Positions 1-64,000 of a DNA stretch of 64,000 bases are shown here, in pieces. The DNA lies in the NCBI GenBank assembly GCA_963827475.1, contig CAWHAZ010000005.1:800001-864000 (forward strand), read 5' to 3'. The position numbers and the translations under genes are program-made. The notes below the pieces were generated by a model. That model had not been told where the DNA came from. It saw only the letters and a list, made by a program, of their open reading frames with translations, and searched no databases. The stretch comes from an uncultured Chloroflexia bacterium. GTDB taxonomy: Bacteria > Chloroflexota > Limnocylindria > QHBO01. Each line of letters begins with the position of its first letter. The first letter of the stretch is position 1.

Positions 1-514
1 TCGCGTCGGCCAGCAGGGGCTCGCCCTGTACCGGGCCGCCGGGGCGCCGTTCGAGTCCGCAACCATCGAGAACGACCTCGCCCTCGCCTATCTGGCCATG
101 GGCAACCTCGAGCGCGCGACGGAGATGGCGTCGGGCGCCCACGAGCAATTCGAAACGGCCGGGGACGATCGGTTCCTGGCTGCCGTCCTGGACACGGAAG
201 CCCAGATCGCGCTTGCCGGGGGGAAGCACGATCGGGCATTGGCCCTGGCGGCCCGCTCGCACCAGCTGGCCCGGGACACCGGCAACCGGCTGGTGGAGAT
301 GCTGGCCCTGGTCACCGCGGCGCGGATCTCGCGGGCTCGCGGCGACCGTGCCGGTGCCGAGGCGCGCTACGCCGCAGCCGCGGAGTTGGCGCGGGCCGGC
401 TCGGGCCAGGGACGCCTGCGCGAGCTGCTGGGAGAGTGGGCCGAGCTGCGGGCCGAGGGCGGCGACTTCCAGGGAGCGTACGAGTTAACTTCAGAGGCCG
501 TCGCGGTCAATTAG
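1..514 (+). CDS. TPR-repeat protein, C-terminal part (5' truncated); probably an HTH/TPR regulator
   Basis: Frame is open from position 2 (RVGQQGLALYRAAG...ENDLALAYLAMGNLERA) to TAG 512-514, with helical TPR-like repeats. The N-terminus lies outside the window, so the regulator call is inference. Confidence 0.7.
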   Translation, partial: RVGQQGLALYRAAGAPFESATIENDLALAYLAMGNLERATEMASGAHEQFETAGDDRFLAAVLDTEAQIALAGGKHDRALALAARSHQLARDTGNRLVEMLALVTAARISRARGDRAGAEARYAAAAELARAGSGQGRLRELLGEWAELRAEGGDFQGAYELTSEAVAVN

Positions 515-517
515 GTA

Positions 518-547
518 TTGACAGGGCCAGTCCGGTCGGGTTAGGTT
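518..547 (+). promoter_or_regulatory. sigma70-type promoter TTGACA-18 nt-TAGGTT, overlapped by palindrome GTCAAT-N5-ATTGAC (506-522)
   Basis: Perfect -35 at 518-523 and TAnnnT at 542-547 in a very GC-rich background. The 18-nt spacing matches the infC promoter. Confidence 0.65.
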
Positions 548-553
548 TCGTCT

Positions 554-655
554 CGGAACGAACCGGTGTGGGCACCCGCCACACGGCGGACCGGTTCGCA
601 TACTCGGGGGACGAGGGATCGGGGAATGGGCACAGCTCCCCGGTCCCTTTGTTGT
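554..655 (+). ncRNA. putative ~100-nt small RNA with two hairpins, family not recognised
   Basis: Stem CGAACCGGT 559-567/ACCGGTTCG 590-598 plus CCGCC/GGCGG 576-589. Second 12-bp stem 614-648. TGGGCAC unpaired at 569-575 and 627-633. No credible ORF. Confidence 0.5.
614..655 (+). terminator. intrinsic terminator
   Basis: AGGGATCGGGGA / TCCCCGGTCCCT stem with one G-U pair, followed by TTGTTGT. Confidence 0.7.
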
Positions 656-659
656 GCGC

Positions 660-1244
660 CTACTGCGGCACCTGGGGAACGACCGGATCGACGAGCTCGA
701 ACCCGCCCTGGGCGTACACCGCGCCCTCCGGCTGCAGGTAGATCTTCATCGTGAACCGCCCGTACCCGAAGCCGGCGATCATGTTCGCCGCGGTGGTCTC
801 GTAGCCGAAGCTGACCGGCTCGGGCAGCAGCCGCTGGGGGCTCGGGGCCTGGAGGACGATCTCCTGGCCGGCCTCGAATCGCGTCACCGCGACGTAGACC
901 TCCGGCACGCCCGGATGGACGGGCGGATTGACCGAGTAGGCGAACGGATCGTCGTGGGTGAAGGCCGTAGCAGCCTGGGTCACGAGGTACGTGTCGGGAT
1001 CGATCGCGAGCCCAAAGGTGATCGGCAGCGGCCCGGCGGCCGGAGTCGGGCTCGGCTGCGCCGGGAGATCCGAGACGACCGATGCCAGTCCGACCAGGAT
1101 GAGCACCAGGCCGACCCCCAGCACCAGCGTCGTGCCGCGGCCCGGTCGTCGGATGTCGGGCCGACCGATGGGAGCACGCGGCCGGGCCCGCGGACGGGAC
1201 CCGACCGTCTGCGGCACGGCCTGGGTGCGCCGTCGGCGGCTCAT
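660..1244 (-). CDS. hypothetical single-pass membrane protein
   Basis: Arg-rich N-terminus, hydrophobic segment TLVLGVGLVLILVGLASVV and an extracellular beta-rich domain. TAGAGT lies 8 nt upstream of the ATG. Confidence 0.7.
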   Translation of the reverse strand: MSRRRRTQAVPQTVGSRPRARPRAPIGRPDIRRPGRGTTLVLGVGLVLILVGLASVVSDLPAQPSPTPAAGPLPITFGLAIDPDTYLVTQAATAFTHDDPFAYSVNPPVHPGVPEVYVAVTRFEAGQEIVLQAPSPQRLLPEPVSFGYETTAANMIAGFGYGRFTMKIYLQPEGAVYAQGGFELVDPVVPQVPQ

Positions 1245-1284
1245 CGGCCGACACTCTACGCGGACTCGCCGCTAGCATCGCGTC

Positions 1285-1891
1285 GTGGCCGATCCGCCCG
1301 CCGTCAACCCCGACGTCACGCCCGCTGAGCCCACCGGGGACCCGCCGATCCACGTCGACTGGGTCGACCCGTCGCTCCTGGGGGACGGTCGCCCCGGCCG
1401 ACTCGGGACTGACCATCCTGCCCGGCAAGCGGGGCAAATCGGTCAGGTATCCCGGCCTCGTGTATCGGCGCGATGCCCGGACCGATCTCGATCGGCTCCG
1501 GGGGCTGGGCGCCGGATTGCTGGTGCTCCTGGTCGAGGACGGTGAGCTCCGCCGCTGGGGGGACCCGGACCTGGTCGACCATGCCGCCGCCGCCGGCGTC
1601 CGCGTCCGTCGGATGCCGATCCGCGACGGCGCCGCCCCGCGATCGGCCGCGGCGGTCGATACCCTGCTCGCCGAGATCGACGAGGCGCGAGCCGAGACCG
1701 ACGTCGTCGTCGCCTGCATGGGCGGCATCGGTCGATCGGGAACGATCGTGGCCTGTGCCCTGGTGGCAGCGGGCCAGTCCCCCGATGGGGCTATTGCCCA
1801 CCTGCGGGCCGTTCGACACCCTACCGCGGTCGAAACGCAGCGACAGGTCGATTTCGTGGCGGCCTATGCTGCGCATCGGGAGGACACATGA
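1285..1891 (+). CDS. CX5R protein-tyrosine/dual-specificity phosphatase (CDKN3-like), frameshifted near 1405
   Basis: P-loop ACMGGIGRSG, PIRDG acid loop and ETQRQ Q-loop. The N-terminus (IHVDWV...GRLG) joins LTILPGKRG... if one G is removed from GGG at 1405-1407. Confidence 0.8.
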
Positions 1892-2829
1892 GCGAGCGCT
1901 GGATCTGTTCACGGTGCTTCACCTCGGCGGAGGAGGACCTTCGCTCCTGCCCGAACTGCGGAACCCCGCGCGGCATGTCGAAGACGTTCACCGTCAACGA
2001 CGGCCCCCCGTCTGCCTCGCAGCGACCACCGGCGCCTCCGTCTGGCGCACCCGGCGCGGCACCGGCCGCGGAGACGCCCGCTGGTCCCACGCCCGCGGCC
2101 CCCACGCCCGCAGCTCCCACGCCTCCGGCGGCTCCAACCTTCGCTGCGACCTCTGCCGCCGCGACCGGACTGTCCGGCGACCAGCGGTGGGTCTGCACCC
2201 GGTGTTTCGCCTCCAACGACGGGGCGGCGCGCGCCTGCGCGACCTGCGGTCTGGAGCGCGGCGCCGACCCCCCGCCTGACGCACCGGGCCAGTTCGCGGC
2301 GGCAACCACGCCGGCCGCGGCGGGGAGCGGGGGCCGCCAGTTCCCGTGGCGGATGATTCTCTACGGCGTCATCGGGCTGGTGGTGGTCGGCAGCACCTTG
2401 TTCTTCGCGGCCCGACGGGGGGACACCGGTGAGATCACCGATGCCGGCAACCTGAGCGTTCAGGACCTTCAGGTCGGCGACTGCTTCGACCTCACCAGCG
2501 GCGACACGACCGACGGCGGCGAGGTGAGCGACGTCCGCGCCATCCCGTGCGCCGAGCCCCACGTGTACGAGATCTACGTCGTCGCGGAGTATCCATCCGG
2601 CGAGCTTCCGTCCGACATCGACGAGGACTACACCGCCTGGGAGCAGGACCAGTGCGTCGGGGGGTTCGACACGTACGTCGGGCTCAGCTACGAGGAGTCG
2701 ACCTGTTGGTTCAGCACCCTGACGCCGACCGACGAGTCGTGGGATCAGGGCGACCACGCCATCTCGTGCTTCCTGCACAACTCGTCCGAGACGCCGGTCA
2801 CCGGGTCCGCGGAGGGCACCGCCCAGTAG
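1888..2829 (+). CDS. membrane protein with two RanBP2-type zinc fingers, one TM helix and a septum-formation-like domain
   Basis: WICSRC..CPNC and WVCTRCFASN-x6-CATC fingers, a Pro/Ala linker, a TM helix, then LQVGDCFD..IPCAEPHVYE..SW..GDHAISC. ATGA overlap with the phosphatase. Confidence 0.75.
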   Translation: MSERWICSRCFTSAEEDLRSCPNCGTPRGMSKTFTVNDGPPSASQRPPAPPSGAPGAAPAAETPAGPTPAAPTPAAPTPPAAPTFAATSAAATGLSGDQRWVCTRCFASNDGAARACATCGLERGADPPPDAPGQFAAATTPAAAGSGGRQFPWRMILYGVIGLVVVGSTLFFAARRGDTGEITDAGNLSVQDLQVGDCFDLTSGDTTDGGEVSDVRAIPCAEPHVYEIYVVAEYPSGELPSDIDEDYTAWEQDQCVGGFDTYVGLSYEESTCWFSTLTPTDESWDQGDHAISCFLHNSSETPVTGSAEGTAQ

Positions 2830-2830
2830 G

Positions 2831-5800
2831 TCAGTCCCGCGCCATCTCCGCGAAGCGGGCGAGGGCATTCGCCAGCCGCATCTCCTCCGGGGAGCGGACG
2901 CGGACGCGCAGGAGGTCCGGCGAGGCCACGACCACGGCAACGCATCGCGCCCGCGATGTGGCCACGTTCAGGCGGTGGCGGCTGTAGAGGAACGACATGC
3001 CTCGCGGAGCGTCCTCCGCCGAGGACGACGCCATGCTGTAGATCGAGATCGGCGCCTCCTGGCCCTGGAACTTGTCAACGGTGCCGACTCTCGCCTCGTC
3101 CGGCAGGAGCTTCTTGATCTCGCCGACCTGCGCGTTGTACGCCGCGACGATCACGATGTCGCTCCACCCAATCCGCTGTTCCACTCCCGCATCGTCGATC
3201 CAGGTCGCTCCGCCATCCACCAGGGAGCGCGTCAGGTCGGCGACGATGGCCGCCTCTTCCGGGGATTCGTTGTCGTTCCCGGCATGATCGACCGCCACCA
3301 TGCGTGGACCGGTCCCGGTGAGCGGGGCATGGCCGTGGAGTGTTTGGACCCGGAGTTTGGGCTCCGGTTCGAGCCGACTCTCGTAGAACACCTCGGAGGT
3401 GTAGTCGCACAGGTCGGGATGCAGACGCCAGGTCCGTTCGAGGAACAGGCCGCGGTCGTCGGCGATGGTCGCGGCCTCGCCGAGGAGATGGGCGAGCGCT
3501 GAGCGGTCCGCTCCCGGCGGGTGCGAGCCCTGGAGTGGCTGGTCGAGCTGCTGGGGATCCCCGAGCAGGACCAGTGACTCGGCCGATGGCGCCGCGGCCA
3601 GCACGTTGGCCAGTGACATCTGTCCCGCCTCGTCCACGAACAGGACGTCGATGGATCCGATCATGTCCTCGCGGGCCCAGAGCCACGTCGTCCCGGCCGC
3701 GATGTCCGCCGCCCCGGAGGCCAGCGCCTGCCGCACGTCCTCGTTCGTCTTCGCCGACTGCGCGGCTGGATGGACGAACCCGGGATCGTTCTTGCCCGGC
3801 TTCTGGATGATGCGGACGGGCATGTTCTCCTCGTCCGCGGCCTCCGCCAGCTTCTCCAGAAAGTTGCTGATGACCTTGTGGCTGTTGGCGGTCACGCCGA
3901 TCCGCTTCCGCGCACGGATGAGGTCCAGTGCCATCCGCGCGCCGCTGTAGGTCTTGCCCGAGCCCGGTGGGCCCTGCACGGCGAGGGTGGAGCGGTCGAG
4001 ACTCATCACCAGCCGCCTGGCGGCATCGAGGTCCACCTCGTCTGGCATCCGCAGCGGGGCGCCGGGCACCAGGTCGACGCGTGGCGGCCGTGCGAGGAGG
4101 AGATCGACCGCGGCCCGACGGGGGCTGTCCTCGGCGAGGCCGTGCTCCGCCACCGATTCGCCCAGTCGAAGCAGCGAGTCCTCCTGCGCATCGGTCCGGT
4201 AGTCCTCGTACGGGATGAGGGCGGTCGGGTGGGGAGCTGCGTTCCGCCTCGTCCGCCGCAGGTCAATGGTGTGCCCCACCTCGTCCAGGGCCACGATGTC
4301 GCCGGGATCCTTGAAGGCATCCTTGATGCCCCAGGTGTTGGGGTCGATGACGGTGGATCCGACTTTCAGGTCGTACTCCTGTGTCGGGAATCGGTAGCGG
4401 TGGACGAGCGCCTTGTCGGTCTCCTCGACAACGCCGACGTACTCGAGCCCGGACAGCGGCTCGCTGGCGTCGACGCGCTCTTCATCGGTCAGCTCGTCCT
4501 TCAGATGGAAGAAGAGCCACCACCAGCTCTTCTTCTCGCGACGGTGCCATGACAGGAGCTGAGCCAGCAGCCAACGGGCCTGCTGCTCTGCCGTGCGCCC
4601 TTCCTCCGGAACGTCAGTGGTGAGGCGATTGGCCACGGCGGCGACCACCATCTGTCGATCGTTCAGACCGGGGCTGGGCTCGGCATCGCGAGGTCCGGGG
4701 CGCGGTACGGTCTGGCCCGTCTCCTGGGCCAGCTGCTCGCGCCGTGCCTCGAGCCAATCGCGCAGCCGCTGGGTGCTGACCACGTCGTCGCGGTTGTAGC
4801 CCTCGATCCGTGCGAGGTGATCGGCGCCGGGCCGGTCACCTTCGCCGAGCTCGAGCCACTCCTCGAACGCAACGATGCTCGATCCAGCGTCGCGCAGGTC
4901 CACGGTGCGAGTGAAGTCGTACAGCGGCTCCAGCTTCTTGATGCCGTAGCCCTCGACGGACGCCCGGATGCCCTGTCGAACGACACGGTAGAGGTCGACC
5001 AGCGCGCCACCGCGCAGGAGGCGGTCGACTTCGTTCTCCTTGGTCGCGTGGCGACCCATGAGTCGTTTCAGGGCCGTCGGCTCGTACGGGGCGAAGTGAT
5101 AGATGTGGGCATCCGGATGGGTCCACAGCCGCGCCATGAACAGGTCGACCACTGCCTCGAAGGCGCGTTTCTCGCCATCGAGCGTGAACTCGCCGCCGGC
5201 ATCGCGCGACCAGATCGGATGCCACGCGCCATCTATGTCCATCACCCCGAACAGGTAGTCGAGGCCGTCGAGGTCGGCGTACGGGTCGCCCTCCATGTCG
5301 AAGAAGAGATCGCCTGATGACGGGGGCGGCAGGCCGGCCAGGCCGACACCCGGCTCGAGGGGTTGTGCGGGATCGGTCACGAGCTCGTAGATCATCTCCC
5401 CGCGTTGCCGCCCGTCGAACTGGACGCGCGCCTGATCACGGACTCGCTCGATGGCGCCGCGGCTGGGCCCGGTCAACGGGGGAGCCATCGGAAGTTCGAG
5501 CACCGCCAGCTCGGCCAGGGTCGTCACCGCGCGGCCTTCGAGCGCCTGACGCTGCCGTCGGCTGATGCCGGCAACCAGGCTGAGATGGTCGTCGTCTCGC
5601 CGCCGCCGGTTGCAAACCAGCCGCCAGCGGCAGACCTCGCAGTGGTCGACCGGCTCGGGGTAGGTTCCCGCCGGCGGGTACGTCGCCGCCTGGGCGGCCG
5701 GACCCACGGCGGCATCGAACCGCGACCGGGCGAGGCGGTAGTAGGCCATGTAATCCGCCACCCGCAGCGTGCGCAGCCCGCCTGCGGATCCGCCGAGGAC

Positions 5801-6334
5801 GACGTGGAGATGGACTGGCTCGACGCCCTGGATATCGGTCAGGAGGTCGATGTAGGTGCAGATCTGGAGCACCGCGCCGGCCTTCACATGGCGGGCCAGC
5901 TTGGTGTCGGCAACCTCGTAATGAAACGGGCCCCAGCGGCTCGGCCGCTCCAGCGCCTCGGCCCGCAACAGGAAGTCCGCGTGTCCTCGCCAGGTGCCGT
6001 CGAAGAACGTCGCCTGGTAGATGACGTCGGTCCCTGCCGCCATCGCCCGCTCGGTCTCGGCGGCCGCGGCACTGAGCCGGTCCCCCTGGTCCTCGATTGA
6101 CCCGTCGAGCGCGATCTTGACCACTGAGCGCCCTTCCGCCTCCAGGGTCTGGAGATAGCGCTCCTCGTGCTGTTCGCCGCGTCGGCGCAAGACGTCAAGC
6201 TCCGGATCGTCGAGGTGAGGCCGCTCGACGAGCCCAGCCAAGGCCGCCCGCTCGAGCTCGGTCAGGTGCTCGCACGCGAGGTAGCCCACCAGGTCGGTGG
6301 CAGAGTAGACGGGGCGGCCGTCGATCAGCTGCAC
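2831..6334 (-). CDS. TM0106-family RecB-like nuclease fused to an RNase H-like domain and an SF1 (DNA2/NAM7-like) helicase
   Basis: SATDL..C, ADFL..YEVADTKLA (PD-D/ExK), CEVCRW..C, FFDMEGDP, YNRDD, QGPPGSGKT, VDEAGQ, LGDPQQL, TVDKFQGQE, RLNVATSRA. Confidence 0.9.
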   Translation of the reverse strand: MQLIDGRPVYSATDLVGYLACEHLTELERAALAGLVERPHLDDPELDVLRRRGEQHEERYLQTLEAEGRSVVKIALDGSIEDQGDRLSAAAAETERAMAAGTDVIYQATFFDGTWRGHADFLLRAEALERPSRWGPFHYEVADTKLARHVKAGAVLQICTYIDLLTDIQGVEPVHLHVVLGGSAGGLRTLRVADYMAYYRLARSRFDAAVGPAAQAATYPPAGTYPEPVDHCEVCRWRLVCNRRRRDDDHLSLVAGISRRQRQALEGRAVTTLAELAVLELPMAPPLTGPSRGAIERVRDQARVQFDGRQRGEMIYELVTDPAQPLEPGVGLAGLPPPSSGDLFFDMEGDPYADLDGLDYLFGVMDIDGAWHPIWSRDAGGEFTLDGEKRAFEAVVDLFMARLWTHPDAHIYHFAPYEPTALKRLMGRHATKENEVDRLLRGGALVDLYRVVRQGIRASVEGYGIKKLEPLYDFTRTVDLRDAGSSIVAFEEWLELGEGDRPGADHLARIEGYNRDDVVSTQRLRDWLEARREQLAQETGQTVPRPGPRDAEPSPGLNDRQMVVAAVANRLTTDVPEEGRTAEQQARWLLAQLLSWHRREKKSWWWLFFHLKDELTDEERVDASEPLSGLEYVGVVEETDKALVHRYRFPTQEYDLKVGSTVIDPNTWGIKDAFKDPGDIVALDEVGHTIDLRRTRRNAAPHPTALIPYEDYRTDAQEDSLLRLGESVAEHGLAEDSPRRAAVDLLLARPPRVDLVPGAPLRMPDEVDLDAARRLVMSLDRSTLAVQGPPGSGKTYSGARMALDLIRARKRIGVTANSHKVISNFLEKLAEAADEENMPVRIIQKPGKNDPGFVHPAAQSAKTNEDVRQALASGAADIAAGTTWLWAREDMIGSIDVLFVDEAGQMSLANVLAAAPSAESLVLLGDPQQLDQPLQGSHPPGADRSALAHLLGEAATIADDRGLFLERTWRLHPDLCDYTSEVFYESRLEPEPKLRVQTLHGHAPLTGTGPRMVAVDHAGNDNESPEEAAIVADLTRSLVDGGATWIDDAGVEQRIGWSDIVIVAAYNAQVGEIKKLLPDEARVGTVDKFQGQEAPISIYSMASSSAEDAPRGMSFLYSRHRLNVATSRARCVAVVVASPDLLRVRVRSPEEMRLANALARFAEMARD

Positions 6335-6528
6335 GGTCGCATTGTGCGTGACGGACGCGACAGCTCAGCGGTCGCAACCATCCCGACCGAACGCTCGCCG
6401 AAAGTCCCGGCCGCGTACTGCACCAGACCCCACTCCCCGGAAAAACGCGCCATGTCGACGGGACCTGCATGCCCCAGAGGTACTAGTTCGTCATGGCGCG
6501 CCGCGACCGGCCACCGGACACTTCCGCC

Positions 6529-7383
6529 ATGACATCAAAGACCTTCCGACCCGCCAGCGTGGTCGTCGCCCTCTTCGCCATCCTCGTGCTGGCTTCGCCC
6601 GTCCTGGCGGCCAAGGACAACGGATCCGGCGCCAATGGCAACGGGAATGGCAATGGGAACGGCAATGGCAACCAGGGGACGGTCAAGGTCGTCGATGCCG
6701 AGTCCGGCCAGGGGTCGGACAGCGACAACGACCCACACGTCTGCGCGTTCTACCTCGTCTTCGACGCGCCGGCCGACGAGAGCGGGACGTGGTCGGTCGT
6801 TGACTGGCCGCCAACCGGCAACGGGACCCTCGTCGTCTCGGGGAGCTACGCCGTGCCTGTCGCAGGGTCACACACGACCCAGACCTTCGAGATCACAGCC
6901 GGCCATTACCGCGTGAACTGGCAGGCGGTCAGCGAGCAGAACGAGAAGCACAAGACCTTCTGGGTGGACGACTGCACGTCGGAGGAGCCAGGCGACGAGC
7001 CGACCGATGAGCCGACCGACGAGCCGACCGATGAGCCGACCGACGAGCCGACCGATGAGCCCACCGACGAGCCGACCGATGAGCCCACGGACGAGCCGAC
7101 CGATGAGCCGACCGATGAGCCGGAGGGCGACGTTGATGAGTCAGTGGACGAAACGCAGCCTCCCACTGACGAACCCGATCCCAACGACGTTCAGCAGCCG
7201 GACGAGCCGACCCAACCCGAAACCGACCTGGAGCCGGCCAACGGCGGGAGCCCCGTCGTCGAGGAGCTGCCAGATTCCGCGATGACGCCGCCGGTGCTGC
7301 CGGGCGCCGCGGCCGCCTTCGCCATCATGCTGCTGCTGTTCGCGCACCGCGCCCTGTGGGACCGCGGTCGCTTCCGTCGGTGA
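6529..7383 (+). CDS. secreted acidic repeat protein with a sortase-like C-terminus
   Basis: Signal peptide (..ASPVLA), GN repeats, (DEPT)10, then LPDSA, a hydrophobic helix and an RGRFRR tail. Start placed at ATG 6529. Confidence 0.7.
   Translation: MTSKTFRPASVVVALFAILVLASPVLAAKDNGSGANGNGNGNGNGNGNQGTVKVVDAESGQGSDSDNDPHVCAFYLVFDAPADESGTWSVVDWPPTGNGTLVVSGSYAVPVAGSHTTQTFEITAGHYRVNWQAVSEQNEKHKTFWVDDCTSEEPGDEPTDEPTDEPTDEPTDEPTDEPTDEPTDEPTDEPTDEPTDEPEGDVDESVDETQPPTDEPDPNDVQQPDEPTQPETDLEPANGGSPVVEELPDSAMTPPVLPGAAAAFAIMLLLFAHRALWDRGRFRR
6994..7125 (+). repeat. 12-nt coding tandem repeat GA(C/T)GAGCC(G/C)AC(C/G), 10 full copies plus 1 variant
   Basis: Directly visible and encodes (DEPT)n. GAC/GAT alternation gives a 24-nt higher-order period. 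Confidence 0.95.
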
Positions 7384-7395
7384 GGCTGCCGGCGA

Positions 7396-7974
7396 TCAGT
7401 CGGCGCGGGTAAAGCTCGCGAGCCATGCGGCGGCCCCGTCCGGGCCGAGCAGGGTATCGAACCGAATGGATCGAATGTCGTCGACCGTCCATCCATCGGC
7501 AAAGGTCTCCCGCAGCTCTGCCTGGGTTACTCGCCGCGGACCCCAGCCGGGCGGCTCCGCCTCGGAGAAGCACATGACGTGGAGCCGGCTGCCGGGCTTA
7601 CCGAGGGCGCGCGCGCTGTCCGCGTAGCGGAGCCGATCTCCGTCGTTCAAGGTATGAAAGCAGCCCGAGTCGATGAGCGTGTCGAACGTCCTCCCGACGG
7701 CCTCGGGCTCAAGCGCATCGGCGGCGAGGAAGACCACGGGCAGGCGCCGGGCGTGGGACTTCATCATCGCCCGCTCGATCGCCACGGCCGAGATGTCGAT
7801 GCCCCAGACCTCGTGTCCGCGCTCAGCCAGATGGAGCGCGTTCTCACCGGTTCCACAGCCGACGTCGAGCACGCTGCCGACGATGGCGCCGGCGGTCTCC
7901 AACTCGACCACCTCTCGCTGGGGTCGACCGATCTCCCATGGTGGTTGCCCGCGGTACGCGTCGTCCCACGTCAC
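7396..7974 (-). CDS. class I SAM-dependent methyltransferase
   Basis: VLDVGCGTG, GIDIS, FDTLIDSGCFH motifs. Confidence 0.9.
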   Translation of the reverse strand: MTWDDAYRGQPPWEIGRPQREVVELETAGAIVGSVLDVGCGTGENALHLAERGHEVWGIDISAVAIERAMMKSHARRLPVVFLAADALEPEAVGRTFDTLIDSGCFHTLNDGDRLRYADSARALGKPGSRLHVMCFSEAEPPGWGPRRVTQAELRETFADGWTVDDIRSIRFDTLLGPDGAAAWLASFTRAD

Positions 7975-8067
7975 GAGCCCAGTCTAGGTCGCGTGGCCGG
8001 GCGACTGCGACGCGGCGACGGACATGCCATTCTTAGGAGGCCCACGAGCGCACAGGAGATTGACCGC

Positions 8068-8721
8068 ATGGACCTCATCGATCGTATCGACGCCCTCATC
8101 AAGGATCGCCACCTGCTGACCCACCCGTTCTACGTTCGCTGGCGGGACGGCACGCTGCCGGTCGAGGCCATCCAGGAGTACACACGCCAGTACTACGCGT
8201 TCGAATCGGCCTTCCCGCGGCTCCTGTCGGCAATCCATACCCGAACCGATGACCCGGTCGTCCGCCAGTCCATCCTCACCAATCTCTGGGACGAGGAGCA
8301 CGGCGAAGTCAATCACGCCGAGCTGTGGCTCCGCTTCGCGGAAGGCATGGGTGTTGCTCGTGACGAGGTCACCGATACAGAGCCGAACGACGGGACAAAG
8401 GCCCTGATGGCGGCTTATTGGGGCATGGCGACCGATGGGGCTCCGGCGGCTGGGATCGCGGCGATGTACGCCTACGAGGCCCAGGTGCCGGACGTGGCGA
8501 CCGAGAAGATCAACGGCCTCCGCGACCGATACGGCATCGAGGACGCCCGAACCCTTGCGTTCTTCACCGTCCACTCCACGCTCGACCTCGAACATTCGGC
8601 GCATGAGCGCGAGGCCATCGCGCGCACGACCGTCGACGAGGCGGATGCCGATGCGGCCCTGGACGCGACCTCTCGAGCGCTTGACGCCTGGTGGGGCTTC
8701 CTCGACGCGGTGAACGTCTGA
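8068..8721 (+). CDS. CADD-family (PqqC/TenA fold) dimetal oxidase, putative pABA synthase
   Basis: HPFY..W..G, DEEHG..NH, YAYE..P..A.EK..GL, FF.VH...D..H. SD AGGAG precedes ATG 8068. Confidence 0.85.
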   Translation: MDLIDRIDALIKDRHLLTHPFYVRWRDGTLPVEAIQEYTRQYYAFESAFPRLLSAIHTRTDDPVVRQSILTNLWDEEHGEVNHAELWLRFAEGMGVARDEVTDTEPNDGTKALMAAYWGMATDGAPAAGIAAMYAYEAQVPDVATEKINGLRDRYGIEDARTLAFFTVHSTLDLEHSAHEREAIARTTVDEADADAALDATSRALDAWWGFLDAVNV

Positions 8722-9155
8722 CCGATCCCGACCCGCCTTCTCTGCCGAAGGCGGAGTTTGGCTTCGCCGGCACGGAGCTTCGACGACAGCTGGTCGACGC
8801 CATCCTGCGCGGCGAAAAGACGGCCGGCACCGGGCTCCTGGCCGACTACCAGCGCGACGGCGACGAGCCGGGCTCCCCGGGCGAGCGGCAGCTCCTGGTC
8901 GACTTCGATGACCGCCCGGTCGCGATCATCGAGATCACGGACGTCACGATCCGCCGCATGGCGGACGTCGACCTCGAATTCGCCATTGCCGAGGGGGAAG
9001 GGTTCGCGTCCGTCGCCGACTGGCGTGCGGCTCATGAACGGTTCTTCGGGAGCTATATCGAGGAGATCCGGTCCGGCGTTGGCGATCCCGAGTGGCAGCT
9101 GACCGATGACACCCTGGTGACCTGCGAGCGATTCCAGGTGGTGCAGCGCCTCTAG
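8718..9155 (+). CDS. ASCH domain protein
   Basis: AILRGEKTAGT, FAIAEGEG..S..WR..H..FF. Start is uncertain; a CTG overlaps the CADD stop. Confidence 0.8.
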   Translation: MTDPDPPSLPKAEFGFAGTELRRQLVDAILRGEKTAGTGLLADYQRDGDEPGSPGERQLLVDFDDRPVAIIEITDVTIRRMADVDLEFAIAEGEGFASVADWRAAHERFFGSYIEEIRSGVGDPEWQLTDDTLVTCERFQVVQRL

Positions 9156-9272
9156 GGAGGCGAGCGACCTCCTGCGAAGCGGTGCACCGCGGCAACAAGT
9201 TCTCTGCCGTCCAACTGACACGATCGGTCAGGGGGCGTAGACTCAGGCTGGAGAACCATCGGAGGGACGCAC

Positions 9273-10268
9273 GTGGCCGCAACTCGGCGGCGCTCGCTGC
9301 AGATTTCGGTAAGCCTCATCGCCACCATGTCTCTGGTGCTGGGAGGGGTCGCGCCGGTCGGGGCTGCGTCCGTGATGTCCGTGAACATCCAGTCGTCGCC
9401 GACGCTCGTGACTCGTGGCGGGCCGGTCTCGTACGTGGTCTCGGTGCAGAACACCGGGAACAACTCCATCAACCACGCGACCCTCGAGGCCGATACCCCG
9501 AGCGGGTTCACCTATCGACGGGCGATCACCAGCAAGGGCAGCTGCAACGCGGCCCCCGCCGCTGATCCACTCTGCGACCTTGGACAGTTCAGCGCAGGCA
9601 CTCCGGCCCTGGTGGTGCTGGTCTTCGACACGTCCCCGAATGCACCGCTCGGGAGCTTCGATTTCGTGGTGACGGTCCGGGGCGGCGAAGGCGGAAACGA
9701 CCAGCCGCACTCCTCGCACACCGACACCTTCACCGATGAGACCGAGACCATCGTTCTCGCGGTGAACCAGGACTTCACGACCCACTACATCGTTCCCGAG
9801 GGCGACGACATCACGACCGGCGGACTGCTCGGGGCGACGGCCCTGTCGTCGACGAACCCTCAGGGCACGCAGGCCCTGGTCCCGAACACGCCATTCGGCG
9901 TTCCGGCCGCGGTAGGTGAGGCCGGAGGTCCGGCCGACAACTGCCCGCCGGCATTCCTGGACAGGTGCTTCGGTCAGTCCTCGACCGTGTCGGTCGGCAA
10001 CGGGATCGTTCTCTCGCCGCACCTGATCGTCCAGGTCCGCTTCGACTCCACCGTGGTTCGCCGGCTGAACGAGCGGAAGCTGGTCATCATCCACTGGTTC
10101 GATCCGGTCCCGACCGCCGGCTTCGAGGAGATCACCCGGATCTGCTCCGACGCGACTCCGGCCAGTTCCGAGCTGCCGTGCCGGCTACCGGTTCAGGTGA
10201 TGCCTGACAAGGATTGGCTGGTCACGATCTTCATGACCAGCAACGGGGTCATCAAGGGGCGCGGCTGA
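9273..10268 (+). CDS. secreted protein with an N-terminal DUF11-like Ig domain
   Basis: Signal peptide, then VSYVVSVQNTG...DTPSGFTY...C..C.LG. SD GGAGGG. Confidence 0.65.
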   Translation: MAATRRRSLQISVSLIATMSLVLGGVAPVGAASVMSVNIQSSPTLVTRGGPVSYVVSVQNTGNNSINHATLEADTPSGFTYRRAITSKGSCNAAPAADPLCDLGQFSAGTPALVVLVFDTSPNAPLGSFDFVVTVRGGEGGNDQPHSSHTDTFTDETETIVLAVNQDFTTHYIVPEGDDITTGGLLGATALSSTNPQGTQALVPNTPFGVPAAVGEAGGPADNCPPAFLDRCFGQSSTVSVGNGIVLSPHLIVQVRFDSTVVRRLNERKLVIIHWFDPVPTAGFEEITRICSDATPASSELPCRLPVQVMPDKDWLVTIFMTSNGVIKGRG

Positions 10269-13200
10269 GTTCGGTCAGTCGCGCGGCTGACGCCACATCT
10301 CCTTTCGCTCCGTAGATAGCCAGGGCCTCGCTGCGGGCCTCGGCCGCGGTGAGAGCCTCTCCGGCTGCCGTCAGCGCCTCGGCCAGGTCGGAGAGGGCGA
10401 GCGCGGTGACCATCGGCATCTCCGCGTCGCGCGCGAGGCGGACGGCTTCCTGGGCCAGCTCGACCGCCCCGTCGGCGTCGCCGTTCGCCACCAGGATGGC
10501 CGACCGGAGACCGCGCCAGCGTGATTGCGCATCGAGGTCGTCGCTGGCCGCCAGCGACTCGGCCCGCCCGGCCTCCGCCGCCGCCTCCTCGTACCGGCGC
10601 TGTTCCACCAGGGCCCGGCCCAGCATGCTGGACACGCTTGCCAGGTAGAAGGTGTCACCGACGCCGGTGAGGACGTCCGCTGCCTCCCGCAGGACCTGTT
10701 CGGCGGTCGCCGGCTGTCCCGCGCGGAGCTCGACCTCAGCGGCGTCCAGGGCCAGCTGCGCGGCGAGCACCGGCTGGCCCAGCTCGTGTGCAGTCCCTCG
10801 AGCGCCCTCGTACAGCTCCCTTGCCGACTCGAATTGTCCGCACATGGCCTGCAGCTGGGCGGTCGCGGCCTTCACGACCACCCCCGTCGCCCGGTCCGTG
10901 CCCACGTCGATCAGCAACGTCTCGAGCCGCCCCGCAGCCACATCCGCTGCCGTCGGGCCGTAGGTCAGCGCGATGGCGAGGTTGGAGATGCCGCGGAGCC
11001 GCTGCCGCTCGTCTCCTGCCTTGCCCGCGAGCGCGATGACTCGCTCCGCATCCGCCGCCGCCTCGGCAAAGCGTCCCGCGGTCCCGTGCGCCACGTAGCG
11101 AATGCGCCACCCGAGCGATGCGCCGGCGAGGTCGTCGGTGGCGTCGAAGGTGGCGAGGGCGCGATCGGCCTCGGACAACGCCCGGGTCGCCCAGTTCGGC
11201 CCGGGAGACGAGGCGAGCTCCAGGCGGATGCGGAGCAGACGGGCCTTGGCCGCCGAGCCGGGGTCCTCGGCCGCGTCCGCGGCGGACTCGATCGCCTCGA
11301 GGAGCGCGCCAGACTCCGCATATGCCCCGGTCTCATCGAGCGCCTCGGCGAGGAGCAGCTCCGCGCCACGGGCATCCGCTGAATCCGGCGCCAGGGCCAC
11401 CGCCCGCCGCAGGAGGTTGATGGCGGCGTGCCAGTCCTCGCGCGCGAACGCAAGCCGGCCGGCCGCTCCCAGGAGTCCTGCCGCGCGGTGGCCCAGCGCG
11501 CGACCACGGTCGTCGAGCGGGCCGAGGCCCAGGAGGTTGAGGTGCGCCTGCTCGAGGTGATAGGCGATGACCTCTTCCACCTCGCCCAGGCGATCGGACT
11601 CGTGCGCGGCCAGCCAGTCCGCGTAGCGCTCGTGCAGCGTGGCCCGTGCCCGCTTGAGGATCGCCTGGTAGGCGGTGTCCCGGATGAGCTGGTGGTTGAA
11701 CCGATACCCGACGATCACCGATCCGGTCGGACGGAGGAGCTGCTTGTCCGTCAGGTCGGAGAGGAGCGACTCCACCTGTTCGCGAAGCGGGTCCGGCGCC
11801 AGATCGGTCACGGCCGGCGTCGGAAACTCGACACCGATGACCGCCGCCGGCTCCGCGACGGATCGCTCCTCACGCCGCAGTCGATCCAGGCGGGCCGCAA
11901 GCAGGGCATGAATGGTGGGCGGGATGGCGAAATCCCGAGCGTCGCCACTGACCTGCCACGACCCATTCGTGGCGTGGATCGTGCCGTCGTCGACCAGCAT
12001 CGACAGCATCTGCTCCACGAAGAGGGGATTGCCGCCCGACGCCCGAGCGATCCGATCGCGAATCGAGGCCGGCAAGCCGGCCGCGCCCAGGAGGTTGGCG
12101 GCCACCGCGGCAACCTGCGCCTCGGAGAGCCCTTCGAGGGACACGCGAACGCTGCACGCTGCCTGGCCCCAGGTGGGCCGCGTCTCGAGCAGATCGTGGC
12201 GGGCGGTGGCCAGGACGAGGACCGGAGCCTCCGCGAGGTTCTCCGTCAGGTGCTCGAGGAGATCCAGGAACGTCGGCTCGGCCCAGTGGATGTCCTCGAT
12301 CACGACCACCACCGGACGCTCGTGGGCGAGCACCTCGAGGAAGCGTCGCGAACCCCAGAACAGCTCGGTCAGCGGGAACTGGGCCGTCGACAGGCCGATG
12401 GCGGAGGCCAGTCGCTCGACGATCTCGGGATCGCCGGCCAGCGCCTGGAGCTTGTCCAGCGCCAGCTGGGCGGGCGTGTCGATGCCGATCCCGGCCGCGT
12501 CACGCACGACCTCGCCGAGCGGCCAGAAGGTGATCCCATCCCCGTAGGACAGGGCTCGGCCGCGGAAGACGCGAGCCTCGTCGCCGAGCGAGGTGAGGAA
12601 CTCCCGGATCAGGCGCGACTTGCCGACGCCCGCGTCGCCGAGGAGGGTGACCGCGTGGCATCGTCGCCCGTCGACCGCGCGCTGATAGGCGGCGCGCAGC
12701 TCCTCCAACTCGGCGTCGCGGCCCACGAGGGGCGTGTCGACTCGTCGCGCGACCCCCTCGTCCGTGCCATGCACCGCCAGCAGGCGGTAGGCGGCCACCG
12801 GCTCGGCCTTGCCCTTGAGGTCGAGCGGGTCCATCTGTTCGACCTCGACCGCATCACGAACGAGCCGGTACGTGCTGCCGCCAATGACGACCTCCATCGC
12901 CGGAGCGGCCTGCTCCAGCCGAGCGGCGACGTTCGCGGTGTCCCCGGTGACGACCTGCTGCCCCGTGACCGATTCGCCGGCCACGATCTCGCCGGTGTTC
13001 ACGCCGATGCGGGCTTCGATCGCCGTGCCGAAGGTGCGCTGCAGCTCCTCGTTGAGGTGCCCGAGGGCAATCTGCATCTCGTGCGCGGCTCGGACGGCAC
13101 GGAGCGCATCATCCTCGTGGACCCTCGGCAGCCCGAAGACGGCCACGATCGCATCGCCGATGAACTTCTGGATGGACCCGCCGTGCCGCCGGAGGATGGC

Positions 13201-13452
13201 GGTCATGACCTCGAAATACCGGTTCAGCAGGCCGGACATCGCCTCGGGGTCGATGCGCTCCCCGAGGCTGGTGGAGCCGACGAGATCGGAGAAGACGATC
13301 GTCACAATCTTCCGCTCCTCCGGCGACGGGAGGACCGGCTCCGGAGGGACCAGCGACGACCCGCAGTAGCCGCACAGCCGAAAACCCTGAGGGTTCTCCG
13401 AACCGCAGCTGGGGCAGACCTGCATGCCGGCCGCCACGGAGTCGTCCGTCAT
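10252..13452 (-). CDS. zinc ribbon, class III adenylate cyclase, AAA/STAND ATPase and TPR protein
   Basis: CPSCG..CGYCG, FSDLVGST, QKFIGDA, GDTANVAARLE, LVGR, GDAGVGKS, IEDIHWA, GGNPLF. ATG 13452 overlaps the upstream stop. Confidence 0.9.
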   Translation of the reverse strand: MTDDSVAAGMQVCPSCGSENPQGFRLCGYCGSSLVPPEPVLPSPEERKIVTIVFSDLVGSTSLGERIDPEAMSGLLNRYFEVMTAILRRHGGSIQKFIGDAIVAVFGLPRVHEDDALRAVRAAHEMQIALGHLNEELQRTFGTAIEARIGVNTGEIVAGESVTGQQVVTGDTANVAARLEQAAPAMEVVIGGSTYRLVRDAVEVEQMDPLDLKGKAEPVAAYRLLAVHGTDEGVARRVDTPLVGRDAELEELRAAYQRAVDGRRCHAVTLLGDAGVGKSRLIREFLTSLGDEARVFRGRALSYGDGITFWPLGEVVRDAAGIGIDTPAQLALDKLQALAGDPEIVERLASAIGLSTAQFPLTELFWGSRRFLEVLAHERPVVVVIEDIHWAEPTFLDLLEHLTENLAEAPVLVLATARHDLLETRPTWGQAACSVRVSLEGLSEAQVAAVAANLLGAAGLPASIRDRIARASGGNPLFVEQMLSMLVDDGTIHATNGSWQVSGDARDFAIPPTIHALLAARLDRLRREERSVAEPAAVIGVEFPTPAVTDLAPDPLREQVESLLSDLTDKQLLRPTGSVIVGYRFNHQLIRDTAYQAILKRARATLHERYADWLAAHESDRLGEVEEVIAYHLEQAHLNLLGLGPLDDRGRALGHRAAGLLGAAGRLAFAREDWHAAINLLRRAVALAPDSADARGAELLLAEALDETGAYAESGALLEAIESAADAAEDPGSAAKARLLRIRLELASSPGPNWATRALSEADRALATFDATDDLAGASLGWRIRYVAHGTAGRFAEAAADAERVIALAGKAGDERQRLRGISNLAIALTYGPTAADVAAGRLETLLIDVGTDRATGVVVKAATAQLQAMCGQFESARELYEGARGTAHELGQPVLAAQLALDAAEVELRAGQPATAEQVLREAADVLTGVGDTFYLASVSSMLGRALVEQRRYEEAAAEAGRAESLAASDDLDAQSRWRGLRSAILVANGDADGAVELAQEAVRLARDAEMPMVTALALSDLAEALTAAGEALTAAEARSEALAIYGAKGDVASAARLTELSRAP

Positions 13453-13976
13453 GGCCGGCGGATCAGGGACAGCCAGTCTGCGATCCGGCCGAGCGCATCG
13501 TCTCGGACGCGGTCGAGGCCATGGCCCAGGCCGGGGTAGGTCACGAGCGTTGCCGACGGGAGTCGCGGGACGGCGTCCCGCAGCAGCTCGATGCGCGCGA
13601 ACGGGTCCGACTCGCCACTCAACAGCAGGACCGGGCACGAGATGCGGGGCCAGTGCGCCGTTCGTTCGTCGACTCCCTCCGGATGCCCCGGGCGGTGGAG
13701 CGGGTAGCAGAGCAGGACCAGGCCGGCATATCGGCCCTCGGCCGCGATGAGGCTCGCCACGCGGCCACCGAACGACCGTCCGCCGATCACGGTGACGTTG
13801 CCGGGCGGAGCGGCTTCGCGGTACACCGGCAGGGCGCGTTCGGCGGACCCCTTGGGGAGGGGGACGAAGCGCGACTCGAAACCTCGCTCGGCCAGCGCGG
13901 CGATCCACGGCCGCATGGAGTCTTCCCCTCCGCTGGCCCCCGCCGCGAGGTGGACGCGAAGGCTCTCACCCCTCAT
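13449..13976 (-). CDS. small alpha/beta hydrolase (KANL3/Tex30-like)
   Basis: GGRSFGG nucleophile elbow, YPLH, GESDPF, GHGL. Confidence 0.85.
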   Translation of the reverse strand: MRGESLRVHLAAGASGGEDSMRPWIAALAERGFESRFVPLPKGSAERALPVYREAAPPGNVTVIGGRSFGGRVASLIAAEGRYAGLVLLCYPLHRPGHPEGVDERTAHWPRISCPVLLLSGESDPFARIELLRDAVPRLPSATLVTYPGLGHGLDRVRDDALGRIADWLSLIRRP

Positions 13977-14052
13977 GCGCCCGATTGTGCGCGCGCGACC
14001 GACCGGGCGTCGACACCCGGTCGTCCCGGACTGACGCTACCCTGACCTGGCC

Positions 14053-15591
14053 ATGACCGATCAGCTGCCGTCCCGGGGCCACGCGGCCCTCGCCGGGGCG
14101 GTGGCCGGAGCGGCGGCCATCGGGGTGAACGAGCTGGTGGCAGGCGTCCTGCCCGGCGCGCCCTCGTTCGTGGTCGAGGTTGGGGCGGCGGTGATCGCCC
14201 TCCAGCCGCCCGGCGCCAAGCAGCTGATGGTCGACCTGTTCGGGACGAACGACAAGCTCGTCTTCAACCTGCTCATCGTGGCGGTAGCCATCGGCGGAGC
14301 GGCCGTTCTGGGGGTCATGGCTCGCCGTCGGTTCGGCCTGGCCGCTCTCGGCTTCGCCGGCGCGGGCGTGGCGGCGATGGCGGTATCGGTCCTCCTCGAT
14401 CCACTCGTGGATCCGCTCCTCGCCCTGCTGTCGGTCGTTCTCTCGGTTGGGGCGGGGTTGGGCGTCCTGGCCTGGCTCCTCCGTCTCGCAACGCCCCACG
14501 AACCGGTGGCGGAGATGCCGGACTTTTCGCGCCGCCGGTTCCTCGGCACATCGCTCGCGGTGGCCGGGGTCGCCGTCACCAGCGGCCTGATCGGCCGGGT
14601 GATCGGGGAGCAGGGTCGGGTGGCGGACCCGGTCGGCGCGCCGCCGCTGCCCGAGCCCGTAGACCCGCTGCCCGCTCTGGCGCCGGGTACCGACCTGGGC
14701 ATCTCGGGCCTGTCGCCGGTCGTCACGCCCAACGCCGAGTTCTACCGGATCGACACCTCGCTCCTGGTTCCGCGGGTGGACGCGGCGACGTGGGAGCTCA
14801 GCGTCAATGGGATGGTCGACCGGCCGCTGACCTTCACGTACGCAGACCTGCTGGCGCTGCCCCTCCACGAGCGCTACGTCACCATCGCCTGCGTGTCGAA
14901 CGAGGTCGGCGGGGACCTCGTCGGCAACGCCCTGTGGCGCGGCGCGCTCCTCCGCGACGTGCTGGACTCAGCCGGGGTACGGGAGGGAGCCACCCAGGTC
15001 GTGGGACGCTCGTTCGACGGGTGGACCTGCGGCTTCCCCACCGACTGGGTGATGACCGATGCGCGCGACGCGCTGATCGCGGTGGCGATGAACGACGAGC
15101 CGCTGCCCGCCGAGCACGGGTTCCCGGCCCGCCTCATCGTGCCCGGCCTGTTCGGGTACGTCAGCGCGACGAAGTGGCTGACGAACATCGAGCTCACCAC
15201 CTGGGAAGCGTTCGATGCGTACTGGGTCCCGCTCGGCTGGGCCAAGGAGGGGCCGATCCTGACCCAGTCGCGGATCGACGTTCCCCGGTCCGGTGACACG
15301 GTGGGCGGTGGAGAGGTGGCGGTGGCCGGCGTGGCCTGGGCACCCGACCGCGGGATCAGCGCGGTCGAGGTCCGGGTGGACGACGGTCCATGGCAGCCGG
15401 CGGAGCTCTCCACCCCGATCAACGACGCCACCTGGGTCCAGTGGCGCTTCCCCTGGTCCGCCACGCCCGGCGGACATGAGCTGCGCGTCCGCGCGACGGA
15501 CGGTGAGGGCACGCTCCAGGAGGAGCGCGCGACACGGCCGGCGCCCGACGGGGCGCGCGGCCACCACACGATCTCGGTCACGGTCGGGTAG
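14053..15591 (+). CDS. membrane-bound sulfite-oxidase-family molybdoenzyme
   Basis: About 4 N-terminal TM helices, an internal SRRRFLG followed by a TM helix, FYRID, CVSNEVGG, HGFPARLIVPGLFGYVSATKW and a C-terminal dimerisation domain. Confidence 0.9.
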   Translation: MTDQLPSRGHAALAGAVAGAAAIGVNELVAGVLPGAPSFVVEVGAAVIALQPPGAKQLMVDLFGTNDKLVFNLLIVAVAIGGAAVLGVMARRRFGLAALGFAGAGVAAMAVSVLLDPLVDPLLALLSVVLSVGAGLGVLAWLLRLATPHEPVAEMPDFSRRRFLGTSLAVAGVAVTSGLIGRVIGEQGRVADPVGAPPLPEPVDPLPALAPGTDLGISGLSPVVTPNAEFYRIDTSLLVPRVDAATWELSVNGMVDRPLTFTYADLLALPLHERYVTIACVSNEVGGDLVGNALWRGALLRDVLDSAGVREGATQVVGRSFDGWTCGFPTDWVMTDARDALIAVAMNDEPLPAEHGFPARLIVPGLFGYVSATKWLTNIELTTWEAFDAYWVPLGWAKEGPILTQSRIDVPRSGDTVGGGEVAVAGVAWAPDRGISAVEVRVDDGPWQPAELSTPINDATWVQWRFPWSATPGGHELRVRATDGEGTLQEERATRPAPDGARGHHTISVTVG

Positions 15592-15606
15592 GTCACAATC
15601 GGCCGC

Positions 15607-16530
15607 GTGGCGAACGCGGTCGCACCCGTCCTCGTCCTGAACCCGATCGCCGGCGACGGCGCCGGTGGCCGCCTCCTGCCGCGGCTGGAGGAGCAGCTCG
15701 GCCGCCGCAACGCGGAGCTGCGGGTCTCGACCCGTCGTGGCCACGCCGAGGAGCTGGCCGCGGAGGCCATCCGGGACGGTGCCGACCGGGTGGTGGCGGT
15801 CGGGGGCGACGGCACGATGCAGGAGGTCGTGAACGGCATCATCAGTGCCGGTGGCGGGACGCTGGGCGTGGTCCCGGTCGGGCGCGGCAATGACCTCGCC
15901 CGCAGCCTGGAGATCCCGATCGAGCCCCTGGTCGCGCTCGACATCGCGCTGGGACCGGCCACCCGTCCCATGGATGTGGGTCGCGCCATCCGCGATGCCC
16001 GCCTGCGCCACTTCGTGGCGGCCGGCGGGGTCGGGTTCGACGCCCAGGTGTCGTGGACGATGTCGAACCCGCGCCCGTGGTGGAAGAACGGACGGGCCGG
16101 GTACTTCGCGGGGACGATCGATGAGCTGCGCCGCTTCCACAACCAGCGCCTGCGGATCACGTTCGACCTCGACAGCGGCCGCGAAGTCGTGGACCACACG
16201 TCTCTGATGGTCGCCTTCGCCAACGGCCCGTACTACGGTGGCGGCATGAAGATCTGCCCCGACGCCAGCCTGAGCGACGGCCAGCTCGACGTGTGCGTGG
16301 TCGGCGACCTGTCGCGATTCGAGGCCCTGCGCGAGCTGCCGGGACTCTACGAGGCGAAGCACGTCAGCAACCCGAAGGTCCGCTTCTATCGGAGCCGCTG
16401 GATCCTGATCGAGGGCGACGAGCCGACGCGCGTCCACCTCGACGGGGAGCCGTGGGGAACGCTCCCGATCCGGGTCGAAGCCCTGCCCGCGGCCTTGGAC
16501 GTGGCTGTCCCGCCGGTGGCAGAGGCATGA
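15607..16530 (+). CDS. diacylglycerol/lipid kinase (YegS/BmrU family)
   Basis: LNPIAG, GGDGT..EV.NG, P.GRGND.ARSL, YYGGGM, DG.LDV, DGE. Confidence 0.9.
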   Translation: MANAVAPVLVLNPIAGDGAGGRLLPRLEEQLGRRNAELRVSTRRGHAEELAAEAIRDGADRVVAVGGDGTMQEVVNGIISAGGGTLGVVPVGRGNDLARSLEIPIEPLVALDIALGPATRPMDVGRAIRDARLRHFVAAGGVGFDAQVSWTMSNPRPWWKNGRAGYFAGTIDELRRFHNQRLRITFDLDSGREVVDHTSLMVAFANGPYYGGGMKICPDASLSDGQLDVCVVGDLSRFEALRELPGLYEAKHVSNPKVRFYRSRWILIEGDEPTRVHLDGEPWGTLPIRVEALPAALDVAVPPVAEA

Positions 16531-16799
16531 CGGACGAGACCACGACCCCAACGGGATCGGCCGAGCCTGGCCCGGGCTGGGAGGTCTGCGACGCCGGGAA
16601 CCGGCGCATCGGTCAGGTCGATGCGGTCTTCGCCGACTACCTGCTCGTCCGGACCCGCGGGCTGTTGCCGGTCGATCTCTACATCCCGCGGACCGCGGTC
16701 ACCGTCGCCGGGCCGGAGACCGTGGCGGTCACGGCTGCCGATGCCGACGAGGCCTACGATGCGTGGCACCGACCGCTGAAGGCAGCACCGCACGACTGA
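16527..16799 (+). CDS. small PRC-barrel/DUF2171-like protein
   Basis: GWEV.D....IG.V..V..DYLLV..GL..DLYIP..AV. ATGA overlap with the upstream gene. Confidence 0.65.
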   Translation: MTDETTTPTGSAEPGPGWEVCDAGNRRIGQVDAVFADYLLVRTRGLLPVDLYIPRTAVTVAGPETVAVTAADADEAYDAWHRPLKAAPHD

Positions 16800-16823
16800 G
16801 CGGATGAGGAAAGGGGCAGACCG

Positions 16824-17192
16824 ATGAGCTTGAGCCCGGAGCATCTCGAGCTGCTGCGGACGACCAAGGAGGTTCGCATCGAGACGCGACGGGCGCCCGA
16901 TGCGCCCGTCCATCGGACCATCATCTGGGTCGTGGTCGATGGGGACCGGGCCTTTGTTCGGACCTACCGCGGAGCGGGTTCCCGCTGGTATCGCGAAGCG
17001 CTCGCCCAGCCGGACTGCACGCTGTGGCTGGGGAAGGTCGGCCTGCCGGTGCGGGTGGTCGTGGCCACCGAACCAGACGTCGTGGCCGCCGTCAGTCGCG
17101 GCTTCGAGGCGAAGTACCCGCGCTCGCAATCGACAGCCGCCATGGTCCGCGAGGAGGTTCTCGAGACCACGCTCGAACTGCTGCCCCGCTGA
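16824..17192 (+). CDS. DUF2255-like split-barrel protein
   Basis: EVRIETRR..HRTIIWVVVDG...VR.Y.G..SRWYR...KY. Confidence 0.7.
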   Translation: MSLSPEHLELLRTTKEVRIETRRAPDAPVHRTIIWVVVDGDRAFVRTYRGAGSRWYREALAQPDCTLWLGKVGLPVRVVVATEPDVVAAVSRGFEAKYPRSQSTAAMVREEVLETTLELLPR

Positions 17193-17212
17193 GCGTGCGG
17201 TACCCTGTGAGC

Positions 17213-18121
17213 GTGAACGACACGGCGCGGGCGGAGGCCTTCTTCGCGCACGTCGGCAGCGGTGGGAAGGTCGAGGCCGACGACTGGATGCCGGACGAGT
17301 ACCGGGCCGCCATCCTGAAGTTCGTCGAGATGCACGCCAACAGCGAGCTCATGGGCGTGCTGCCCGAGCGCGACTGGATCCTCCGTGCTCCCACCCTCCG
17401 CCGGAAGCTGGCCCTGACCTCGAAGATCCAGGACGAGGTCGGCCACGCCCAGCTCCTGTACCGCGTGGCGGAGGACCTGGGCAAGCCCCGCGAGCAGATG
17501 CTCGCCGACCTGCTGGCCGGCAAGACGAAGTTCCACAACGTCTTCCATTACCCGACCCGCTCGTGGGGCGACGTCGGGATCATCGCCTGGCTGGTGGACG
17601 CGGCCGCGATCGTGTCCCAGCAGGCGCTTCGCGACTCGTCGTACGCCCCGTACGGGCGGACGATGAAGAAGATCTGCTGGGAGGAATCGGTCCACATCAT
17701 GCACGGCCGGGACGTGGTCCTGACCCTGATGACCGGGACCGAGGGTCAGCGCGCGATGGTCCAGGAGGCGCTGGACCGATGGTGGGGCCCGCTCATGCAG
17801 ATGCACGGCCCGCCCACCGACCCGGCCAAGGACAAGGACCTCCATTGGGGTATCAAGTCCAAAGGCAACGAGCAGCTGCGCCAGGAGTTCCTGTCGATCT
17901 ACGTCCCGCGCATCTGGGAGCTTGGGCTGACCGTCCCGGACCCTGCCCTGCGACTCGAAGAGGCCACGGGTCGCTGGCACTACACCGAGCCGGACTGGGA
18001 CGAGCTCCGCTCGGTCGTGACCGGGCACGGACCGGCATCGGTCGAACGGCTCGAGTTCCGCCGCCTCCACACGGCCGAGACGCAGTGGGTGCGCGACGCG
18101 GTCCTGGGGGTCGCGGCCTGA
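17213..18121 (+). CDS. paaA: phenylacetyl-CoA epoxidase subunit A
   Basis: HANSELMG, APTLRRK..L..KIQDEVGH, F.YPT..W.D...IAWLVD, IC.EES.H. Start is GTG 17213 or 17207. Confidence 0.9.
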   Translation: MNDTARAEAFFAHVGSGGKVEADDWMPDEYRAAILKFVEMHANSELMGVLPERDWILRAPTLRRKLALTSKIQDEVGHAQLLYRVAEDLGKPREQMLADLLAGKTKFHNVFHYPTRSWGDVGIIAWLVDAAAIVSQQALRDSSYAPYGRTMKKICWEESVHIMHGRDVVLTLMTGTEGQRAMVQEALDRWWGPLMQMHGPPTDPAKDKDLHWGIKSKGNEQLRQEFLSIYVPRIWELGLTVPDPALRLEEATGRWHYTEPDWDELRSVVTGHGPASVERLEFRRLHTAETQWVRDAVLGVAA

Positions 18122-18132
18122 GCTCGGACGCC

Positions 18133-18468
18133 GTGGCCGACCGGGTGTGGGAAGTGTTCCAGCAGGCCGCGGAGGGTGATCCGATGGTCCACGGCGGGAG
18201 CGTCCGCGCGCCGGACGAGGAGCTGGCCCTCCACTACGCCCGCGAGTTCTACGGACGCCGCCAGGAGAGCGTGCGGCTGTGGGTCGTTCCGCGTGACGCG
18301 ATCCTCGAGCTCGACGACCCCGACCTCCTCCAGCCGCCCTTCGACCGCTCGCACAAGCGGCCCGGCGGCTACGTCATCAAGCACAAGCTGGAGGCCGCTC
18401 GCCAGCGTGCCGGGTCGGCGTCGGGAGACGGGTCCGCCGAGGCCGAGGACGTTGAGGTCGACTCGTGA
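18133..18468 (+). CDS. paaB: phenylacetyl-CoA epoxidase subunit B
   Basis: WEVF...H.GSV.APD.E.AL..ARE.Y.RR.E...LWVVPR. Confidence 0.85.
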   Translation: MADRVWEVFQQAAEGDPMVHGGSVRAPDEELALHYAREFYGRRQESVRLWVVPRDAILELDDPDLLQPPFDRSHKRPGGYVIKHKLEAARQRAGSASGDGSAEAEDVEVDS

Positions 18469-19235
18469 CCGATCTCGATCCGGCCACCCGCGACGCGACG
18501 GCCGAGCTGCTGCTCACGCTGGCCGACGACGAGTTCGTCCTGGGGTTCTGGGACTCGGAGTGGACCGGCATCGCGCCCATGCTCGAGGAGGACGTGGCCA
18601 CGTCCTCCATCGCCCAGGACGAGATCGGCCACGCCCGAGCCTGGTACGAGCTTTTGGCCGAGCTGACCGATGACGACGCCGACCACATCGCCTTCGGTCG
18701 CGCGCCGGAGGCCTACCGGCACGCCGCGCTGATGAACCATCCACGGACCGACTGGGCGTTCACCGTCGCTCGCCGCTTCCTGTACGAGACCGCCGACGCG
18801 GTGAGACTCGAGGCCCTGGCCGGGTCGAGCCACGCGGGCATTGCCGGCCTCGCGACGAAGATGCGGCGGGAGGAGACCTACCACCTGCTGCACTGGTCGG
18901 CGTGGATGCGGCGCCTCGCGGAGGGCGGAGCGGACACGCGCAACCGACTGACCGATGCGCTGACGCGGCTGTGGCCCGACGCCGAATCGGTCTTCAGTCC
19001 GCTCAGCGGCGAAGCTGCCCTCCTGGCGGCTGGAATCCTGTCCGAGAGCCTCGCCACACTTCAGGGGCGGTGGATCGAGCGGGTCGACGCGGAGCTGGCA
19101 AGCCTTGGAATGGCCCGGCCCGCGGTCATGGGCGATCCGCCACGGGACGGCCGAACGGCCCGGACCGATGACTTTCGCTGGCTGTGGGGCGAGTTCACCT
19201 CCGTCGCCCGCAGCGAGCCGGGTGCGACATGGTGA
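18465..19235 (+). CDS. paaC: phenylacetyl-CoA epoxidase subunit C
   Basis: LADD...G...SEW...AP.LEED.A..SIAQDEIGHA, DWAFT.AR, EE.YH. Confidence 0.9.
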   Translation: MTDLDPATRDATAELLLTLADDEFVLGFWDSEWTGIAPMLEEDVATSSIAQDEIGHARAWYELLAELTDDDADHIAFGRAPEAYRHAALMNHPRTDWAFTVARRFLYETADAVRLEALAGSSHAGIAGLATKMRREETYHLLHWSAWMRRLAEGGADTRNRLTDALTRLWPDAESVFSPLSGEAALLAAGILSESLATLQGRWIERVDAELASLGMARPAVMGDPPRDGRTARTDDFRWLWGEFTSVARSEPGATW

Positions 19236-19750
19236 TCGAGCAGCCTGCCATCGTGGATCCGGAGGCGACCATCTGGGCGGCGCTGGCGGAGGTGCCCGAC
19301 CCGGAGATCCCGACCATCAGCGTGGTCGATCTCGGCGTCATCGGATCGGTTGAGCTGGCGGAGGATCGGTCGACCCTGCGGGTGGAGCTGATGCCGACCT
19401 TCATCGGCTGCCCGGCCACCGAGGTCATGCGCCACGAGATCGGGGAGCGGCTCCGAGCCCTGGACCTCGCGGCCGAGGTCGTGGTCGAGCTGACCTTCGC
19501 CCAGCCCTGGACCTCGGACCGGATCTCCGCCGCCGGGAGAGAGCAGCTGCGGTCCAGCGGATTCGCCCCGCCGCCGCATCTCCGTGAGCTGACCACCCTT
19601 GGGGAGCTGCCGACCCTCACCGTGGTGCCCTGCCCGTACTGCGGGTCGCGGCAGACGACCCTCGAGAATCCGTTCGGTCCGACCCTGTGCCGAGCGATCT
19701 ACCACTGCGCGGGCTGTCGCCAGCCGTTCGAGGCCTTCAAGCCGGTCTGA
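19229..19750 (+). CDS. paaD: phenylacetyl-CoA epoxidase subunit D (PaaD/PaaJ)
   Basis: V.DPEIP.IS.VDLG, PTF.GCPA, WTSD.IS..GR, CP.CGS, FGPT.CR...C..C.QPFE.FK. Confidence 0.9.
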   Translation: MVIEQPAIVDPEATIWAALAEVPDPEIPTISVVDLGVIGSVELAEDRSTLRVELMPTFIGCPATEVMRHEIGERLRALDLAAEVVVELTFAQPWTSDRISAAGREQLRSSGFAPPPHLRELTTLGELPTLTVVPCPYCGSRQTTLENPFGPTLCRAIYHCAGCRQPFEAFKPV

Positions 19751-19814
19751 GGATCAGCCTCTGCGGCGTGGTCGTTGCGCTACGCTTGCCGCCCGAATTC
19801 ACGAGGAACCGAGC

Positions 19815-21611
19815 GTGGCGCTGGACGGCGAAGAGGTTCGATCGGCGGCAGTGGAGCTGCTCGACGCGGGCGCCCAGGAGCCGCTCGACGCGATGCGGCA
19901 CTCGGCCGCGCACGTCATGGCCGCGGCCGTCCTGGAGCTGTTCCCGGAAGCCCGGCTGGGCATAGGTCCGGCCATCCGCGACGGCTTCTACTACGACTTC
20001 GATCTGCCCCGGCCCCTGACGCCCGCCGATCTCGAGTCGGTCGAGGAGCGCATGCGGGCCCAGGTGGCCGCCGACCACCCCTTCGAGCGCTACGAGCAGG
20101 ACCGTGACGCGGCCCTCGCCGACCTGGAGGCCGCCGGACAGGCGCTGAAGGTCGAGATCGTGCGCGACCTGCCGGCAGACGACGCCACCGTGATCTCGTT
20201 CTACCGCCACGGGTCCTTCACCGACCTGTGCCGCGGGCCGCACGTGGCGTCGACCGGCAAGCTCGGCCCGTTCAAGCTGCTGAACACCGCCGGCGCCTAC
20301 TGGCGCGGCGACGAGACCCGACCGATGCTCCAGCGTATCTACGGCACGGTGTGGGAGACCCAGGCCGACCTCGACCAGCACTTGTGGCGGCTGGAGGAGG
20401 CGAAGAAACGGGACCATCGGAAGCTTGGCCGCGACCTTGACCTGTTCAGCTTCCACCCCGAGTCGCCCGCTGCTCCGTTCTGGCATCCCAAGGGCATGGT
20501 CCTGTGGCGCGCGCTCGAACGCTGGTCGTGGGAGGTCCGGCAGGACGGCGGCTTCGACGAGGTGCGGACTCCGGCCGTCGTTCGCAGAGAGCTGTGGGAA
20601 ACCTCCGGCCACTGGGACCTGTACCAGGACAACATGTTCGTGCTCGACGACTCGGACCACCAGTCGGGCCTGAAGCCGATGAACTGCCCCGAGTCGATGC
20701 TGATCTACAAGACTCAGCTCCGCTCGTACCGCGACCTGCCCATGCGCCTGGCCGACTACTCGTGGCTGTTCCGCCGCGAGCGGACCGGCGCCCTGGCCGG
20801 CATGTTCCGCGTCCGCCAGCTGACCCAGGACGACTCCCACGTCCTGTGTCGCGACGACCAGGTCATCGACGAGGTCAACCTGGCGCTGACCCTCGTGCGG
20901 CGCCAGTACGCGCCGTTCGGTTTCGCGCCGCGGTTCAAGCTCGCCACCCGGCCGGCGAAGAAGCTCGGCACCGACGAGTTCTGGGACATGGCCGAGGGCA
21001 AGCTGGCCGAGGCGCTCAAGGCGGCCGACACGCCGTACGAGATCGACGCCGGGGGCGGGGCGTTCTACGCGCCGAAGATCGACGTCTTCCTCGACGATGC
21101 GCTCGGCCGGGAGTGGCAGATGGCAACCATCCAGGCCGACTACCAGCTGCCGCAGCGGTTCGACCTCGAGTACCGGACGGCCGAAGGCGGGTTCGAACGG
21201 CCGGTGGTCATCCACTACGCGATCTACGGCTCGTTCGAGCGCTGGATCGGGGTCATCACCGAGCACTTCGCCGGGGCATTCCCGGCCTGGCTGGCGCCGG
21301 TCCAGGCCGTCGTCATCCCGATCGCGGATCGCCACCTCGAATACGCGGAGGAGGTTCGCGGGGCCTTGCGAGCGGCCGGGGTGCGGGCGGAGGTTGACGA
21401 CCGTTCGGAGCGGATGCAGGCCAAGGTCCGCGACGCCCAGGGCCAGCAGGTGCCCGTCATGCTGGTGGTCGGGGACCGCGATGCCGAGGCTCGCGCGGTC
21501 AGTCCGCGGCTGCGAACCGGGGAGCAGTCCCAGGGCGTGCCGCTCGACGAGTTCGTGACCGAGCTCGCCGGCCGCGTCCAGCGCCGGGAGCTGTGGCCGC
21601 AGGCCGAATGA
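19815..21611 (+). CDS. thrS: threonyl-tRNA synthetase (N-terminal TGS domain largely absent)
   Basis: RHSAAH, DLCRGPH, GAYWRGD, RDHRKLG, KPMNCP, AFYAPKID, GSFER. SD GAGGA. Confidence 0.95.
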   Translation: MALDGEEVRSAAVELLDAGAQEPLDAMRHSAAHVMAAAVLELFPEARLGIGPAIRDGFYYDFDLPRPLTPADLESVEERMRAQVAADHPFERYEQDRDAALADLEAAGQALKVEIVRDLPADDATVISFYRHGSFTDLCRGPHVASTGKLGPFKLLNTAGAYWRGDETRPMLQRIYGTVWETQADLDQHLWRLEEAKKRDHRKLGRDLDLFSFHPESPAAPFWHPKGMVLWRALERWSWEVRQDGGFDEVRTPAVVRRELWETSGHWDLYQDNMFVLDDSDHQSGLKPMNCPESMLIYKTQLRSYRDLPMRLADYSWLFRRERTGALAGMFRVRQLTQDDSHVLCRDDQVIDEVNLALTLVRRQYAPFGFAPRFKLATRPAKKLGTDEFWDMAEGKLAEALKAADTPYEIDAGGGAFYAPKIDVFLDDALGREWQMATIQADYQLPQRFDLEYRTAEGGFERPVVIHYAIYGSFERWIGVITEHFAGAFPAWLAPVQAVVIPIADRHLEYAEEVRGALRAAGVRAEVDDRSERMQAKVRDAQGQQVPVMLVVGDRDAEARAVSPRLRTGEQSQGVPLDEFVTELAGRVQRRELWPQAE

Positions 21612-23068
21612 GCACGAGGCCCGACGAGGTCCCGCCGAACACCACCCCGGTCGAGCCGGAGGTCCTCAGCACTCCCGACGAGGGACTGCACGCCGGCGCC
21701 CACGCTCGCAAGGACGTCGTCGTCATCGGCGCCGGGCTCGCCGGGCTTGTCGCTGCCTTCGAGCTGAAGCGGGAGGGTCACCACGTCACCGTGCTGGAGG
21801 CCCAGAACCGGGTCGGCGGCCGGATCTATACCCTCCGGGCCCCGTTCGCCCCGGGCCTGTACGCGGAAGCGGGCGGCATGCGAATCCCGCGTGCACACGA
21901 CCTGACCCTGCGCTACTGCGAGCTGTTCGACCTCCCCCTGCGCCCGTTCGTGATGGGCAACCCCCGGGGGCTCGTCCATGTCGGCGGGCAGCGGATGACC
22001 CGCGAGGAGGTGGACCGCGAGCCGGAGCGGCTCCCATACCAGCTCGAGTCCCACGAGCGCGGCCGCACCGCGGATGAGCTGTGGGAGTCGGCGATCGGCG
22101 ACCTGCGAGTGATGGTCGAGCAGGACCGCGATACGGCCTGGGCGCACATCGTTCGGGAGTACGACCAGTACTCCCTCTACGAGTTCCTCCGCTTCAAGGG
22201 CTGGTCGCGGGGCGCGATCGAGTACTTCACCGTCCTGAACTTCCTCGAGTCGGACATGCACAACTCGCTGGTGGAAGTCCTCCGCGAGGACCTCGGCGGG
22301 GCCTACGTCGACATGCAGGAGATCGCCGGGGGGATGGATCGGCTCCCGAACGCGTTCTACGGCCAGCTCGAGGACGAGGTTCGCTTCGGCGCCAACGTGT
22401 TCGCCCTCGACCAGGACGGTGAGGGCGTGACCGCGCACGTCAAGACCGAGTCGGGCCGCTCCAGCATCCGCGCGGACTACGGGATCATCACCGTCCCGTT
22501 CTCCGTGCTGCGCACGATCGAGGCGGTCACCCCCTTCTCGGCTGGCAAGCAGCGGGCCATCCGCCAGCTGAACTACCACGCCTCGACCAAGATCCTGTTC
22601 CAGGTCCACCATCGGTTCTGGGAGGACGAGGACGGGATCACGGGCGGCGGCACCGTCACCGAGCTGCCGATTCGCCGCCTGAACTACCCGACGCCCGATC
22701 TCGACACCACCCGCGGCGTGCTCCTGGCGAGCTACACCTGGGGGCAGGACGCGCTCCAGTGGGGGGCGATGGACGAGGAGACTCGCCTCGAGGAGGCGCT
22801 CGAGGACGTGGCCCGCATTCACCCCCGGATCCGGGAGGAGTACGAGGGCGGCACCTCGCACGCGTGGTACTCAGACCGATGGGCGCGGGGCGCCTTCGCG
22901 ATGTTCGCCCCCGAGCAGCAGACCGATCTGCAGGCCGACATCGTCCGGCCCGAGGGTCGGTTCTTCTTCGCCGGCGAGCACTGCTCGCTGTATCACGCCT
23001 GGATCCAGGGTGCCCTCGAGTCCGGCATCCGCGCCGCCCGCGAGATCCACGAGGCGCCCGGCGGCTGA
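21608..23068 (+). CDS. flavin amine oxidase / L-amino-acid oxidase family
   Basis: VVVIGAGLAGL, LEA..RVGGR, EAGGMRIP, FFAGEH...AWIQGALESG. Confidence 0.9.
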   Translation: MSTRPDEVPPNTTPVEPEVLSTPDEGLHAGAHARKDVVVIGAGLAGLVAAFELKREGHHVTVLEAQNRVGGRIYTLRAPFAPGLYAEAGGMRIPRAHDLTLRYCELFDLPLRPFVMGNPRGLVHVGGQRMTREEVDREPERLPYQLESHERGRTADELWESAIGDLRVMVEQDRDTAWAHIVREYDQYSLYEFLRFKGWSRGAIEYFTVLNFLESDMHNSLVEVLREDLGGAYVDMQEIAGGMDRLPNAFYGQLEDEVRFGANVFALDQDGEGVTAHVKTESGRSSIRADYGIITVPFSVLRTIEAVTPFSAGKQRAIRQLNYHASTKILFQVHHRFWEDEDGITGGGTVTELPIRRLNYPTPDLDTTRGVLLASYTWGQDALQWGAMDEETRLEEALEDVARIHPRIREEYEGGTSHAWYSDRWARGAFAMFAPEQQTDLQADIVRPEGRFFFAGEHCSLYHAWIQGALESGIRAAREIHEAPGG

Positions 23069-23070
23069 CC

Positions 23071-24795
23071 ATGCGGTTCCTCCCGGGCCTGGCCCTCGTC
23101 CGCCGATACCAGCCCGCGTGGCTCCGCCACGACCTCGTTGCCGGGGTGGTCCTCACCGCCTTGCTCGTCCCGCAGGGGATGGCCTACGCCGAGCTGGCCG
23201 GGCTGCCGCCGGTGACCGGCATCTACGCCACGATGATCCCGCTCCTGGCCTACGCCCTGTTCGGACCATCCCGGATCCTGGTGATGGGTCCGGACTCCGC
23301 CGTCGTGCCGCTGGTCGCCGCCACGGTGATTCCCATTGCCGGCTCGGCGCCCGAGGATCGCGTGGCCGTCGCCGCTACCCTGGCCGTGGCCGTCGGCGTC
23401 CTGTGCGTGATCGGTGGCATTGCCCGGCTCGGCTTCGTGACCGAGCTGCTTTCCAAGCCGGTCCGCGTCGGGTTCCTCGCCGGCATCGCGCTCGTCGTCA
23501 TCGTCGACCAGACGGCCAAGGTCCTCGGGATCGACGTCGAGGCGGAGGGTCTGTTCCTGAGCCTGACCGAGCTCATCCGGTCGTTGGGGGAGACCCAGGT
23601 CGTCACCGCTGCCATCGGCCTGGGCACCATCGCGGTGCTCATCGTCCTGCGCGCGTTCCTCCCGCGCGCGCCCGGCCCGCTGATCGCGGTGGTCGGAGGC
23701 ATCGTGCTCGTCGTCCTGCTCGGCCTCGAGGGCCAGGTGGAGACGGTGGGGGAGGTGCCCGCCGGTCTACCAGTGCCCGCGCTGCCGTCGTTCGATCCGG
23801 GGCAGCTGCCGTCGATCATGATCGGCGCACTGGCCATCGCCCTGGTCGCCTTCGCCGACACCTCGGTCTTGTCCCGGGCGTATGCCGCGCGGCTCGGCGA
23901 TCGGGTCAGCCCCGACCAGGAGCTCTTCGCCCTCGGCGCCGCCAACGTGGCGGCCGGCTTCTTTCAGGGCTTCCCGATCTCGAGCAGCTCCACGCGGACA
24001 CCGGCGGCCGAGTCGGCCGGGGCGAAGAGCCAGCTCACCGGGGTCGTGGCCGCGGGGGCCATCGGTCTCGTCCTCCTGTTCGCCACCGGAATCCTCGCGC
24101 CATTGCCGGACGCCACCCTGGCCGCCATCGTCATCGTCGCGGTCAGCGGGCTCATCGACCTCGACACCCTTCGCCGCCTTGCCCGCCTCAACCGTCCCGA
24201 CTTCGGGTTGGCGGTCGCCGCGCTGCTCGGCGTCGCGCTCATCGGCGTAATTCCGGGGATCGGCATCGCCATCGGTCTGTCGGTCATGACCCTGTTGTGG
24301 CGCGCGTGGCATCCCCACACCGCCGTCCTCGGCCGGGTCGACGGGCTGAAGGGCTACCACGACCAGGAGCGACATCCCGAGGGGCGGCAGATCCCCGGAC
24401 TCGTCCTGCTCCGCTTCGACGCCCCACTGTTCTTCGCCAATGGCGACGTGTTCCGGGAGACCGTCCTCGACGCGGTGGATGCGGCCGAGGCCCCAGTGCG
24501 CCGCGTGGTCGTCGCCTCGGAACCGATCACCGACGTCGACACCACCGCCGCCGACGTGCTGGTCGAGCTGCTCGATGCGCTCGACCGCCGGGAGATCGGC
24601 CTGGCCTTCGCGGAGCTCAAGGACCCGGTAAAGGACAAGGTCAAGCGCTACGGGCTGACCGATCGCCTCGCGCAGCCGCCGTTCCCGCCCACGGTCGGCG
24701 AAGCGGTGCACGAATACCTCGAGGCGTTCGACGTGCCATGGACCGACTGGGAGGACGCCGAGACCCACGAAGCGGGGCAGGAACCGGCTCGTTGA
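23071..24795 (+). CDS. SulP-family anion transporter with STAS domain
   Basis: DLVAG...VPQGMAYA.LAGLPPV.G.Y, many TM helices, RFDAPLFFAN. Confidence 0.92.
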   Translation: MRFLPGLALVRRYQPAWLRHDLVAGVVLTALLVPQGMAYAELAGLPPVTGIYATMIPLLAYALFGPSRILVMGPDSAVVPLVAATVIPIAGSAPEDRVAVAATLAVAVGVLCVIGGIARLGFVTELLSKPVRVGFLAGIALVVIVDQTAKVLGIDVEAEGLFLSLTELIRSLGETQVVTAAIGLGTIAVLIVLRAFLPRAPGPLIAVVGGIVLVVLLGLEGQVETVGEVPAGLPVPALPSFDPGQLPSIMIGALAIALVAFADTSVLSRAYAARLGDRVSPDQELFALGAANVAAGFFQGFPISSSSTRTPAAESAGAKSQLTGVVAAGAIGLVLLFATGILAPLPDATLAAIVIVAVSGLIDLDTLRRLARLNRPDFGLAVAALLGVALIGVIPGIGIAIGLSVMTLLWRAWHPHTAVLGRVDGLKGYHDQERHPEGRQIPGLVLLRFDAPLFFANGDVFRETVLDAVDAAEAPVRRVVVASEPITDVDTTAADVLVELLDALDRREIGLAFAELKDPVKDKVKRYGLTDRLAQPPFPPTVGEAVHEYLEAFDVPWTDWEDAETHEAGQEPAR

Positions 24796-24821
24796 CCCTC
24801 GTTTTCGAGGCGGTGTATAGT
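24792..24821 (+). promoter_or_regulatory. infC operon promoter TTGACC-18 nt-TATAGT
   Basis: Near-consensus -35 at 24792-24797 and -10 at 24816-24821. Confidence 0.7.
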
Positions 24822-24829
24822 CGGCCGGC

Positions 24830-24881
24830 AATCGCGCAGATGTGGGCCACGCGTCCGTCAGCGGACCGTGGCTCATGTGTT
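24830..24881 (+). promoter_or_regulatory. structured leader, probable ribosomal protein L20-binding leader
   Basis: GCAGA, then stem GTGGGCCACG 24842-24851/CGTGGCTCAT 24867-24876 with inner GTCCG/CGGAC. Position upstream of infC-rpmI-rplT matches the L20 leader. Confidence 0.55.
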
Positions 24882-24898
24882 GAAGGGAGCACAGGCCG

Positions 24899-25549
24899 AT
24901 AACCAGGGAACTCCGCGTCAACGACATGATCCGTATCCGCGAGGTGCGGGTGATCGACGACGAGGGCCAGCAGCTCGGTGTCATGCAGACCGCAGACGCC
25001 CTCGCGCTGGCGCAGGAGAAGGGCCTCGACCTGGTCGAGGTGGCGCCAACGGCGGTTCCCCCGGTCTGCAAGATCCTGGACTACGGTCAGTACAAGTACG
25101 AGATCCAGAAGCGCGAGCGCGAAACGAAGAAAAAGCAGAAGTCGCAGACGTTCAAAGAGATCCGGTTCCGGGTCAAGATCGACACCCATGACCTCCAGAC
25201 CAAGACCCGCCGCGCGTCGCAGTTTCTCGACGAAGGCGATCGGGTCAAGGTCACGGTCCAGTTCCGGGGCCGGGAGCTCAACCATCCGCAGCTCGGGCGC
25301 AACCTGCTCGATCGGGCCGCCGAGATGATCGGCGACCACGGAGTCATCGAGCGCCCGCCGCTGATGGAGGGTCGGAGCCTGTTCATCGTCATGGGTCCAC
25401 CGACCGCCAAGGCCGATCGTCGTGACGAGGACGCCGCATCGACCGACGGCGCGAGCGTCGACGCGGCAGAGACGATCGGCGAGGCGCTGCAGGCCAAGGG
25501 CCAGGTCCCCGAGGTGGGGGACGAGCCGCCGGCCGCCGCGCCGGCATAG
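24899..25549 (+). CDS. infC: translation initiation factor IF-3 (non-canonical ATA start)
   Basis: SD AAGGGAG, then ATA ACC AGG GAA CTC CGC GTC AAC restores the conserved RVN..IR..EVR. Also LDLVEVAP...PPVCKI.DYG. Confidence 0.95.
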   Translation: MTRELRVNDMIRIREVRVIDDEGQQLGVMQTADALALAQEKGLDLVEVAPTAVPPVCKILDYGQYKYEIQKRERETKKKQKSQTFKEIRFRVKIDTHDLQTKTRRASQFLDEGDRVKVTVQFRGRELNHPQLGRNLLDRAAEMIGDHGVIERPPLMEGRSLFIVMGPPTAKADRRDEDAASTDGASVDAAETIGEALQAKGQVPEVGDEPPAAAPA

Positions 25550-25582
25550 CACACGAAGTCATCCGGGAACTGAAGGGTAATC

Positions 25583-25780
25583 GTGCCGAAGATCAAGACC
25601 CACAAGGGCACCGCCAAGCGATATCGCAAGTCCGGCTCGGGCAAGTGGCTCCGGCCGAAGGCCTGGCGTGGCCATCATCTCGAGATCAAGTCCAGCCGCC
25701 GCAAGCGCCGCTACGCGGGCAAGGCCGAGGTCAGCTCGACCCACGCCAAGGCCCTCAAGCGGCTCATGCCCTACGCGTAG
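25583..25780 (+). CDS. rpmI: 50S ribosomal protein L35
   Basis: MPKIKTHKGTAKR, gene order. Confidence 0.95.
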   Translation: MPKIKTHKGTAKRYRKSGSGKWLRPKAWRGHHLEIKSSRRKRRYAGKAEVSSTHAKALKRLMPYA

Positions 25781-25787
25781 GTAACCG

Positions 25788-26147
25788 ATGGCACGTGTGA
25801 AGCGCGGCGTCCCCGCCCATCGTCGACACAAGCGCCTGCTGAAGCAGGCCGAGGGTCGACGGATGACTCGCTCGAAGCTCGTCCGCCCGGCGCGCGAGGC
25901 GCTGTTCCACGCCCTCCGCTATGCGTACCGCGACCGGCGCGACCGGAAGCGAGACATGCGCCGGCTGTGGATCCAGCGGATCAACGCCGCGTCCCGGTCC
26001 CACGGCATGCCGTATGGCCGGTTCATGGCCGGACTGAAGGCCGCCGGGATCGAGGTCAATCGGAAGCAGCTCGCCGACCTGGCGGTGCGCGAGCCGGTCG
26101 CCTTCGGCCGCCTCGTCGAGATGGCGCAGGCCTCCTTTACCAGCTGA
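25788..26147 (+). CDS. rplT: 50S ribosomal protein L20
   Basis: MARVKRG, YAYRDRR.RKR..R.LWI.RINAA.R. Confidence 0.97.
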
Positions 26148-26209
26148 CCGACGCGTTTCGCGTCGGTCTCCCGGCCCTGCTCCGGTTCACGGAGCGGGGT
26201 CGTTTGTTT
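26146..26209 (+). terminator. tandem hairpins after rplT, the second an intrinsic terminator
   Basis: GACCGACGCG/CGCGTCGGTC at 26146-26168, then GGCCCTGCTCCG/CGGAGCGGGGTC at 26173-26201 followed by GTTTGTTT. Confidence 0.75.
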
Positions 26210-26250
26210 CACTCACAATGACGACCGAACCGATGGAGATCGCCTGACCG

Positions 26251-27351
26251 ATGAGCACCCCGAGCGACCTGGCGACCCTGCTGGCCGAGGTGGCACGGGT
26301 CCAGGCCGAGGCCGAAGCGCAGCTGGCGGCTGCCGGTGACGCGGCCACGGTGGAGGGGCTCAGCCACGCGGTCCTCGGTCGCTCCGGCTCGCTGACCGCC
26401 CTGCTCCGCGGCCTGCGGGACCTGCCCGAGGCGGATCGTCCGGCAGCCGGGGCGGCCGCCAACGAGGCGCGGGTGGCCCTCGACGAAGCCTTCGCGGCGC
26501 GCCTGGCGCAACTGGGCGCCGGCGAGCTCGACGCACGACTGGCCGCCGAGCGGCTGGACATGACCGCGCCCGGCCGCCGGCCTCCGCTCGGCCATCTCCA
26601 CCCGCTCATGACGGTGGAGCGCGACCTGCGCGAGATCTTCCACGGCTTCGGCTTCGAGGTGTTCGAGGGACCCGAGATCGAGACCGACCTCATGAACTTC
26701 GAGCTGCTGAACATTCCGCCGGACCATCCGTCCCGCGACCTGTGGGACACGCTCTACGTCGCCGAGCCCGGGTCGGTGGAAGCCGGACAGCCACGCCCCG
26801 CGCAGGACGGCACGATCCTGCGGACCCACACCTCCCCGGTCCAGATCCGCGCCATGCGCGAGCTCACGCCGCCGATCCGCGTCCTCACGCCGGGGCGCTG
26901 CTACCGGTACGAAGCGGTGGATGCCGCGCACGGGTTCGAGTTCTTCCAGGTCGAGGGGCTGGTCGTGGATCGCGACACGAGTCTCGCCGACCTGAAGGGG
27001 ATGCTCGAGGAGTTCGCCCGCGCGATGTTCGGCGAGGGGACGCGGACGCGGTTTCGGCCCGGCTACTACCCGTTCACCGAGCCCAGCGCCGCGTTCGACA
27101 TCGCCTGCCTGGTGTGCGGAGGTCCCGGCTGCCCGGCCTGCGGACGGAGCGGGTGGATGACCATCCTGGGCGCGGGCATGGTCCATCCGGTCGTCCTCCG
27201 CAACGTCGACCTGGATCCCGACGAGTTCCAGGGCTATGCCTTCGGCATGGGGCTGGACCGGATGACGTTGCTGCGCCACGCCATCCCTGACCTGCGGCTG
27301 TTGATGAGCGCCGACCTGCGGTTCCTCACCCAGTTCAGCGGGGGGCGCTGA
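26251..27351 (+). CDS. pheS: phenylalanyl-tRNA synthetase alpha subunit
   Basis: G.LHP, NF..LN.P.DHP.R...DT, LRTHTSPVQIR, YYPFTEPS, G.AFG.G..R. Confidence 0.97.
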   Translation: MSTPSDLATLLAEVARVQAEAEAQLAAAGDAATVEGLSHAVLGRSGSLTALLRGLRDLPEADRPAAGAAANEARVALDEAFAARLAQLGAGELDARLAAERLDMTAPGRRPPLGHLHPLMTVERDLREIFHGFGFEVFEGPEIETDLMNFELLNIPPDHPSRDLWDTLYVAEPGSVEAGQPRPAQDGTILRTHTSPVQIRAMRELTPPIRVLTPGRCYRYEAVDAAHGFEFFQVEGLVVDRDTSLADLKGMLEEFARAMFGEGTRTRFRPGYYPFTEPSAAFDIACLVCGGPGCPACGRSGWMTILGAGMVHPVVLRNVDLDPDEFQGYAFGMGLDRMTLLRHAIPDLRLLMSADLRFLTQFSGGR

Positions 27352-27354
27352 CCG

Positions 27355-29796
27355 ATGCGTGTCCCGCTCTCGTGGCTCGCCGAGTACGTCGACATCGACC
27401 TGTCCCCGGCGGAACTCGCCGAGCGACTGACCCTGCTCGGGTTCGAGGTCAAGGCCGTCGAGCAGGCCGGCGGGGAGTGGTCCGGCGTGGTCGTCGGCCG
27501 GGTGCTGGCCGTCGACCGCCACCCGAACGCCGACACCCTGTGGCTGACCCGGGTCGACGTCGCGCAGGGGGATCCGCTCGAGATCGTGTGCGGCGCCCAG
27601 AACGTGGCCGCCGGCCAGCTCGTGCCCGTCGCGGTGCCCGGCGCGGTCCTGCCCGGCGGGCGGAAGATCGAGCGGACGAAGATCCGCGGATCGGTGTCGA
27701 ACGGGATGCTGTGCAGCCCGATCGAGCTCGGCCTGGGCGAGGACGCCGACGGGATCCTGATCCTGGGCACGGATGACGAGCATGCCGTGGGTGCCGACCT
27801 GGCGGACGTGCTGGGGGAGACGGTGCTCGACGTCGACGTCAAGCCGAACCGCGGCGACGCGCTGTCCATGGTCGGGATCGCGCGCGAGGTCGCGGCCGTC
27901 ACCGGCGGGACCGTCCGCCTGCCGGAAGCTTCCGTCAACGAGTCCGGGCCGGCTGCCGCGGACGCGGTCAGCGTCGAGATCGTCGATCCCGACCTCTGCC
28001 CGCGGTTCACCGCCCGCCTGCTCGAGGACGTGGGTGCCGCCACCACGCCGGACTGGATGGCCCGTCGCCTGCTGGCGGCCGGCATGCGGCCCATCTCCCC
28101 GGTCGTGGACGTCACGAACTACGTCATGCACGAGCTCGGCCAGCCGATGCATGCCTACGACGCGGACCGCGTGCCGGATGGGCGGATCATCGTCCGTCCC
28201 GCGCGCGCCGGGGAGACGCTGCTCACCCTCGACCACGTGGAGCGCGCGCTGGACGAGCGGATGCTGGTCATCGCCGACCGCGAGCGCCCGATCGGCCTGG
28301 CCGGGATCATGGGCGGCGCCGACACCGAGGTGACCGATGGCACCCGGCGCGTGATCCTCGAGTCCGCGATCTTCCGCGGCCCGACCGTGCGCGGCACGGC
28401 ACGACGCCTCGGCCTCCGGTCGGAGGCCTCGATGCGCCACGAGAAGGGAATCTCGATGGACCTGCCGCGCCGGGCGGCGGATCGCGCTGCGGCACTTATC
28501 GCCGAAATCACCGGAGCCCGGGTCGCGAGCGGCATCGTCGACAACGACCCGGGCCCGCACGCTCCGCGCGTTGTCGAGCTCGACACCGCGCGCGCCGAGC
28601 GGCTGCTGGGCTTCCCGGTCGACGTCACGTCCGCCACCGCGTTGCTCACCCGGCTCGGCTTCGAGGTCGCCGACCGCGGCGAGGGGCGGGTGGCGGTCAC
28701 CGTCCCGCTTCACCGCCAGGACGTGGTCCTCCCCGCCGATGTCGCCGAGGAGCTGGCGCGGGCCCACGGCTACGACCGGGTGCCCAGTCGCCTCCCGTCT
28801 CCCGACCTGCCGCCGAGCCGCTCCGACCCCGGCGCACGCCGGCACGAGCTGCGGCGGGCGCTCGCCGGCCTGGGCCTGACCGAGGTCGTGACCCACGCCC
28901 TGATCGGCCCGTCGGACCTCGCCCGGAGCGGGTTCGACGCCGGCGGACCGCACCTCGTCCGGGTCGCCAACCCACTGTCGGAGGAGCACGCCATCCTGCG
29001 TCCGGTGCCGTACCCATCGGTCCTCGCCGCGCTGGCCGAGAACGTGCGCCAGCGGCAGTTGGACGTCGCGATCTTCGAGGTGGGAAAGACGTACCGATAT
29101 CGGCCCACCGGCACGCCCGGTGAGCTGGCCCAGGCGGATGGAGCCTACCGGGAGACGTGGAACGTGGGGATCGGGTTGCTGGGACATGCGGGCGCCGCAC
29201 GCCCGGGCGAGCCGCCGCGGCCCTGGGACGTGGCCGACCTCAAGGGCATCGTCGATGCGGCCCACGAGGCGATGGGCCTGCCCGCTCCCGGCTACCGCGC
29301 AGAGACGACAGAGGAGCGGCACGCGCACCTGCATCCTGGCCGCGCGGCCCGGATCATCGACGGCTCGGGGCGGTCCTACGGGTCACTCGGGGAGGCGCAT
29401 CCCGCCGTCGCGGAGGCCTGGGGCCTGCCCGGTCGGCCGCTGGTGGCCGCCATCCACCTCGAGCCGGGCGGGATGTTCGACCTCACGCCACGAGGCGATC
29501 GTGCGGTGCCGGTCCCGGCGGCGCAGCCCATCGATCGAGACCTGGCGGTGGTGGTGGACGCCGACACCGCGGTCGGCGAACTGCTCGGTCTCGTCCACCA
29601 GAACGGCGGCCCGTTGCTGGTGGCCGTGAACGTGTTCGACGAGTACCGCGGCGCACAGGTCGGGGAGGGTCGCGTCTCGTACGGGCTGGGACTGCGATTC
29701 CAGCCTGGCTCCGCCGCCGACGAGAAATCGGTGACCCGTGCGATGGACAAGATCGGAGGCGCCCTGCGCCACCATCTGGGGGCAGAGATTCGCTGA
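27355..29796 (+). CDS. pheT: phenylalanyl-tRNA synthetase beta subunit
   Basis: HPNAD.L, IVCGA.N, GM.CS..ELG, PNRGD.LS, VDVTNYV, C-terminal RDLA. Confidence 0.97.
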   Translation: MRVPLSWLAEYVDIDLSPAELAERLTLLGFEVKAVEQAGGEWSGVVVGRVLAVDRHPNADTLWLTRVDVAQGDPLEIVCGAQNVAAGQLVPVAVPGAVLPGGRKIERTKIRGSVSNGMLCSPIELGLGEDADGILILGTDDEHAVGADLADVLGETVLDVDVKPNRGDALSMVGIAREVAAVTGGTVRLPEASVNESGPAAADAVSVEIVDPDLCPRFTARLLEDVGAATTPDWMARRLLAAGMRPISPVVDVTNYVMHELGQPMHAYDADRVPDGRIIVRPARAGETLLTLDHVERALDERMLVIADRERPIGLAGIMGGADTEVTDGTRRVILESAIFRGPTVRGTARRLGLRSEASMRHEKGISMDLPRRAADRAAALIAEITGARVASGIVDNDPGPHAPRVVELDTARAERLLGFPVDVTSATALLTRLGFEVADRGEGRVAVTVPLHRQDVVLPADVAEELARAHGYDRVPSRLPSPDLPPSRSDPGARRHELRRALAGLGLTEVVTHALIGPSDLARSGFDAGGPHLVRVANPLSEEHAILRPVPYPSVLAALAENVRQRQLDVAIFEVGKTYRYRPTGTPGELAQADGAYRETWNVGIGLLGHAGAARPGEPPRPWDVADLKGIVDAAHEAMGLPAPGYRAETTEERHAHLHPGRAARIIDGSGRSYGSLGEAHPAVAEAWGLPGRPLVAAIHLEPGGMFDLTPRGDRAVPVPAAQPIDRDLAVVVDADTAVGELLGLVHQNGGPLLVAVNVFDEYRGAQVGEGRVSYGLGLRFQPGSAADEKSVTRAMDKIGGALRHHLGAEIR

Positions 29797-29840
29797 ACGT
29801 CCCATAGCCACACTGGACAGCGCTGGTACCCTTCCCGGCC

Positions 29841-30404
29841 GTGGAACTCATCTCCCAGTTCACGATCGCGGACCTGGCCATCCTGGTCTCGCTCGCGGGC
29901 GGTGTCCTCGTCGGCTTCCAGCAGGGCCTCCTGCGCTACATCCTCAACTGCGTCGCGGTGCTGGTCGCGTTCATCGTGGCCAGCCTGCTGCGGGACCCCA
30001 TCGCCGACGCGCTCGGCTCGGTCTGGACCATGGGCACGCCGGACCAGCAGGCGCTGTGGATCTACCTCGTCCTGCTCGCCGCAGGCATCATCGGTGGGTT
30101 CATCGTGGTGCGAATGTTCTACCGCCAGACCCGGCTGCCGATCATCCGCCAGCTCGACGAGGTCGGAGGGGCGCTCGTCGGCGTGCTGTGGGTGGCCCTG
30201 ATCTACACCCTCAGCTGGGTCGCCCTCGACACGTTCTTCCTGTCAACCGACGACCCGTCGGTGGCCACCATGCTGGGGCCGATCTACGACATCATGAACG
30301 AGTCGTTCATCCTCAGCTGGTTCCGCGAGTGGCTGCTCCCGATCGTGGGCTTCGTGCTCAGACCGTTCGTCCCCGACGACATCGCGCCGTTCCTGACGTC
30401 CTGA
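29841..30404 (+). CDS. CvpA-family membrane protein
   Basis: D......G..GF..GL, 4 TM helices, LD..GG..G. Usual position between pheT and mutS2. Confidence 0.8.
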   Translation: MELISQFTIADLAILVSLAGGVLVGFQQGLLRYILNCVAVLVAFIVASLLRDPIADALGSVWTMGTPDQQALWIYLVLLAAGIIGGFIVVRMFYRQTRLPIIRQLDEVGGALVGVLWVALIYTLSWVALDTFFLSTDDPSVATMLGPIYDIMNESFILSWFREWLLPIVGFVLRPFVPDDIAPFLTS

Positions 30405-30988
30405 CCGCGCCGGCCGATCGTCGCTGGTTCGATCGCCCCGCGCTCGAGGTCGCGCGCGCCCTGCTGGGCACCGTGGTGGTCCACGACTCCCCGGACGGTC
30501 GCGTGGCGGTCCGCCTGGTCGAGACCGAGGCCTACCTCGGCCCGGAGGACCTGGCCGCGCACTCTGCCCGCGGCCGAACGGCCCGCAACGAGCCGATGTG
30601 GGGCCCACCGGGCCACCTGTACGTGTATCGGATCTATGGAATCCACGACTGCGTAAACGTGGTCTGCGGTCCGGGCAACAAGCCCGAGGCGGTCCTCCTC
30701 CGAGCCGGGGAGGTCGTCGAGGGCGAGGCTGTCGCCCGAGCTCGTCGCGGTCCGCGGGCCGATCGCCGTCGGCTGGCCTCGGGGCCGGGCAACCTGGGCC
30801 GTGCCCTTGGCATCGATCGCGGGTTGAGCGGGACCGATCTGCTCGCCGGCCCGGTCCATCTCCGAGCGGGATCCTCGCCGCACCTCGTCACGACCCGGCC
30901 GAGGGTGGGCGTCGACTACGCAGGCCCATGGGCGGCCCGCCCCTATCGGTTCCTCGTCACCGATGACCCGCACGTCTCGCGCCGCTGA
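30401..30988 (+). CDS. mpg: DNA-3-methyladenine glycosylase (MPG/AAG family)
   Basis: VAR.LLG, LVETEAY.G..D.A.H, YVYRIYG.H.C.N.V, AVLLRA.E, SGPG.L, RVGV. Start is uncertain (CTG 30401). Confidence 0.9.
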   Translation: MTAPADRRWFDRPALEVARALLGTVVVHDSPDGRVAVRLVETEAYLGPEDLAAHSARGRTARNEPMWGPPGHLYVYRIYGIHDCVNVVCGPGNKPEAVLLRAGEVVEGEAVARARRGPRADRRRLASGPGNLGRALGIDRGLSGTDLLAGPVHLRAGSSPHLVTTRPRVGVDYAGPWAARPYRFLVTDDPHVSRR

Positions 30989-33348
30989 TCCCGATCCCTC
31001 CAGCCTCCGCGTGCTGGAGTTCGGGGCGATCACCGAGCGGCTGGCGGCACGCACCGCCTTCGCGCCGTCGCGCGAGCTGGCCGAGGCGGCCCTGCCGGTC
31101 GGCGATCCGGTTCACGTCGGGCTGCTCCAGGACCAGACCGACGAGGCGGTCCGCCTGCTCGAGATGCACCCCGACGCCACCATCGGCGGCGCCCGCGACA
31201 TTCGCGCCCCGCTCAAGCGCGCCCGACGGGGCGGCCGCCTGGCGCCAGCCGAGCTGCTCGAGATCGCCGGCACCGCGCACGCGATCGAGCAATTCGGTCG
31301 GCGGCTGGCGCGATGGACGGGGTCCCAGCTGGGCTCGATCCGGGAGGAGCTCGAGCCCGTGCCCGACCTGCGGGAGCAGATCGAACGCAGCATCGACCCG
31401 ACCGGCGAGATCCTCGACGAGGCCTCGTCCGCGCTGAAGACGGCCCGCCGCCGAGGGCGGGTCGCCCAGGAGCGACTTCGCGAGCGGCTGAACACCATGC
31501 TCCGGTCGTCCGACCTGGCCGGCGCCATCGGTGACGCCATCGTCACCCAACGAAATGGGCGCTACGTGATCCCGATCCGGGCGGAGGCCAAGGGCCGGGT
31601 GCCGGGCATCGTCCATGACCAGAGCGCCTCGGCCGCCACCCTGTTCATCGAGCCGATGGCCGTGGTCGAGCTGAACAACACCTGGATCGAAGCCACGCTC
31701 GAGTCCGCGGCCGAGGAGGAGCGCATCCTCGAGTCCCTCTCGCGGGCGGTGGAGAGCCGGGCCGCGTCGCTGGCCACCTCGCTGGCGGCCCTCGCCCGCG
31801 CCGACCTGTGGATGGCCCGCGCCCATCTCGCGGCCGAGCTCGACGCGGTCCGCCCCGAGGTCAGCGACGACGCACTCGAGCTGCTGTCGGCCCGGCACCC
31901 GCTGCTCGGTGCCGACGCGGTGCCGATCGACCTGCGGCTCGGCGAGCGGTTCGGCTACCGCGCGCTGGTCATCACCGGTCCGAACACCGGCGGCAAGACA
32001 GTGGCGCTGAAGACCATCGGTCTGCTGGCGCTCATGCACCAGGCCGGCCTTCGGGTGCCCGCCGCTGCCGGCGCCCGCCTGCCGGTCTTCGCCCAGGTCT
32101 TTGCCGATATCGGGGATGAGCAGGGCATCGCGCAGTCCCTTTCGACCTTCTCGTCGCACCTGCGCAACGTCGTCCGCTTCCTGGAGGCCGCCGGCCCGCG
32201 GAGCCTGGTGCTGCTCGACGAGATCGGTGCCGGAACCGACCCGACCGAAGGCTCCGCCCTGGCCATGGCCGTCGTCACCGTGCTCCTCGACCGCGGCGCC
32301 CTGGTCGCGGCCACGACCCACTACGCCGAGCTGAAGGCCTTCGCCGAGACCCAGCCGGGGGTGACCAACGCCGCGGTCGAGTTCGACGTCGCCACGCTGC
32401 GCCCGACCTACCACCTGTCGATCGGCCTGCCGGGTGCCTCGCAGGCGTTCGCGATCGCCGAGCGGCTCGGGCTCGCGCCGGAGGTCCTTGCGCTGGCCCG
32501 GGAGCGGATCTCCTCGACCCATGCCTCCCTCGAGGAAACTCTGGCCGCCATCCGACGGACCGAAGCCGAGCGCTCCGAGGCGCTGGCCAGCGCGGCCGAG
32601 GAGCGCGATGACGGCCCGCGTCGAGCGGGACCGGGCGGTCGCCGGGACCGAGCGCGCCCGGCGGGAAGCGGCCCGCATCCTGGCCGAAGCCGGCCGCGTC
32701 GCCGACGCGATCCTGCTGGATGCCGAACGCGACGCGGCCGAGGTCCGCAGGGCGGCTGGCCGCTCTCCGGCGACCGCGACCGTGAAGACCGGGACCGCGA
32801 AGACCGCCGCGTCCAGTCCCCCGCGGCGCACGAAACCAGCCGTCCCACCCGAGCTGGCCGAGATCGCCGAACTCGCCCCGGAACCGGGCCCGCAGCCACG
32901 TGTCGGCCTGTGGGGTCGCAGCCGGACGCTCGGCCAGAGCGGGCGCATCGGCGCCATCAGCGGGCGGACGGGACGGATCACCCTCGAGTCGGACGGGGCC
33001 CGGCTGGTCGTGCCCGGGGCCGACGTGGAGGTCATCGACGAGCCGCATGCCGGCCCACCACCGCGCGACGAGGCGGCCGATGAGCTCCGGCGCCGGGCGG
33101 CGGCGCAGCTCGGGACCTCACTCGACCTGCGTGGAGAGCGGGTCGAGGACGCGCTGGAGCGACTGGCGGGATACCTGGACCAGGCACTGCTGGCCGGCGC
33201 CGATGAAGCGGTGATCATTCACGGCGCCGGCACCGGCGCGCTGCGACGGGCGATCCGCGAGTACCTCGCCGGTCACCCGCGGGTCCGCGGCCAGCGTCGC
33301 GGGCGGCGCGAGGAAGGCGGGGACGGGGCGACCGTCGCCGAGCTCTAA
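30963..33348 (+). CDS. mutS2: MutS2 with C-terminal Smr domain, frameshifted near 32610
   Basis: VHDQSAS.ATLFIEP, ITGPNTGGKT, DIGDEQ.I.QSLSTFSSH, LLDE.GAGTDP.EG. The Smr domain (LDLRG..VE.AL, IIHG.GTG.LR, GGDGAT) is in the +1 frame. Confidence 0.92.
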
Positions 33349-36135
33349 GGGCTGGAGCGAGGTCGGCTCGGGGGTCGGGGTCGGCGGCGGCGTCGGCACG
33401 GGCGTGGCCTCCGGCGTCGGGGTGGCCTCCGGCGTCGGGGTGGAGGTCGGGATCTCGCCCGGGACGCACTCCTCGGTCGGCGCCAGCGGCGCGTCCAGGG
33501 CGCCGAGCGGTCCGCGCGGAATGCTCGCCTCGTTGCCGCGCATGGCGTCGATCCACGCCCGGTTCGACGCTTCCCACACCGCGTTCGGCTCGTCCCAGCC
33601 GACGAGATCGAGGAAGACCGACAGGAGCGGCGCGAGGGGCGGCTCGGGCTCCCCGCTGGGCTGCGGCCCGGTCGGCGGCGCCGGGGTGGCGGGCACGAAG
33701 TCGCCGCAACCCTGCTGCCAGATCCGGCCGGTCGCGGCCTCGATGGCCAGCTCGACGTGCGAGTCATCGGTATCGACGTTCGGCCCGTTGGCCATGAACA
33801 GCTCGGTCATGGTCTGCGTCGTGTGCTCACCGGGGGCCTGGCCGGTGATCCGGTCGATCGAGCGCTCGGTGATCCCGTCGGGTCGCACGAAGTCGCGGAT
33901 GGGCAGGGCATTGAGCGCGGTGACCTCGGCCATGTAGTCGTGCCAGATGAAGGTCGGGCCGTCCGCGGCGAAGACCGAGTCGATCGAGGAGAAGTCGCTG
34001 TTGCCGACCCAGACGCCGGTCATGATCGCGCCCTCGTCGATCTCCGGGTCGGCGTCGGCGGCGAGGAAGCCGAAGGCCTGCAGATCGCGGAAGTCGGTCG
34101 TGGTGCCGGTCTTCAGGGTCGCCGGCCGTCGGCCGGCATCGGTCAGCAGCTGGAAGCGCGGGCCCCACAGCGAGTTCTGGGCCGGATCGGTGTTGTCGGC
34201 CAGGATGTCGGTCGTCAGGTACGCGGCCTGCGCGGAGATGGCCTGCACCGGATCGGGGCCGTCCACCGAGCGCTCGTAGATGACGTTCCCATCCCGGTCG
34301 AGGATCCGTTCGACCAGGTATGGCGCGTTGTAGATGCCCCCGTTGGCCAGCGCCCCGTATGACGCGGCAAGGTCGATCATCCGGACGCCGATCGTGCCGA
34401 GGGTGAGCGAGGCGACGTGGGGATCCTGGTTCGGGTCCCACTCGAGGCCGAGACGCTCGGCCTGGTCCACGACCTGCTCTGTGCCGATCAGCTGCTGGGC
34501 CTTGGTGACCGGGATGTTCAGCGAGTACTTCAGCGCGTCGCGGACCCGAACCGGTCCGCGCTCGCGGTTGTCGGCGTCGTGGACCGCGTAGCCGGGCACG
34601 ATCTCGGTCTCGACGTCCATGAGCATCGTGGCCGGCGTGATCGTTCCGGTCTCGAAGCCGGTGGCATAAGTGATCGGCTTGAAGGCCGAACCTGACTGGC
34701 GGAAGGCCTGGCCCACGACGTCGTACTGCGGCTGGTGGATGGGGGTCACCTCGCCGTAGAAGTTGGCGCTGCCGACGTAGGCCACCACCGCCCCGGTCCG
34801 GTAGTTCAGCGAGACGATGGCGTCGTTGCCGATGTTCCGTCCCTGGAGCTGGTTGATCCAGGCCATCGCACCGGCGCCGTAGCGCGCGGCGAGCTCTTCA
34901 TCGGTCAGGCGGTCCATGTCGTACACCACCTGGGCCCACTTCTCGGCCGACACCTGGTAGCCCTCGTACATGAGGGTCGTCTCGATCGTCAGCCCGCCGC
35001 GGTCGATGATGTCCTCCGAGCCGAGCAGCTCGGCGACCTCCCGCCGCGTGGCGTAGACGAAGTGGGGGGCCAGGTAGCGCGGAACCTCGGGCACGACCAC
35101 GTACACCGGCTCGTCGAGGATCTCGTTGCGCTCCACCTCGGGCAGGTACTCGAGCTCGACCATGTCGTTGAGCACGTCATTGCGGATGAGGACCGGCTGG
35201 GCGTCGGCCGGCACCTCGAGCAGGTTCGCGATCGGCTGGCCCGCGTCGTCGGTGGCCGGGATGGCGTACTGGGTCGGGTCGAGCTCGGAGGGTGCCCGGA
35301 GCAGGCCCGCCAGGAGCGCGGCCTCGGCCGGGGTGACCACGTTCGGGTCGGGCGGCGGCTCCGGTGCGGGGCTCGCGCCCGGGCTGGGGGCCGGGGTCGG
35401 GACCGGCGTGGGTGCGACGCTCGGAGCGGGGCTCGCGTCGGGGTCGGTCGGCGTTTCGGTCACCAGCAGGAAGTCCTTGCCGAAGTACCGATCCACCGCG
35501 GCCCAGATCCCGTACCCGTTGTTGCCGTAGTACATCTCGTTCAGGAAGAACTCCATGATCTGCTCCTTGCCCTCGAGGCCCGGGTAGGCCGCGTCGAGCT
35601 CGAGCGCGAGCATCGCTTCCTTGATCTTCCGCTCCAGCTGGCGGGTGGGATCGGCCATGAGGTCGGGCGGCAGCAGCACGCTGCGGACGAGCTGCTGGCA
35701 GATCGTCGAGGCGCCGGACACCACGTCCCCGGCGGACACGTTCTGGAGGAAGGCACGTACGATGGCCCGCGGGTCCACGCACGGGTTGTCCCAGTACGTG
35801 TGGTCCTCGGCCGCCACGGTGGCGTCGACGATGACGGTTGGAATCTGCTCGTAGTCCACCACGCGTCGGTTCGTCTCGGCGAAGGTGGCCAGCTCCCGCT
35901 CGTCGGCGGAGACGACCATCGAGCCCTCGTCGGGTGCGTACTCCTCGAGCACGGTGACGTCGGGGAGCGAGCTCGCGTACGAGGAGTACAGCAGCACGGC
36001 GGCCAGCACCATCCCGCCCGCCAGCACGCCGAAGACGGCGAAAATCACGGCGGGGAGAGGCTGGATGCGCTTCTGCGAAGCGGCGCCGGCCTGGGCGGGC
36101 GGGTAGCCCGCCGGCGGCGGAGGTGACGAGGTCAC
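33345..36135 (-). CDS. class A penicillin-binding protein (transglycosylase/transpeptidase)
   Basis: TM helix, AAED.., GASTI.QQL, RKIKE, SAFK (SxxK), SLN (SxN), KTGT. Start GTG 36135. As read, the frame runs to 33118 across mutS2; the probable real stop is TAG 33347-33345. Confidence 0.88.
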
Positions 36136-36223
36136 GGCCGCGAACTCTAACAGAGCAACCTCCGGAACGCCCGCGGGCAGGCCGGGCGGGCCGTGCGGTG
36201 AACGGGCCGGGTACCATCGGCCG

Positions 36224-37432
36224 ATGGAACGGGACGCGGCCATCGAGACCGTCCTCAGCCGCCGGGTGGCCCAGGTCGTGGAGGCGGACGCCCTGCGGAC
36301 CATGCTCCGCGGCGACCGGCCGCTGCGCGTGAAGCTCGGGATCGACCCCACCAGCCCGGACCTGCACATCGGTCATGCGGTCGTCCTCGAGCGCATCCGG
36401 GCCTTCCAGGATCTCGGCCACACCGCGGTCCTGGTGGTCGGGGACACGACAGCCCAGATCGGGGACCCATCGGAGAAGAACGCGACCAGACCGATGCTGT
36501 CGCGGGACGAGGTCCGGGCCAACGCCGAGACGTACCTGGCCCAGTTCCACCTCGTCGTCGACGAGTCTCGAACCGAGGTCCGATGGCAGTCGGAGTGGTT
36601 CGACGAGTTCCGGCTCCGCGAGGTCTTCGCGCTCATGAGCCGGTTCACCCTGGCCCGCATGATCGAACGCGACACGTTTGCCAAGCGCCTGGCGGAGGGG
36701 GCGCCGGTGTCGATGCACGAGACGATGTACCCGCTGCTGCAGGCCTATGACTCGGTCGCGGTCGAGGCGGACGTCGAGCTCGGTGGCACCGACCAGACCT
36801 TCAACCTGCTCGTCGGGCGGGACGTGCAGCGCGACTACGGGCAGGCCCCCCAGCAGATCATGACCTCCGAGCTCCTGGTCGGGATCGACGGCGTCCAGAA
36901 GATGAGCAAGTCGCTGGGCAACGCGATCGGCCTGACCGATGCGCCCTACGACATGTACGCCCGGACGTTGAGCATCCCCGATGACCTGCTCCCGAACTGG
37001 GCCGGCCTGGTCACCCGCTGGACCGATGACGAGACGCGCGCCTTCCTCGTCGGCCTCGAGGCCGACCGGATCCACCCCAAGGCGGCGAAGCAACGCGTCG
37101 CCCGCGAGATCGTGTCCCGATGGCATGACGACGACGCGGCCGACGCCGCCGAGGAGCGCTGGGAGCGCGAGGTCGGCGGGGGAGAGGGCATCACGCTGTC
37201 GGACCTGGAGGAAGTTGAGGTGTCCGTGCCGCTGGCCGGTATCAGCCTGCCGGACCTGCTCGTCGTCGCCGGCCTGGCGTCGTCACGGGGTGTCGGCCGC
37301 CGTCTCGTCCGCCAGGGCGGGGTGCGGGTCGATGGCGAGGTGCAGGTCGACGAGAACCGGATGTTCGCGGCGGGGATCATGCACGAGGTGCGGGTCGGCA
37401 AGCGCTCCGCGGCGCGCGTCAACCTGACGTGA
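36224..37432 (+). CDS. tyrS: tyrosyl-tRNA synthetase
   Basis: KLGIDPT..DLHIGH, YPL.Q.YDS, GG.DQ.FN, KMSKS, S4-like tail. Confidence 0.96.
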   Translation: MERDAAIETVLSRRVAQVVEADALRTMLRGDRPLRVKLGIDPTSPDLHIGHAVVLERIRAFQDLGHTAVLVVGDTTAQIGDPSEKNATRPMLSRDEVRANAETYLAQFHLVVDESRTEVRWQSEWFDEFRLREVFALMSRFTLARMIERDTFAKRLAEGAPVSMHETMYPLLQAYDSVAVEADVELGGTDQTFNLLVGRDVQRDYGQAPQQIMTSELLVGIDGVQKMSKSLGNAIGLTDAPYDMYARTLSIPDDLLPNWAGLVTRWTDDETRAFLVGLEADRIHPKAAKQRVAREIVSRWHDDDAADAAEERWEREVGGGEGITLSDLEEVEVSVPLAGISLPDLLVVAGLASSRGVGRRLVRQGGVRVDGEVQVDENRMFAAGIMHEVRVGKRSAARVNLT

Positions 37433-37451
37433 CCCGCCCCGGTCGGCGGCC

Positions 37452-39530
37452 TCAGTGCCCTCGTTCGGGGGCGGTGGCCTTGGCCTGGTGCTCGGCGATG
37501 ACCTTCTCGGCAATGGTGTGCGGCACCTCGGCGTAGTGGTCGAGTGCCTGCGCGAACCGGCCGCGGCCCTGGGTGATCGACCGCAGCTCGGTGGCGTAGT
37601 GGAACATCTCGGCCTGCGGGATCTGGGCCCGCAGGTGCTGGGTGCCGTCCACCGAGTTCATGCCCAGCACGTGCCCGCGCTTGGCGGTGATCTGGCCCAT
37701 CACGTCGCCCATGTACTCGTCGGGGACGATGACCTCGACCTCCAGGATGGGCTCCAAGAGGGTCGGATCCGCCTCGCCGAACGCCCTGGTGAGCGCCTGC
37801 GAGGCGGCGATCTTGAACGCCATCTCTGAGGAGTCCACGGTGTGGTACGAGCCATCGACCAGGGTGGCTTTCATGTCGACCACCGGGTAGCCAGCCAGGA
37901 CGCCCTCCGACATCTTCTCGCGGAGTCCCTTCTCCACGGCCGGGATGTACTGCTTGGGCACGGCTCCGCCGACAATCCGGTCGCCGAACACGAACCCCTC
38001 GCCCGACTCGTTCGGCTCGAACTCGATCACGACATGTCCGAACTGGCCGTGGCCGCCTGTCTGGCGCTTGAACCGGTTGTCGACCTTGATCGACCTGCGG
38101 ATCGTCTCGCGGTAGGGCACCCGGGGCGTGCCGGTCTTCACCGCCGCCCCGAACTTCCGCTTCAGTCGCTCGACGATGACGTCGACGTGGGTGTCCCCCA
38201 TGGCGGTCAGGATCGTCTGGGACGTCGCCTCCTCGCGGTGGACCCGCATGCACGGATCCTCCTCGACGATCCGGCTCAGCGCCTGGCCGAGCTTGTCGAG
38301 ATCGGCCTTGGACTCCGGTTCGACCGCGACCTGGAGGGTGGGCTCCGGGAAGTCGAGGGCCGGCAGCTGCACGGCCGACGCGCGATCCGCGACCAGGGTG
38401 TCGCCGGTGTGGGTCGAGGTCAGCTTGGCGACGGCCACGATGTCTCCGGGGCCCGCCTGCGGCATGTTGACCTGGTCCTTGCCCTGGAGGCCGAGGATGT
38501 TGCCGAACCGCTCGTCGTCTCGGCGATTGGCGTTGTGCAGATGGCCCTGCGCCTTCACCGTGCCGGACACGACCCGGAAGTAGCTCAGCCGGCCGACGAA
38601 CGGGTCGGCCGTGACCTTGAACACCTGGGCAACGAAGGGGCCGGCCGGATCGGGCTCGATGACCTTGTCATCGGTCGTGGTCCGTGCGCCGACCTCGGCC
38701 GGCGACGGCACGTGGCGGGCGATCATCCGAGTGAGCTCCCGCACGCCGATGTTGCGCTCCGCTGAACCCACGAACACGGGCACCACGGACCCATCGCGGG
38801 TCCCGGCATGGAGGGCCGTTTCGATCTCCTCGTCACTGATCTCCTCGCCCTCGAGGTACTTCAGCATCAGCTCGTCGCTGGCCTCGGCCGCGGCCTCGAT
38901 CAGTGCCGTGCGGCGCGACTCCTCGGCGGTACGCATCTCGTCCGGGATGGGCACCTCCTTCGCTTCCCCGTTCTCGTAGATGCTCGCGTGCTGCTCGACG
39001 ACGTCGATGTAGCCGCGGAAGGTCTCCGCCGAGCCGATGGGCAGGTAGACGGGCGCGATCTTCGGCCCGAAGGCGGCCTTCAGCTGGTCGAGCGCCGCGT
39101 CGTAGTTCGCGTTCTCGCGGTCCATCTTGTTGATGAACACCATGCGCGGCAGGCGGCGCTGGTCGGCCAGTCGCCAGACGGCCTCCGTCCCGACCTCCAC
39201 TCCGGCGGACGCGTCGATGACCACGATCGCGGCGTCCACCGCGGCCAGGGCCTGGACGACATCGGCCTGGAAGTCGGCATACCCCGGCGTGTCGACGATC
39301 GTGATCCGGGCGCCTTCGGTCTCGAAGGTGCCGATCCCCAGGTTGATGGACTGGTGCCGGCGCTGCTCGTCGGGCTCCCAGTCGAGGGCGGCGGTGCCGG
39401 CCTCGACCGATCCGAGCCTTGGGATGGCGCCGGCATCGAACAGGATGGCCTCGCCCAGGCTCGTCTTCCCGGATCCGCCATGACCGATGAGGGCGACGTT
39501 GCGGATCCGATCGGGCGTGGTCGGCTTCAA
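37452..39530 (-). CDS. elongation factor G paralogue (EF-G2-like)
   Basis: GHGGSGKT, RHQSI in place of RGITI, DTPG, NKMD, QTGGHGQF, DGSYH.VDSSEMAF. Not in an str operon. Confidence 0.9.
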   Translation of the reverse strand: MKPTTPDRIRNVALIGHGGSGKTSLGEAILFDAGAIPRLGSVEAGTAALDWEPDEQRRHQSINLGIGTFETEGARITIVDTPGYADFQADVVQALAAVDAAIVVIDASAGVEVGTEAVWRLADQRRLPRMVFINKMDRENANYDAALDQLKAAFGPKIAPVYLPIGSAETFRGYIDVVEQHASIYENGEAKEVPIPDEMRTAEESRRTALIEAAAEASDELMLKYLEGEEISDEEIETALHAGTRDGSVVPVFVGSAERNIGVRELTRMIARHVPSPAEVGARTTTDDKVIEPDPAGPFVAQVFKVTADPFVGRLSYFRVVSGTVKAQGHLHNANRRDDERFGNILGLQGKDQVNMPQAGPGDIVAVAKLTSTHTGDTLVADRASAVQLPALDFPEPTLQVAVEPESKADLDKLGQALSRIVEEDPCMRVHREEATSQTILTAMGDTHVDVIVERLKRKFGAAVKTGTPRVPYRETIRRSIKVDNRFKRQTGGHGQFGHVVIEFEPNESGEGFVFGDRIVGGAVPKQYIPAVEKGLREKMSEGVLAGYPVVDMKATLVDGSYHTVDSSEMAFKIAASQALTRAFGEADPTLLEPILEVEVIVPDEYMGDVMGQITAKRGHVLGMNSVDGTQHLRAQIPQAEMFHYATELRSITQGRGRFAQALDHYAEVPHTIAEKVIAEHQAKATAPERGH

Positions 39531-39531
39531 G

Positions 39532-39559
39532 GCTGTTCCTCCGGCGGGCGGTCATTATA
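39532..39559 (-). promoter_or_regulatory. -10 box TATAAT and SD GGAGG for the EF-G paralogue
   Basis: ATTATA at 39554-39559 on the + strand and CCTCC upstream of the TTG start. Confidence 0.6.
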
Positions 39560-39615
39560 AGAACTGCCGACCGATTGGCGGTTTGGCGCGACACCGGCCG
39601 CTATCCTGAGCCGAC

Positions 39616-39696
39616 ATGCGCCCCGTCCGGTCCGCATCACCGATGAACCAGGCACTGGTGTCCCGTGCGGTCGCGCGGGCGGCTCGTCGCCGATGA
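39616..39696 (+). CDS. putative 26-aa leaderless upstream peptide MRPVRSASPMNQALVSRAVARAARRR
   Basis: TATCCT 8 nt before ATG 39616. Its stop overlaps the next ATG (ATGA at 39693). Confidence 0.4.
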   Translation: MRPVRSASPMNQALVSRAVARAARRR

Positions 39697-41849
39697 CCGC
39701 CCATTCGCACCAACAGGTGCCGCGCTGGCTCGTCCGGGCCGGCGCATTCAGCTGGCGGATCGCGGTCCTCATCGCGCTGGGAGCGGTGCTCACCTGGCTC
39801 GCCTTCACGCTGGCCACGGTGACTGCCGCGGTGATCGTGGCCGTGATCGTGGCGGCCACCTTCGCCCCACTCGGACAGGGGCTGCGCCGCCGCGGCTGGT
39901 CGGGAACGGCCAGCGCGGCCGCGGTCACCGGGGCGGCGGTCCTGGTAGGCGGGATTCTCCTCCTGCTCCTGGCGCTCGCGTTTGTGCCCTACATCCCGGG
40001 CGTGGTGGCGGCCGTGCAGGCCGGCATCGAGTCGATCAGCGAACAGGCCGCGGCGTCACCGGAGCTGGCCGAGCAATTCGCGGCCATCAGCGCCAGCATC
40101 CAGGCCTGGCTCTCGGACAATGTCGCCGCCCTCGTCGGCCGGGCCGCCAACGCGGTGACCGTGATCCTCCTCGCGCTGTTCCTGACCTTCTTCCTGCTCC
40201 AGGATGGGGAGGCGGGCTGGGGACGCGCGATCGACATGACCGAGGGCTGGCGCCGCGACCGGATCGACGTGGCGGGACACGAGGCCCTGGAGCGAGTTGG
40301 AGGCTACCTCCGGGGCACCGCGGTGCTCTCCGCGATCGTGGCCGTCACCAACCTGGCGTACTTGACCCTGCTCGGCGTCTCGCTGGCGGCGCCGCTGGCC
40401 ATCCTGTCCTTCGTCGGCGGATTCATCCCGTACATCGGCGGTCTGATTGCCACCGGCGTCATCCTCATCACCGCCTGGGGATCCGAGGGAGCCCAGACCG
40501 CGATCATCCTGCTCATCCTGATCTCGGTGACGCGGGTGGTCGTCTCCAACATCCTGCGGCCGATGGTCTACGGGTCGCGGGTCCGCCTCCATCCGGGGAT
40601 CATTCTCCTCGTCCTGCCCGCCGGCGCCGCGATTGCGGGCATCGTCGGGGTCTTTGCCGCGGTGCCGGTCACGGTGTTCGTCGCCTCTCTGACGTCATCG
40701 GTCGTTGCCGCTCTCGATCCGGACCTGCCGCTCGAGGAAGAGCCGATGGTGCCGCACTGGCTCGACCGCGTGGCGCAATGGGCCTGGCGCCTGCTGGCCA
40801 TCGTGGCCGTGCTGGTGGCCGTCGTCCTCATCCTCGCCCTCATCCCCATCGTGGTGGCGCCCATCCTCCTGGCCGCCATCCTGGCCGCCTCCGTGGCCCC
40901 GCTGGTGGCGGCACTCCGCCGGCGCGGCTGGAGCAGCCAGCGCGCCGCGCTGGTGGTCACCGGTGGATCGGTCCTCTCCATCGTCGCGATCGTGGTCGTG
41001 GCCGTCGTGGCGCTGGGCCCGGGCGTGGCCGGCGCGATCGAAGGCGGCGTCTCCGGCGCCGAGGGGGCGGACGAGGCCACGGGCGGCCTCCTGGGATGGC
41101 TGGGATCCGCGTCGGCCGAGGTGGGAACCTCGATCGTGGGAGCGGTGACGGGGATCCTGGCTGCCGTCTCGTCTCTGGCCGTCGTCCTGCTCCTCGCCAG
41201 TCTCCTGACGTTCTACCTCCTCCGTGACGGTCGGAAGGGATGGGACCGGGTTCTCGAGCCTCTCCACGGCTGGCAGCGGGGCGAGCTCGAAACGACGATG
41301 CGGGACTCGATCGGCGTGCTCGGAGGCTACATGGGCGGAACGGCGGTCATTTCCGCCGTGGGGGCGGTTTCGCAGCTCCTGATCATGCTCCTGCTCGATC
41401 TGCCATTCGCTGTCCCGGTCGCGATCCTGTCCTTCTTCGCCTGCTTCATCCCGTACGTCGGTGGGTTCATCACGACGGGGCTCGCCTTCCTCATCGCGGT
41501 GGCCTATGGCGACGTGGCCACGATCGTGATCATGGGCATCTACACCGTCGTGTTCAACATCGTCCAGGGCAATGTCGTCACGCCCCTCGTCTACCGCCGC
41601 GCCGTGCACCTCCACCCCGCCGTCATCCTCCTCGCCATTCCGGCCGGCGGGGCCCTGGCCGGGATCCTCGGCATGTTCATGGCGGTTCCGATCCTGGCCC
41701 TGATCGTCACGGCGAGGCTCCCGATCATGCGCCTGCTCGGCGGTGAGCCCGCGGAAACGGACGCCCCCTCGGGCGCGACGTCGGCAGTCAGCTCGGCGGC
41801 CTCGACGGGATCAGGGCCAGCCTCGGAGGCCGTCCCGGAGGCCGGGTAG
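39693..41849 (+). CDS. AI-2E family transporter with an internal tandem duplication
   Basis: Two copies of W..R....WR / LTF.LL.DG..GW / GGY..GTAV.SA / FIPY.GG / P.VY...V.LHP..ILL..PAG. Confidence 0.88.
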   Translation: MTAHSHQQVPRWLVRAGAFSWRIAVLIALGAVLTWLAFTLATVTAAVIVAVIVAATFAPLGQGLRRRGWSGTASAAAVTGAAVLVGGILLLLLALAFVPYIPGVVAAVQAGIESISEQAAASPELAEQFAAISASIQAWLSDNVAALVGRAANAVTVILLALFLTFFLLQDGEAGWGRAIDMTEGWRRDRIDVAGHEALERVGGYLRGTAVLSAIVAVTNLAYLTLLGVSLAAPLAILSFVGGFIPYIGGLIATGVILITAWGSEGAQTAIILLILISVTRVVVSNILRPMVYGSRVRLHPGIILLVLPAGAAIAGIVGVFAAVPVTVFVASLTSSVVAALDPDLPLEEEPMVPHWLDRVAQWAWRLLAIVAVLVAVVLILALIPIVVAPILLAAILAASVAPLVAALRRRGWSSQRAALVVTGGSVLSIVAIVVVAVVALGPGVAGAIEGGVSGAEGADEATGGLLGWLGSASAEVGTSIVGAVTGILAAVSSLAVVLLLASLLTFYLLRDGRKGWDRVLEPLHGWQRGELETTMRDSIGVLGGYMGGTAVISAVGAVSQLLIMLLLDLPFAVPVAILSFFACFIPYVGGFITTGLAFLIAVAYGDVATIVIMGIYTVVFNIVQGNVVTPLVYRRAVHLHPAVILLAIPAGGALAGILGMFMAVPILALIVTARLPIMRLLGGEPAETDAPSGATSAVSSAASTGSGPASEAVPEAG

Positions 41850-41946
41850 TCCTGCCGGTCGGTCTGGGTCGTCAGCATTTGGCGGGCTATTCCACCCGTC
41901 GCGCGCATGCAGCGCCGCTCGGTTTCGCGTCGTAGTCTTAGGAACG

Positions 41947-42711
41947 ATGTCCGGTCATAGCAAGTGGTCGCAGATCAAGCGCCAGAAGGGCGCGAATGAC
42001 GCCAAGCGCGGGGCGCTGTTCACGAAGTTGACGCGCGAGATCATCACCGCGGCTCGGCAGGGCGGCCCCGACACCGAGGCCAACTACCGCCTCCGGATGG
42101 CCGTCGACAAGGCACGGGCCAACTCGATGCCGGCGGACAACATCAAACGGGCCATCGAGCGCGCCACGGGCGCCGGCGGCGAGGCCGAGCAGTACGAGGA
42201 GATCACCTACGAGGGCCTCGGGCCGGAGAACGTCGCGGTCATCGTCGCCACCATGACCGACAACAAGAACCGCACGGCCGCCGAGGTCCGCGCCATCTTC
42301 ACCCGGGCCGGTGGCTCCTTCGCCCCCGTTTCGTGGCAGTTCGAACATCGCGGCCTGCTGTCGGTGCCGCTCAACGGCAACGATCCGGACGAGGTGTCCC
42401 TGGCGGCAATCGACGCGGGAGCGGTCGACGTGGGCACACCGGACGGCGGCACGATCGTGGTCGTGACCGATCCGGCCCGCCTGGAAGCGGTCCGCAGCGC
42501 GCTGACCGATGCCGGCTATCCGCCCGAGACGGCTGAGGTGTCCATGGAGCCGACGACGAGAGTCGAGATCGGCGACGAGAAGGGCGCACGCCACGTCCTG
42601 GACTTCGTCGAGCGCCTCGAAGACCTTGATGACGTGCAATCGGTCTACGCCAACTTCGACATCCCCGACGCGTTGATGGAGCAGCTCGAGGCCTCGGTCG
42701 TCGGGGGATGA
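41947..42711 (+). CDS. yebC: YebC/PmpR (TACO1) family protein
   Basis: MSGHSKWSQIKRQK, YEG.GP, TDNKNRT, DDVQ.VY.N. Confidence 0.95.
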   Translation: MSGHSKWSQIKRQKGANDAKRGALFTKLTREIITAARQGGPDTEANYRLRMAVDKARANSMPADNIKRAIERATGAGGEAEQYEEITYEGLGPENVAVIVATMTDNKNRTAAEVRAIFTRAGGSFAPVSWQFEHRGLLSVPLNGNDPDEVSLAAIDAGAVDVGTPDGGTIVVVTDPARLEAVRSALTDAGYPPETAEVSMEPTTRVEIGDEKGARHVLDFVERLEDLDDVQSVYANFDIPDALMEQLEASVVGG

Positions 42712-43184
42712 TCGCGCTCGGCATCGATCCCGGGACGGCAGCCTGCGGATTCGGGATCGTCGCCTCCGACGGGGCGAGCCTGCGGTTCGTGGATGCCGGA
42801 ACAGTCCGGACCGACCCGGCGTCGACCGACGCGGCTCGGCTGGCGGAGCTGGAAGCCGCGCTGGACCAGCTCGTGGCGGAGCACCACCCCGACCGGGTGG
42901 CGGTCGAGCGCCTCTACTTCCAGCGGAACGTGCAGACCGCGATGGCCGTCGGCCAGGCACGCGGCGTGGCCCTCCTCGTCGCGGCCCGCCACGGGTTGCC
43001 GGTCACCGAGCCCACCCCGAACGAGGTGAAGCTCGCGGTCTGCGGCAACGGCGCGGCCGACAAGCGGCAGGTCGCGGTGATGGTCGGGCGCCTGCTCGGC
43101 GTCCGCCTCAACGGTGCCGCGGACGACGCCACCGACGCCCTGGCGGTGGCGATCGGTGCCCTCGCCCCGGGGAGCATCCGGTGA
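42708..43184 (+). CDS. ruvC: Holliday junction resolvase
   Basis: LGIDPG, VE..YF..N, QARG, VK.AV.GNG.A.K.QV, DA.DALA.A. Confidence 0.95.
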   Translation: MIALGIDPGTAACGFGIVASDGASLRFVDAGTVRTDPASTDAARLAELEAALDQLVAEHHPDRVAVERLYFQRNVQTAMAVGQARGVALLVAARHGLPVTEPTPNEVKLAVCGNGAADKRQVAVMVGRLLGVRLNGAADDATDALAVAIGALAPGSIR

Positions 43185-43756
43185 TCGGCTCCCTTCGCGG
43201 CCCGGTGAGCCACGTTGGCGTCGACCACGTGCTCATCGACATCGGTGGCGTGGGCTACCGCGTCGTCGTCTCGCCCGCGCTCCTCGGCACGCTGCGCATC
43301 GGCTCCGAAGCTACCCTCCTCGTCCATCACCTCGTCCGCGAGGACCAGCAGGCCCTCTTCGGCTTCGCCAAGCCGGAGGAGCTCGCCTTCTTCGAGCTGC
43401 TGATGACGGTCAACGGCGTCGGGCCGCGCCTCGCGCTGGCGATCACCAGCGCCCATCCGGTGACCCGTCTCCAGATGGCGATCGTGACCGATGACCTGGA
43501 CGTCCTGACATCGGTCAGCGGCGTAGGGCGGAAGACCGCCGAGCGGATCGTGCTCGAGCTGCGGGAGAAGATCCACGCCGCCGGGATCGCGGTCGGCCCC
43601 GGTGGCGCCGCGGACTCGGACGTGGTCGCCGCGCTCGAGTCGCTGGGCTACACCGCATCGGAGGCGCGCCGGGCCGCGGGGACGGTCGCGACCGTGGAGG
43701 GAGGTCTCGACGAGCGGATCCGGGCCGCGCTGCAGGAGCTGGCTCGCTCCCGATGA
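43181..43756 (+). CDS. ruvA: Holliday junction branch migration protein A
   Basis: GVGY, VRED...LFGF, V.GVGP..AL, G.G.KTAERI..EL, AL.SLGY. Confidence 0.95.
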   Translation: MIGSLRGPVSHVGVDHVLIDIGGVGYRVVVSPALLGTLRIGSEATLLVHHLVREDQQALFGFAKPEELAFFELLMTVNGVGPRLALAITSAHPVTRLQMAIVTDDLDVLTSVSGVGRKTAERIVLELREKIHAAGIAVGPGGAADSDVVAALESLGYTASEARRAAGTVATVEGGLDERIRAALQELARSR

Positions 43757-44190
43757 CCCTCACCGAGCAGGAGACCATCGAGCGGGTCCTGCGCGAGACC
43801 GAGACCTGGGCGGTGGTTGGGTGCTCCTCGAACCCGGAGCGGCCGAGCCACGGCGTGGCCCGCACCCTCATGCGCAGCGGCTACCGCATGATCCCGGTCA
43901 ACCCGCGCGAGGCGGAGGTCCACGGCCAGCGCGCGTACGCCGACCTGTTCGAGGCCCAGGGCGACGCGGTCGCGGCCGGCCATCCGATCGAGGTGGTCGA
44001 CATCTTCCGCAACTCGGCCTACGCCGGGATCCACGTCGACGAGGCGGTCGAGATCGGGGCGAAGGCGGTCTGGATGCAGCTCGGGGTCATCGACGAGGAC
44101 GCGGCCGAGCGGGCGCGCGAGGCGGGCCTGTGGGTGGTGATGGACCGGTGCCCGGCGATCGAGCTACCCCGACTGGGTCCCACCGGCTGA
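43753..44190 (+). CDS. CoA-binding protein (YccU-like)
   Basis: AVVG.S.NP.R.S..V, PVNP, VDIFR, VWMQLG, VMDRC. Confidence 0.9.
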   Translation: MTLTEQETIERVLRETETWAVVGCSSNPERPSHGVARTLMRSGYRMIPVNPREAEVHGQRAYADLFEAQGDAVAAGHPIEVVDIFRNSAYAGIHVDEAVEIGAKAVWMQLGVIDEDAAERAREAGLWVVMDRCPAIELPRLGPTG

Positions 44191-44199
44191 GGTCTGAAA

Positions 44200-46941
44200 T
44201 TGGACCCGACGATCGTGGACGTTGCCGAACAGAAGCGCTTGAGCGAAGCGCGCGAAGCGCAGGTCCCCTGGAAGAAGTGGGGACCCTACCTCAGCGAGCG
44301 CCAGTGGGGCACGGTTCGCGAGGACTACAGCGACGATGGCAGCGCGTGGGACTACTTTCCGCATGATCAGGCCCGCTCCCGGGCGTACCGCTGGGGTGAG
44401 GACGGACTCGGGGGACTGTGCGATGACCACCAACAGTTGTGCTTTGCACTGGCGCTGTGGAACGAGCGCGACCCGTTCTTGAAGGAGCGCCTCTTCGGAC
44501 TCACCAATGGCCAAGGGAACCATGGCGAGGACGTGAAGGAGTATTACTTCTACCTCGACAGCACGCCCACCCACTCGTACATGAAGTACCTCTACAAATA
44601 CCCACAGCGCGCGTATCCCTACCAGGATCTGCTGGACACCAACCGGAGTCGAACCCGGGACGAAGCGGAATACGAGCTCTTGGATACCGGAGCCTTCGAC
44701 GACAACCGGTACTTCGACGTTTTCGTCGAGTACGCCAAGGCCGCCCCGGAAGACATCCTCGTCCGCGTCACCGTGCACAACCGCGGCCCGGCATCGGCCC
44801 GCATCCGCGTGTTGCCAACACTTTGGTTCCGGAACACGTGGTCGTGGGACCGGGACGAGCCAAAGCCTTCACTTCGCGAGGTGGAGCCCGGGGTCATAAA
44901 GGCCACGCATAGCGAGTTGGGCGAGATGTGGCTCATGTGCGACGGATCTCCGGACGTCCTCTTCACCGAGAATGAGAGCAATGCGGCGCGGCTGTGGGCC
45001 CAGGACAATGCCACCCCGTACGTCAAGGACGCCTTCCACGACTACGTGATCGAGGGTCGCGGAGATGCGGTCAATCCGGCCGGAGAAGGAACGAAAACCG
45101 CCGCCCATTACGCGCTGGACGTGCCCGCAGGCGGGAGCCAGACCGTGCGCCTCCGTCTGGCGACATCCCGCCCTACCGACGTCTTTGGCGGCCTTGAGGA
45201 GATATTCACCAACCGAATCGCAGAAGCGGACGAGTTCTACGAGCGGATCTCACCTGCCTCCCTGACCATCGACGAGCGTTTGGTGCACCGCCAGGCGCTG
45301 GCGGGCATGCTCTGGTCCAAGCAGTACTACTACTTTGACGTGGATCGCTGGCTCCAGGACCACGGGAGCCACCCGGTCATGGAATCGGCTCGGCCAGGTG
45401 TCCGCAACACGGATTGGTTTCACATGCTGAACGCGGACGTCATCTCGATGCCGGACAAGTGGGAGTACCCATGGTATGCGGCCTGGGACCTCGCATTCCA
45501 CACCCTCTCCCTGGCGCTCGTCGACTTCGATTTCGCCAAGGAGCAGCTCCTGCTCATGCTCCGCAGTTTGTATGCCCATCCGAATGGGCAGATACCCGCG
45601 TATGAGTGGAACTTCGGGGATGTGAACCCGCCCGTGCACGCCTGGGCCACGCTCTCGCTGTACAAGACCGAGCGCACCCTCGGCCGCGCAGACATCCAGT
45701 TCCTCCAACGGGCGTTCCAGGGTCTGATGTTGAACTTCAACTGGTGGGTCAATCGCAAGGACCCCGACGGGCGCAATGTCTTTGCCGGTGGGTTTCTTGG
45801 ACTCGACAACGTCGGGGTCTTCGATCGCAGCGCCCCGCTTCCGACGGGCGGCACCCTGGAGCAGGCGGACGGGACCGCGTGGATGGCCTTCTACTGCCAG
45901 AACATGCTCGAGATCGCGCTGATCCTGTCTGCACATGATCCGATGTACGAGGAAGTCGCCTACCGTTTTGCCGAGCATTTCATCTGGATTTCATACGCGA
46001 TGGACCGCATCGGCGATCACCAGAACGAGATGTGGGACGAGGAGGACGGGTTCTTCTATGACCTGCTGCGGCTTCCCGACGGGCAGGCCCAGCGGTTGAA
46101 GGTGCGATCGATGGTTGGGCTACTACCCCTCTGCGCGTCTACCGTCTTCGAAGGCGACGCCGTGGACCGATACCCAAAGCTCATGGAGCTGATCGCCCTG
46201 TTCCGAAAACGCCATCCGAACGTGCTGTCCTACGTGGCTCCGACCAGCGAGGGCTTCGTCGGCTACAAGGGACGGCGTCTGCTGTCGCTCCTCGACAAGC
46301 AGAAGCTCGAGCGCGTACTCGCCTACATGCTCGACGAGAACGAGTTTCTTGGTCCGTACGGCATTCGGTCCCTGTCTCGGTACCACCTGGATCACCCCTT
46401 CGTGTTTCCGGTGGGTGATCAGCAGTTCAAGGTCCAGTACCTGCCGGGCGAATCGGATACGGGGATGTTCGGCGGCAACTCCAACTGGCGTGGCCCGATC
46501 TGGATGCCACTGAACGCGCTGCTGCTCCGCGCGCTGTTGAACCTGTACAGCTTCTACGGCGACGACTTCAAGGTCGAATGCCCCACTGGATCGGGGCGGT
46601 ACATGACGCTCTTTGAGGTCGCCCAGGAGATCACGCGCCGGCTGGCGAGCATCTTCCTGCGCGCCCCCTCCGCCAGTTCCGGCGAGGAGGGTCGGCGCCC
46701 GGTCTATGGTCAGGCCGAAACGTTCCAGCAGGATCCCAAATGGCGCGACCTGATCCTCTTCTACGAGTTCTTCAACGGCGAGACTGGGGAAGGTCTGGGC
46801 GCGAGCCACCAGACGGGTTGGACCGGGCTGATCGCTCGGATGCTCGACACCTTCGGCCGAGTCGACGCCAAGGATCTGGAGCTGGAGCTCGGGCAGTTGT
46901 CGTCCCGCTTGGTGATGGAGCAGGTGGGCAGAGAACGCTGA
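44200..46941 (+). CDS. GH63/MGH1-like glycoside hydrolase ('glucosidase')
   Basis: WGPYLSERQWGTVREDYS, MPDKWEYPWYAAWDLAFH, GGFLGLDN, QADGTAWM, NSNWRGPIW, GASHQTGWT. Confidence 0.9.
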   Translation: MDPTIVDVAEQKRLSEAREAQVPWKKWGPYLSERQWGTVREDYSDDGSAWDYFPHDQARSRAYRWGEDGLGGLCDDHQQLCFALALWNERDPFLKERLFGLTNGQGNHGEDVKEYYFYLDSTPTHSYMKYLYKYPQRAYPYQDLLDTNRSRTRDEAEYELLDTGAFDDNRYFDVFVEYAKAAPEDILVRVTVHNRGPASARIRVLPTLWFRNTWSWDRDEPKPSLREVEPGVIKATHSELGEMWLMCDGSPDVLFTENESNAARLWAQDNATPYVKDAFHDYVIEGRGDAVNPAGEGTKTAAHYALDVPAGGSQTVRLRLATSRPTDVFGGLEEIFTNRIAEADEFYERISPASLTIDERLVHRQALAGMLWSKQYYYFDVDRWLQDHGSHPVMESARPGVRNTDWFHMLNADVISMPDKWEYPWYAAWDLAFHTLSLALVDFDFAKEQLLLMLRSLYAHPNGQIPAYEWNFGDVNPPVHAWATLSLYKTERTLGRADIQFLQRAFQGLMLNFNWWVNRKDPDGRNVFAGGFLGLDNVGVFDRSAPLPTGGTLEQADGTAWMAFYCQNMLEIALILSAHDPMYEEVAYRFAEHFIWISYAMDRIGDHQNEMWDEEDGFFYDLLRLPDGQAQRLKVRSMVGLLPLCASTVFEGDAVDRYPKLMELIALFRKRHPNVLSYVAPTSEGFVGYKGRRLLSLLDKQKLERVLAYMLDENEFLGPYGIRSLSRYHLDHPFVFPVGDQQFKVQYLPGESDTGMFGGNSNWRGPIWMPLNALLLRALLNLYSFYGDDFKVECPTGSGRYMTLFEVAQEITRRLASIFLRAPSASSGEEGRRPVYGQAETFQQDPKWRDLILFYEFFNGETGEGLGASHQTGWTGLIARMLDTFGRVDAKDLELELGQLSSRLVMEQVGRER

Positions 46942-46968
46942 GGACCGGCTTCCCCGTCGGCCCTCAGC
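46937..46968. terminator. hairpin between convergent genes
   Basis: GCTGAGG..CCGG / TCGG..CCTCAGC inverted repeat that includes both stop codons. No U-tract. Confidence 0.4.
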
Positions 46969-47905
46969 CTCGGCGCATGACGAGGCCGATCCGACCAATC
47001 GGCGGGCGGGGATCGGCGTAGGTCTTCACCTTCGGGTCGTCCGGACTGGTCTCGCCCGGGTCCCAGGTCCGGTTCTGCGACTCGAAGCTCACCTCCGCCA
47101 GCTGCGGCCAGCGCTCGAGGATGCGTCCGCCGATCTCGTGGACGAGGTGCTGGATCGACAGGCTCACGAACTCATGGAAGACCGATGCGGCCACGTCGGC
47201 GACCTGGTCGCCGGCGACGTATCGGCCGGGATCGATCCCCAGGGCGTCGGCGGCATCTGCGTACCGCCAGCCGATGTCCATCCAGGTGAACAGGGCGCGA
47301 TCCGGCCGCTCGGGGAGGGTCGTGTGCTCGTCGCGGGCGAAGTCGGCGAACGACGAGCCGGTGATCTTGATCAGCTGGAGGTCCTCACGCCCGCAGGCGA
47401 GATCGGTCAGCCGGACCGAACCGTCATCGGTCAGCTCCAGGTCCAGGCGGGCCGTGGACCGGTCGTTGCGGTCCCGGGCGAAGAGCACCTCGGACCCGAC
47501 GAACCCGTCGCCGTCCTCGGCCGGGACCGTCGACGCGGGGAACGGGAGCTCACGGCCGAGCATCGTGATCTGCTCCATGTGGGGATAGGTGTCCAGGAAC
47601 GCCCGACCGACGTGGTCGAGCCAGCCCTCGAGGGTGGGGGAGGGGTTCGACGCCGACGCGGCGTGGATGAAGTTCTTCATCGTGTCGGTCGCCACCACCC
47701 GGCGGTTGTCGCCCTCGGTGTACGACTCGAGGAAGCCCTGGCCGCGGACCTGGATCTCGACCTCGGCCGCCATCAGGATGTTGTCGCGGCCGGTGAACGG
47801 CGACTCGGGGACGGGCGTCACCCCGGTCAGCGGCGTCCCGTGGGTGCGGTACACGTTGACCTCCGCCTTGCCGTAACGGATCTCGTAGCTGGTCGCGTCC
47901 GTCAT
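46964..47905 (-). CDS. pucL: urate oxidase (cofactor-independent uricase)
   Basis: YGK..V, VVATDTMKN, F..F.RDE.TTLPE..DR, SIQH. Confidence 0.92.
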   Translation of the reverse strand: MTDATSYEIRYGKAEVNVYRTHGTPLTGVTPVPESPFTGRDNILMAAEVEIQVRGQGFLESYTEGDNRRVVATDTMKNFIHAASASNPSPTLEGWLDHVGRAFLDTYPHMEQITMLGRELPFPASTVPAEDGDGFVGSEVLFARDRNDRSTARLDLELTDDGSVRLTDLACGREDLQLIKITGSSFADFARDEHTTLPERPDRALFTWMDIGWRYADAADALGIDPGRYVAGDQVADVAASVFHEFVSLSIQHLVHEIGGRILERWPQLAEVSFESQNRTWDPGETSPDDPKVKTYADPRPPIGRIGLVMRRG

Positions 47906-48423
47906 ACGGCACCTCCCGGCATGCTGCGCAGGTAGTGGAGCCGGTTGGCGGCGATGGCGAGCGAGTCGTCCAGGGCCCGTCGCAGCTCGTCCGCCCGATC
48001 GCGGCCGAGTGCGGCCTCGAACTCGGGAATGAGCTCGTCCCGAGACCGGCCGGCCACGTACACCAGGTAGCGGAAGCCGAACCGCTCCTCGTAGGCGGCG
48101 TTCAGCTTGGCCAGCCGGCGATCCACGTCGTCCGCGGCCGTTCCCTGCTCGCGGCGCGACGCGTCCGACAGGCTGCTGCGGGCTCCCAGGCGCGGATGGG
48201 CGTTCAGGAGCTCGACCTGGTCCGGCTCCGCCATGCGATGGGCGACACGGGACGCGGCCTTCAGCAGATCCTCGTCGGAGGCGAAGGGCCGGGCCGCCGC
48301 CAGCCACGCCCCGAAGCGGGGAGCCCGCTCGAAGAGCATGGCGATCGCCTCCAGGAACGACGGCACCGACACCTCGTTCAGCTCTCCGACGGTCGGGAAT
48401 GGGGCCGTTCGGGCCTCGGCCAT
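47902..48423 (-). CDS. uraD: OHCU decarboxylase
   Basis: LFE..P, ARPF.S, AHPRLG, S..EQ, LN.AYE.RFGF.Y...V.G, EL..A......IA..RL. Confidence 0.9.
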   Translation of the reverse strand: MAEARTAPFPTVGELNEVSVPSFLEAIAMLFERAPRFGAWLAAARPFASDEDLLKAASRVAHRMAEPDQVELLNAHPRLGARSSLSDASRREQGTAADDVDRRLAKLNAAYEERFGFRYLVYVAGRSRDELIPEFEAALGRDRADELRRALDDSLAIAANRLHYLRSMPGGAV

Positions 48424-48429
48424 CAGCGA

Positions 48430-48795
48430 TCAGCTGCCCCGGTACACGGTGGCCCCGTACGGAGCCAGGAGCAGCGGGACGTGGTAGCTCCGCTTCGCAT
48501 CGGTCACCCGGAGGGCCACCGCCAAACCCTGGAGGAATGCCTCGTCGTCGTCGCGGTAGTCGGCGAAGTCGAACAGGAGCTGGTAGTCGCCCGCGGTCAG
48601 CTCGCCGCCCACCAGGTCGGCAATCCGCCCGTCGGAATCGGTCTCGCCCTCGTTGAGGACCTCGAACTCGTCATCGCCACCCCGTCGGAACAGGACCACG
48701 CCGATGCCGGCCGCGGGCGTCCCGGACTCGACGTCGAGGACGTGGGTGGAGATGGTCGGGCGCTTCGGATCGGCCTTCGCTTGGCGGGCGGCCAC
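48430..48795 (-). CDS. uraH: 5-hydroxyisourate hydrolase
   Basis: STHVLD...G.PA, T..DGR, YHVPLLL.PYG...YRGS. SD GGAGG precedes GTG 48795. Confidence 0.95.
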   Translation of the reverse strand: MAARQAKADPKRPTISTHVLDVESGTPAAGIGVVLFRRGGDDEFEVLNEGETDSDGRIADLVGGELTAGDYQLLFDFADYRDDDEAFLQGLAVALRVTDAKRSYHVPLLLAPYGATVYRGS

Positions 48796-48875
48796 GGCGT
48801 CCTCCTGTCCGGTGTCGCTCGGCCTCGGGCGATATCCTTGGTCGGCAGCCGAACGCAGCAAGGGGAGCATGCCAC

Positions 48876-49253
48876 ATGACCAGTCCCGATCGGTTCATGG
48901 TCCAGCGGATGGGTGCCGAGGACGGGCCGTACTCCGCAGCGGACCTCCAGGCGCAGGTCCTTGCCGGATCGGTCAAGAGCGACACGATGCTCCGCCGAGC
49001 CGACGTGGAGGGGAGCTGGTTCCGGGCGGCGGAGGTGCCCGGCCTGTTCTCGGAGAAGGAATGGATCGTCGCGCTCCTCCTCTCGGCATTCCTCGGCACG
49101 TTTGGCATCGACCGCTTCTACCTCGGCTACACCGGCCTCGGCATCCTGAAACTGATCACCCTCGGCCTGTGCGGGATCTGGTGGATCATCGACCTGGTGC
49201 TGATCGCGGTCGGGAACATGAAGGACTCGAAGGGCCTCACCCTGCGCCGATGA
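48876..49253 (+). CDS. GYF_2-like plus TM2-domain membrane protein
   Basis: GPYS..L......G.V..DT.......W..A.EVP.L, then K....A.LLS.FLG.FGIDRFYLG..G.G.LKL.T.G..GIW..IDL. Confidence 0.8.
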   Translation: MTSPDRFMVQRMGAEDGPYSAADLQAQVLAGSVKSDTMLRRADVEGSWFRAAEVPGLFSEKEWIVALLLSAFLGTFGIDRFYLGYTGLGILKLITLGLCGIWWIIDLVLIAVGNMKDSKGLTLRR

Positions 49254-49621
49254 GGGATCTCGCGATCCTTCGGCGCCTCGCCGCCGCGGCGCTTCTCGCG
49301 TCGGTCGCGATCCCGTCCGAGGTCGTGGAGGGTGGACCGGCGCTCTGCCCGTTCCGGGCCGCGACCGGCCTGCCCTGCCCCTCCTGCGGCATGAGCCGGT
49401 CCTGGAGCGCCATGGGTCACGGTCGCCTCCGTGATGCGTCCACCTTCCACCTGATGGGACCGATCACCTTCGTGGCGGCCGCAGGCCTGGTCGTCGCTGG
49501 AGACGAGCGCGTGTCGCGGGCCATCGAAGGTCGGCCCTCGTCGCGTCCCCTGATCGGCGCGCTGGCGACCGCATGGGTCGGGGCGTGGCTCTGGCGCCTG
49601 GCGCGAGACACCCGTGCCTGA
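49250..49621 (+). CDS. DUF2752-family membrane protein
   Basis: [19 protein letters not shown]. Confidence 0.85.
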
Positions 49622-50030
49622 CCTGAAGATCACGGTCGGCGATCTGGTGTTCGCCGCCCGCTGGGAGGACGCGGCCCCGAAGACCCGCGCCGCACTGGGC
49701 CCGTGGCTCCCGATCCGGTCGCAGCTGATCCACTGCCGGTGGAGCGGGGAGGGAACCTGGATCCCGTTCGGCGACCAGCGGCCGGACGTCGGGTACGAGA
49801 ACCACACCTCGCACCCGGCACCCGGGCAGCTGCTGATCTACACCGGCGACCTGTCCGAGTGCGAGATCCTCTTCCCCTACGGGGCGTGCGCCTTCTCGAG
49901 CAAGCTCGGTCAGCTGGCCGGCAACCACTTCGCCACGGTGGTGACCGGCAGCGAGCAGCTCCGGGAGCTCGGCCGTCGCGTCCTGTGGGAAGGCGCCCAG
50001 GACATCGAGATCACCGAAGGGACCGATTGA
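49614..50030 (+). CDS. DUF3830-family protein (cyclophilin-like fold)
   Basis: AP.T, IH.RWSGE..W.P, ENHTSHP.PG....Y.G..SE.EIL..YG...[11 protein letters not shown]. Confidence 0.8.
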
Positions 50031-51417
50031 CCGACCTGGTCGTCACCGGCGGCACGGTCGTCACCGCCCAGCGGTCGTTCGACGCCGACGTGGCGGTGAC
50101 GGATGGACGGATCAGTGCGGTCGGCCCGGATCTGGCGCGCGAACCGGGGATCGAGGTGCTGGATGCCACCGGCCTCCTCGTCCTTCCCGGGTGCGTGGAC
50201 GTCCATACCCACACCCGGCTGCCGACCGAAGACGAGCCGGATCGGTTCTTCCAGGACAGCGTCGCCGCCGCGTTCGGTGGCACGACGACGTTCCTCGCCT
50301 TCAACAACCCCGGCACGGGCATCTCGGAGGAGGGATCGCGGTCGCTCCTGGCCGGCCTGCGCGAGTTCGGGGCGAGGACCGAAGGGGAGTCGGCGGTCGA
50401 CTTCGGCCTGAGCGCGGTGATCACCGGCCAGCAGCCGGATCCCGCAGGCCGAGCTTCCCGAGCTCATCGCCTCAGGCGTTCCGACCGCCAAGGCATTCAT
50501 GGTCTTCGACTTCCGCCTGACCGATGACCGGCTGTTCGCCGCCCTCCAGGCCATGGGCCGCCATGGCGGCATGCTCCAGGTCCACTGCGAGAACGCGACG
50601 ATCATCGACGCCCTGACGGCCGAGGCCCTCGCCCGCGGCAACGTCGCCTGTCGCTACCACGCGTTGACCCGCCCCACCTACGCCGAGGCGGAGGCCACCC
50701 ACCGTGCCATCGCCCTGGCCGAGGCCGCGGACGCATCGGTCTACATCGTCCATCTCTCCTGCGCCGACGCTCTCGCCGAGGTCGCCACCGCCAAGGCGCG
50801 GGGATTGCCGGTGTACGCGGAAACGTGCCCGCATTACCTGACCCTGACCGAGGACCGATACGCCCCGGCCGACGAGGCCGAGGTGATCAAGTCGGTCATC
50901 TCGCCGCCCCTCCGCCCGGAGGCGGATCGCCAGGCCCTGTGGCTCGGCCTGGCGCGCGGCGGGCTCGACCTGGTCGGCAGCGACCACGTCCCGGACCGCC
51001 TGGCGGTCGAAAAGCGCGTGCCGGCCCCGCCGTTCCCGCAGATCTCAAACGGCGCGCCGGGGATCGAGACCCTGCTCTCGGTCGTCTACGCGGAGGGCGT
51101 GGGCAGGGGCCGGATCACCGTCGAGCGGATGGTCGACCTGCTGTCGACCGCGCCGGCGCGCCTGTTCGGACTGCCGACGAAGGGCGCGATCGAGGTCGGG
51201 CGCGACGCGGACCTCGTCCTGTTCGATCCCGTCGCGGATCGGACCATCCGTCAGGTCGATCTGCACCACACCAGCGACTTCACGCCGTTCGAGGGCCTTG
51301 CGGTTCCGGGCAGCGTCCGATCGGTCCTCGTCCGCGGCCGGCGCGTCGTCGAAGCAGGAGCGTTCGTCGGAGAGCGCCGCCACGGCCGGTTCGTGGAGCG
51401 GTCGCTGGGGATCACCG

Positions 51418-53008
<1,591 letters not shown>

Positions 53009-53037
53009 GGGCGCAGCCTACGCCAGCGCCGGGCCGC

Positions 53038-53643
53038 TCATCGGTCCTCGCCGGGCCGGCGAAGGGCCTTGGGCCGGCGGCCGGCGGCGGATTCCTCGAT
53101 CAGGGTCGCCAGCCTTCGGGCGCGGGTTGCCTCTTGCTTGGCAGACAAGATCCAGAACGCGGCTCCCTTGCGGTAGCTGGCCCGCTGGGCTTCCCAGTAC
53201 GCCCAGGCGGCGGGGTTCGCCTGGATCCGTGCCTCGAGCTCGGGTGGCATCTGCTGACGCAGCGGGTGGTCCCGCATGTACGGCGCGTCCTTCGATCGAT
53301 CGCGCTCCTCGAAGGCCCTGAGTCCGGTCGGGTGCATGCGGCCGGCAGACTTCAGCTCGGCCACCTTGGCGATGTTCGGCGCGCTCCAGCTGCTGCCCTT
53401 CCGACGAGGCGTGTAGCGGTTGGCATGGACCTCGTCGTCGATCCGGTAGGTGAGCCCATCGATCCAGCCGAAGCACAGGGCCTCCTCGACGGCCTGCGGA
53501 TAGGTCATCGCGGCCTTGCCCGTGCTCTTGCGGTAGTACCCGACCCACAACTGATCGACGGTTTCGTGGTTCTCTTCCAGCCAGGCCCGGAACGCGGCTG
53601 TCGTCGGGAAGACCGTCACCTCGTCGCGCGTCGGCCTGCGCAT
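53038..53643 (-). CDS. YdeI/OmpD-associated family protein
   Basis: FR.WL..NH, AV.EALCFGWIDG, TPRR..S.WS..N, AK.E.TR.RRL. Confidence 0.9.
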   Translation of the reverse strand: MRRPTRDEVTVFPTTAAFRAWLEENHETVDQLWVGYYRKSTGKAAMTYPQAVEEALCFGWIDGLTYRIDDEVHANRYTPRRKGSSWSAPNIAKVAELKSAGRMHPTGLRAFEERDRSKDAPYMRDHPLRQQMPPELEARIQANPAAWAYWEAQRASYRKGAAFWILSAKQEATRARRLATLIEESAAGRRPKALRRPGEDR

Positions 53644-53716
53644 CGGTCAGGCGCGTCGTACCATACGCCGCCGCAATCCTCGCGGACCGCAGGTGCCTAG
53701 TGGAGAGAAGCCGTCC

Positions 53717-53968
53717 ATGCCGCTCTATCTTGACACCCACAACCACGTTCCCGGCCTGACCGGGGAGGCGGTCGCGCAGGCGCACGCCCGCGACGTCGAG
53801 GTCCAGGGCAAGTACGGCGTGTCGTACCTGCGCTACTGGTATGACGAGGCGACGGGGAAGGTCTACTGCCTGGTCGAGGCGCCGAGCCCGCAGGCGGCCG
53901 AGGACGTGCATCGTGAGGCCCACGGGCTGCTGGCGGACATCATCCAGGAGGTCACCGAGGGGGCCTAG
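53717..53968 (+). CDS. DUF4242 / SCO4226-like nickel-binding protein
   Basis: MP.Y.D.H, AH..D..VQ.KYGV....YW.DE..G..YCL.EAP, VH..AHGL....I.EV. Confidence 0.85.
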   Translation: MPLYLDTHNHVPGLTGEAVAQAHARDVEVQGKYGVSYLRYWYDEATGKVYCLVEAPSPQAAEDVHREAHGLLADIIQEVTEGA

Positions 53969-56718
53969 GCGGCACCCGCGGACATCGCAGCGCCCAGCAC
54001 GGCGTCGAGCGAGGAGCGCCGTCCGTCGCCTCGCAGCCCGGTGAAGGCGTCCCCGAGGCGGCTCTGCAGGGCGGAGATGAGCTGATCGCGCTCCGCGGCA
54101 TCCGCCGGCGGGAGCGATGCGCCGATCGCGTCGCGTTGGGCGTCGGCGTAGCCCAGGAGCCGCGCCGCCCGTTCGGGGTCGGACAGGACGAGCAGGCGCG
54201 CGATGCGGTCGCAGGCGGCGGCCAGCCCGGCCCGGTCACCGAGCCGGCTCCGTTCATCGATGCTCAACCGATACATCCGTTCCGCCTCCGCCAGGTCGCC
54301 CTCGACGGCGACGATGTCGCCGAGGAACATCAGGGTGCGAGCCACGCCTCGACCATCGCCGAAGCGGCGGTACAGCTCGAGCGCCTCCTCGTGCTTGGCC
54401 CGGGCCTCGGCCGCGTCTCCGACCTGGAGGCTGAACGTCGCATCCCGACCGAGCGCAATGGCCAATCCAATCGGATCGCCCGTCGATCGGACGATCGCGA
54501 CCGCCTCGTCGAAGAGCCGCCGTGCTTCCGCCCGGTCCCCCTGGCGGGCGGCGACATCGGCCAGGTTCAGCACACCAAAGGCCACCCCTGGCGCGTCCGG
54601 CGTCTGCCGGATGAGGGCGATCCCCTCCTCGTAGAGATCCCGTGCCCGCTCGAAATCCCCACGTTCCACGCAGACGTTGGCGAGGTTGGTGCACGCGTAC
54701 GCCGTGGCGTGCGCCTTGCCGATCTCCCGCTGGATCGTGAGCGCCCCCTCGTAGGCCGTCAGGGCGGCGGCCAGGTCCCCCTGCTGGGACGCGAGGCTGC
54801 CCAGCCCGCTGAGCGCATTCGCGCGCAGCTCGGACACCTCGCCGTCGGTCCGCGCCAGCGCGCGCGACAGCCACCCCCGGCCCTCGGCCAGGTGGCCCTC
54901 CATCTCCCAGTAGCGCCAGAGGTTGCCGGCGAGCCGCAGCTCCTCGGGGGCACCGGCCGGGTCGTCGTCGGTCCACTGGAGCGCGGCGCGCACGTTCTCG
55001 TGGTCAGCCGCGATGCGAGCCGCGGCATCCGCGGCCTGCGGGCCGGCAAAGAGCAAGGGCGCAGTGCGTTCGACCAGGCTGAGCATGTACGACCGGTGTC
55101 GTTCTCGAATCGCGCTCGCCGGGTCGCTCTCCAGGAGCCGCTCCTGCGCGTATTGCTGAACCGTGTCGAGGAGCCGGTAGCGCGCCTCGGCGGGTGTTTC
55201 CTCGAGGACCACCAGGGATCGGTCGATGAGGCGGCTGAGCAGGTCCAGGGCGTCGCCCCGGGCCACGAGCCCGCCTTCGCACACGCTCTCGACCGCTTCG
55301 AGGCCGAACGTGCCGGCGAACACCGACAGCCGCACGAACAACTCTCGTTCGGCATCGGTCAGGAGCTCGAAGCTCCAGTCCATGGCCGCCTTCAGCGTCC
55401 GGTGGCGGGGCAGCGCCATGCGGCTGCCACCGGTCAGGAGACGGAAGCGGTCGTCCAGGCGAGTGGCGATCTGCTCGGGGGGCAGTGACTTGACTCGCGC
55501 TGCGGCAAGCTCGATGGCGAGCGGGATGCCATCCAGCCGGCGACAGATCTGGGCGACGGCCGCGGCATTCTGCTCGGTGAGCGTGAAGGCTGGCTGGACG
55601 GCTTTCGCGCGGTCCACGAAGAGTTGGCCGGCCTCGGCCTGAGCGACGTCAACCGCCGATACCTCGGCTCCACGGGCTGGGAGGTCGAGGGACGGCACCG
55701 GGTAGAGGCTCTCGCCGGCCATGCCCAGCGCTTCCCGGCTGGTGACGAGGATGCGCAGCTGGTCGCAGGCGCGCAGGAGCTCGTCGGACACGGCGGCCAC
55801 CGACTCCAGGACGTGGTCGCAGTCGTCGAAGAAGAGGAGGATGCGCCGCTCGCCGATGTGCTGCGCGAGCGTGCGGAGAATCGGGACGCCGGGCTGCTCC
55901 TTGACGCGAAGCGTTGAGCCCACGGCCTCCGGGATCAGTGAGCCATCTCCGAGCGCTGCGAGGTCGATGACCCATGCTCCATCGGGAAACCGGTCCATCG
56001 CGCTGGCAGCGGCCTCCAGCGCGAGGCGGGTCTTGCCAACTCCGCCCGGGCCGACGAGCGTGAGCAGCGGGGTCGTGCCCAGCTGCTCGGTCACCGCCGC
56101 GAGGGATTCGGCACGGCCGACGAAGGTCGACAGTTGGCGCGGGAGGTTGTTCGGCCAGTTGTCCAGCGAGCGCAGCGGCGGAAACTCGGTCGGCATGTCG
56201 GACGCGGTCGCCTGGAACACCCGCTCGGGGCGATCGAGGTCCTTCAGACGGTGCTCCCCCAGGTCGCGCAGGGTGGTGTCGGCGGGCGCAGCCCCTCCCA
56301 GCAGCTCGTGGGTCGTGACCGAGACGAGCACCTGTCCCCCGTGACCCGCAGCGCAGATCCGGGCCGCTCGATGGACGTCGATCCCCACCAGCTGCGCGTC
56401 GGAGGAGACGGGCTCCCCGGTGTGGATGCCCATCCGCGCCTCCACTTCCGCGTCCTGGGGCCACCGATGCGTCCGAAGCGCGCGTTGGGCGTCAAGGGCG
56501 GCGATGAGGGCACCACGCGCCGTCGGGAAGGAGTAGAACAGGCCATCCCCCGCGGTGTCGATGAGCGTCCCGCTCTGGGGAGCCGCCGCCTCGTGCATGA
56601 GACGGCGGTAGTCCGCCAGGACGGCTGAGTAATCCGCGCCGAGCGCCGCGAGCAGCCGCGTCGAGCCCGCCACGTCAGCGAAGAGAAGCGTGACGGTCCC
56701 GGACGCGGACTGGGTCAT
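53965..56718 (-). CDS. class III cyclase, NB-ARC-like ATPase, winged helix and TPR protein
   Basis: FADVAGST, AGDG, RMGIHTGE, DVHRAAR, NNLP...FVGR, GPGGVGKT, LDGIPLAIELAAAR, DWSF.LL, TPR tail. Confidence 0.9.
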   Translation of the reverse strand: MTQSASGTVTLLFADVAGSTRLLAALGADYSAVLADYRRLMHEAAAPQSGTLIDTAGDGLFYSFPTARGALIAALDAQRALRTHRWPQDAEVEARMGIHTGEPVSSDAQLVGIDVHRAARICAAGHGGQVLVSVTTHELLGGAAPADTTLRDLGEHRLKDLDRPERVFQATASDMPTEFPPLRSLDNWPNNLPRQLSTFVGRAESLAAVTEQLGTTPLLTLVGPGGVGKTRLALEAAASAMDRFPDGAWVIDLAALGDGSLIPEAVGSTLRVKEQPGVPILRTLAQHIGERRILLFFDDCDHVLESVAAVSDELLRACDQLRILVTSREALGMAGESLYPVPSLDLPARGAEVSAVDVAQAEAGQLFVDRAKAVQPAFTLTEQNAAAVAQICRRLDGIPLAIELAAARVKSLPPEQIATRLDDRFRLLTGGSRMALPRHRTLKAAMDWSFELLTDAERELFVRLSVFAGTFGLEAVESVCEGGLVARGDALDLLSRLIDRSLVVLEETPAEARYRLLDTVQQYAQERLLESDPASAIRERHRSYMLSLVERTAPLLFAGPQAADAAARIAADHENVRAALQWTDDDPAGAPEELRLAGNLWRYWEMEGHLAEGRGWLSRALARTDGEVSELRANALSGLGSLASQQGDLAAALTAYEGALTIQREIGKAHATAYACTNLANVCVERGDFERARDLYEEGIALIRQTPDAPGVAFGVLNLADVAARQGDRAEARRLFDEAVAIVRSTGDPIGLAIALGRDATFSLQVGDAAEARAKHEEALELYRRFGDGRGVARTLMFLGDIVAVEGDLAEAERMYRLSIDERSRLGDRAGLAAACDRIARLLVLSDPERAARLLGYADAQRDAIGASLPPADAAERDQLISALQSRLGDAFTGLRGDGRRSSLDAVLGAAMSAGAA

Positions 56719-56990
56719 GCAGTGATGTCGGGATCGCCCGGCGGGTCGGCTGGGACCTCCGGCGGAACGGCGGCCTGCCGGTCGCGGACGAGCCGGATGA
56801 CCCACACCGTCGTCGCGATGGCGACCGCGCCGAGGAAGATCGCCCCGAACGTGAACAGCACCGAGCCGTTGGGGATGCCGCTCTCCACGAAGGCCATGCT
56901 CAGGAATGCCCACAGACCGATGAAGACCACGACGATGATGACCAGCACGAGGAGAATGCCCAGGACCCGCGAGCCGCGCGGCTCGATCAT
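56715..56990 (-). CDS. small two-TM hypothetical protein
   Basis: Two hydrophobic helices. ATGA-coupled to the cyclase. Confidence 0.6.
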   Translation of the reverse strand: MIEPRGSRVLGILLVLVIIVVVFIGLWAFLSMAFVESGIPNGSVLFTFGAIFLGAVAIATTVWVIRLVRDRQAAVPPEVPADPPGDPDITA

Positions 56991-56994
56991 CTGA

Positions 56995-57855
56995 CTACCA
57001 GCCTCCTTCTTCTCGGATGATGCGGCGGAGGACACGTCCCGCCACCAGCTTCCGATACTCCGCCGTGGAGCGGACGTCGTCGATGGGACTGATCTCGCCC
57101 TCGAGGGCGACGACCGCACTATCGGCGGTGGCCGCCACCGGATGCGTTCCGTTCAACGCCGCCTCGGTGGCGTGGGCCCGAACCGGAGTGGCGGCGACGG
57201 ACCCGAGGGCCAGCCGGGTGTCGTGCCACTCCCCGTCCTCCCCGGTCAGCCAGGACAGGGCCATGACCACCTTGCTGATCGCCTGCGCTCGCCGCGTACC
57301 GACCTTGCGGAACCGGACGTGGCGACGGGGGAGGAGCGGCACGCGGACGCGCAGGACGAGCTCGTCGTCGCGGCGAGCGGTCTCCCGGTAGGCGGTGAAG
57401 AACTGCGCGGCGGGCACGGAACGCTCGCCGGCGGCACTGCCGAGCACGATCTGGCCGTCGGTGGCGAGCCAGACGGGCAGGGTGTCCCCGGCGGGGGAGG
57501 CGTTGGCCAGGTTGCCGCCGACCGTGCCCCGGTTCTGGATCTGCGCCGCGCCGATGGTCGCGGACGCGGCTGCCAGGGCCGGCAGCAGCTCGCCCACCAG
57601 CGGCGACGTGCGCAGGTCGGTGTACGTGGTGAGCGCGCCGATCACGAGCTCGTCGCCCTCGAGGTTGATGCCCCGCAGCTCCTCCAGTCCCCAGATGTTC
57701 AGGACGCGGTCCGGCGCCGGACCGAGCTCGCCCGTGATCTGGACCAGCAGGTCCGTCCCTCCGGCAACCGGCCGCCAGGCTGCCCCACCATCGGCCAGCA
57801 GCCGATAGGCATCGGTCAGGGAGGTCGGTGACTCGACGGGCGGCTCGACCGGCAT
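56995..57855 (-). CDS. xanthine dehydrogenase family FAD subunit
   Basis: AGGTDL, QIQNRGT.GGN...ASPAGD, PIDD.RST.EYR. Confidence 0.92.
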   Translation of the reverse strand: MPVEPPVESPTSLTDAYRLLADGGAAWRPVAGGTDLLVQITGELGPAPDRVLNIWGLEELRGINLEGDELVIGALTTYTDLRTSPLVGELLPALAAASATIGAAQIQNRGTVGGNLANASPAGDTLPVWLATDGQIVLGSAAGERSVPAAQFFTAYRETARRDDELVLRVRVPLLPRRHVRFRKVGTRRAQAISKVVMALSWLTGEDGEWHDTRLALGSVAATPVRAHATEAALNGTHPVAATADSAVVALEGEISPIDDVRSTAEYRKLVAGRVLRRIIREEGGW

Positions 57856-57862
57856 CGTTCCG

Positions 57863-58341
57863 CTACCCGACCGGTGGGCTGTTCGCCAGCCGCCGCTCGG
57901 CGGCGAGCACGATCGCGTCGATGATCTTCGTGTACCCGGTGCAGCGGCACAGGTTGCCGGCGATCGCCTCGCGGACCGCCTCCTCGGTGGGCTCGGCTCC
58001 AGACGCAAGGAAGGCCTCGCCCGCGATCAGCATGCCGGGCGTGCAGATCCCGCACTGGGCGCCCCCGGTCTCGAGGAACGCGGCCTGCAGCACGTTCAGG
58101 CCGTCGTCCGTGCCAAGGCCCTCCACCGTCTCGACCGACGCGCCGTCGGCCTGGCACAGCGGGACGAGGCACGCGTCGACCACCGCCCCGTCGAGCAGCA
58201 CCGAGCAGGCGCCGCACTCGCCCTCGCCGCAGCCCTCCTTGGTGCCGGTCAGCCCGAGGTCCTCGCGCAGGACGTCGAGCAGGCGGCGCATCCCGGGTGC
58301 CTCGACCTCCGAGGGCACACCGTTGACCGTCAGCCGGTAGG

Positions 58342-58345
<4 letters not shown>
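57863..58345 (-). CDS. xanthine dehydrogenase family 2x[2Fe-2S] subunit
   Basis: GTKEGCGEGECGAC, QCGICTPG, GNLCRCTGY. Confidence 0.95.
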
Positions 58346-60627
<2,282 letters not shown>

Positions 60628-60651
60628 GGCCGCATGGTATCCAGTCGCGAA

Positions 60652-62241
60652 CTAGTCGCGCCCGTGGCGGAGGGCACGTCCCGGGAGGGCGCCGGTGTGG
60701 CGACCGCCGTCGACCACCAGCTCCCCGTTGACGATCACGTGCTCGATCCCGTCCGGGAACTGCCTCGGCTCGTCGACCGTGGCATTCGACCGAACACGGG
60801 CCGGGTCAAAGACCACGACGTCCGCCGCGTACCCGTCGCGCAGCAGGCCGCGGTCGCGCAAGCCGAGCCGGGCCGCCGGGGCGGAGGTCATCTTGCGCAC
60901 CGCCTCTTCGAGACTGAGCCGCCGCTCGTCGCGGACGAACTGGCCCAGGACCCGGGGATAGGAGCCATAGCTGCGCGGCGACGGCTTCAGACCGATGAAC
61001 GTCGAGTCGGTGCCGACCATGCCGACCGGGTGGGCGACGAAGTGGGGGAGGGTCTCGGACCACGGCCCGGGCGTGACCTGGTTGAGGCGGAGGTCCTCCT
61101 CGAGCAGGAGATCGCACAGCGTGTCGATCGGGTCGCGGTCGATCTCGCGGCTGACCTCCTCCAGCGTGCGGCCCTCCCACCGCTGGTTCGCCGCGGAGTG
61201 AAAGGCACCGAGCCGCACGTCGGCCCAGGTGAGCGGCGCGCCGTGCAGGGGGTCGTGGCGTGACATCTCCTCGCGCAGTCGCTGGCGGGTTGCCCCGTCC
61301 GCCAGCCGCTCCTTGAGCGCGTCCGGCCCGCCGGCCTGGACCCAGTGGGGGAGCTGGATGAGGAGCCGGGTCGACGCCCACTCGTACGGGTAGGTGTCGA
61401 ACGTGACGTCCTGGCCCTCGGCCCGGGCGTCGTCGACGAGCGCCAGCATCGGCTCGTGCCCACCGGGGTAGTTCCGGCGGTGATAGAAGTGGGTGAGGTG
61501 CACCGGTCCGTGGGCCATGTCGCCGATGGCCAGCGCCTCGCGGAACGGATCGAGGTACCGGTCGCCGAGGTCGTACCGCACATGGGTGTGGTAGAAGCCG
61601 CCCTCGCGCGCCGCGGTGGCGGTGAGATCCGCCAGCTCCTCCGTGGTCGCGTAGGCGCCGGGCGGGTAGTCCAGCCCGCTCGACAGGCCGAACGCGCCCT
61701 CGGCCATCCCCTCGCGGAGCATGGCCCGCATGTCGGCCATCGCCATGTGGTCGGCCGGGACGTCGTCCCAGCCGAGGACGCAGATGCGCAGGGCGGAGTT
61801 GCCGATCATGAGCGCCACGTTCACCGCTACCGTGCCGTCGAAGCGGCCGAGGTACGAGGCGACCGTGTCCCAGTCGAGCGCGACGTCCGGACGGCCGTCG
61901 AGGCCGGCGTTCATCACCACCAGCGCCTGGAGATCGTCCGGATCGTTCAGCGGCGCATAGGACAGGCCGTCCACCCCGATGACCTCGGTGGTCACCCCCT
62001 GGCGGACCTTCGGCTCGTGCGACGGCTCGTGGAGGAGCCACAGGCCCGAGTGCGAGTGGAGGTCGATGAACCCGGGCGCGACGACCATCCCCGTCGCGTC
62101 GATGACCCGCTCGACCGGTGGCGCGTCGTCGTCGGCCTCGAGCAGCCGCAGCCGTCCATCGGCGACAAGCAGGCTGCCGGTGCGGCCGGGCGCGCCGCTG
62201 CCATCGACCAGGGTGCCGCCGCGGAGGAGGAGGTCGCTCAC
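60652..62241 (-). CDS. N-acyl-D-amino-acid deacylase family amidohydrolase
   Basis: PGFID.HSHS, QGVTTEV.G.DG.S, GLSSGL.Y.PG, D.YPY, TDS, PR.YG.YPR.LG. Confidence 0.88.
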   Translation of the reverse strand: MSDLLLRGGTLVDGSGAPGRTGSLLVADGRLRLLEADDDAPPVERVIDATGMVVAPGFIDLHSHSGLWLLHEPSHEPKVRQGVTTEVIGVDGLSYAPLNDPDDLQALVVMNAGLDGRPDVALDWDTVASYLGRFDGTVAVNVALMIGNSALRICVLGWDDVPADHMAMADMRAMLREGMAEGAFGLSSGLDYPPGAYATTEELADLTATAAREGGFYHTHVRYDLGDRYLDPFREALAIGDMAHGPVHLTHFYHRRNYPGGHEPMLALVDDARAEGQDVTFDTYPYEWASTRLLIQLPHWVQAGGPDALKERLADGATRQRLREEMSRHDPLHGAPLTWADVRLGAFHSAANQRWEGRTLEEVSREIDRDPIDTLCDLLLEEDLRLNQVTPGPWSETLPHFVAHPVGMVGTDSTFIGLKPSPRSYGSYPRVLGQFVRDERRLSLEEAVRKMTSAPAARLGLRDRGLLRDGYAADVVVFDPARVRSNATVDEPRQFPDGIEHVIVNGELVVDGGRHTGALPGRALRHGRD

Positions 62242-63209
62242 CGGCGGCTCAGCGGTCCGCCGCCGCGACCATGACGGGCGGCCACCAGCTCGGCCACGAT
62301 CGCCAGGCCGATCTCGGCGGGTTCGCGCCCTCCGAGATCGAGACCGATGGGTGCCCGCAGCGCGGCCAGCTGCTCGTCGGTGAGGCCCGCGGTGCGCAGC
62401 CGGGCCCGACGATCCTCCTGCGCTCGCTGGCTGCCGATCGCGCCGACATAGGCCGGGCCGTGCTCGGCGGTCAGGGCGGCGACCAGGGCCGGCTCGTCGA
62501 TCTTCGGGTCGTGGGACAGCACGACGACCGCGTCGTCCGCGCGGAGCCCGTGTTCGGCGAACGCGCGATCGGGCCAGTCAGGGATGACGGAGGCGCCCCC
62601 GAAACGCGGCTGCTCGGCGAACAGCCGCCGCGGGTCCACGACCAGGGGCGTGAATCCGGCGCGGGCGGCAAATGCGGTCACGTGCTCGGCGATGTGGCCC
62701 GCGCCCACGATCCAGACCCGCGGCGGCGGCAGGGCACGGTCATAGACGACCTCGCCGGAGTCGGTGACGTGGAGCGCCGCATCCCCGTCGAGGATGCGCC
62801 GGGTCCCCATCGCCTCGCCTGTGATCGCGATCTCGCGGGCTGCCGGCCGCTCAGCGGCGACGAGGGCGGTGAACAGCTCCACCAGCGCCGCCCGCGGCCC
62901 CTCGACCGGCTCGATCAGCACCTCGATCGTGCCGCCGCACATCAGTCCGACCTCGAGCCCCTGCTCGTCACTGATCCCGTAGCGGCGCACGACCGGGTGA
63001 CCGGCGTGCAGCACGGTCAGCGCGTGCTCGACGACGTCCCCCTCCACGCATCCGCCGCTGACCGATCCGGCCATCTCGCCGTCCGTGGACACCGCCAGCT
63101 TGGCGCCGACCCTCCGTGGAGCGGAGCCCTCGACCCGGACCACGGTGGCCAGCGCCGCCTGACGACCGTCACCCCTCCAGCTGCGGACCGCCGCGAGCGC
63201 TTCGTCCAT
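62238..63209 (-). CDS. xdhC: XdhC/CoxI-family Moco sulfuration/insertion chaperone
   Basis: GSAPR..GA, GS.SGGCVE, GL.CGG, SHDPK.D.P.L, YVGA.GS, PIGLD.G...P.E. Confidence 0.9.
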   Translation of the reverse strand: MDEALAAVRSWRGDGRQAALATVVRVEGSAPRRVGAKLAVSTDGEMAGSVSGGCVEGDVVEHALTVLHAGHPVVRRYGISDEQGLEVGLMCGGTIEVLIEPVEGPRAALVELFTALVAAERPAAREIAITGEAMGTRRILDGDAALHVTDSGEVVYDRALPPPRVWIVGAGHIAEHVTAFAARAGFTPLVVDPRRLFAEQPRFGGASVIPDWPDRAFAEHGLRADDAVVVLSHDPKIDEPALVAALTAEHGPAYVGAIGSQRAQEDRRARLRTAGLTDEQLAALRAPIGLDLGGREPAEIGLAIVAELVAARHGRGGGPLSRR

Positions 63210-63230
63210 CAGAGGTCCAGTATGCGACCG

Positions 63231-63803
63231 ATGACGGACCAATCGAAGGTGGCCGCCGTGATCCTCGCCGCCGGTCAGGGCCGGCGCTTCGGCAGCCCCA
63301 AGCTCGTCGCCCAGCTGGGCGGGCAGACGCTGCTCAGCCACGTCGCGAGGCGGGCTCGCGAGGCCGGGCTCGACCCGATCATCGCGGTCGTGCCGGTCGG
63401 GGCGGAGACGCCGGCACGCGTGGAGGCGGTGGTGAACCATGACCCGGCCCGCGGGATGAGCACCTCCCTCCAGCTCGGGATCGGTGCCGTGCCGCCGGAG
63501 CGCGCCGCGCTCGTCCTGCTCGTCGACCAGCCGACGGTGGCGCCCGAGGCGATCGCGGCGGTGCTCGCCGCGCGCGGGAACCGGCCGCTGGTGGCCGCCT
63601 CGGCCGAAGGCCGCTACGGGCCGCCCGTCCTGATCGAGCCCGATGCCGTCCCCACGGTCATGGCGCTGAGCGGGGACATCGGTCTGCGGGAGGTCCTGGC
63701 CGCCCATCCCGAGATGGTCGAGGCGGTGCCCGTGCCGGTGCATGCCCCGGATGTCGACACCGAGGCCGACCTCGACGACCTGGAGGCTAGACTCGACTCG
63801 TGA
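63231..63803 (+). CDS. mocA: molybdenum cofactor cytidylyltransferase (MocA-like)
   Basis: ILAAG...RFG.PKL, GM.TSL..G, LVDQP, GD.G.R, DVDT..D. Confidence 0.85.
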
Positions 63804-64000
63804 CCATCGAACGGGTCGGCAGCGCCGAGGCCCTCGAGGACGAGCTCGCGCTCGAAGCGACCGTTCGCCCTCGCCGCCTGGACGAGTTCGCGGGGCAGGA
63901 GCGGATCAAGGAGAACCTGGCCATCCTGATCGACGCCGCCCGCCAGCGGTCCGAGCCGGTGGACCACATCCTGCTCTACGGACCCCCCGGCCTGGGCAAG
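63800..64000 (+). CDS. ruvB: Holliday junction branch migration ATPase (3' truncated)
   Basis: GTG 63800 gives [15 protein letters not shown]...[42 protein letters not shown]. Confidence 0.95.

Follow-up and report, generated by a model that had tools for sequence, protein, structure and literature searches.

What occupies the short interval between the gene for an XRE-HTH/TPR regulator and its convergent neighbour in an uncultured bacterium of the Limnocylindria (Chloroflexota)? The window, a stretch of 64,000 nt from the genome designated G000, opens with the 3' part of the regulator ORF (1-514, + strand; stop codon TAG at 512-514). The next gene, at 660-1244 on the - strand, is convergent, as the first-pass annotation had read from the ORF list; this 194-aa ORF has no Pfam or NCBIfam family and is a neighbour that lies outside the module described below. 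As judged from comparative sequence evidence, the interval contains a real, previously undescribed small RNA gene of ~100 nt, here called sRNA-1, that belongs to an uncultured family of the Limnocylindria. The best reading of the locus, to which we assign roughly an even chance, is that sRNA-1 is controlled by the regulator and functions as a two-site decoy that pairs with a second small RNA, sRNA-2.

The predicted sRNA-1 transcript extends from 554 to 655 on the + strand (~100 nt), with its start inferred from the -10 hexamer and its end placed at the U tract. Hairpin 1 (559-598) consists of a 9-bp outer helix (559-567/590-598) and a 5-bp inner helix (576-580/585-589), and on its 5' side GTGGGCAC is left unpaired at 568-575. 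The internal loop at 568-575 exposes motif 1, GUGGGCAC, whose reverse complement is found as the sRNA-2 loop GUGCCCAC. A single-stranded linker motif, GGGGGA (606-611), precedes the terminator hairpin GGGAUCGGGGA / UCCCCGGUCCC (615-647), which is composed of an 11-bp stem (615-625/637-647) and an 11-nt loop (626-636) that exposes motif 2, UGGGCAC (627-633). The U-rich tail TTTGTTGT (648-655) lies directly 3' of the terminator stem, and a T/C-rich tract follows the stem in 17 of 17 aligned sequences; the segment 615-655 thereby presents the G+C-rich stem-loop and subsequent U tract of an intrinsic terminator. The promoter, palindrome, hairpin, bulged motif and terminator-loop motif all lie where the first-pass annotation had placed them, and its 12-bp terminator is right in position, with a core stem of 11 bp that reaches 12-13 bp only if a G·U/A-U extension is counted.

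ViennaRNA reproduces this fold with a minimum free energy of -55.8 kcal/mol, which is only mildly unusual for a single-sequence fold (z -2.12; equally good in 6 of 200 shuffles). A scan of window positions 300-900 against Rfam 15 (E<=10) returned no family for sRNA-1, which is consistent with the earlier description of the RNA as undescribed; the best match on sRNA-1, mir-185, reached 20.8 bits against a gathering score of 60 and was discarded as spurious. A generic consensus scan of window positions 1-3000 yielded 0 promoters and 0 terminators. This zero is uninformative because the scan requires a TATAAT-like -10 element and a terminator loop of <=8 nt and is therefore unfit for a TAnnnT-type -10 hexamer or for the 11-nt loop, which exceeds the limit and caused the terminator to be missed.

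How would sRNA-1 be transcribed? An operator-like inverted repeat, GTCAAT-N5-ATTGAC (506-522; arms at 506-511 and 517-522; core GTCAA-N7-TTGAC), overlaps both the stop codon of the regulator gene and the -35 hexamer of a predicted promoter. The -35 hexamer TTGACA (518-523, +) is separated by 18 nt from the -10 hexamer TAGGTT (542-547, +), which is of the TAnnnT type. Among the 54 loci with upstream sequence, TTGAC is kept in all 54 and TAnnnT in 52, and the spacer, variable in sequence, is 18 nt long in 47 loci and 17 nt long in 5. Such conserved hexamers, 17-18 nt apart across a drifting spacer, are characteristic of a housekeeping sigma-70-type promoter, and the hexamers and spacing proposed in the first-pass annotation are thus upheld by the relatives. 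G000 contains only 111 TTGACA hexamers on both strands, and 23 of them, including the sRNA-1 site, are followed 17-19 nt later by TANNNT, compared with ~1 expected from composition. Given this excess, together with the conservation and covariation in relatives, the sRNA-1 element goes beyond chance.

The inverted repeat is conserved in its own right, with GTCAA exactly 7 nt before TTGAC in 49 of the 54 loci. Because the palindrome persists in intergenic DNA at loci where the regulator ORF ends ~15-35 nt earlier, it does not reflect a coding constraint. A related arrangement, GTCAA-N7-TTGCC-N8/9-TAnACT-N7-9-ATG, is found at the start of the regulator gene itself in 39 of 40 loci. Only two sites in G000 fit the relaxed pattern GTCAA-N7-TTGNC, namely 506-522 and the regulator promoter (C5:799170), and a whole-genome pattern search found the palindrome nowhere else in G000. 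Since a perfect TTGACA needs no activator, the regulation of sRNA-1 could have either sign.

How widely is sRNA-1 conserved? The covariance model R1 matches it in 131 of 151 family genomes, in 47 of 48 high-quality genomes and in 22 of 24 genera, with one match per genome except in 4 genomes; in sister families, a weak R1 match was obtained in 1 of 100 genomes. The conserved block extends from 506 to the U tract, past which the flanking sequence no longer aligns. Across 55 genomes, 16 of 25 base pairs have changed on both sides and 96.3% of the cells are paired, a level that was reached by 0 of 500 shuffles, with slid controls at 30-56%. In hairpin 1, all 9 outer pairs and 4 of the 5 inner pairs show compensatory changes in these genomes. 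The terminator stem is 98.2% paired and almost invariant in sequence; 4 of its 11 pairs never vary and 3 of 11 show compensatory changes. Motif 2 retains GGGCAC in the terminator loop of all 55 genomes and motif 1 retains it in 48, while 5 of the 7 exceptions are GGGUAC (four genomes) or GGGCGC (one genome), variants that can still pair with the sRNA-2 loop through G·U. In genus g2, motif 1 is located in a plain apical loop. The sequence GGGG(G)A precedes the terminator in 48 of the 55 genomes. The first-pass annotation had anticipated varying stems around a fixed UGGGCAC, and the 55 genomes display that pattern, with compensatory changes in the stems and a retained motif.

The complete regulator gene (G000:C5:799210-800514) starts 791 nt before the window and encodes 434 aa. 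Pfam detects TPR_12 (5.5e-14) and, weakly and below the cut-off, HTH_3 (3e-4), and the AF2 model (pLDDT 90.5) contains an N-terminal helical HTH region and a TPR superhelix. Regulator orthologues (64-94% identity) lie directly upstream of sRNA-1 in all 43 loci with upstream sequence; the module of a TPR regulator and a small RNA that was suggested at first pass thus recurs throughout, with the second operator-like site at the regulator promoter. Adjacency alone is no proof of a functional link because the whole neighbourhood is syntenic across the family, in the order LigD, regulator, RNA and phosphatase. Neither the regulator homologues of the sister family f3 (42-54% identity) nor the f1 paralogues (46-50% identity) are accompanied by the palindrome, the promoter, the downstream RNA, the upstream operator or the peptide ORF. 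The exception is genome G020 (f1 genus g4, 56% identity), which carries a divergent copy of the module: GTCAA-N7-TTGAC is present in perfect form at its own promoter, and the copy further includes TTGACC-17-TACGCT and a hairpin whose loop reads AUGGGCAC.

What might the TPR domain sense? Divergently upstream of the regulator lies a micro-ORF of 12 codons, or of ~40 codons with a putative signal peptide, whose product has a conserved C-terminus, TGGGWP (T-G-G-G-W/F-P). It is preceded by a Shine-Dalgarno sequence in all 48 assessable loci, which represent 41 genomes, and its codon use indicates a coding sequence, given that the invariant Gly is specified by 4 codons and Ser by both TCN and AGY. 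The long forms (n=14) possess a signal-peptide-like N-terminal segment, and many genera have only the 12-aa form without a signal peptide. G000 yields 9 matches to SBP_bac_5 (OppA/DppA-type) proteins, 7 of them over the cut-off, which bear on presence only. A complex prediction for the TPR domain and a 39-aa propeptide scored 0.13 against a mark of 0.32, a value that neither favours nor disfavours binding. By analogy, the micro-ORF, the regulator and sRNA-1 form a layout like that of RRNPP and arbitrium systems.

Does sRNA-1 act alone? The first-pass annotation had called it an orphan, and this description fails because sRNA-1 is part of a module that comprises a peptide ORF, a regulator and two small RNAs. 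A search for the complement of the motif led to sRNA-2 (G000:C2:~26553-26605), which is located behind a panC-like gene and whose invariant loop, GUGCCCAC, is the exact complement of both sRNA-1 motifs. Of the 151 family genomes, 139 carry a single hairpin with the loop GUGCCC(A/G)C (3 control hits), whereas none was found in 100 genomes from the other families. sRNA-2 has its own conserved promoter at 34 of 34 loci, its 5' domain covaries at 9 of 25 pairs, and an Rfam scan of four loci (E<=1) gave no match on the RNA. The two RNAs occur together in 122 of 151 genomes and share the same phyletic range. In a rough estimate, any hairpin with a given 7-mer in its loop would arise by chance ~0.2 times per genome, and the estimate falls to a few percent when only the small number of hairpins with conserved loops is considered.

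The 8-bp duplex between motif and loop has a computed energy of -14.5 kcal/mol. All 8 genomes of genus g24 have GUGCCCG in sRNA-2, and their sRNA-1 carries CGGGCAC at motif 1 in 4 cases and at motif 2 in 7. Such inter-RNA covariation is thin because the motifs of both RNAs are nearly invariant. The base that precedes GGGCAC at the terminator-loop site is C in 33 of 55 genomes, and wherever sRNA-2 carries A, only 6 bp remain at this site. Conserved complementarity of unpaired regions and co-occurrence are the features expected of an sRNA-sRNA decoy pair, and both are found here, with the pairing itself predicted. A multi-seed RNA, one of two modes put forward at first pass, fits these data better than the other, protein titration, as a conserved partner RNA with a complementary loop exists.

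Thus, we propose a mechanism in which the start of sRNA-1, the regulator-DNA binding, the peptide sensing, the RNA-RNA pairing and the decoy role are steps that we infer. sRNA-1 would be an independent gene, with a housekeeping-type promoter over the regulator stop codon and an intrinsic terminator at its end. This terminator would also end the regulator mRNA, and sRNA-1 would consequently resemble a 3'-UTR small RNA that is driven by a promoter of its own. The regulator most likely binds GTCAA-N7-TTGAC, centred at ~-40 of the sRNA-1 promoter, and most likely also GTCAA-N7-TTGCC, centred at ~-29 of its own leaderless promoter. Such binding would couple the output of sRNA-1 to whatever the TPR domain senses, and the probable signal is the small peptide from the divergent upstream micro-ORF. 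The two exposed (U/C)GGGCAC motifs of sRNA-1 would base-pair with the C-rich sRNA-2 loop, and sRNA-1 would thereby serve as a two-site sponge for the separately encoded, family-specific sRNA-2.

The complementarity of the two RNAs is symmetric, and their roles may accordingly be reversed, with sRNA-1 as a riboregulator of mRNAs that contain GUGCCCA-like sites and sRNA-2 as its antagonist or sponge, or both RNAs may act on a common target. The conserved GGGGGA and the near-invariant terminator stem would suit this alternative, as they suggest contacts beyond the two motifs. However, a target search based on rough gene calls in G000 (2038 ORFs) gave 36 GUGCCCA sites within +/-150 nt of the 2038 predicted starts, with a flat distribution and no enrichment, and the best duplex of sRNA-1 with a 5' region (-29.1, against a mean of -19.7 and sd of 2.4 over 2038 genes) is no outlier from the bulk, although duplex energies are uninformative in a genome of 70% G+C. 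UGGGCAC likewise showed no positional enrichment before the 2038 starts; a small motif peak at 0 to +25 is explained by the start codon and Gly/Pro codons and was rejected as a target signal. The best-looking sRNA-2 site, GGAGGUGGGCACGUG at the rplX-rplE junction, was also rejected, being present in only 2 of 29 orthologous loci. Separately, the tsf start in G000 was seen to read AUGGGCAC. C-rich loops are the usual seeds of Gram-positive small RNAs (RsaE/RoxS, 6C), and the C-rich loop of sRNA-2 fits an effector. We therefore regard a reversal of roles as unlikely, with sRNA-1 as the decoy and sRNA-2 as the effector being the preferred assignment.

A second alternative, which we consider distinctly improbable, is that sRNA-1 titrates a protein through (U/C)GGGCAC in the manner of CsrB/RsmZ and that the match to sRNA-2 is a coincidence or marks a shared binder. 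sRNA-1 does resemble CsrB/RsmZ in displaying a short, invariant motif more than once in its unpaired parts, and the terminator stem is invariant in sequence beyond what base pairing alone demands. It differs from them in having only two repeats, which read GGGCAC and lack the GGA core of CsrA sites. The CsrB-like titration suggested at first pass is further weakened by the fact that neither CsrA nor Hfq was found in G000, which is 90% complete. Moreover, the variants seen at motif 1 are precisely the ones that leave Watson-Crick or wobble pairing with GUGCCC intact, and because sRNA-2 carries the complement rather than the same motif, no sequence-specific binder would be common to both RNAs.

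Could the region instead be merely the structured 3' UTR or terminator of the regulator mRNA, possibly bidirectional, with neither promoter nor trans function? Transcription of the regulator gene meets no terminator between its stop codon and the hairpins, and the mRNA must therefore extend into the latter. Six metatranscriptome runs contain parts of window 1-1300. In four of them, from one rhizosphere study with assembled contigs, 30 of 30 bins are covered, the neighbouring genes alike; some contigs link the regulator gene to an end at 653/656 in 2 of the 4 runs, and other contigs begin at 627. The inverted repeat may break assembly and DNA may have been carried over, and these data permit no reading of start, end, strand or level. 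A mere 3' UTR, however, would not preserve invariant loops, the fixed length of the TTGACA-TAnnnT spacer and family-wide identity amid decaying flanks. Moreover, of 44 loci with the RNA, 31 have a tblastn match to the convergent ORF behind sRNA-1 (at 29-48% identity beyond the genus), and 13 lack such a match. We judge this alternative very improbable. The preferred view of sRNA-1 as an independent gene brings it close to type I 3'-UTR small RNAs such as DapZ and MicL, which have their own promoters: the promoter is at the end of the upstream coding gene, whose terminator is shared. Unlike in DapZ and MicL, the promoter overlaps a stop codon and an operator-like palindrome, and sRNA-1 is presumably regulated by the product of its own parent gene.

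That the transcript is a short mRNA for a small peptide is hardly credible. G000 does have an open frame of 62 codons (566-754), and GGGGA precedes an ATG at 626. Against this, most genera have GCG, UCG or GGG in place of the ATG; the loop and the linker vary in length by numbers of nucleotides that are not divisible by three; the conserved block ends at the U tract, within the frame; and substitutions follow the helix pattern, with no conserved frame in 55 sequences.

sRNA sponges such as SroC, which titrates GcvB, and RosA, which titrates RoxS/FsrA, carry mimics of the target sites of another small RNA's seed, and sRNA-1 would resemble them with two such sites per molecule. It differs from these sponges in that both partners are family-wide core genes with invariant, loop-displayed motifs and a predicted kissing-loop geometry, and in that the decoy is apparently under a dedicated peptide-sensor-like regulator.

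Is the regulator a member of the RRNPP(A) family? Like PlcR/PapR, NprR, Rap/Phr, Rgg/SHP and ComR systems, the locus pairs an XRE-type HTH with a TPR superhelix, and the modelled domain make-up appears to match that of an RRNPP(A) receptor, namely a TPR-type peptide-binding domain with an N-terminal HTH; the SBP_bac_5 proteins of G000 correspond to the oligopeptide uptake of such systems. In PapR, Phr and AimP, the N-terminus resembles a signal peptide and the extreme C-terminus is conserved, and the ~40-aa ORF described here looks similar, whereas the many genera with only a 12-aa peptide without a signal peptide depart from the RRNPP(A) scheme. In a Foldseek search with the regulator model, PlcR chains ranked 24 and 31 over ~314 aligned columns and a Rap chain ranked 49, behind best matches that are generic TPR proteins (LGN/Pins), and the TM scores to PlcR were 0.37/0.56. 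Sequence matches of the regulator to PlcR, ComR and RapH are weak (E 0.004-0.5). RRNPP(A) is described in two accounts as a family of Firmicutes or Gram-positive bacteria and their viruses (PMC9765709, PMC12700828). Because of the weak matches, the higher rank of generic TPR proteins and the Chloroflexota lineage, we regard the module as RRNPP-like and do not file it as a member.

The arbitrium system of SPbeta-like phages (AimR, AimP and aimX) offers a close organizational parallel in combining an HTH-TPR receptor gene, an adjoining small peptide gene and a short non-coding transcript whose promoter region contains the presumed inverted-repeat operator of the receptor. In one account, AimP binds AimR and inhibits both its DNA binding and aimX expression (PMC9232636). 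A sequence search found no relation between the regulator and AimR. Unlike arbitrium, the present module is chromosomal, non-phage and part of a family-wide core, and it belongs to the Chloroflexota rather than the Firmicutes. Its peptide gene is divergent and upstream instead of lying between receptor and RNA, its operator has 5-bp arms 7 nt apart over a perfect -35 hexamer, and its RNA has a conserved partner RNA.

Taken as a whole, the locus suggests a chromosomal, family-wide circuit of the RRNPP/arbitrium type in the Chloroflexota, an extended scheme that we advance tentatively and consider doubtful in its entirety. A TGGGWP-type peptide, exported through Sec in some genera and produced as a bare 12-mer in others, would act on an HTH-TPR receptor that would directly control only its own gene and a decoy RNA, and the two kissing-loop sites of this RNA would titrate a second core small RNA and reset a post-transcriptional regulon.

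The small RNAs of the Chloroflexota are almost unexplored; full-text literature searches found nothing for Limnocylindria with small RNA and, judged by title, nothing related for RRNPP with Chloroflexi. The analysis adds two new single-copy RNA families that are near-universal in a widespread uncultured family of the Limnocylindria, have mutually complementary invariant loops and are adjoined by an apparent peptide-receptor pair. Both alignments are ready for covariance models and suited to RNA family submission. If the proposed circuit is true, two RNAs of ~45-100 nt, two 17-bp DNA sites and peptides of 7-12 aa would provide in vitro reagents for an uncultured lineage. RRNPP-like peptide sensing would then reach another phylum, and the family would offer a case in which a sensor has an RNA decoy as its dedicated output.

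sRNA-1, a predicted RNA of ~100 nt (window 554-655), lies directly downstream of a gene for an HTH-TPR protein, here called the regulator. The regulator gene (G000:C5:799210-800514 in the source genome G000, + strand) encodes a 434-aa product, and the window (G000:C5:800001-864000) starts inside the gene and holds its 3' part, whose reading frame ends with TAG at 512-514. The stop codon sits between the arms of an inverted repeat, GTCAAT (506-511) and ATTGAC (517-522). On the same strand follow a -35 element TTGACA (518-523), an 18-nt spacer, a -10 element TAGGTT (542-547), hairpin 1 (559-598; 9+5 bp), whose 5' arm leaves GTGGGCAC (568-575; site 1) unpaired, a linker motif GGGGGA (606-611) and an 11-bp terminator hairpin (615-647) with the loop AUGGGCACAGC and a subsequent TTTGTTGT (648-655). 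The first-pass annotation had placed these elements exactly where they lie, and the next ORF (660-1244) is convergent, as it claimed. ViennaRNA returns the described fold at -55.8 kcal/mol (z -2.12; 6 of 200 shuffles are as good), and no better fold is obtained for the opposite strand (z -1.79). A scan with generic consensus rules reported no promoter or terminator because its rules misfit the TAnnnT -10 element and the 11-nt loop. The annotation had also proposed a check against Rfam; Rfam 15 contains no family for sRNA-1 (top match 20.8 bits, gathering score 60).

A BLAST search with window 500-660 against 40 relatives recovered the whole block in 14 of 17 same-genus genomes and in two other genera, with E-values from 3e-7 down to 8e-68. 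In the alignment, the conserved block runs from GTCAAT as far as the U tract, downstream of which the sequences are unalignable. TTGACA and T-A-n-n-n-T are invariant there, and the 18-nt spacer varies in sequence and is fixed in length. The covariance model R1, built from 17 sequences, matches 131 of the 151 sampled genomes of the Limnocylindria family under study (22 of 24 genera), including 47 of the 48 that are ≥90% complete and ≤5% contaminated, once per genome with four exceptions. Across a sample of the class, R1 matches 49 of 50 genomes of this family, compared with 1/49 (E 0.003), 0/44, 0/6 and 0/1 in the families f2, f3, f4 and f5. An exact-pattern scan with the terminator hairpin, run across all prokaryotes with a single genome for each species, found 118 stretches. 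Labels of Limnocylindria, Chloroflexota or Chloroflexia stand on 74 of the 80 listed; the remaining six (L228, L246, L252, L257, L262 and L294) are contigs in bins labelled Steroidobacteraceae, Candidatus Angelobacter or 'uncultured bacterium', and they are probably mis-binned Limnocylindria contigs. Candidatus Limnocylindria is also among the names on regulator homologues. Among the genomes behind several of the counts are a few marked as unpublished (G021, G068, G113, G147, G153, G160, G211 and G221); the conclusions are unchanged without them, and sequence-level statements rest on none of them.

The structure of sRNA-1 is supported by covariation. In A4, a 55-genome alignment whose fitting to R1 favours the structure, compensatory changes occur in 9/9 pairs of the outer helix, 4/5 of the inner helix and 3/11 of the terminator, and 96.3% of cells are paired overall; none of 500 shuffles reaches the observed values, and pairing falls to 30-56% in a control with slid partners. 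Independent analysis of 17 sequences with MAFFT and RNAalifold gave the same helices. All 55 genomes carry GGGCAC in the terminator loop and 48 also at site 1, in keeping with the expected pattern of varying stems around a fixed UGGGCAC. Genus g2 differs in that its hairpin 1 has an uninterrupted stem and presents the motif in the apical loop. No reading frame is conserved among the sRNA-1 relatives: the loop ATG is not kept, and the lengths of indels are not divisible by three.

G000 has a G+C content of 70% and contains 111 copies of TTGACA on both strands. TANNNT follows 17-19 nt on in 23 of these, including the copy at 518, where composition predicts ~1, and this excess indicates that the hexamer pair is a real promoter signature in G000. 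Among 54 sRNA-1 loci with upstream sequence, TTGAC is present in 54 and TAnnnT in 52, with a spacer of 18 nt in 47 and 17 nt in 5, and GTCAA stands exactly 7 nt before TTGAC in 49. The regulator C-terminus, ...V-N-stop, lies inside the repeat in many genera, including that of G000. In about a dozen of the 43 loci listed (e.g. genera g3 and g31), the ORF stops ~15-35 nt sooner and the repeat persists outside coding sequence, which argues for a DNA element rather than a codon constraint. At one g2 locus (L051, G018:C3), the promoter lacks ~11 nt, and the nearest TAnnnT (TACATT) is only 7 nt away from TTGACA; the RNA is intact despite this broken -35/-10 geometry. Two of the 23 TTGACA-TANNNT promoters, at C5:189364 (- strand; TAGAACAGGTGTTCT) and C5:186276 (- strand; TAGAACATTTGTTCG), carry GAAC-N4-GTTC between the hexamers, which resembles a LexA box.

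The regulator combines an N-terminal XRE-type HTH (a weak Pfam HTH_3 match) with TPR repeats (TPR_12, 5.5e-14). An orthologue with 64-94% identity over its whole length is located directly upstream of the RNA in all 43 loci that extend far enough. By itself this adjacency is weak evidence, since synteny extends over the entire neighbourhood, from LigD through the regulator and the RNA, often a small convergent ORF, to a PTP-like phosphatase. LigD (G000:C5:796077-798881, + strand; 934 aa with phosphoesterase, ligase and primase-polymerase domains) is matched in 18 of 20 loci reaching ~2.5 kb upstream. Downstream in the window are the dual-specificity/PTP-like phosphatase (1460-1891, +), a protein with zinc-ribbon and Septum_form domains (1888-2829, +) and a 1167-aa ORF (2831-6334, -).

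More telling is a second copy of the repeat, which precedes the regulator itself. In 39 of 40 loci, GTCAA-N7-TTGCC is followed after 8-9 nt by a TAnACT -10 element and after a further 7-9 nt by ATG, a geometry that implies a leaderless mRNA. The relaxed pattern GTCAA-N7-TTGNC occurs at only two places in G000, the sRNA-1 promoter and the regulator's own promoter, with centres at ~-40 and ~-29, respectively. We infer on comparative grounds that the regulator would bind the repeat and control both promoters, with either sign of control. In the class sample, the orthologue is present in 50/50 family genomes; f3 has a homologue in 23/44 (42-54% identity), and f2 has only ~30% matches. Neither repeats nor the RNA were found at distant homologues or at paralogues within the family. 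In G020, the promoter of a divergent orthologue contains a perfect repeat, and downstream of the gene come a degenerate promoter and a hairpin with the loop AUGGGCAC. A paralogue with 46-50% identity, found in many family genomes (e.g. G006:C7:444201, G017:C61:4089 and G014:C1:206533), is preceded by another motif, GTCAAGTATTT-TATAGTC, and lacks an RNA downstream.

Between LigD and the regulator, ~170-195 nt from the regulator start and on the opposite strand, a micro-ORF with a GGAG-type Shine-Dalgarno sequence is present in all 48 assessable loci (41 genomes; among L051-L070 and L090-L119), one truncated locus apart. In G000 it encodes the 12-aa peptide MSSATTGGGWPR (C5:798975-799013, - strand; 987-1025 nt before the window). 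Most genera have the 12-mer; in others the product is 37-41 residues long, and the same C-terminus (e.g. ...VLGVTNGNGWPH) follows a signal-peptide-like part made up of a basic N-terminus, a hydrophobic stretch and an Ala/Gly-rich junction. In one genome (L092), the micro-ORF extends to 22 aa. The invariant Gly uses four codons, Pro uses three and Ser both TCN and AGY, and such codon variety points to selection on the protein. With its presumed receptor and propeptide and a short RNA, the module is arranged as in RRNPP systems, most closely arbitrium, and G000 encodes OppA-type binding proteins. The AF2 model of the regulator is confident (pLDDT 90.5) and has generic TPR proteins (LGN/Pins) as its top structural matches; PlcR comes in at ranks 24 and 31 and a Rap at 49, and PlcR, ComR and RapH are weak sequence matches. 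We therefore call the module RRNPP-like in how it would work and do not assign it to that group, because generic TPR matches outrank PlcR and the sequence matches are weak. A further conserved element between the micro-ORF and the regulator operator (G000:C5:~799090-799150; CAATGACCCATCGGTAC ... GGTACTTTCGG) has a reverse complement, CCGAAAGTAC, that equals the 10-mer preceding the -35 region of a second RNA, sRNA-2 (CGAAAGTACT); the element may be a common site for another regulator, or the micro-ORF promoter.

sRNA-2 was found by searching G000 for hairpins that display the complement of the sRNA-1 motif. The standout, GGAGGCCGG-CGAGUGCCCACGU-CCGGCCUCC-UUUU (C2:26572-26596), lies behind a panC-like gene in the region G000:C2:26524-26610, outside the window (loci L142-L171 and L179-L184). 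On comparative grounds, sRNA-2 proved to be a second conserved, undescribed predicted RNA gene. Its promoter, AAAGTACTA(G/C)TGAC, 16-17 nt, TAnnAT, is present at 34/34 loci examined. The RNA is ~45 nt long in the genus of G000 and ~90 nt elsewhere; the ~50-nt 5' domain present outside genus g1 covaries at 9/25 pairs (19 sequences), and the terminal hairpin with the loop GUGCCCAC is invariant. No Rfam match was found for sRNA-2. In 139/151 family genomes (47/48 of high quality), the hairpin pattern has a single match, compared with 3 hits for a reversed control pattern, and the class sample has it in 48/50 family versus 0/100 other-family genomes. Both sRNAs thus have a common phyletic range; 122 of 151 genomes have both and 3 have neither.

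GUGGGCAC at 568-575 and the sRNA-2 loop GUGCCCAC are exact reverse complements (8 bp, -14.5 kcal/mol), and the loop can form 7 bp with UGGGCAC at 627-633 (-11.8 kcal/mol). The base before GGGCAC in the terminator loop is C in 33 of 55 genomes, leaving only 6 bp there where sRNA-2 has A. Rare variants of site 1, GGGUAC in four genomes (at least two genera) and GGGCGC in one, keep pairing through G.U. In genus g24, sRNA-2 has GUGCCCG (8/8), and sRNA-1 has CGGGCAC at site 1 in 4/8 and at the terminator-loop site in 7/8; outside g24, site 1 is mostly UGGGCAC. These variants, the g24 changes and the UGGGCAC elsewhere fit a putative pairing of the two RNAs, with the caveats that the complement was deliberately sought and that the motifs hardly vary.

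C-rich seeds are usual in Gram-positive sRNAs, and by analogy we take the C-rich loop to be the likely seed of sRNA-2. The two exposed sites of sRNA-1 would then capture this loop, making sRNA-1 a decoy. It is possible that the roles are reversed between the two RNAs. The CsrB-like titration of a protein that the first-pass annotation had invoked is less likely, given that no CsrA or Hfq was found in G000 and that the motif variation is base-pair-like. A search for targets of either RNA found none; tsf (EF-Ts; G000:C5:907336, - strand) starts with AUGGGCAC, which would match the sRNA-2 loop over 7 nt. The RNA libraries are assembled contigs of one study, in which everything at the locus is covered alike. 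With sRNA-1 as a decoy for sRNA-2, we propose that sRNA-1 would have two sources, its own promoter and the 3' end of the regulator mRNA, that the HTH-TPR protein at GTCAA-N7-TTGAC would set its level and that a TGGGWP-type peptide would be the probable signal to the regulator.
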